Assembly (NCBI GenBank): GCA_017654855.1
Contig: CM030338.1
Coordinates: 3,348,001-3,412,000, forward strand
DNA length: 64,000 bases
From: Podospora anserina
Lineage: Eukaryota
Direction of reading: 5' to 3'
The stretch's first letter is position 1, and each line of letters begins with the position of its first letter. The translations under genes were made by a program, and so were the position numbers. The notes beneath the pieces are model-generated. The model was not told the DNA's origin, did no database searches, and worked only from the letters and a program-made list of their open reading frames with translations. Of this stretch, positions 1 through 64,000 are shown piece after piece.

Positions 1-841
1 TCCATGGAGCTCAAAGCCTTCTCAGCCTCGGGACGGTCGCGGAAAGCAACGAAGCCATAACCGCGAGAACGGCCAGTCTTCATATCCCACATGACACGAG
101 CCTCGGAAACCGAGCCGAAAGCGGAAAAGGCCTGAAGAAGGACCTCATCGTTGACCTCGTTAGAAAGATCGCCAACAAAGATGTGGAAGTGGTTGGAAGT
201 GTCCTCCTTGTTCGTGTTGTTCGACTGATAAGCCCAGTTGACACGAATTTCCTGTACAGAAAAAGCGTCAGCTTCAAGTAACAAATCATCCAAGAAAACT
301 CGAACTTACAGCCTGGTGAACACGACGGCCGTTCAAAGTCTGCATGGCACGCTCAGCCGAGCCGGGATCATCATATTCAACGAAGCCATAATTGTAACCC
401 TTCGCCTGTGGCATTCAAGTCAGTCAATGTTGCTTTGTATCAGGCCATGAACTCGACAGTGCGACTCACGTTCTTGTCCGGGATGATCTTGACGTTCTGG
501 ACGTGTCCAGTGGTCTCGAAGATTTGACGGAGAACGTCTTCGGTGACGCGGGGGTCGAGGCCACCCACGTAAAGGGCCCTCTTGTTGGGCTCGGGAGCGG
601 CACGACGGGCGAAGGGGCCACCGCTCGTGGGAGAGATGATCCCACTCTTGTCGCCGCCGCCCAACGGCGATGTGATCGCAGTTGGGATGGGGTTGGTGTT
701 CTGCGGGATATGGAGGGGCGGCGGGGGCATGTGCGCCGGGTTGCCATTGCCCTGGCCGTTCTCGTAGCCGGGCGCGCCGGCGTTGGCCTGGGGAGGAGGG
801 GGGAGTTGGCCGGAGGCCGAAGCGGAACCGTTGTCAGCCAT
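1..841 (-). CDS. PUB1: Polyadenylated-RNA-binding RRM protein, Pub1/TIA-1 family (5' part; runs off window start)
   Basis: ATG at 841 (MADNGSAS). RRM1 reads [21 protein letters not shown]...[10 protein letters not shown] across introns at about 469-406 and 309-252. RRM2 reads [17 protein letters not shown]...SRGYGFVAF. Confidence 0.9.
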
Positions 842-2323
842 TTTGTTTGTTTGTTCGCTGGTGGCCGATGGATGTTTATACGGAAGTTCTTGAAGAGTTC
901 GAAGAATCGCGACGTTGGGCGAAGCTGGCAAGGAAGACTGTCGTCTTCTTGGCAAAAGAAAGCCCCACTGTGAAGCTGGGCCGGCAAGGAAGCAAGCGAG
1001 CAAGAATACTTTGCGAAAGAAAAGAACCGGAGTGCTGGTTCCTGTTGTCGCAAAGCGGAGAGAGATGTGAAAGAAGAGGAAAAGCGTCAAATAGAGCAGA
1101 AAAATTTCCGACTCTTGTAGTTGCGACTGAACCTGGCGGGGCTGTTTTGAGCCTGGCCAACGATGCGAGATGCGGAAAGCGGGGGGGATAACGACAGCGT
1201 CAGCGCCTCCTTCCCGGTGTCGATGGATTCCGTTGAGTTCCGCGCCGAGAGTGTACGGGGGTAGAAGCTTGGAGTTGAGGGCTGTCGTCCTAGCTTTGCG
1301 ATACTTGCGATATGACAGCTAACGGTAGGAAAGCGGAGACAAGCTCAGCCAGGCAAAACTGAAAGGTAAGGTTGGTGATGATGATAAGAGAAACCGAGAC
1401 CAACAGTGAAAAAAACAGACAATCAAAGGAGAAACCCCCGAGAGTTGCTAGCAGCTGGCAGCCCGGTATCTGCGCCGACTACTTGACGAAGGAGAGGGGA
1501 AACAAGAGAGAAAAAACCCAGAGAGTGAGGAGAGCAAGGAGGTGATGGGAGGGGAAGGATTTTGCTCCAATCGTGCCATTGTCCTGGAATTGAGAGAAGC
1601 GGCACACAGTGCGGCGGCACCTTGATTGGGAGGGACGGCCTGGCCCCTCTGGAGCACGCTATGCCTATCGGTGATCCGTGCTCTGAAGTCGTCCCGTGTG
1701 TCTCCCTGCAGGGCAGCTGTCAATTGGCCTGGATGTAGTGGCCAGCCTTCTATCACGCAAGGCTATCTACGGGGAACCGAGGAGGGGTGGTGTTGGTGTT
1801 GGTGGGAGCGTTTACCGGGCACCAACCATTAACGGAGGCTGTTTGGGACCATCTAGAGAGAGATGGAGAGACGAGTACAAGTGCAACTGGACTCGTAATG
1901 GTACGCTTCGAACACAATCACCTAGTTGCCTGTTTGCGTTCTGGATGTGGCGTGTTTGCTAGCCGAGTCTTTGGCTGTCCCAAGCAAGGCCAAGTGAAGT
2001 GACATGCATGCATGTTCCAAAGCATTCGCATCTTGTGCGTCTCACCCCAAGGCAACATCTGCCTAGCTGTAGCCCGAGGTGCTAGGGCACACACATGCTT
2101 AAGTTCCTGTCACGCAGGGCCTCGTTGTTTTAAAGACAAAAGGGTCTCCTCCATTTCTTGAGGGGCAAAAAGGGCAAAAGGAGCAAAAGAATACTTGTAT
2201 AATTCGAGTACAAAATCATAAAAACCACAGGAAACCCTGGGTACGCGAGATACAACGCTTCAGCACTGGCCCTGCCCACTGCACCAAAACAAAAAAAATT
2301 AAGCTTAAAGACGGGGATACTTG

Positions 2324-2339
2324 TATATATATATATATA
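2324..2339. repeat. (TA)n microsatellite
   Basis: tatatatatatatata in intergenic DNA. Confidence 0.8.
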
Positions 2340-2990
2340 CATACCTTATCTTTCTGTCGGGCAGATGTTATTTTCACCTACAATCTCTTCTCCGCCAGTT
2401 TGAAAAGGTCTTTCCATCTATTCCTTTGTTGCGTTTGCTCACTGATTGCTTTCGGGTTCACTGGGATAACACTTGTGAGTGAGATAGTGGGGCACTGGGG
2501 GCAGCTCTTAAGAAACGAACTGGCCCCACCCACCTATGGGGTGCCCCACTGGAATTTCTCTCATTGGTCACCAGGCAACGATATACTCTGGAGTAGAGAA
2601 GCGCTGTAAGCAATCAAGTCAGGGTCAACGACTTCAACTTCCAAAGCTTTCAGCAACTGAGAGCAAGGATTTGAGAGCTAAAACCAGGATTTAATATATC
2701 GCCTTTTCAAGTTTGTTTTTCCTTGTCAGGTCCGCTTTTTGGCAAAGACAAACGACTGGAATGGAGATAAGGACCATTGTCAGTTGTTGGTGCGTTTGAG
2801 CGTCTGTTTTCTTCTCGCCAACCACCCAACCAATCCCGCCAAGTCCAACCGTACTCACAAGGAACTCCTGGGACGGACGCGCTCCACGATCCATATCATC
2901 GGTACCACGCAGCACTTCATTCCGGTCCTCGGCCTCAACACCATCTGCCCACTTACCACGGCTGGGTAACATCTTCAGCATCAACTCAGG

Positions 2991-4304
2991 ATGGCGGCAC
3001 CCTCTGCTTTTCAAGTGAGAGCGCCTAAAGTGCCTGTGCTTGAACCTCTTGAGAAGGGACTCAACGAAATAGTACGCTTCTTTTCACAGAAGACCATGGC
3101 ACATGTCTCTGTCTAACACAACCTCCAGCTTGTCCTCACCGGTAAGGCCTTCAGAGCAGCTGGTAAAGACCCCAAGAAGGGAACACCGCAAGAGACAGCC
3201 GCAGCCATCAACGCGCAGGTCCCGGCGGTGATAGGAAGATTCAACAATGCGCTGGATGATCTAGAGTGTGATCTCGTAAGTCAAGGTCTTCCAACCGCCA
3301 GTGGCCAATGAGCAAACACTTAGCAATATCAGCTGCGAGCAAAAGCCGTCCTCCTTCGAGATCTGAATCAGTTGAAGGCAAACCGGAAACCACCCCCACC
3401 GCCAAAGCAAAAGCCGGTAGCTCCTTCAGCTGCCTCCATCCCGCCGGCGCCTATGGAGTCGCCTGTCATGGCAAAGAAATCTCAGGTCTTCAAGGGAAAT
3501 ATGCCAGGCTCCAGTCGACCAGCGCCTTCGCCTGTGGCTGTTCCTGTACATCCCACCAAACAGGAGAACAAACCAGTGGCACCCATTCCAAACATGGGGG
3601 CCATTGATCTCTCGTCTCCCGAACTGAAGCATTCACCCAGTCCGAAAACAGTCCCCCGAAGCAAGCCGGTGAAGAACTCACCGCAGTTGGCTTCAGTGGC
3701 TGCTGCTGCCGCTGCCGCAGGACGACCTGCCAGTGCTCCGCCCAAGAAGGAATCCAAGATCCTCCCACCGCAGATCCCTAGGCCGGGTACTGCGGCACCA
3801 CAGTTTCCTTCCGGGCCTCCTACCATGCAGGCCAAAGCCGCTTCAGTCCCTGCTCGGAACATGTCCGCATCTCCAGCCATGGCGAACAGCACGCCTGTTG
3901 CTGGAGCGGCACCACAACAATCCCAGGGGCTTCCACAGGCCAGCAGCGACAACTTCTTCACCGATATGACCTTTACTGTTGCACCTTCAGCCGAACAGCC
4001 AGGTCAGCACCAGCAACCACAGCAAATCGATCTGACCAAGCTTGATGGTTCGAATAACTTTGGTGTAGGGTCCGGATCATCGACCATGGACGTTGACAAC
4101 GAGATTGACAACTTGTTTGAAGACATAAGCATGAATATGGACTACAATTTGGAAGGAGGTGATTCTGCGGGCGATAACAGCAACTTCAACGACATGTACT
4201 TTGACCTGGAGGCCAGCAGCGGTGCTGCCACTTCGGGCAACAACAATAATAACGGCGGCGGCGGCAATAATCTTGGGCTGGATGATTTCGGGTTCCCTCA
4301 ATAA
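2991..4304 (+). CDS. Hypothetical protein of about 399 aa, possibly Mediator tail subunit Med2/Med29-like
   Basis: Three in-frame exons (2991-3071, 3129-3275, 3333-4304) with GT-AG introns. Helical N-terminus (RFNNALDDLECDLLRAKAVLLRDL), P/A/S-rich middle, acidic-aromatic N/G-rich tail. Confidence 0.7.
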
Positions 4305-4568
4305 TGGGTGGTTATGGCAGAGGCGCGGGGTCTGGAGTTGTTCTTTGAAGCGTTACGGCATAGCGAATGGATCAAACGGAAGTTGCAGGCAAAGTCGAAT
4401 AATTCTTGCGGTCTGTCTTTTTAGTGGTGATATGATATTGAGTAGCACGATGATAAGAACATGAAATATATGCAAACGAATTACTACTTGCAAGTCAACC
4501 CTCAAGGCCCCTGAGTAACAACATGAAATATATACAAAACGAACCACCACTTCCCAGCCAGCAACTCT

Positions 4569-5870
4569 CTAAGGCCCCTGAGTAACAGCATACAACCCCT
4601 GGATCTTTTGCCTGAACCTCTCATTCCTCCACCCCTTCCACTCCCGATCCATCAACCCCCACGTCTCGTCATAATCCACCGTCCCCTCCCTGATATAGTA
4701 ACCACCCTGGATAGCCCAAACAGCCCACTCGGCATCGTTCCCCTCGAGGTACCCCACCAAACAGTCCAAATATCTATGATCCTGCTCGTTGAGGCCCCCG
4801 TACTGAGAGTCGACCTCACTCCCCTGCATCCCAACCCCAAACTCGCTCATGATTAAAGGTCCAGTGTAGGGCCTGTCCTGCTCCAGCACAAACCCAGACC
4901 AGAACCCATACCCAGCCTTGACCAAGTCACAGTTTTTGAACGGGTCGGGGAATGTCACGGTGAAAGAGTAAGCGTGCATCTCCCAGACGTTTTTCCCCTC
5001 CCACCCGGAGGTGTCGAGCATTCTGGTCTTTAGATGCACCAGATCAGTTGACGACTGGGCGCCCCCGACGAGGATGAGCAAGTCTTTGTTTGCTTGATGG
5101 ACTAGATTGCCCGCTCTCTGGATGTTGGCGTACCAGTCCCTTCTGCCGTTCAAGTCCTGCAGGAGAAACGCGCGAAGTTCGTTACGTAAACCGAGGCCGA
5201 CGACGCCGGGGTGGGACTTTGCCCAGGTGGCCATGAAGGCTAGGGAGGAGAGCCAGGATGAGGTGGAAAAGAAGCGGGAGTTGAAGGGGTTGTAGCCGGA
5301 GGCGGTGTCCCACCAGCCGTTGCCGTCGGTGAGGTTGCAGCACCAGGAGGCTTTGGAGACGTGGTTGTCGAGGATGGTGATTATTCCTTTTGACCAGAGG
5401 GTGTCGACTACGGCGGCAAAAACGTCGAGGGTGGTGGTGTTGGGGGTTATCCAGGGGTTTTTGGTGATTATCAGGGGGTAGATGTCGTTTATCAGGGCGG
5501 GTCTGGACTGCTGCTGGGAGACGGTGGTGAAGGAGGTGTGGACGGGGGTGGTGGGGCCGGAGAAGGTGAGGTCGGAGGAGAAGGTGAGGCGGACGCAGTT
5601 GAAGTTTTGGGTGGCGATCCAGGTGGTGATGTAGTCGAGGGGTTGGCGGTGGAGGCCCTCGGGGATGTTTGTCTCCAGATGGCCGGCCCAGTTGATGCAG
5701 CGGAGTTTGACGCGCTTGTTATTTGCGTCGAGGATCCAGCGGGAGGAGGTTGATAGGGGGAGGGGTGGGGGGGTAATCACTCCCGGGGTTGGGGCTGGGT
5801 CTTGAGGGAGAGGGTTGGGGAGGGCGGATATGCCCGTGACGAGGGAGAGAAGGAGTGACAGGACCTTCAT
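4569..5870 (-). CDS. Secreted glycoside hydrolase family 5 (probably endo-beta-1,6-galactanase-like subfamily)
   Basis: Signal peptide MKVLSLLLSLVTGISA from ATG 5870. GH5 motifs FNCVRLT, ILDNH, GLRNELR (acid/base Glu), IMSEFG (nucleophile Glu), WAVWA. Intronless. Confidence 0.88.
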   Translation of the reverse strand: MKVLSLLLSLVTGISALPNPLPQDPAPTPGVITPPPLPLSTSSRWILDANNKRVKLRCINWAGHLETNIPEGLHRQPLDYITTWIATQNFNCVRLTFSSDLTFSGPTTPVHTSFTTVSQQQSRPALINDIYPLIITKNPWITPNTTTLDVFAAVVDTLWSKGIITILDNHVSKASWCCNLTDGNGWWDTASGYNPFNSRFFSTSSWLSSLAFMATWAKSHPGVVGLGLRNELRAFLLQDLNGRRDWYANIQRAGNLVHQANKDLLILVGGAQSSTDLVHLKTRMLDTSGWEGKNVWEMHAYSFTVTFPDPFKNCDLVKAGYGFWSGFVLEQDRPYTGPLIMSEFGVGMQGSEVDSQYGGLNEQDHRYLDCLVGYLEGNDAEWAVWAIQGGYYIREGTVDYDETWGLMDREWKGWRNERFRQKIQGLYAVTQGP

Positions 5871-7560
5871 GGTGCTGGTTGAAGAAACAAACCTGCTCAG
5901 AGGAAATAGAAAGGGAAGCCTCAAAGGGTAGATATACCCTCCCCTGGACGAGTCAAGTCTTCCCCCCGGTGACAAGCAACGGTTATTAGCCCCCTCTCGG
6001 TAGGACAGAGTATTATTTGACAAAGTAATCAGTCTCTCAAACACCAATCATGAAAACCACCATCCAAAAAAACGAGTGTAAGGTATGAAGAAGGAATCGT
6101 GAACCACAAAAAGTCCAAGAACCCCTTACACTCTCGCCACCGTCCATACCACCCATCTATATACCCTCCCATCTCAACGAACATCCTCACCTACACCACC
6201 CATTAGCCACCCCCTATCCTTTCCCTCCCCTCTCACAGGCTGGATAGGTCACCGGTCAAACAACCAATAACCAAACAAAACCCGGGTGGGTTACAATCTG
6301 CCATCAAAAACAGGGTTTCGTACCTCCGTGACGTTACCTACCTACCACCACCGCTCACCGCACACGTTTCCATCAAGTTGATCCCCCAAACCCCATGGAA
6401 AAAAAAACAATCATTCGGTAGTAATCAACAGAGTCAAAGCTGACTTTGTATGTTACCTTTCTTCCTAACCCCATGCCCAACCCATCTGATTGGCCACCCA
6501 TTAGATACGCACCTGTGACCGGGCTTTTCCTCTTCAACGAATAACAGCCCTACCCTCACATCCCAAACCCCTTGCAGCATATTTAGTCCCTTTCCATTCG
6601 TATTATTCCTTAAAACCCTTCGCTCCCCTAAATCTGCGAAAGAACGGGATCAAATATTGCCACCATCAAGAAGGCAAAACGAGCTCTACTTGCTCCCGTC
6701 CGCCAGAGAATCACTCGGCGAAAGAGCAAGTAAGTCAGGCACAGCTATCTGATTGGTCGGATGAAAATAGTGTTGAGTTTTGGCACCCAAACGCCAACCA
6801 CATGGACAACACTCCCACCATGTGATGATGCGGGGGCTAATAACTTTCATATGTAAATGTGAGGCCTCAGCCTGCGTGATGGCTTGTCTCGGATACCCAT
6901 CTCTCTTGTGTTGTACAACAAACATCACGTCAAACCCGTCTCAGTCTGGTGACGCTTCAAGTCAAATGCTCATACACGGGAAAAGAAGGCCAGGGATTAC
7001 AGGTCAGCACCCCGAATAATATTATTCCAAAATGCTACTCTCTCTTTCCCCCAACTTCCACACCACATCTTCACCCTCTATCTCTCCACCCCAAACCTCA
7101 ATCTTATTAAACCCCCACCCATAAATATATACCTACAACCCTCTCATCATTGCTATGTCTGCGTCATAAAGTCGTAAAGTGAAACATTAACAAAGTCCAA
7201 AAAACGAACGCACTTTCTCAACGCTATTACCAAAGCAAGCAGCCCGCCATGCTCATGCTTCTGTACCACCAAAAAAAAACAGTGATGTGTGTGCCATGCA
7301 TGCATACGCCAAAACTATATGTGCTAAGCCCAACCCCAAAAGTCTGTCGTGATGTGATGAGACAACAACTCCAGTCAAACTCACCTCTCTGTCCGAGACA
7401 AGAAAAGAGTGACTTGGCTTGTCTCATCGGGTATTCCGACAGTGTGAAAAAAAAAGGAAGAAAAAAAAAGAGAAACATGTCCAACGAACCAGAAACAAGG
7501 GTATCTATCCTTTTTGAAGAGCCAACAATGAAAATGAACACGAAAAAGAAAAAAAAAGAT

Positions 7561-8889
7561 TCAAGCAGCGGGAGGGGCGGGTGCTGGCGCTGCCACCTTG
7601 GCTTCGAGTTCCCTCCTCTTGGCCAAGAGGCTTTTGAATGCTCCCAGGCATCGAACCAGCGCCTCCTCGTCTGTCGCGCAAAACTTGTAGCTCTTCTCGT
7701 CCGTGATGATCTGCAAGCAGTGCTTCTTCGTCCTGCTCATGGGGTCGATATCGACCACGTTGACAATGTTGGATAGGTAGGCGATGAACAAAACTGACGA
7801 CTCCGAGTCGTCCTTGTAAAGCTTGAAGTTTCTGGGTCGCAGTACGGCCCATGACTTCTTCCACTGTCGCACACCTCCCTTGCTCCTCAAAAAAGACATC
7901 CACCCTTGCCAGATGATCCGGTCAGGGTCTTGCTCGAGATTGATGCCGCTTGCCTGGCTGGCACTAGGTACGGCTTGCGCCCCTAGTACTCCTCCTCCTT
8001 GCGGCGCCTTGCTTGGTCCGCTCGATGCCGTTGGGGGAGACTGGACGCCAAGACTCTCAAATGACGCCCCGTGAACCCTCTGGACATCATAATCTGAAAA
8101 GTCCGAATGCGATGCGAGCTCAGTTCCCGACATGCCCGAGGATTCCAGATGCGATGGCCGCCGCGGGGAGGGCCTGGCAAAGGTTCGTGGCGGGGGTTCG
8201 AGCGGCTCTGGGGAGCTTGATGCGAGCCGATCCATTGCGCTCGCAGTGTTCTGCGGGTCTACTTCGTGAGTCGGAGAGGTGTTGAAGAAACAAGGCCGTC
8301 GCACTGCCGGGCTCGCCAAAAACATCTCTTCCTCCTCCTCTTCTATCCTGGCACCCTGTCTGATCAGATCCACCCATTCTTGCGCATCTTGCTGAGACGA
8401 AGCCTGAAAGTGGTAGTTTTTGGAGGGCGAAAACAAGCCAAACACATTCGGGCGCTTGTTCTTGGGGTCTTTGAGCATGGCGACGGCAGTCAGATCTGCC
8501 AGGTGGACCTTGTGTCGGAGTTTTTCCTCTTTATCCGACTTGTAGATTGAGAGTGTGCTTGGGCGAAGGACGATGTAGCAAGTTCTCCATGTCTACACAA
8601 TGCCTTGTTAGTTATCATGACACGCACAGTCCAAGTTCAATGGTCCACCTACCTTTGTCTTTCGCGCACGCTTCTGTACGTAGCCACTCTTGATAACCCG
8701 GTCAAACTCGAAACTGCCATTTTGGTTGACTGGAGAGTAGGTGTCTGCAAGGCGGCTCATCAACCTGGCTGTCGGCTGCGGTGGGATCGCAATAGAGGTA
8801 GGCGGGAGCTCGACGTATTCGCGACGAGCCTCTTCTGGCTTGGCACCAAGCGACATGGTCGCCAACTGTGTCTGAACCTCGGCGGCCAT
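7561..8889 (-). CDS. Tandem PH-domain protein (Opy1-like)
   Basis: PH1 reads VIKSGYVQKRARKTK/TWR...YHFQASSQQDAQEWVDLIR. PH2 reads IIWQGWMSFL...KQW-like RQWKKSWAVLR...YKFCATDEEAL. One intron at about 8593-8652. Confidence 0.85.
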
Positions 8890-10366
8890 GGTGTTTTGTG
8901 CATGTAGATGAGAGGTAGTATCGAGCAGTGAGTAGAGGGTTGGTCGATCGATCGGGTTGACGGGAATGCTAAGCGAAGGACACCCTCGTGGTAAAAGACA
9001 GAATATATGACCGAGCCCGAATGACAGGTGGTCAAGTGGTGTGAAGGCGTGGGCAGAGCAGGAGAAAGCGGCGCAGGGGCTCCCGATGTTGAGATGCAGG
9101 AACCAACCGATCGCAAGAAAAATAACAAGTCCAACACCACGAGTGGGTCACAGTTCCCAAGATGCGTGGAATGTCAGTGTCTTGTGCCCCAGGATTGCTT
9201 CACAAGGCGCGCACCGCAGGACCGGACGAGTCCGCTGGGCTCGTGCCGCAACAGGCTGTGGGTGGTGAAACCGTCTGCAAAGCTGGGCGTTGCCAACCAC
9301 CAGATGTTGTCAGGATGGCCTCCGAAGATGCGGCCTGTTTGTTATAGTCTATGTTAGCTGAGTCGTAGCCGCGCGCCGACGGTTGAAGCCGGCCAACTCG
9401 AGCTTAATGTGTTTCTCGGAACTCGTGAGCTGTTGCTGGGTCGGTTCGAAAAGACGAGGCGAGAATCTCCATCTGAATATACGGAAAGTACAGTTTTGTT
9501 TGTTTGTTTGGAAGGGCGGCGATATTAAAAGTCCAAAAACAAAGAAGACGAGACAAAAAGACGAGTGAGCGTGAGACTGCGACTGGGTTTCAGAGATGAC
9601 GGCGGCTCTCCACCGTTGGCTTTTGTATTGCATTCCAGGGGCTGATTGGTGCATCGGTGGTGGACAAGCATCATGCCCGGGTGGGTCAGCGCCAATCTGC
9701 CGGCTGCCAATGTCGCCAAGACCCATCCGACAGGGCAAAAAGCTGGGGAAATGCTTCTTTTTCTTTGCTGATGGTGGAGGGGCTTTCGACATCATCGCGC
9801 TGCTCTGCTTCCATAATTACGTAGTCGAAATCATGCTGCATACTGAAGCAGCAATCACGAGGACTGCAAATACCTACAGTACATACACGGGCAGGCAGAG
9901 ACTTATGCAATGCAGCCAGAAGAATGAAACGGGTTTCTCAGGCCGTTGGGGTGTCCCACCCAAATCCAATAGACCGGAGATGAGAAATTGATGGACGAGA
10001 AATGAGGGGTGGGTTTCGGGCTCGGCGGAGATCACACTGTTCTCACGACAACACACAACCTTCCGAACCGACCGGTGTCGACCGAAGAAGGGAAGGTCGG
10101 TTCTGTCCGAGTTGGAGGGGGCAAGGCTTCCGATTGTTTGTGGAGATGCGTCTCATCGCAGCATCCGGAATGACAAACGTTGCCGGGGAGGAGTCAGCCG
10201 GTCAGTGATGGTAAGAGCAAGACGCCATTGGCTGGCCGGACTGACTTTGAACCGTCAGTTGACTTACAAGTGACACTATCTACTACAAGATGCTTTTGAA
10301 CGCCTTGCCTAGCCATCATGTGTGACTTGACACCCATCACTCAACGATAGCTCCAAGCTCACCATC

Positions 10367-11603
10367 ATGGCCGCCTCCAAGTCCCATCCCAAGAGCCAGC
10401 AGGTGGCCGAGCAGGTTCAGGAAGAACTCAACGGCACCCCGTACAAGCTCACATCTCTTGAACCCTTGTCAGGAGGACTTGCCAATTTCCTCTTCAGAGG
10501 TCGTCTCACCAATCCGTTACCCGACTCGTCCCACGATGTTGCCATCAAGCATGGAGAGAGCTTCATTGCTGGAATGCCCGAAAGTGACTGGGTGATTCCC
10601 ACAACTCGCTGCGTTAAGTTTCCGGCCGTTTTAGCTACAACTCGATGTCACTAACACACACCAGCAAGTAGAGGAAGAGTGTCTCAAAGCCATTCAAAGC
10701 ATGCCAATTCCAGAAGCGCCCTGTGTGACCCGGACACCCAAACTCTACTACTACAACTCGGATACCAACACTCAAGTCCAGGAATATCTCCCAGATGCCA
10801 TCAGTCTCAAGGACTACGCCCTCAAGCACTTCTCCGCAACCCGTGATGTGTCCAGAAAACCAGCATGTCTCGACATTGGCAAGAGTCTAGGCATATGGCT
10901 CCGCAGTTTCCACCACTGGGCAAATCAGTCAGAGCAGTCTGGTCTGCGTGGAGCACTAAAGTTGAATGCCAACCTCCAAGAACTGAGACACATGACCAAT
11001 TACCAGACGTTGGTTAGTGATGTTGACACTTGTCCAGAGATACTCTCGGATGCAAAGGAGGTCTTTGAGAAAGTGGAGAGAATGGCAGCAGAAGAACTTG
11101 GGAGCGGGAAGTTGGAAGTCATACATGGTGACTTCTGGACGGGAAAGTAAGTCGATACCCAGCACCCTTGTGTCGGTCCCATTGTTCACAGTATCCCCAG
11201 CACACTTCTCGCAGACCAGCCCCTTGAAGATGGCCAACGCCCAAACATCTTCATCGTAGACTGGGAAATGTGCCAGCTCAACGTCCACCCCCTTGATCTA
11301 GGACAAATGATGGCCGAACTCTACGAACTATTCCTCTTCAAGGGCATCGAAGAAGGCAAGTGGATCATCGAGGGTTTTGTCTCTGGTTACGGCAACATCG
11401 ACGACAAATTCGCCTATCGCATTGCCATCCAACTCGGCACTCACCTCATCGTCTGGGGATCTCGCGCCCAAGGCTGGGGTACAGAAGAGCAAGTCGCAGA
11501 AGTGATGGCAAAAGGCAAGGAAATCATTGTCAAGGCGTGGCATGAAGATCGCACGTGGTTTGAGGCAGGAGATTTGGCTTGTCTGTTTAGTGGCAGGTCG
11601 TGA
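10367..11603 (+). CDS. APH/choline-kinase-fold small-molecule phosphotransferase (PsiK/methylthioribose-kinase-like)
   Basis: Exons 10367-10612, 10665-11146, 11201-11603 join in frame. Motifs LSGGLANF, VAIKH, HGDFWTGN, IVDWE, LDLGQ. Confidence 0.85.
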
Positions 11604-12149
11604 TCTGCGATTTCCGTGATCCGCGGGGTGGTTTTGCCGGCGGCGGCTGTTGGGTGGTTGTGGTGATGTGAGACGAGAGGGCAAACAGCCGCCTTTACCA
11701 CCATTTCCCGCCTTGGGAAGTCCGGATGGGGGAATGACGGCTCGTCGAAACTGGAGAGGCAAGTATGCAAGATTTTGACAAGACGGATTGGTTCCTGCTG
11801 GGCTTTGAAACTCTGGACGGCGAGTCTCAAGAGGCCGGCTCGGTCTGCAAAACACGGCGGATTGGAATTCCGAGTGTTCCGGAATTGCATCAATGATCTG
11901 GCCTGTTGGTTCGTCTGGGATTGAATAAAGACTGTTGCCTCCTTGTTGTATTATGGACGTTGCGTTCATCTTTTCGCTGCTACTGGTGATGCCATATGGG
12001 CTCTGAATTGGAGTCCACCCATTGAGTTATCTCTTTTCACTCGGCTTGGAGTGATGATGCAAGCCCGCTGGCCTCCATAAACTAATCAAAGCACATAGCA
12101 TTTGGGCCTCTAACCAATTCCAGGACTGAAGGGTGTGTAGCCGCAAACA

Positions 12150-13140
12150 ATGGCACCGCGACCCTCTCGTAGATTGAGCTTCTCTAATCCCTTTCTCAAT
12201 CGTTCTGACATATCATAGGGATCCTTCAGGCTCCTCGGGTGGTTCTTGTTGTGGTGTTTCCAATGCTCAACTTTATTCTCTACCGTGAGATTCTCTTCTC
12301 CAAAACCCCTATCGGGTTATGCTCACACAAGCAGTAATCCTCTCCCTTGGCTGCAGCAGCACCTCCCTCAGCGACATCTCCCCAGTCATAGCCCGCACCG
12401 ACAGTCCAATAAACATCGGCGGGCAAGACATTGTCGTCGACCTACGAGTTGGCTTCTATGGTACCCCATCTCCCATCCTATCCGTCCCATCAACTCTGAT
12501 GCTCACCTCCGTCGTAGGAATATGCCTCGGCCCACCCCCCCTCTTCTGCACCTCCTCCTCCAGCATACTCAACCCCAAGCGCGAATCCGACCTCGCTCGC
12601 TCCATCCCGCTGTCCAAAGGCGGCGGAAATTTCGCCCTCGCCGGCCTAGCCCTCAGCCTCCAGTCCAGTTTCATCGTTTTGTCTGGCTTCCCACTTCTAC
12701 TCTCTCTCATCGTCTCGATACTGGCCAACATGATCCAGATATACTTCTCCTCTCAGGGCATGATCGAACTCCACGCCAAAGCGGCCTTGTGGGCGAGGAG
12801 TCTCGACTGGGCGGCTGCTGCGGGGGCAGTGATGGGGTTCAGTGCCTATCAGAGCATTGTTGCTGCTGCGCCGAGGTTGATAAGAGTGTTGATGTCGGGG
12901 GCGATGGTAGACATTAGCGTGGGAGGGACGGCAAGTAGTTTGTTTGCTGGGGTTGTTGCTCTGACGATTCTTGGGGCGGTGATTAACACATTGTTGACTG
13001 GGGGGGATGTAGGGTCTGATGCTTTTGTTGCTGGGAAGACCATGGGGAAGCAAAAGACAACGGCGGGAGGGCAGGTGGGTGATAGGGGGAGGATGTCGAG
13101 GATGTTTATGAGGAGGCCGGCGTATGAGGTGTTTCCTTGA
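12150..13140 (+). CDS. Fig1/SUR7-like (claudin superfamily) multi-pass membrane protein
   Basis: Exons 12150-12168, 12219-12284, 12335-12460, 12518-13140. Motifs ILSLGCSS and spliced RVGFYGICL...FC, plus several hydrophobic helices. Start exon less certain. Confidence 0.65.
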
Positions 13141-13460
13141 CTTTGGGTGGTGAAATAGCACCGGAAGATCTTAAGAGACCAAATCTAGTGCTCAAGACAG
13201 AGACAACAGTGGGAGAGGGTTGGATCCCCTATTCGTCCCAGCGTGCCCAGTCATTATATGAACCCTAACCCTATCTCAGATGAAGTTCAAAAGGCAAAAC
13301 CTTGGATGAACTTTCGGTGACTCAAGAACACAAGTGAGATGGCAACCTGAGATATTACACACAAAGAACCAAGGGAAATCCGATCCAGGCTCAGGATTCG
13401 GCAGTTCAACTCATTTGAAACGATTTATTTCGACTTACAAACCGCAGTCCCCCGTGAAGA

Positions 13461-14736
13461 ATGACGTCGAACTCGACAGCGGGGTCATCACCCCAGTTCT
13501 GTACAAAATGCCGTACTCAGGAGGCTACGCACGACCAGAGAAGTCACGCTGTATGCGTGTAAGTATTTTTTTCTCTCTTCACAAAACCGTTTTGATCAAA
13601 CACTAACCACCCCCCCCCCCAGAGACTGCTTCACAAAATTCATCAACACCAAATCCGTCAAACAGCTCGGCATTCTAGGCAAAGAGACCAAACCCCCCAT
13701 CATCCCCAACCCATCCGGCTCCGGCCCTCCCCAAATCGGCACCCGTCGCTACCTCCTCGGCCTCTCCCTGGGCGTCTCCTCCACCTGCCTCCTCCAGCTC
13801 CTCCACGAAAACTGCCAGTTCCAACTCTCAAAAGGCCGGCCAGCCCCCTTTGAGCTAACAGTCGTCCACATCTACAACGACACCTTCACCACCCCCTCCA
13901 CCGCCGAATCTTTCCTCCTTCCACACAAAAACCGCTACCCAACATTCACCTTCCTCTCCCACCCTCTATCATCCTCCCTCACCCTCCCCTCGATAGACTG
14001 GCCCTCTTTTCTCTCCGCCCTATCCCTCCCCCCATCCCCAGTCCCCACCTTACCAACCCTCCTCTCCTCCCTGCCCCCCTCCCAAGCCTCCCAATCAGAC
14101 ATTATCAGCCTCCTAACCCGCCACATCCTCCTCTCCCTCACCCTCTCCACCTCCAGCCAGGCCCTCCTGTTAGGGCACAGCACCACCGCCATCGCCGAAC
14201 TAACCCTCTCCCAAACCACCAAGGGCCGCGGCTTCTCCCTCCCCTGGACAATAAACGACGGCCTCCTCTCCCTTCCCAATCTCTCCCAACCCGTTTTGGT
14301 GTTCCACCCCCTCCGGGACATCCTCCGCAAGGAACTAGTCGAGTTCACCAAGCTCACCTCCCCGCCTTTGACGGGACTGATCCCTGACGTGGAAAAGAGC
14401 AACAACCCTGAGGCTCATCAGGTGCTGAACCACAAGGATTTGAGCATCGAGGAGGTCATGACGAGGTATTTTGCCGATGTGGAGAGGAGTTACCCCAGTG
14501 TGGTTGCCAATGTTGCTAGGACGAGCGCGAGGTTGGTGAGGATATTTGATGAGGACAGAAAGGGGTGTGGGCTTTGTGGGATGCCGATGGATGGGGAGGG
14601 GGATGAGAGGTGGAGAGGGGAGCTGGGGGAGGGGGATGTGGGCGATGAGGAGGGGGAGACGGAGGAGGGGGAGAGACGGAGGAGAGAGGGGAGGAGGTGG
14701 TTGTGTTATGGGTGTCAGAGGAGTGCTTTGGGGTAG
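13461..14736 (+). CDS. NCS2: Cytoplasmic tRNA 2-thiolation protein 2 (Ctu2/Ncs2)
   Basis: N-terminal CTKC...AVCVDCF across intron 13559-13622, degenerate PP-loop LLGLSLGVSS, FHPLRDILRKEL, YPSVVANVART, C-terminal CGLC and LCYGC. Confidence 0.88.
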
Positions 14737-14962
14737 GGTACTTGTTCAGTCACCAGATATGGAAGGAGAGAAAAAAGCATCAGTAGAATGAGATCAAAAA
14801 AAGCACCAGTAAAATGAGATCGCTGGTTGGCACGATCTCTGGTCATCTTTTCCCCGTCCATCCGTCCCCTTTTGTCTATATCTTATGTACACAATCGCTT
14901 TTGTATAGAGAGATTGCCACCCCCCAATCCCCCCAGTCCATATCCACACACAATGGTATCAT

Positions 14963-15063
<101 letters not shown>

Positions 15064-15428
15064 CGCCATGATTACCCCCACCAAACTTTGACAAGTGTAT
15101 CAACGCAAAACCCCGCTCTCCGCTCTATCCCTGACGCCCAAAGGGCAGACAGGATCAAAAACACAGCAAATATCCTCCAGCCCAGCCAAGATTCCAGAAA
15201 TCCCAAAGACGACGGGGGGATTGATCCATGAGGGGCGTCGAGTGTAAAAATGTCTTCATTTTTCAAAAAAGTCACACCACCGCCCATCCATAAACAACCA
15301 ACCCATTGAAGGAAAGCTCGCCCACCCCAAAAAACAAAGCCGAAAAGATATAAACGCCGTATCTAATGCGGGAAAGAAAAAGAGAAAAAAAAAGCAGAAA
15401 CAGGATGTAAGCGCTAAGTTCATGCCGT

Positions 15429-16507
15429 CTAAATCGATTGTGTTTCTGGTGGCGAGAGGATCCTCTCCTCGAGCTTCTTCATCAACTTGTTGGTCTGCTC
15501 GGCCAAGCTGAGCGTCAGGATGGTGTGCGGCAGGATCCTGGCCAGATGTGGGAACACGCCCTTGTAGATGGCGAAGAAGCCCTCCGTCTTGATCGTCTTG
15601 GCCAGGCAGTCAAAGACGCCCTTGTAGAGGTTGCCATTCTGGTTGTAGAGGCGGGACATGATTGTGTCTGTGTCGAATCTCATAGTCAGCATTGGCTTTG
15701 CAAGGGGGAGATCTGCAAAGGGGGCGGAAAAAAATACCAGGAGGATGCATAACAACACAAACCACAAACCCACTAGCCGTACTGCTCGCCAGATGCAGCG
15801 GCGCCCCCTCCTCCATCCCAAGGTGCTTCTGCAACCTCCTCTTTGCGAAAAAGTACGTAGGCAGCTGCACCGAGCTCCCAAACCCCGTCCTGATCATCGC
15901 CGCCCCAACACCCCTATACAACCCCCTCACCCCCTCCGCCCTGAAAATCTGGCTCAACCCATCCAGCGCATTCCTGTACCGATGCTGCGTCCCCACCGGC
16001 AAAAAAGGCGAGAAGCTCTGCAGCCTCGTCTTGACCAGAAAGAACGGGCTCCCCGCCGCGGCGCCCATGATGCCAGACGCCGCGCCGCAAAACATGTTGA
16101 TGCCCAGGTTCTGCTTGGCCGCGTCGTTGAGCATCAGCTTCGCCAGCCCGGCGCGCATGGGCTCGTAGAAGCCTAGCCGGCAGCCGTTGAGGAGGACCTG
16201 GTAGATGTAGGCGCACCCGATGCCGCGGTAGATGCCCCGGATGCCTTCGTTTCGGACAATGACAGAGACGCCGTGGAGGGGGCCGCGGTAGTGGTGAGGT
16301 TGGTGGCCTTTGGTCTGGAGCTCGCCCTGGAGCTGCATGCGGATCTTGACTGTTTCGAAGGGGTGGGTGGCCGTTACGGCTCCGCAGGCGGCGATTCCGC
16401 CTGCTATGAAGGCGCTTTAGGACGGGAGGGGACATGTTAGAGCTCTCTTTCTCTCTTGTGAGGTAGGTATGTGTATGACGGAAAACCTACCCAGCTGTTG
16501 TCGACAT
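15429..16507 (-). CDS. OAC1: Mitochondrial oxaloacetate/sulfate carrier
   Basis: MSTTAG/AFIAGGIAACGAVTATHPFETVKIRMQLQGEL. Carrier signature repeats SPFFLVKTRLQ and HPPDTIMSRLYNQ. Introns 16490-16415 and 15737-15668. Confidence 0.92.
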
Positions 16508-16980
16508 TGTGCAAGCGAGTAGTGTTGGGCTATCTTCTTTTGTGCAGAAGCTCTACGAAGTGTTGTCTGACAACAAGTTTGACCGAAGGGTAGTGGTGCT
16601 TGGTTCGCGGTTATAATTATTTCACGGCTTGAAGCGGCCAGCGAACCTGGTAAGAACCAATGCCGGGTCTGGTGCCGGTTGTCGGAGCCCAAATACTTCT
16701 CGGTGCTGCGATTCCTTAGGGAAGGGGGGACGCGGGTCTAACGAGGGTCGAGGTCCCCGGGTGGCAGCACCACTCTCTCTTCAACTTCACGATAGGTACA
16801 AAAAGGTCGCGGGTAGGCTTGGGATGTCGGGAAAAAGAGTAAATAGAGATAGACTGATACTAGGACCTTTGAAAAACGGGCGGGTGAAACAATGCGGACT
16901 AGGATAGTGAGAGGACCGCTTATACCCGGAACATCGTCTGGACTCACACGCTGACTCGATTATGGTTAAACTGGGACTGC

Positions 16981-17012
16981 GTGTCACTGTGTCACTGTGT
17001 CACCGTGTCACG
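16981..17012. repeat. Four tandem copies of the 8-mer GTGTCACN in the divergent OAC1/SWD2 promoter region
   Basis: gtgtcact gtgtcact gtgtcacc gtgtcacg. Confidence 0.85.
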
Positions 17013-17567
17013 CAATGCTGGTGGGGGTTTCAACTGGGAAGGTACAGCTGTACCTATCCCGGCAGCTCGCCCCGAGTACCGGGATGACCGGCGAGATGGG
17101 AAAACTGCGGAGTCGGAGCTCAACAGGAAGGGATTTCGCGGGATTTGTTCCTCGCTGTCAGTCTTCGCGATGCAGGGTCAAAGACTTGGGAGCTCCGGCT
17201 TTCGGGGAGGGTTGGTGGGCGGGTGGACGGCTGTCGGACGGTTTGATCTGGGGAACTGGGAACCCTGGCCTTTGACAGGTGTGGATCTCAGGGCCGCTTG
17301 CGGTGTGGGGAAGAGATGGACGTTCGGTACTCCGGGTTAGGGTTTCTCCAGGACTGATTGGCCAATGCTTGCAGGTGCACAAGCCCGCTGCCAGCCGGTC
17401 AGACACTCACCGCCTTTATTTTGACCGCCTGGCAGAAACCGGGCAGTTGGTGGGGCCCATTTGTCGTGCTCAACTGCGGCCGTGTTTCTGTACTCGGTCA
17501 GCCATCAAAACATCAGTTTGCATACTCGACTTTACGTCGCGTTCGCTACATCCAAACATATTTCACC

Positions 17568-18738
17568 ATGGCGCCCGTACCGATGGACCTCGACGACGCG
17601 TCTCCTGCCTTGCGGGGTTTAGGTGGTGTGAATGGCCCTCCCACTGCACCAGTCACCGAGGTGATTGCAAACTTCAGGCCAACCAAGCTGTTCAATCGTG
17701 AAGACATCGAGGACAACAAGTCGAATCCTTACATTCTCTCGATCGATTTCGACGACCCGGGTGAGCTTTGCATGACCTCTGAGAGCGATAGGACGATTCA
17801 GATCTACAATGTCAAAGAGGGTCGACATGACAAGATGCTCATCAGCAAGAAGTATGGTGTGAAGCTTGCCAAGTTCACCCACACAAGTTCAAGTGTCATT
17901 TACGCCAGTACTCGCGAAAATGGTGGGAATCACTGCCGCCAGACTACCCAATGGCTTCTAACAAGTGAGAACAGACGCGATCAGATATCTCGCAACCCAC
18001 GACAGCTCCTTCATCCGCTACTTTGACGGCCACGAAGGCGCCGTGACCTGTCTCGCCATGCACCCGGGCACCGACAACTTTATCTCCTGCAGCCTTGACA
18101 ACACGGTTAGGTTATGGAACACCCAAACCAAGAACTGGACTGGTACACTCTATCTCAACACCCCCTACCTGTCGGCGTGGGACCCGTCGGGCCAGGTGTT
18201 CGCGGTTGCTAGTCCTAGCAGCGGAAGCATTCTCCTCTACGACTATCGCAACTACCATAAAGCGCCGTTCTCGACGTTCGACCTCGTCAAAGCCAGAGGG
18301 CCCGCCGATCCAGAAATGGCTTTTAGGGGATGGACGAAGCTGGAGTTCTCCAACGACGGGAAGCACATCCTTCTTGGGTCGCGAGGCAACGGCCATTTCC
18401 TGCTGGACTCGTTTGACGGCAGCCTCAAAGCCTTCCTCAGGAAGCCGAACGGTGGTACAAAACGGCTTGCCGCCGGCGAGAACGACGGCGGACACGTGGA
18501 AAGCAGCGGCGAGTGCTGCTTCACCCCTGACGGTCGTTATGTCTTGAGCGGTGGAAAATCAGACTTGTTGATCTGGGACACGCTCATGACACCAGACTCG
18601 AAGCAAGTCTTGGAGCCGGCGCATATTTTGGAAGAGAAGAGAGAGGCAGCCGTGGTGGCGTACAACCCGCGGTACAACATGATTGCGACGGCAGACCAGG
18701 AGCTGCTGTTTTGGCTTCCAGACCCCCCCAATTCGTAG
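17568..18738 (+). CDS. SWD2: WD40 subunit of COMPASS/CPF (Swd2/WDR82)
   Basis: SKKYGVKLAKFTH, DAIRYLATHDSSFIRYFDGH, LEFSNDGKHILL, FTPDGRYVLSG. One intron at about 17923-17974. Confidence 0.92.
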
Positions 18739-19278
18739 AAAGAAAAGTATGGGGTGAAGTCGGCAGACGAGTATTTCTTATGGCAGGACAAGATTCTTGG
18801 GACGACAATGTTCCAGAGGATGGTTAGGGGCGTGCCATTTTTTATTTATTTTTTGGTTGTAAAGTAGCAGTTATGATACCCATGGGATATTTCGGGCGTA
18901 TTGGCGCGGGCAAAAAAGCTTTGTAGACAAAGGTAGTGTTGTTGAATAATTTGATTTGGGGTTATCTTTTGAGCATTATTTTTATTTATTGAGCTGCTGT
19001 GAGACGTCGATGCTGTTTGAAGTTAGGGGAAGAAAGCTCTCCAAGCGCCCCGCATTTTAGTCCAGCCAGCTTGGCCCCACCGGAAACTGTCGCTCAAGGT
19101 GTGGACATTCACCGATGACACCCAATTCTCGAAGCTTGCGACCTTGTTTGACCATTCAACCTTGACGACACGACCTCTCCCAGTCGCAGCGCGTGCGCAA
19201 ATTGATTTTTTCTGTCCCCATTTAACTTTTTTCACAAACTACGCGCTGCGAATCGAGTGTCAGAACAACACCGTCAAG

Positions 19279-19838
19279 ATGCCCTACTACTCCAAATCAG
19301 AAGACTGGCTGCATCACTCCTCCCTCTTGCTCGCCGCTCGACCTACCACCGTTTGTCTTCTCCCCCTCCCCTTTTTTCTTTCCTGTTTATTGTCCCAACT
19401 AATTTTGTGGTATGGCAGACAAGAATATCAACAAACTACCACCTCTCCCCCGCCCGCCGAACCCCCAAGTCTGCCACGCCCGAGCAGGTAGTTGAGGATG
19501 AGAAGAGGGGAAAGCGGGGACACTTGGTGATCACGACGTTTGATCCAAAGAGCGGGGTTAGTCTCAAGTACAAGACTAGCAAGGCGCAGGAGGTGGGGAG
19601 GTTGGTGCAGATGCTTGGAACGTTGGCGGGGAGGGCGGCTGGGAGGGAGGAAGAAAGGGGGGTGAAGAAGGAGGAGGGGGATGTGGAGATGGGGGAGGCG
19701 GCGGCGGACGGGGGAGCTGGGGAGGGACAGGGGAGTGGGATTGTTATGCCGGTTGTGGCTGCTGCTGAGAAGCAAGTACCGCAGGTGGGAGGGGCAGGTG
19801 GTGGTGGGGGGAAGAAGAAGAAGAAGGGGAAGAGGTAA
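19279..19838 (+). CDS. SRP21: Signal recognition particle Alu-domain protein SRP9/SRP21
   Basis: MPYYSKSEDWLHHSSLLLAARPTT/TRISTNY...LVITTFDPKSGVSLKYKTSKAQEVGRL, ending GGGKKKKKGKR. Intron 19351-19417. Confidence 0.88.
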
Positions 19839-19844
19839 TGGGTG

Positions 19845-19948
19845 GGGGGATGATGAGGGAAGGTAGGGGGATGATGAGGGAAGGTAGGGGGATGATGAGG
19901 GAAGGTAGGGGGATGATAAGGGTGGGTAGGTGGGATGATGAGGAAGGG
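19845..19948. repeat. 21-bp G-rich minisatellite (GGGGGATGATGAGGGAAGGTA), 3 perfect plus 2 degenerate copies
   Basis: Directly visible just after the SRP21 stop codon. Confidence 0.9.
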
Positions 19949-20694
19949 AACGTCAAGAGGTAACCGCAGAGTCGAAATCATCAAATATAATAAAGAAATC
20001 AGCCCAAGAGTTTCCAAAGGGCCACACAAGACGGTTGAACGCGCGTGATTGTTGGAAATGGGAAGCATTCGTTAAAGGCGCAGGGTGCGAGCGGGAGAGG
20101 ACTATCAAGATTTCCAGACAAAATGGGCAGCATCAAGTCGTGGACAACATGGGTGAACGCCAGTCTTTCCCACACGACAACAAATGGCATAGTAACAACC
20201 GAGACATCAAAACTGGACACAATCACATTCGACACCAAGATGTTTCATGCGAGGAACAAACAGTGCAGTGTAATCCCTTCACTAGATGAGGTCCTACTCA
20301 TACAATCCCATACTACTTATGTATGTCTCTTTCCTTCCCAAATATCCCACCTCATACTCAAGAGGCATCCATCATCCATCCCTAAAAGAACCCATTTCGT
20401 TCTTTGTTTTGCGCGTTCAGCAAAAACAAAACTCCAGACGCCTTTCAATGATGTGGAAATCCACGCCTGCCTACCGTAACCCGTAATAAAAAAGTCTTTG
20501 TTGTACATGACCTTCAGGGGATTACTATCCAACATACAAGATTTGTCCGCCCGCTCCGCCTGTATGACGTTATCCTTCTGTCTATACCAGAAGTTTATGA
20601 AAAGAAGAAAAAAAGAAATGCGTGAGGGGGTATTAGTCGTTATAAAAAGACAAAAAGAGCAGAGAAATCAGCAGCAGCGCAAATGACAAGACGC

Positions 20695-22062
20695 TCAAAA
20701 GTCCTCGTCAAAGGCAAAGTCGCCGCCGTTCTCGTTCTTGCTCTCCTCAGCAGACTCCTCAAACTTCTTGGTGCTGTTCATGACACCGGCCTTCTGGTAC
20801 TCGCCGACACGCTTCTCGAAGAAGTTGGTCTTGCCGCCGAGGGAGATGTTCTCCATGAAGTCGAAGGGGTTGGTGGAGCGGTAGATCTTGTCGTTGCCGA
20901 GGGCGACAAGGAGACGGTCAGCGACGAACTCGATGTACTGCTTCATGAGGTTCGAGTTCATGCCGAGCAGGGCGCAGGGAAGAGCCTCGGTGAGGAACTC
21001 CTGCTCAATGGTGACGGCATCGCGGATGATGTCCTCGACGAGCTGCTTGCTGGGTCTGTTGTTGAGGTGAGAGAACAGAAGGCAGGCAAAGTCGGTGTGG
21101 AGACCCTCATCACGGGAGATGAGCTCATTGGAGAAGGTGAGACCAGGCATGAGGCCGCGCTTCTTGAGCCAGAATATGGAGGCGAAAGCACCACTGAAGA
21201 AGATACCCTCAACAGCAGCGAAGGCAACAAGGCGCTGGGCGAAGGAGGCATCCTTGTCGGAAATCCACCGAAGGGCCCAGTCGGCCTTCTTGCGGATGCA
21301 GGGAATGGTGTCGATGGCATTGAAGAGGTAGGTGCGCTGAGATGGCTCCTTGATGTAGGTATCAATGAGAAGGGAGTAGGTCTCGGAGTGGATGTTCTCC
21401 ATCATGATCTGGAAGCCGTAGAAGCAGCGGGCCTCGGGAATCTGGACCTCGGCGCTGAAACGCTCGACAAGGTTCTCATTGACAATACCATCGGAGGCGG
21501 CGAAGAAGGCGAGGATGTGGGAGATGAAGAACTTCTCGTCATCGTTGAGCTTGTTGCTCCAGTCGTGGAGATCCTTGGAGAGATCGATCTCCTCAGCAGT
21601 CCAGAAGGAAGCCTCGGCCTTCTTGTACATTTGCCAGACCTGTAAGGGTTTTAATTAGTACGCGTGATCCAACTTGAGAACGCGTCAAAGTCGCGTCACA
21701 TACCTCATGGTACTTGATGGGGAACAAGACGAAGCGCTGAGGGTTCTCGGTGAGGAGCGGCTCATCGAGGAGCTCTTGCTTTGGTTCTGGGGCAGCGACT
21801 GTCTTGATCTCCTCCTTCTTGTTCTCAAACTTGGCATCCATCTCGGCCTCGAGGGTGGTGAGGTCGGCATCGAAGGGCTTGTTTTCCTTGTCGGATGGGG
21901 CAAAGTTGAGCTTCTTGACGGGAGACTCCATCTTGAAGGCGTCAATGGCGGAAGCAGCCTGCAAAAGTAAAGGATGTTAGCTTTGTGGACGCGTAAAGTA
22001 GCCGACGCGCGGAAAGGTAGCTAGCTACTGACCTGCTTGGAAGGTGTGATTTCGGCGGCCAT
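20695..22062 (-). CDS. RNR2: Ribonucleotide reductase small subunit
   Basis: [67 protein letters not shown], ending FDEDF. Introns 22032-21959 and 21703-21640. Confidence 0.97.
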
Positions 22063-22832
22063 TGTGAAGATAGTTGAGGGCTGAAAGATGGGAGGTGCAA
22101 AGGCCACAAGAAGAAGAAATAGCAAAGGCAATTGCTGAGTGACGACTGTGGCGGGATTGGGAGAGTTGTTGTGAGTGTAGACAAAGAGAATTTCTCAAGC
22201 AAAATATGGGCGTCGCGAATTCTCTTAAATGCTGCACGTCGGGACGCGGCCCACTTTACTTAATCTGCACGGCAGGGATACGCGTCGACACGCCTGTAGT
22301 CTCTTTCCAGTGGGCCCAGGCTCTTTGTGCGGCGTCACTGATGCCCTCCATCAACACCAGCCTCTCATTTGGTTGTTCCAAGAGGGGCATCACCGGGCAA
22401 TCCCACCAGTCCCTTGCTCCCTGTTCCTAGTCGGCCCTCTCGCTCTTATCAGATCCATCATCAGCCGCGCCATTTAATGCCTGTTCCAGCGGCCTTTTGG
22501 GTGAGCGTTTGTTAGAGTTTATTTATTCGGATGCACGTTGCAACAATTTCACCATGGACCCCACCATGACACACTCGGGCCCATCCTGCCTGGAACTGAA
22601 CCAGCTGGGCTTCCACTTCCAAGAATCCAAACACGCGAACTGTTCGCAGCTCCGACGGGTCCCGATCTGTCCTCCTAGAATCGGCCTACACTGCGGTTCC
22701 CCTGTTGCAACTTGCAAGACTTTGACCCATCCTGCTGTTGCCCCGTGAGCAGCCATGGACCTCTCTGGGCAGAGGTGGGGTTGAAAAGATTATCAGATGG
22801 GATCCTTGACCAGATCAAACTGGGAGACGCGT
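21660..22832. promoter_or_regulatory. Cluster of MCB (ACGCGT) elements in the RNR2 introns and upstream region
   Basis: ACGCGT at 21660, 21680, 21989, 22280 and 22827, plus CGCG-core variants near 21691, 22005, 22214, 22244 and 22837. Confidence 0.65.
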
Positions 22833-23130
22833 CAAATCGCGTCTCTCGCGGCTTCATTATTAATTGATTTTGACCCAGCCCTGTCCCCGGTCTTGGAACA
22901 TTGAGACCTTTTCTCGAAGAATACACATTCCCGCTGTCTAGCAGACGAGGAAAACTATTATTATTCAAATGCCCTTTGCCTCTGGGTATCCTGATGCAGT
23001 CTGTTTCCCAAAACTCCTCGCTCATGAAAAGCAACAAATGAAATATAAAAACACATCGCTTCAGCATTGCCCTCCTAGCACCATATCCAAGCGGCCCCTG
23101 ACACCTCCTGACGTCACCTGGGCAACTACA

Positions 23131-24035
23131 CTATCTCCGACCAGCCTTCCCACGATTGTCTCTGGGGTCCTGCTTTGGTGTAATCTGACGACCCGGAAGG
23201 CCTCCCCCGATCGGAGCTCGCGGTGGTGTAAGATTCCTCACGGGAGCTACCGGTGCACTTTGCAGGGCCACTGTCACGTCCCCTGTCTGCCGTCCAGAGC
23301 GTGCCGGCGTTACGGCGGCTGGAGTGGCAAGCGATGGCATCGTACCCGCTCTTGTGACACCGGTTTCGACATCCCGATCCCCCTCGGCCCCTGCAAGTTC
23401 GTCCGGCATCTCGACAATACTGCCCGTCTCTGGATCCTGAACGACACCAGCCTGGAGCGCCTTTGCCTTTTCCGTCAAGAAAGCGTCGAGCAGCCAGGCA
23501 TTCTTCGTGTTGGCTCGGTAGAATACGTCCGCGATGTCGCCAATGAGAGGGATAAAACCGATTGCCAGATCGAGCATGATGTTGGTGAACATCATGCCAT
23601 ACAGACGCTTGGGAAGACCACCATCGACCTTTGAGGCCTTCTTGATGAGAGCAAGAGCCATGAGGAAATCTGCAAAGTCGCCAATGCTACAGAACATTTG
23701 TTAGCCCATGTTTGGTCACACAGAGACAGCTGCTGATATACTTACACAGGAATCAAACCGATGATGGCGGACCAGCCGAACCGGATGGGGATGCAGCAAC
23801 AACTGAATCCCATGTCCCAACGATAGGCTCTTCGGCGGATCTTTCTGAGAATCTTGGCGTCATTCTTGGAAAGCCCTTGGGGAATAGGTCTCTCCTGAGT
23901 CTTGTACTTTGCGACCTTGCCGTTCTTGTAGACCGGGACTTTTTCGAGGTAAGGGTTCTCCGAGTTGGTATTTGTCTTGTCCTTCCCCAGTTTCTTGAGA
24001 GCCTTCTTCTCCAGGATTTTGATGGCCACGTTCAT
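23131..24035 (-). CDS. DUF4112-family membrane protein
   Basis: RRAYRWD...IRFGWSAIIGLIPV/IGDFAD...MFTNIMLDLAIGFIPLIGDIADVFYRANTKNAWLL. Intron 23745-23687. Confidence 0.85.
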
Positions 24036-25253
24036 GGTGATTTGCGGTGATCGATGTCGATCAAAAAAAAAATAAAAAACTCAAAAGAATGTATATGAAA
24101 TAAAAGAATGGAAACAAAACACACAGAGCACGAGAAACACAGAAAAAAACAGAGGCCGAGAGTTGATATAAAAGTCGACGCTTTGTTGCGGGCTCCGGCG
24201 GCTGTCAAGTTGGCCTCCGGCTGGTTGTAAGTGAGGTATTGGTCACGGCAGGCTCTTTGTCGGTTTCAGGTTCGCGCTTGTCAGACCCAAGTTGGAAACA
24301 CTTTTGGCGCCAGAGTCAACGAACCAGAGGGTCGGATGTTGGTCTGGTGTACTAGAGAGACAAGAAGCGACAAGGTCAAGTAAAAAAGCACCAGCTGGAC
24401 CGTGGCAGCTCCCGTCTTGCTTTATGTCTGCTGGCTGGCCCCATGGCTCAACATCTAGCCCGGTGCATCAAACGTCTTCTTTGTTTCCGCGTGATGACGT
24501 TCTTGGGCGACCTCCCTGCAGCTTCAAGGTGTAACCCCTGCTCAGCGTGCCCGTGTGGCGCGGGACTGCCACACACTTGTGTGTTGTGGTTGGCCTCTTC
24601 CAGATGCACCATCTTGTGCGGGGAGCGGGGCATTGCACCGCCACATCCGCTCCTGGCAGAAGCTTAACTGGAGCAGGATGTGGCGTTGAATCCCTGGACT
24701 GGTGGGGTGAATTGGGCTCTAGCCACAGTTGGGTTCTGCGAACATCTCCAGTCTGCGCCAGTGGAGACAAATCACTGCCGTCCACGTCTGCACACGTCTC
24801 TCCCCATCCCATTCAAGATTCCATGGTTGACCTGCCGATAGCGTTTGTCGACAGCTCCCGCCCAATTCGGCCACACACCTGAGCCTTTTCTCTCACCTGC
24901 CTATCACTGCTTTGCTTTGTATCTTTGCAAATTTTCTCTTGCTTGTCCAGTCTAGACTCTGAAGCGCACGCATTGCCTTGCGGTGGGGAAACTCTTACCT
25001 TTGCGATTTGGCGGTCCAAGCCTGAACCTGCCGAGCCAGTCCGCCAGCGAAGCCCTCGCCAAACAAACACAAATCGATCGACCAGAAACACAGACCACTT
25101 CCTTACCTCACTCCGTACCCGCAAACACCTCCGACCTAGAACCGCAAAGTAGTTCCCACGCAACCTGGACTGCCTTTTGCGCTGTTGCTGCCCTACAGAC
25201 GACCACCCCTCAGGAAACCAGGCTGTTGATATGCCACACCACAGCACACTGTC

Positions 25254-28188
25254 ATGGCCGAAAACAAGATGCAACTCGAAGATTGTATGTATCTTTTTTG
25301 GTACCGCTCTGTTGGATGACACCTGTTGACCTGTTTGCCCAGGGTTGGACGACCTTTGTGTCCGATTCATCATAAACCTGCCCAAGGAGGATCTGTCATC
25401 CGTGGCCCGAATTTGCTTCCAGGTCGAAGAGGCACAATGGTTCTACGAAGATTTTATACGTCCGCTGGACCCTACACTCCCGTCGATGTCGCTCCGAAGT
25501 TTCTGTCTTCGAATCTTCCAGCACTGTCCCCTGCTGGCCTCCTTCTCGGCTGAAAACCACATGCGAGCGTTCGAGGAGTTTCTCCAGTACAAGACCAGAG
25601 TTCCCGTCAGAGGAGCTATCCTGCTGAATGAGGCCATGGACTCGACTGTGTTGGTCAAGGGCTGGAAGAAGGGCGCCAACTGGAGTTTCCCCAGAGGCAA
25701 AATCAACAAGGACGAGGATGACTTGGACTGCGCCATTCGAGAGGTCTACGAGGAAACAGGTTTCGACATCAGGGAAGCTGGGCTGGTGCCTAGGGATGAT
25801 GAAGTGAAGTACATCCAGATGTCGATGCGGGATCAGCAAATTCGACTCTATGTTTTCCGGAATGTCCCCATGGACACCAACTTCCATCCAAAGACCAGGA
25901 AAGAGATCAGTAAAATTCAGTGGTACAAGCTCTCTGAGCTTCCCGCGTTTCGGAACCGCAAGGGGAATCAACAGGATGATGCCGCTGCGGCTTCGAATGC
26001 GAACAAGTTCTACATGGTGGCTCCTTTTCTTGTCCAACTCAAGAAATGGGTCCAACAGCAAAAGCAGAAGGACGCAGCCCGCGGATCGCATGTACCTGTC
26101 CATATTCCTATCGAAGAACCTCTCACAGAGGATGACCTCGGTACCCAGACAGAGCCTGTTGCTGGGCCCACGGAGAGCATCGAAACCATTGAAGGGGCGA
26201 CGGCTGAGCTTCAGCGTCTTCTCCAGGTGCAGCCTCCCCCTAGTGGGACACATGTGAACCCACACCCTGCTCCGGCGGCGACAGCCAACAAAGGGAACGC
26301 TCTGTTGGCCCTTCTTCAAAAGAATACTGAGACCGAGGCGGCTCATCTTCCTCAAGGGTATCACGAGCAGCCCCAGCATTATCAACAGCTGCCCCAGCAA
26401 CATCACCAACAGCATCCGCAGCATCAACATCAGTATTACCAGCAGCAGCAGTACGGTAACCAAGTCCCGCACACGCCGTTGGAGCTCACTTACACGACTG
26501 CTCCGGAACCGCACACTCCGCACCATCATCATCCAACCAACCGGTTACCTGTACCACCTAATCAGCCGCCGCCCAACTTCCCTATCCAGCCTCACGGGAA
26601 TCAAAATGTCTCTCAAGAATACTTTACACAACAGCGGGTCCCCCACCAGATGCCTACCCAGGCCTACGGGGATAACTCGTACATGGCTGGCCCGCGTCCA
26701 GTGCAGAAGGAACCCGTTCTTCTCCACCCGCAGCCGTTGCCCCCCCAGGTTCAGCAATCACTTCTCACCAGAAGCATTCTTCAGACTCCCAACATTCCAG
26801 AGACTGCCCACCACAATGGTATGCAAGCGCCGCAGGGAAGCCACCATTCGATCCCGGTCCAGGGGCAAGATGGAGCTGGTTATCAGAATCAAGGAGCACC
26901 TCCAAAGGCTGCTCCTCAGCTGACACATCATCACATGTCTCTTCTGAATGCTTTCAAGAGCAATACCTCCCGTACACAAGAAACAACGCCGGTGGCTACC
27001 CCTCAAAGCGATGTCGCTCCCGCGGGACAGCAGCACGCTGGCTATCATCCGTCTGGACAGGGCTGGCCCAGTGCTCCATCCCATACACAAGCTCCCAACC
27101 CAGCTGCGCAGTATTTGCCGCACCACGCGGCGAATGTTCCTCAGGGTTATGGTGAGCGGTATGGGCCTCAGCCGCAGCATGCAGTGGCTCCACAAGTGTC
27201 ACAACACGCCGCCGCAAACCCAGTTGTGGCCCCAAGACCGCCGCAATCAACGGAGTCGCATCGCTCGGCGTTGTTGGACATGTTCAAAAAGCCAGGCCGT
27301 GGAAGTCCCCTAAGCAACGAAATCACAAGATCGTCCATCAAGTCGGACGGTGGACGGCCAGGATATGGGTCTAATAATAGCCAACCATATGGCGGACCTT
27401 CCAATGCGGAGGCCATCACCCGAGCTGTTGAAGCCAATGGTGCTCCCGTCCAGATGAATCCAGAGCTCAACCTTCCATATAGGGCCGTTCAGATCCTCAC
27501 TCGGCCCAAGCAGCCCGAGTCGGCCCAAAGCAATGACTCAATGGACTCGCAAATCCATCGCCTTCAGAGACGCTTGAGCCCCCAGAGGAAGGATGCCAGG
27601 AATTCAGGCTCTGGTCTTCCGTCTCCGCGGGACCGCTCTTTGTTCCATCAGCTTGACCAGGAGACGAAGAGGTCCCCCCAGCTCCCGCCAGCCCAGGCGG
27701 CCAGCCTTCCATACGGTCAGCCTCAGCCTCAGCGCCAGTCGCCGTACGCAAGTCCTACTTTTCCGCCTCAGCAACCTGTTGGTCCGCCCCAGCAACTGCA
27801 GCAGCATCAGCAATATCAGCATCATCAGCGTCAACCTAGTGGCAACGCGGACCAGAAGCAGAAGTTGCTGTCGCTTTTCGGAAAAGCACAGCCCTCGCCC
27901 ACTGGGCTTTCGGCCAACGGCAAGATGAAGGAGTCCATGGTGTATGATCAAGTCCGGTCTACTACTCCCAGATCGAGAGTTGCGTCTCTTGCGTCACAGG
28001 GCAACGCCGGCGGCATGGCTCCGTCAGTCACAGGCGTGGAGAATGTCCATGCAACCGGCAACAGTAGTCGGGTACCGAGCGCAACCAACTCTCGCCGGGG
28101 CAGCCAGACACCCATCTCCCCGGCCGATCGGAACTTTTTGCTTTTGTATTTGGAGTCGGTGTCTAATCAGGCGCGCTCCCAGACATGA
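25254..28188 (+). CDS. DCP2: mRNA decapping enzyme catalytic subunit
   Basis: MAENKMQLEDW/LDDLCVRFIIN (intron about 25285-25342), Box A EEAQWFYEDF, Nudix box WSFPRGKINKDEDDLDCAIREVYEETG, long disordered C-terminus. Confidence 0.96.
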
Positions 28189-29040
28189 TATCTGGGTTTG
28201 AAGTAGGGCATAGGTTGTTTTTCTGTTTGTTCTTGGGGACTTTTAGTGTAAAGGGATTTTATATGGCGGTGAGGATTTTTGTGATTTCTTGCCAACAGCA
28301 AATGGTGGTTGTTATTTGGACCGGTGCATACATCAAAGCGAAATTTCCATCAATGGTTTACATTATTTGCAGCGGTTGCTGCACGAAGGTGCTTATGAAG
28401 CAGGCTCTTGCTAGCTAGCTACTTAGGTTATTGAAAGGATACTTGTATTATGATGACTCTGGTTCTGGATGGTGTTTGGGTCACTTTCTCAGTATAGTGA
28501 GTTGGCGGTTGTGTGATCATTTGGCTGTGTGTTGGTGTCGTGAGGCACGCAAGAAAGTGGTCTGATGTTCTAGTTTGAGAGGGTGTGCTCCCCCACGTAG
28601 AACAGACCACCCCACGAGCTTGGGGTTTGCTTGGCTGACCCCCCTTTTTTTTAATGGGGAGCGGGCTGAAGATGAAGTCTCGCCACGGCTGTGATGAGGA
28701 GTCAGGATGGATCATACCACTTTGTGGGCGTGGCCGGCCGCGTCGCCGTTGGTGTTTTTTTTCTTCTTTTTTTGTGAGTGTGATGGATATTGGAGAGGGA
28801 ATTGTTGGGATGGGATGAGGAGAGAAGAGGTATAAGATAGGGGCAAGGTTCGTAACCTGGATTTTGTTTCGCCCATCTCAGGACTGAACTTGGCCTTTCT
28901 CTTCATCAAATACTTGATTGTCTAAGATATCTCGAAGATCGAGGGCAGCATTGAGATATTGCTGTTGAGGCTACACATCAACCAACCTGACTTACTACAT
29001 CTACCTACTCAACCAACCTACGATATAGCACCCAAACAAA

Positions 29041-30087
29041 ATGCTCTACACCCCCACCCCAGACACCCTCTACCACCCCCCCCCTCACCACATCGATCCC
29101 CTGGGGTACTCCCGCCTGGCAATCATAACCGGCTGCTCCTCCGGCATAGGCCTCGCCACAACGCAACTCTTTCTTTCCCACCAGTTCCAGGTCGTGGGGC
29201 TGGACATCGCACCGTTTGACTACGACCTTTTGCGGGTGGAAGACCACGGTAGATTTCATTTTCATCTAGGGGACCTAACCCTCCCAGGACAGATAGAAGA
29301 AGGTGTGAGAATTGCTCACCATTTTGGGTATGTCTTCCCCCCCTCCCCCCCCCGTTTCCCCCCTTTGGTGTTATCACTAATGCTTGTTTTAGCGGGAGAG
29401 TTGATGTGTTGGTCAATGTAGCCGGCATCCTCGACACCTTCTCCTCAGCCGACACCCTCCTCGATCCAGACTGGGACAACGTCATCGCCGTCAACCTCAC
29501 CGTCCCCGTGAAAATGATGAGGGCCGTGATTCCTTACCTCAAACAGAGGCCGGAAGGGGGCGTGATTGTCAATGTGGCTAGCACCGCGGGGAGGAGTGGT
29601 GCTGTTGCTGGGGTTGCCTACACAGCTTCAAAGCACGGGCTGGTAATCCCCCGCCCTTTTTCCCCCCATTTATATCCCCCCCCCCTTCCCCTACTTCGTT
29701 TCCCAACCCAATCAAAACTGACGTGAAGTACCGGGCAGATAGGAGCAACAAAAAACGTCGCCTGGCGCTTCCGCAACGAAAACATCCGCGCCAACGCCGT
29801 CCTCCCCGGCTCAGTCGACTCCTCAGTCGGGAACAGGATAACACAAGAACAAAGGGTTGATCTGGAGGGGTACAGAGCTGTCGAGTATGTTCAACCTCAT
29901 TATCTCATTAAACAAATCGACTGACAGTGACAGACCAGTCCACGCCCTTCAGGCAAACCCCATCGCAGCACTACCACCCATCACCGCCCTCGAGGTCGCC
30001 AAGACGATCCTGTTTCTGGTAAGTGATCAGGCGAGGACCATCAACGGGGTTGAGTTGCCTGTTGATCGGGCATGGGGCGTTGTGTAG
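29041..30087 (+). CDS. Short-chain dehydrogenase/reductase
   Basis: TGCSSGIG, LVNVAG, IVNVAS, YTASK, RANAVLPG, VDRAWG. Three introns at about 29328-29392, 29643-29738 and 29886-29933. Confidence 0.9.
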
Positions 30088-30682
30088 ATGATGCGTATAA
30101 ATGCGGTTTTTCCTTGGGTTTTGGTTGGTTCCGGCGGTTGTGTTTCTTTTTGTCCCATAGCAAGTTACTTTCCGTAGTCAGCCCAAAAGTTGATTTATTT
30201 CTCGAGTACCGCATCTCATCAGAAACTTGAAAGCATTGACATCAGGAGATCGCGATAAGCTAGATACAGGGTAGCCCCATCCCACCCTGACGTAGCGAAC
30301 AACCCAAAGCCCCACCTGACAGATGCGGGGAAGGTGGGGGAACTCAGCCCTATTCTGACCGTTCCCCCAACTTCTGGTCACCTGAAGATAGATAGATGAA
30401 TTACTACCAGAACACAATGAGTGACAGGGTCAAAGTAACATTGGCTACAGGTGTCAGTTACTACTGCTACACTAGAAACAAGGTGCCAAGTGACACCGTC
30501 ATAGGTTCCTCCACAATCTTGCCAGACGTCGCTCAACAATGTCTCTTGTATCTCCACTGAACACAGGGGTAAGACGTAACCATGGGTATCTCCAACGCTG
30601 GTTACAGCATCTCATAACTTTTCAGACCAAACAAACGTCCCAATTACAATCTCCTTCTGCAAATGACGAGCCCGTGGCCAGC

Positions 30683-32345
30683 TCAGGCCACCACTAAGGG
30701 AGTCTTCTTAGACCGAAACCCGGGTGGCGCGTTCTCCTCGTCCTCAGAATCGTCGATATTCAAGAGCTGGAAGCGATTGCTGACCGATGATTGCCTCTTT
30801 GGCTGAGGAGCTTCCTTGGTCTTCAGAACCATGGGGGCTGGGTAAGGGTGGGCACACTGATCCACGTCGAATTGAATTCTTCTGCCTTTGTACTTCCTGT
30901 CCAACATGTTAGCCTCCGCCAGTGAGAATCTGCGTAATGAAACATACATTCGGCTCAGCATGCAGGTGCGAGCATAGATGGCATTGTGCACCGAGTTGAG
31001 CTCGATATGACAGTTTCCGCCGATGAACTGTATCATGATCACAACCAGGTTGTGGATATGATCCAAATCTTCGCGAATCACCTCCTCGGTATGTTGACTG
31101 GCGTAGTTCATGATGACAAGGTTGCGACTGGCCCCGGCCGAGATTTTGCCCGCCACATGGCCTGGCAGCACAAACTGACGCTCGTTCCACTTGACCTCGA
31201 CCTGTCCTCATGTTAGCAAAAGTCAACCTACTCAAAAACCAAGTTGCCTACCCTCTTGTTTCTGATATACAAGTCATTACGACGACAATAGTCATAGAAT
31301 TTCTGAGCATCGGCCGCATGAAGAAACGAGACGGAAGCTGAGCGGTCGTGAGAGCGAAGATACACGTCTAAGAGCTGGCCGCCGCGCACGGAGTTTGTGA
31401 TATCAGAATGAGTGGTACCCTCGGCGAGATGCACGATTTGAAGGGTACGATGACAGTTGCGCTCGTACTGATGGCGCTTCACTTCCTGAGGTGGTCCTGT
31501 GTAGTTTGCGCCAGGAACAGGGGACCCTTCTTCGATTGAGACATCTTCGTCCCCCTCGTCCTCCTCGTCATAGTCTTCTTCATCCCATGTCGAAGCGGTT
31601 TGCTGTTGGTACTGGCGATGAGAACGGTGGCAGGGATGGTCGTAGGAATGGCCGTAGGAGTTGCTGTTGGAATCAGTATGCGAATGCGAGTGCGAATAAC
31701 CGTTTCCATGTTGGTGGGAAGAGGCATGATGACGCTGCGTCGTCGAAGATGAGGAGAGACCAACACCTCCATGGTCCGTAGTAGAGGCGTGTGTATCCTC
31801 GTTATTCTCGGATTGGAAAGCCTCATCACCTTGGCTAAGGAGCTGTCAAACCGTTAGCAACCCGCAACTCAAACTCAATGGCTATGGTGGGGACATGGGC
31901 TTACAGCTACTGTAGCCTCGTCTACGCCACCACGTAGGAGGTTGCGCTTGAGGTTCTCTGGAAAATAACTTAGCTTGGTTGAACTGATAGATATCGCAAT
32001 AGATCTCACCATATTTTCTTGCAATGGACTTGAGCTGGTCATATTCAACCTGTGAAACAGACAACGAGTCTGGAGCATTGATGCTCTTGATGCGAGTCAG
32101 AATGTTTCTTTCCCTATGTCAAGTGTCGAATTAGTGTGTCGAATTTAACTTACAAGCTGAACCCTAGAAGCGGGAGATGCAGGTCAGCGTTAGGTGACAA
32201 CGTTGGTGAACGGTTTCCCAAAGAGTCGGGTTCGGGATGTTGCGCAGATAAGGATAAGGCGGTAACAGAGACACAAAACATACCTTTGCAAGAGGAGATC
32301 AAGATCGGCACGAGCGATGGTGACCGTGTCAGAAGAGGACGACAT
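30683..32345 (-). CDS. Multi-exon RRM-domain protein (fungal 'negative regulator of differentiation 1'-like)
   Basis: Two RRM-like blocks: RTLQIVHLAEGTTHSDITNSVRGGQLLDVY...NDLYIRNKRV and GASRNLVI...IREDLDHIHNLVVI...NSVHNAIYARTCMLSR. Several GT-AG introns. The 5' exons (ATG 32345) are uncertain. Confidence 0.7.
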
Positions 32346-34115
32346 TTTGAAGAGAACTCAGAATTCGCAGACTGAGGGTATCGGGAGCTTGTAAAGCGCA
32401 GAACCAAAATATTTAAACAAAGTATTGGTTGGTGGAAGCTGCCCGCGCCATGATATGGACCCTGCTGCGAGCTCTTTCCTTTTCATCCAATTCAAAGTGA
32501 ACTGACTTTCCCACTGGGAGCAGCCTCCAGCTCTCCCCCCAATCGCACGCTTATCTTCACGTGTGCGGTGTGAATGATGCAGCCAGCTGCTTCCCAATTG
32601 CTCACCATCTCCGGGCTTAGCGTCAAAGTATCCCGCCATGGCCACCGCTTTTTTGCCTCTCTGTTGTCTTTGGGCCTGCAAATGATGCCATGAGGCTGGC
32701 TGGATGTCCCGCCATACGGCTGTCAGTGAGTGAGTGACTTCGGGATGATGAGATGGCAGCCGTGACAGCCAGATCCAGAGGCTGGGGACCAGGCGTTCAT
32801 GGCTTCATGCAGGTCATTGGAAAAAGATGGGATGACATGGACACTGGCCCATACCTTCCCCTTGAAAACCGTTGGACTGGCTGTGACAGTTTTAAGTGTT
32901 TACATGGCACGACTGCAGCCATAATATTTAGACTGACTGGAATGTGTGAACAGCAGGAACAGCATGACTGACAGCTGCAACCACTTGCGCCATCCAGTGC
33001 CGTACAGGAGCAGAGGCACAACGATTCCTGATGTTGCCTCTTCACTCCGAAGCCACTGATCCAGCGCTCGGCCATTGCTTGGTCTCAAGTGCGATGTCCG
33101 GACGGCGGGGTTTTGGGCGGCGAAGTTTCACCTGAAAAAGACATCTCTATCATGCTGCCGGTACTCGAGCGTTGCACGGCCAACACTTCAACAGCCAACG
33201 TGCAGAGAAGAGGTGCGGAGATGCGAGGTCGATGGCCGACAGACCACCGACTGGTCGGTCCCCACAGTTTAAGCATCTGGGCGATGGTGATCGATCTGCG
33301 GTGGAAACAGCAAGAAGATATACCGGCATACGCTCAATTGTCACCGGCGAAGGAGAGATCACCTTGGGTATTTATGCGGTTACGTTGTTGAACACAACGA
33401 TCAGGATATTTTTAGCCGTGCACCTGGACACGAAGCCAGGATACGAAGGAGCATAAAAAAAAAGCCAGGGTTGAGTGGGTAACGCGGTCTCCTGTTCTGT
33501 CGACGCCACTTCAGGGCTCCCGCTAAGCCCGATGCTGCAACGCTGTTAATTGGTTGCAGCATCGAGTGGAGTCGCTCGCTCGCCGGCCTGTCGTTGGTCG
33601 TGGAATGCACGCAAAGCCTGGAACTCCAACCCTCGACTTTCTCATTCCAGCCGCCTCCCAACTCCATCGTGCCTTGAAAGCGCTGCCTTTTTTTTTTGGC
33701 CTGTTCCATCGTTTTCTGTTCCTTGGGCAACCGGAACCGCACACTCGCTTTTCTGAACGCTCGCTACTTTTGTTGTCTAGCTGTCCCAAGTGACGCCTAC
33801 TCTCGCTGAACCTTCACGCACATACCCTATCTGGCCAACCCTCGTTACTTTTACTCCACGCCCGTTTCGCGCGGGTCTCATTTTCGGCCAAACCGCCAAT
33901 AGGGGTTACCCGCCGTGGCCCAGCAAGCAAACGCCCCCGTACCACTTTGAGAGAGACACCCGACGTGAACACCGGCACAAACACCACTGCGACCGAGCCT
34001 TTTCTCCGACGTTGAACAGACATCTTTACTTTCGCTTCCCTCTTCTCGGTACCTGGTCGACCTGGTCGCCTGCCCCTCGAGCATTTTCAGACGCGATCGA
34101 TCCGAGTTTGTCAAC

Positions 34116-35031
34116 ATGAAGTTTTTGTCGGCCGTTGCCCTCCTGGGCCTCTCCTCTTCAGTCTCCGCGCTCGCATGGCCCGGTTTCTTGCCAGAACTTG
34201 ACAGTCTGGTGGTAAGGCAGAACAGTGATGGTACGGAACACCCCAATTGCCTCGTCATTACTCGGCTGCGGCTAACAAGGACATGTAGAAACGACCAACT
34301 CCCCGAAGCCAACAAACACACCCTCGAGCAATGACAACAACAACGAAGAGGAGGAAGAGAAGACCACAACGGGCCCAGCCACACCACTCAGGACAAACCT
34401 CAACACAGCCGGCATTTCGCAATCGGGCAAGGCCACAGGCAGCGCAGCACCGAATGGCACCACTTCCGGGAAGCCCCGCCAAACCGAATTCAATCCACAA
34501 GACCCAGCCGGCGCCGTCGTCATGATCACCCCTTCGGTTATGGAAGGCTACCAGCTGTATAAGATTGGCGACTACATCACCTGGGCCTGGAACTACACCA
34601 ACCTGCAAGGAACTCCCACCGCCATCGACGTGCTCGTTACCAACACCGTAGCCAAGCAGACGTGGACCCTCACCCAGAACATGACGTTTCAGGAGCAAGG
34701 AAGTTACACTTGGGACACGGGCGCATACGACCGGACAGCCGTGGCGTCTCCTCTGTTGGTGGAACAGTACACCCTCATCATCCACGATTCTGACTCGGAG
34801 CCCACTGGCCCGGCACCTGCGGGCATGCTTGCGCCCTTCAACAGCTTCAAATTCGGATTATACACCCCCAAGGTCTATACCCCCATCAGCGACGGCTGGA
34901 AATGCGCCTCTTGCAATGGTGCGGGTGGCATGTCGATTGACAGCAAGGCCGTGGCTGCCGCGGGCGTGATGAGTGTGATCACAGTATTGAGCTTCACGTG
35001 GTTCGTGGCTGGGTTTGGTGGGTTGATGTAG
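34116..35031 (+). CDS. Secreted Ser/Thr-rich protein with C-terminal membrane/GPI anchor (conserved fungal family)
   Basis: Signal peptide MKFLSAVALLGLSSSVSA, intron 34231-34288 joining in frame, conserved-looking LYKIGDYITWAWNYT, hydrophobic C-terminus. Confidence 0.82.
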
Positions 35032-35646
35032 ATGTGTCTGTAATTGATCTGAAAATGGTTGATTTCGTCACGTCGTACAGTGGGAGGAGCAAAAGAATAA
35101 AATGAAAAGGGGGGCGAGATCTACAGTGCTGTAATGTCTTTTCCAAAAGAGGTGAGGAATACTTACGCTTAATATGGGAAGACAGAAAAGTGTAATTTGG
35201 TTGGCTGTTTACTTTTTCTGTCTTTGGCACAGAGAATTGGTTCTATTTTTCGGGGCTGGGGGCGTTGGCTAGAAACATGTTTTTCGGTACGCTTGATTTG
35301 GTTTCGAAAAAGTCGAAAGCAGAAGCGGCAGAGCGGTTGAGGTATTGACTAAGGGGATGGATTTCTCATTTTCACCTGTATCTGTTTTTTTGGACATCTC
35401 ACACACATTCATGGCGAGCTTTTTCCGGAAAGATGACGACTTTCATGCATACATACATATATTTCAGGTAGCTTTAATGACGAAGGGTATATCTTGACTT
35501 TTCTGTCTTGTTGGTCTTGTTGATATTGCATTATATATACAGCCGCCCCCTTTCCACGGCATTTTGGTATCCATGTGTCGCAGTCTATGTTCATTAGTTG
35601 CTATTACATCACATCATTATTCTCGTCCATGTAAACCACCTCCTTC

Positions 35647-37080
35647 TCACACCATCCTCAAAGCAAACCCACCCCCCCTCTCCTCTTTCTCCCTCCCAGC
35701 AAAAATCCCACTAAAGTCCACCGCCCCCAAATCCGCCGCCTTTTGTCCCCTAACCGGCGCATTGGGCGTCTCCCTCTTCCTCCTCCTCTCCTGGCCCGCC
35801 TTGCTCGGAAAAGTAGGAAACATGGCCTCCTGCTTCGGCTTGGGGTCCTGCCGGAAATACTCATGCTCCAGCACCTCCCTCGCCGCCGGCCTCCTCTCCG
35901 GATCCAGCGCAAGCAACCCATTAAACAACCCCACCCCCGCCGACGTCAAAAGCGGAAACTTTGTCCTTATCCTCGAGTTCGTCGATCCCGGCGTCGGGTT
36001 ATTCGGCAACCTCAACCCCCTCGCGTTCGGCAGCCTCCGAAACGAAGGCCACGACTCCTCCGAGGGCAGCCCGCACAGCTCAAATATCCGCGTGAGCTCG
36101 TCCACCTCGTTCCTCCCCTGCAGAAGCGGCTCCCTGGCCAGAAGCTCCCCAAAGATACACCCCACGCTCCAAATGTCAATCGCGCTGCCATACGTCGTCG
36201 CCCCGAGCAACAGCTCCGGGGCACGATACCACAGCGTAACCACCAACTGCGTCAGTTTTGGCGGCGGATCGCCCACATATCTCGACATGCCAAAATCCGC
36301 AATCTTTAGCTGGCCCCTGTTATTCAACAACAAATTCGACGTTTTGAGATCCCGGTGAAGGATCCAGTTGTCGTGTAGATACGCCACCCCGGAGCAGAGC
36401 TGCAACATCAGCGTCTTGACTTCTGAGGCCAGAAACGGCTCGGGCATGTCCTCGAGGATAGACTTGAGGTCGTGTTCGAGGAACTCGAGGACGAGAAAGA
36501 TGGATGGTTCCAAGGGGGTGGTCGAGTCGGAAACCACTACTTCCAGCAGGGGGACGATGTTTCTGTGGGAGCTGTTTCGCAGTATTTGAATCTCTCGCAG
36601 GCCGGTGACGGGGAGGCCGGAGCGGTCTTTCGGGTCGGTCTTGAGGCGCTTGAGGGCGACGATTTTGGAGGTGGAGAGGCAGCGGGCGCGGGAGACCCAG
36701 CCGTACGCGCCTTCCTCGATGTCGTTCAGCTTGTCGTAGTTTTCCACGCTGCGGGAGCGGGAAATGGTTCCGGGGGTGAAGCGGAGGAGGTTGGTGGTGG
36801 TTGGTTCTTCTGGGGGGGCTCCGTTGTGTGTTTCTTGTTGTTCGGGGGAGACTCGTCTTCGTTTTGGGGGAGGGCCGTTGGGGCTTTCTTGTGGTTGTGG
36901 TTGCGGTGGTTGTTCTTGTTGGGCGGCGGCGGCAGCTTCGCGGGTTTTTCTTTCAGCTTCGAGTTTGCGTGCCTTTTCGGCTTTGAGGCGCTTCTTTTCC
37001 TCTTTTTCCCTTTTCAATTGCGCTTCGCGCAGGGCGTCTTCTTCGTCGTCTGCCCAGCGGGACTTGGCTTTGCTTGCCAT
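35647..37080 (-). CDS. CDK11/CDK10-type (PITSLRE-like, Ppk23-like) Ser/Thr kinase
   Basis: IEEGAYGWV, VALKRL, PVTGLREI, HRDLKTSNLL, DFG, VVTLWYRAPELLLG, MFPTFPSKAG. Intronless. Confidence 0.93.
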   Translation of the reverse strand: MASKAKSRWADDEEDALREAQLKREKEEKKRLKAEKARKLEAERKTREAAAAAQQEQPPQPQPQESPNGPPPKRRRVSPEQQETHNGAPPEEPTTTNLLRFTPGTISRSRSVENYDKLNDIEEGAYGWVSRARCLSTSKIVALKRLKTDPKDRSGLPVTGLREIQILRNSSHRNIVPLLEVVVSDSTTPLEPSIFLVLEFLEHDLKSILEDMPEPFLASEVKTLMLQLCSGVAYLHDNWILHRDLKTSNLLLNNRGQLKIADFGMSRYVGDPPPKLTQLVVTLWYRAPELLLGATTYGSAIDIWSVGCIFGELLAREPLLQGRNEVDELTRIFELCGLPSEESWPSFRRLPNARGLRLPNNPTPGSTNSRIRTKFPLLTSAGVGLFNGLLALDPERRPAAREVLEHEYFRQDPKPKQEAMFPTFPSKAGQERRRKRETPNAPVRGQKAADLGAVDFSGIFAGREKEERGGGFALRMV

Positions 37081-37600
37081 GGTGATTCACTAATGTCTAG
37101 GAGACTGGATCGGGATAAAAATTTGTGTTACTGGAGGCGCTGGATATTGTGTCTTGAATAAAAGAAGTGCTGTTTTCGCTGGGGGGCGTGTTGTCGCGTG
37201 GGATTCAAATGCATGCAAGAGCTTCAAGATTCAAAGATTCATGATGCGCTTGGTTTATTTGGACATTTCCTGGTTGGTCAAAGCTTCTTCTCCAAGCAAC
37301 AACCACAGCTCAACGCCTGGGACCGGACGGCAGATAATAACACGGCCAGCGCAGCTATACCGTTCAAATATCTCTTCATACTTTTTGACGTGATGGGTCA
37401 AACGTGTTCCTTTTTTGCTTATTGGTATCTGCATCAAAAAGAGGCATCGAGCAAAAAGATGCGAATAGGGGGCGCTCTTGCCCCTTATTCGGTGCTGAGA
37501 AATGACATGATGTCCGTTCGAGGAAGCCGCGAGCGATTGTCTTGGTTATTTTTGGAGGAAAGATCTCATCAATCTTGTTGTCCGAAACATGACTTTCTCC

Positions 37601-37622
37601 TTTTTTTTTCTTTCTTTTTTTT

Positions 37623-37654
<32 letters not shown>

Positions 37655-37663
37655 CCTTTTTTT
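37601..37663. repeat. Poly-T tract upstream of the orphan gene
   Basis: About 60 nt almost entirely T. Confidence 0.9.
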
Positions 37664-37967
37664 CCCCACAATATGCCACTCTGGTCTTGCTGTTTTTTCA
37701 ACAACACCTTCCCCTCCGGAGCGGGAGAGCTTCGGTGCGCCTTCCGAAGCCTCAGAGGATACGAGGCTTGGTCGAGCCTTCAAACTCCCAGAACTATGGA
37801 ATCTTCTACCCACCTTTCTCTGCTGACAGCTCCAGTGTCTGCATCGTCCATCGTCATCCCAGTGGCATCAGCTTTCTCCCTGCCACTGTTGTACTCCCGG
37901 CCTGTCGTTACCATCCCAGGCCTTTGCTTTCTTTTGCTCTATGTTATCATCAGACTCCCTTGCCAGA

Positions 37968-60412: not shown

Positions 60413-63007
60413 ATGCCGGCGACAATCGTTGACAGCCATAGCATACCGGCTGTCGCCAAAGCTGGCGAATTTCTTCGCCAGCTTTTAGAACATGCCGAAA
60501 CCGTCAAGCGAACTTCGTCAATAGAACCACCACTTATCGAATCCCACTTTGATGATCTTCGCGGTCGAATGAACAGCGTATACGATGAGGAGCCTATGGA
60601 CGATTCGAGCGAGGCGAAGACGGCGCGTTTCGCCATCATCGAGACCGCTGTGCGCGATACATTCAAATATTTGGTGGTGAGTCGGACGATACACACTTGA
60701 GTTCTCGAATGTATGCTCACACCATGTAGTCAAGAGCATCGATCGATTCACCCGAGTTCGTCAAAGTTTGGAACCTCTTCGACATCCTCTCTATCCTCTC
60801 CGACAGTGAGCTTTGCGACCCTGCCCTTCTGCTGTGGCTTGTGGAGGAATTACTCGATAGCCAGACAGTGGCCGGTTGCCGTAAGGTCTTTGACTTCCTC
60901 GAGTCGCGCCGCGAAAGGATCACAGCGAAGCACTTTAAGCAAAAACAGCTCGTCATTCTTCGAACCTGCAATGAGCTCTTACGGCGTCTGTCCAGGGCTC
61001 TGGACCCAGCATTCTCTGGTCGAGTCTTGATCTTCATGTTCCAAAGTTTTCCCCTGGGGGATAAAAGCTCGGTCAACTTGCGGGGAGAGTTCCATATTGA
61101 GAACGTCACCACTTTCGACCAGATCCCGGCAAAGACCGACGGGGATGAGGACAAGATGGATGTGGACACGGATGTCGGCACAACTGGTGACGGTTCACGG
61201 AGAGGCAGGTCCAACGATGTCGACACAAAAAAGAAGGCGCTGGACCCAGATGCTCTGTATCCAATTTTCTGGGGGTTGCAGGAGTTTTTCAACCAGCCAA
61301 AGCTCCTTTTCGAGGCCAGTCATTTTGCCTCGTTCAAGTCCGGGCTCGAGGCCACCATGGCTACCTTTTTGAGCATGAAATTTGAACAGCCACCCCGCGT
61401 CAAGGAAAGGCCAGACAGGCCAGTCGAGGAGCCGAAACACGCCCTCAAGCGAAAGCGAGAAGAGAGCAACGATGCTCTCTCTAGCGGCTTCAACCCCAAA
61501 TACCTTACCAGCAGGGATTTGTTCAAGCTTGAGATCAGTGATCTGACATTCCGGCGGAATATTTTGATCCAGGCACTCATCATCATGGAGTTTCTGCTTG
61601 CTCTTTCACCAAAAGCAAAAGAGAAGCTGGCCACCGTAAAGGTGCCAAACAAGTCTGTCACTTACTCGGAAAAGACACTGAGTGAAGAAGACATCAAATG
61701 GGTTGTGGAGACGAAGGAGTCCATCAAATCATACCTCAAACTCGGCCCAGAAGGACCACACTTTTGTCGACTTGTCGAAACGGTACTTTCAAGAGATAAG
61801 AACTGGGTGCGGTGGAAAGTCGAGAATTGTCCTCCGATCGAGCTGCCGCAACTGTCGCCAGACGTCTTTGTCGAAGCCAGAACCAACGCCGGAAAACTCG
61901 CGACTACCAAGCGGCTACGACCTACCCCTATGGGCTCTCTCAATCTAGACTTCCTCGAGGATGATGACGAGGAAAGAGCTCTGAAGAAGCTCAAGGACTG
62001 CCACCGCTACAAAGTTCCTAGTCTCGACAGCTACAAAAAAGGAATAGCCGATGATGACTTCGAAATCGGAATGCCAACAAACAACGATTCCAAGACGGCA
62101 GCTATTGAAGGCAAGGCCAGTAAGGCTTGGCGGGCGCTGAGAATTGCGAGCAAGAGCAAGCTGGTTCTCTTTGACAAGATCGAAGATGACGACAAGATTG
62201 ATGTCATCTTTGAAGAGCTACCTGCTGAGAAAGACGAGGATGATCAAGAAATCACGAATGGCGAAACCGCCTTCCCCGAGGATAGGAGGCCAATTGTGGT
62301 TGTGGACGCTGGTAAACATTCTCGGGCTGCTACAGGTCTTGCAAAGCAGCTCTATGCGCATCATCCGAAAACGTTTACCAAGGTGGCCGTCCATGTAACA
62401 CGCAAACCGGCAGAGGGCGAAGTAAACGGGAAGGACTTTCATTTTGTTGATACCCAGGCTTTCAACATGATGCGGGACGGAGATCAGTTTCTCGAGTTCA
62501 GCGAGGAGGGTGATGACACTCACGGCACAAGTAGGAAGGTGGTGGATGCCATCGTCGACAACGATAGGGTTGCCGTGATGGAGATGACTTTTGAGGTAAG
62601 CTTCCAGCATGTCCTGAACACATGTTGCTGGCATGTGTACTAACATTTCATTACAGGCTGCGCAGCAGGTCAAGGACAATGGCTATGATGCCAGATTCAT
62701 CTTCATCCAAGCTCCTGCTCCCGAGGTATGGGAGGGCCAACTCAAGGAGAACGGCCTGTCTGAAGAACAAGTGCAGCAAGCAATCAAGGCGGCTACAGAG
62801 GCGGCAGAACACGCCAAGTCGTCGCCAGGGTTTTACGAAGCGGTGGTGGATGCAGAGTATCAGGCCTTGGAGACGACGATTTTTGGCGCGGAGATTGGGG
62901 CAGATAGTATGGAGGCTGGGGCCCCGGTCGTGACAGACGAAGGCGATGGGAAGAAGGAGGAGGGTGATGGCGATGTTGCCATGGATGATGCGGTGCCCTC
63001 GTCGTAA
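60413..63007 (+). CDS. HPR1: THO complex subunit Hpr1/THOC1 with a C-terminal guanylate-kinase-like domain
   Basis: Exons 60413-60676, 60730-62595, 62657-63007. THOC1 motifs LRTCNELLRRLS, FPLGDKSSVNLRG, FNPKYLTS, RDKNWVRWKVENCP, AWRALR. GK motifs TRKPAEGEVNGKDFHFV and RFIFIQAP. Confidence 0.92.
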
Positions 63008-63866
63008 TTTTATCGCATCTAGCCGGTGTGGCTGCCTTGTCTTGTTACTAGCTGTCAAATGAATGATACCCCATAGCAACTATTACTTGTTTACTTCTGG
63101 ACTCTCGGGTACCGGTGCCGCGGTGTTCAACCATCATCGCCCTTACCATCTGGACGGTGCATAGATACAGGCCTTGAGGGATGATAAACAGACCTATCGA
63201 CCATCTTGAGACCCGGCCGACAATTCTGAGTCCAATGATTCTTGTTCAACCACTCTCGCTATTTTGAAGGCCGATTGACTGTCTTTTGGGTCTCGTCGAC
63301 GACATGCAGGGTTGTGGTGCTCCTGCTGGTTGCTGTTTGGGGTCGGTGATGCTGATATGGTTGGAAGGCTCCACCATCGGGGACCGCGATCGCTAGGTGG
63401 TCATCATTTGATCCAGACTTCAACGCCAACGATCTTCTCTTACCTTTGCTGATCAATTCTAATCGTCACTCGCTCACTAACCCTGGGCGGCATCTCTTTC
63501 TTTTCTCAAACGTTGCACCCCGAGCCTTCCATTCATTCTTCAACCCAGTCTCCATCGCTATCGAGAGCACACAGCCGCACGATGGAACATCTTGTGCAAA
63601 TCCTATAGCCAAGTTGCATACTCCACGACAGGACAACCATCAATTCTGGATTCCAAAATCCAACAAAATTCCAAAGCAATCAGGACCTTCTCAGAATTTG
63701 ATCTGTCAATCTTCTTCGACATAAGCGGCTCAATTGGACAAGTTATCTTGTCACCCACGTGACACCACCGACCGCTCGTGGAACTTGTGTGAACGGCTTT
63801 CTGGTACGTGAGCAGTGATGATGATTATCATGTCAACGTTCACTCGCTAATCATCCGGGTAGGTAA

Positions 63867-64000
63867 ATGGCCGATCACGACCCCGTCTGGAAGCCCAAGG
63901 AGCTTCTCGCATGCCCTTCATGTTCAAACCTCCTACGCGAGCCGACAATCTTCCCATGCGGAACCTCATTATGCAAGACTTGCCTACCGGAACCGCTTGA
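63867..64000 (+). CDS. N-terminal RING-finger protein (LON/RING-like), partial
   Basis: MADHDPVWKPKELLACPSCSNLLREPTIFPCGTSLCKTCLP; runs off the window end. Confidence 0.7.
   Translation, partial: MADHDPVWKPKELLACPSCSNLLREPTIFPCGTSLCKTCLPEPL

Follow-up and report, generated by a model that had tools for sequence, protein, structure and literature searches.

A THOC1 fusion protein of Podospora anserina carries a guanylate kinase fold that has probably lost its catalytic activity

In the 64,000-nucleotide stretch of Podospora anserina DNA analysed here (contig CM030338.1, positions 3,348,001 to 3,412,000; hereafter the window), a spliced gene on the plus strand, with its ATG at 60413, encodes an 826-aa protein in which THOC1/Hpr1 is followed by a C-terminal guanylate kinase (GK) fold. 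Having lost the P-loop, the hinge serine and the catalytic arginines, this domain is very probably unable to phosphorylate GMP. Our preferred account, to which we assign a probability of roughly 0.56, is that it acts as a folded pseudo-enzyme docking module on the THO complex that arose independently of the animal MAGUK proteins. The fusion itself is not a discovery: MoGuk2 of Magnaporthe (Pyricularia) oryzae (MGG_06394, 810 aa), described as a new fungal guanylate kinase family (Cai et al. 2017, PMC5732230), has the same efThoc1 plus GK domains and a similar length, so this architecture was already known, and the window gene belongs to that published family. The architecture is also annotated automatically in databases. 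What appears to be new, as read from the sequences, is the stepwise death of the enzyme across lineages and its conflict with the published activity, neither of which appeared among the matches listed in a literature search of sources other than subscription journals; for a pseudo-enzyme or THO reading of the family, the matches listed in that search comprised only Cai et al. and papers citing it.

Gene structure and predicted fold

The efThoc1 match covers profile positions 1-476 of 490, and Guanylate_kin is matched in the same frame (E 4.1e-15), with the last exon supplying the remainder of the GK profile; a Pfam scan of the protein returned these two domains only, with no PDZ and no SH3 (Table 1). 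Transcript evidence was drawn from four of 24 listed sequencing runs, three of which, from three studies, were guessed by the tool to be RNA, and consists of assembled contigs rather than long reads. Each of the three RNA-like runs yielded a single contig that lacks both introns and spans THOC1, the GK domain and at least about 90 bases beyond the stop codon; both introns were unspliced in the fourth run, and no further splice joints were listed in the four. The contig from one RNA-like run (X3; window 62229-63400) extends beyond 63400, and those of the other two studies end at 63099-63101; the extension may be a longer 3' end or an overlap with a neighbouring transcript.

Table 1. Features of the THOC1-GK gene in window coordinates
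Feature	Position	Strand	Basis
Exon 1 (ATG; residues 1-88)	60413..60676	+	RNA-like splicing; N-terminus agrees with homologues
Intron 1, 53 nt, GT..AG	60677..60729	+	spliced out in 3/3 RNA-like runs
Exon 2	60730..62595	+	THOC1 domain and first half of GK in one frame
THOC1/Hpr1 helical domain (efThoc1, PF11957)	60766..62250	+	Pfam E 1.6e-144; human THOC1 chains E 2e-37
KRKR, which we take to be a candidate nuclear localisation signal	61447..61458	+	K328-R329-K330 kept in at least 90% of the alignment
Acidic flexible linker, THOC1 to GK	62215..62271	+	pLDDT <50 at residues 586-599; 29% mean identity, Sordariales
GK-like domain, residues 607-786, split by intron 2	62284..62884	+	Pfam PF00625; Foldseek
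Degenerate P-loop, no GxxxxGK	62305..62337	+	motif scoring across aligned GK domains
GMP-binding lobe, best-conserved part of GK	62362..62529	+	72% mean identity, 40 Sordariales
RDGD motif, fusion-specific, helix end in GMP lobe; candidate binding surface	62473..62484	+	DGD counts
Intron 2, 61 nt, GT..AG, within GK domain	62596..62656	+	spliced out in 3/3 RNA-like runs
Exon 3	62657..63007	+
Lid, zero arginines	62711..62824	+	mean identity 27%, on a par with the linker
Acidic disordered tail and stop codon	62885..63007	+	frame reading; structure model

The initial annotation had proposed that the THOC1 frame runs uninterrupted into a GK-like region, and this holds: RRPIVV begins at position 62284, within the frame and exon that also hold THOC1, the motifs it quoted lie where it placed them, and the RNA-like contigs do not end before the GK region. 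The intron said to join the two domains does have GT..AG ends and is spliced out in the RNA-like runs, but it lies inside the GK domain, and many related loci show a break at the matching GK profile position (~105). The end it gave for the feature, 62900, falls past the fold, which stops near 62884, with the frame running on to the stop at 63007. Mis-joined genes or a read-through artefact were ruled out, as the junction lies inside one exon and both domains occur in 119 of the best 120 of 1388 homologues.

The closest named protein among those best 120 homologues, from Podospora comata, is 99% identical, and its AlphaFold2 model (53-sequence alignment) was used for structure. Residues 601-790 are predicted to fold with pLDDT mostly at 73-87, and the best Foldseek match of the GK domain is yeast Guk1 (1gky; target TM 0.86, rmsd 2.1, E 2.5e-11). 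In the model, then, the GK fold is retained, in agreement with the original assignment of the region, and the pTM of the single-chain model (0.34) is too low to fix the arrangement of the GK domain relative to the THOC1 body.

Loss of catalytic residues

As reference we used human GMPK, for which the accessible portion of PMC12297293 gives S37, E72, T83, D103, R41, R44, R148, Y53 and Y81 as GMP contacts and S13, K17, S18, R133, R137, R148 and N171 as ATP contacts, and reports no significant activity for S37P, R41A, R44A, E72A, K17A and R148A. The human residues were located via yeast and Podospora Guk1, using the spacing between motifs rather than a direct alignment. On this mapping the window protein keeps two of 11 core residues, three of nine GMP contacts and none of the scored ATP-site residues, the lid arginines R133, R137 and R148 and also N171 being all lost. 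In the GMP lobe, R646 and E677 are kept, as is T688, another GMP contact; the hinge serine has become V642, and A649, F658 and H686 stand in place of arginine, tyrosine and tyrosine. The replacements noted earlier (PA for PR, DF for DY, HGT for YGT) and the degenerate P-loop are thus correct, and the list was incomplete, since the hinge serine, three lid arginines and the adenine-binding asparagine are gone as well. Set against the human mutants, these losses argue well for the pseudo-kinase status that had been proposed.

Class and order assignments in what follows are our own, presumed from the species names. An alignment of 223 GK domains from named species (62 stand-alone Guk1 and 161 fusions, of which 13 are from Leotiomycetes and 148, the window protein among them, from Sordariomycetes), which leaves aside proteins lacking species names and the GK-less P0073, shows that retention differs by lineage. 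Of 11 core residues, Guk1 proteins keep 10-11, Leotiomycete fusions 7-11 (all 11 in nine of 13), Xylariomycetidae 4-8, Glomerellales 5-6, Hypocreales 3-7 and Sordariales 2-6, with medians of 11 in Leotiomycetes, 7 in Xylariomycetidae, 6 in both Glomerellales and Hypocreales, and 4 in Sordariales. The P-loop GxxxxGK[STGA] is present in 62/62 Guk1, 13/13 Leotiomycete and 28/28 Xylariomycetidae copies, most of the latter also having both tyrosines, and in 0/45 Sordariales. In yeast numbering, R147 is found in 62/62 Guk1, 11/13 Leotiomycete fusions and 0/148 Sordariomycete fusions; among the latter, R136 is retained in three, R42 in 13 and hinge S35 in four, the hinge position being proline in 16, and none of the 148 combines two or more of R42, R136 and R147.

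Lids of 18 residues or fewer occur in 21/45 Sordariales and 9/45 Hypocreales. A gene-model error was ruled out as the source of the lid deletion for seven loci, two of them near-identical, in which it is visible in genomic DNA; in the protein set, one or more of the short lids (P0035) does come from a truncated gene model.

Leotiomycete copies look like intact enzymes by sequence, and for the nine orthologues with all 11 core residues activity is plausible. The catalytic arginines are partly lost in two Leotiomycete fusions, P0114 (Rutstroemia, 7/11 core residues) and P0448 (Chlorociboria, 9/11), so decay has also occurred inside this class. Two near-identical loci, L058 and L079, keep a Leotiomycete-like SHTTRxPR with a broken P-loop and two lid arginines lost; activity may have disappeared here a second time, independently. 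Podospora pseudopauciseta has a separate Guk1 (P0307) whose motifs are intact.

Distribution and origin of the fusion

A second search, started from a Gaeumannomyces orthologue, found both domains in 120/120 listed matches, and together with the 119/120 from the window protein this rules out a Podospora-specific oddity. The named carriers are Sordariomycetes and Leotiomycetes. A set of 150 representatives at 50% identity contained 22 with a GK match, and much of the remainder consisted of fragments; 30 of the 150 were looked up, and all seven that bear a GK domain are Sordariomycetes, whereas of the 23 that lack it, 12 carry an organism name and none of these 12 is from Sordariomycetes or Leotiomycetes. 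These named relatives, which include no Eurotiomycete and no budding yeast, have THOC1 alone and range from Macrophomina and Massarina to Saitoella. The earlier description of the fusion as lineage-specific therefore holds for two fungal classes, as a survey of sampled architectures, and fails as a claim of novelty, the fusion having been published as MoGuk2. In 80 metagenome loci, GK follows THOC1 in 39, 16 are complete without GK, and 25 are cut short; at the 16, where THOC1 is complete and 700 bases or more beyond it were scanned in the three forward frames, an annotation gap was ruled out as the cause of GK absence outside the two classes. One listed Sordariales THOC1, P0073 (Apodospora), is annotated without GK, the sole such case, which is either a true loss or a gene-model error.

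In phylogenies a branch with strong support (100/99-100) sets the fused GK domains apart from Guk1, and 42 fused rows, including the window and P0406, lie opposite Guk1 across a 100/100 branch. The fused domains may belong within or beside Pezizomycotina Guk1. A clade of fused domains with Sordariomycete and Leotiomycete Guk1 was not rejected (AU p 0.44, with P0375 left out and four domains as outgroup); a GUK1 duplicate in the Leotiomycete/Sordariomycete ancestor is the putative source of the GK domain. P0375 itself, a Guk1 attributed to Elaphomyces granulatus, clusters with its counterparts from Podospora and Triangularia and not with other Eurotiomycete Guk1 (97/92), a possible contamination or mislabel.

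Upstream of the gene lies Aquarius (a spliceosomal helicase by Pfam; window 55988-59939, minus strand), in head-to-head orientation and with its inferred start codon about 470 bases from that of THOC1. Of 41 related loci with 2 kb or more of upstream flank, 31 show the pairing again, which suggests that these two mRNA-processing genes have long shared a promoter. Aquarius is head-to-head upstream in 22/24 fused and 4/11 unfused loci with that much flank, so the THOC1 locus predates the fusion and the GK domain was added there.

What has been conserved, and a proposed explanation

Measured against 40 Sordariales at greater distance, the window protein shows 69% identity over the THOC1 core and 72% over the GMP lobe, with 60% in the next core strands, 40% in the P-loop region, 27% in the lid and 22-29% in the linker, loop and tail. 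The GMP lobe is conserved as strongly as THOC1 itself, and R646, H643, E652 and G655 are almost invariant in this comparison. A DGD motif is found in 140/148 Sordariomycete and 12/13 Leotiomycete fusions and in 0/62 Guk1; its presence in both fused classes and absence from Guk1 indicate that it arose with the fusion, before the loss of catalysis. The window GK domain carries a net charge of -15, as against a mean of -4 for Guk1.

We propose the following course of events. The gene would be this fungus's THOC1/Hpr1, by orthology a scaffold subunit of the THO mRNA-export complex. In the Leotiomycete/Sordariomycete ancestor, a guanylate kinase copy would have been added to the protein's C-terminus at the existing THOC1 locus. 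As the sequences show, Leotiomycete copies have retained the full catalytic set, Sordariomycetes have lost the hinge serine and catalytic arginines, and Sordariales have lost the P-loop as well, often with the lid; GMP phosphorylation is presumably supplied by the separate Guk1. Selection would then maintain the core fold and GMP lobe, one invariant arginine and the fusion-specific acidic RDGD. The acidic GK domain, held to THO by a flexible linker, would most likely dock a protein partner; the candidates are a basic factor of mRNPs or of chromatin and some portion of THO. The steady erosion from order to order counts against this docking-module account, as it fits slow decay too, and so does P0073, the Sordariales protein annotated without the domain.

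Published activity and competing explanations

The published work treats MoGuk2 as a purine-pathway enzyme and did not assay it for membership in THO. From its organism, length and domains we take an 810-aa P. oryzae protein to be MoGuk2, although, as the representative of a cluster, it may differ from the studied allele; over 813 columns it is 48% identical to the P. comata protein. It retains the P-loop GxxxxGKS, which the window protein lacks, a variant feature that does not define orthology, and has four of 11 core residues, being without S35, R42, Y51, Y79, D101, R136 and R147. In PMC5732230, GDP reached 6.72 with MoGUK2, against 3.54 with MoGUK1 and 2.92 with vector, in a heterozygous yeast guk1 diploid; the deletion mutant had about 60% less GDP and GTP and more GMP; GDP rescued it partly, and ATP rescued it as well as GDP; and a P-loop deletion allele failed to rescue growth. 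The activity evidence comprises HPLC of extracts and partial GDP/ATP rescue, with no purified-enzyme assay, and the main text does not examine catalytic residues, the GK alignment being in Supplementary Figure 1. Higher GDP in yeast, lower GDP and GTP in the mutant and the failed rescue by the P-loop-deletion allele count against a docking module, and the sequence does not explain the yeast result. In the rice blast fungus, removing the entire GK domain had a worse effect than removing the P-loop only, which fits a non-catalytic role. The published view of MoGuk2 as a second guanylate kinase that is active could draw on these indirect in vivo data and on the nine Leotiomycete orthologues with a complete core, yet we consider it very improbable for the window protein, given its two core residues, missing P-loop and arginine-free lid, the four core residues of the Pyricularia orthologue, and an experimental case built on a heterozygous diploid and on ATP rescue equal to that by GDP. 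Non-catalytic binding of GMP, GDP or a related nucleotide, by which the guanine-nucleotide level would tune THO, is in keeping with the altered guanine nucleotides of the published mutant, the wide retention of the contacts R646, E677 and T688, and the P-loop and tyrosines of the Xylariomycetidae copies. Such nucleotide sensing had been suggested in the initial annotation; in the window protein the ATP site is gone, six of nine GMP contacts are replaced and the domain is strongly acidic, and in human GMPK single mutants at S37, Y53 and Y81 each cost more than 10-fold in affinity (accessible portion of PMC12297293), so that we judge this reading quite improbable.

Two further explanations dispense with both catalysis and nucleotide. 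The domain could be vestigial or purely structural, decaying but kept because its fold stabilises the end of the protein, as the fall of the median core count from 11 through 7 and 6 to 4 and the frequent short lids of Sordariales might suggest; against this stand a GMP lobe conserved like the THOC1 core, a DGD motif that is new with the fusion and kept in 152/161 fusions, and a GK domain missing from only one of the 120 listed homologues, and we hold the idea to be improbable. It could instead read phospho- or acidic peptides in the manner of MAGUKs, with the domain in an open conformation and its former pocket for the GMP phosphate as the binding site. The available part of PMC9005747 gives R568, R571, Y580 and Y609 as the phospho-pocket of PSD-95, and an arginine equivalent to R568 is present in 145/148 Sordariomycete fusions, where the hinge serine is also gone from 144 and the MAGUK-type proline is found in 16. 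The window protein, however, keeps just one of the four pocket equivalents, all four are found together in only 4/148 fusions, and the domain has a net charge of -15; a MAGUK-style phosphopeptide pocket is incomplete here, and this explanation is unlikely. The docking of a protein partner on a catalytically dead GK domain is the account that we favour.

Implications and comparison with known systems

A wider picture, which we offer tentatively and at somewhat less than even odds, is that a fungal guanylate kinase became a protein-interaction domain in an independent parallel to the animal MAGUK event, with its stages still alive. Leotiomycetes would have a working kinase on an mRNA-export complex, Xylariomycetidae would have only the P-loop, Sordariales would be without it, many Chaetomiaceae would be lidless and some copies would carry the MAGUK hinge proline, while the shared DGD surface would bind one conserved mRNP or chromatin partner. 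If this were true, the published enzyme role of MoGuk2 would be a THO phenotype. The analysis questions the assignment of MoGuk2 as a purine-pathway enzyme, whose guanylate-kinase claim is repeated in the accessible part of a 2024 review (PMC10879430), and many database entries named guanylate kinase would be THO subunits with a probably dead domain. The fusions may also provide, in saprobic fungi that are experimentally tractable (Podospora, Sordaria and Chaetomium), a naturally occurring series from enzyme to pseudoenzyme for comparison with the reconstructed MAGUK transition, and an accessory module on THO that is invisible to budding-yeast and human structures.

Human THOC1 ends in a death domain, and neither it nor budding-yeast Hpr1 has a GK domain, unlike the window protein. 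The helical domain is homologous to that of THOC1/Hpr1 of THO/TREX, with the match to human chains found in 7apk and 7znk, and the accessible text of PMC7744094 equates THOC1 with Hpr1. Fungal Guk1 shares the fold of the fused domain and is about 50% identical to a Leotiomycete fused domain, but differs from the window fusion in its near-complete catalytic core and lack of DGD. The GK domains of MAGUKs (PSD-95, DLG and CASK) likewise have the fold without catalysis and a replaced hinge serine, within a PDZ-SH3-GK architecture that the window protein does not share. In the available part of PMC4718807, GK interaction domains are stated to be absent from fungi, and the change of the hinge serine to proline turns enzyme into scaffold in the animal lineage; the fused fungal domain scores nearer to GK enzymes than to MAGUKs, which argues for an independent event.
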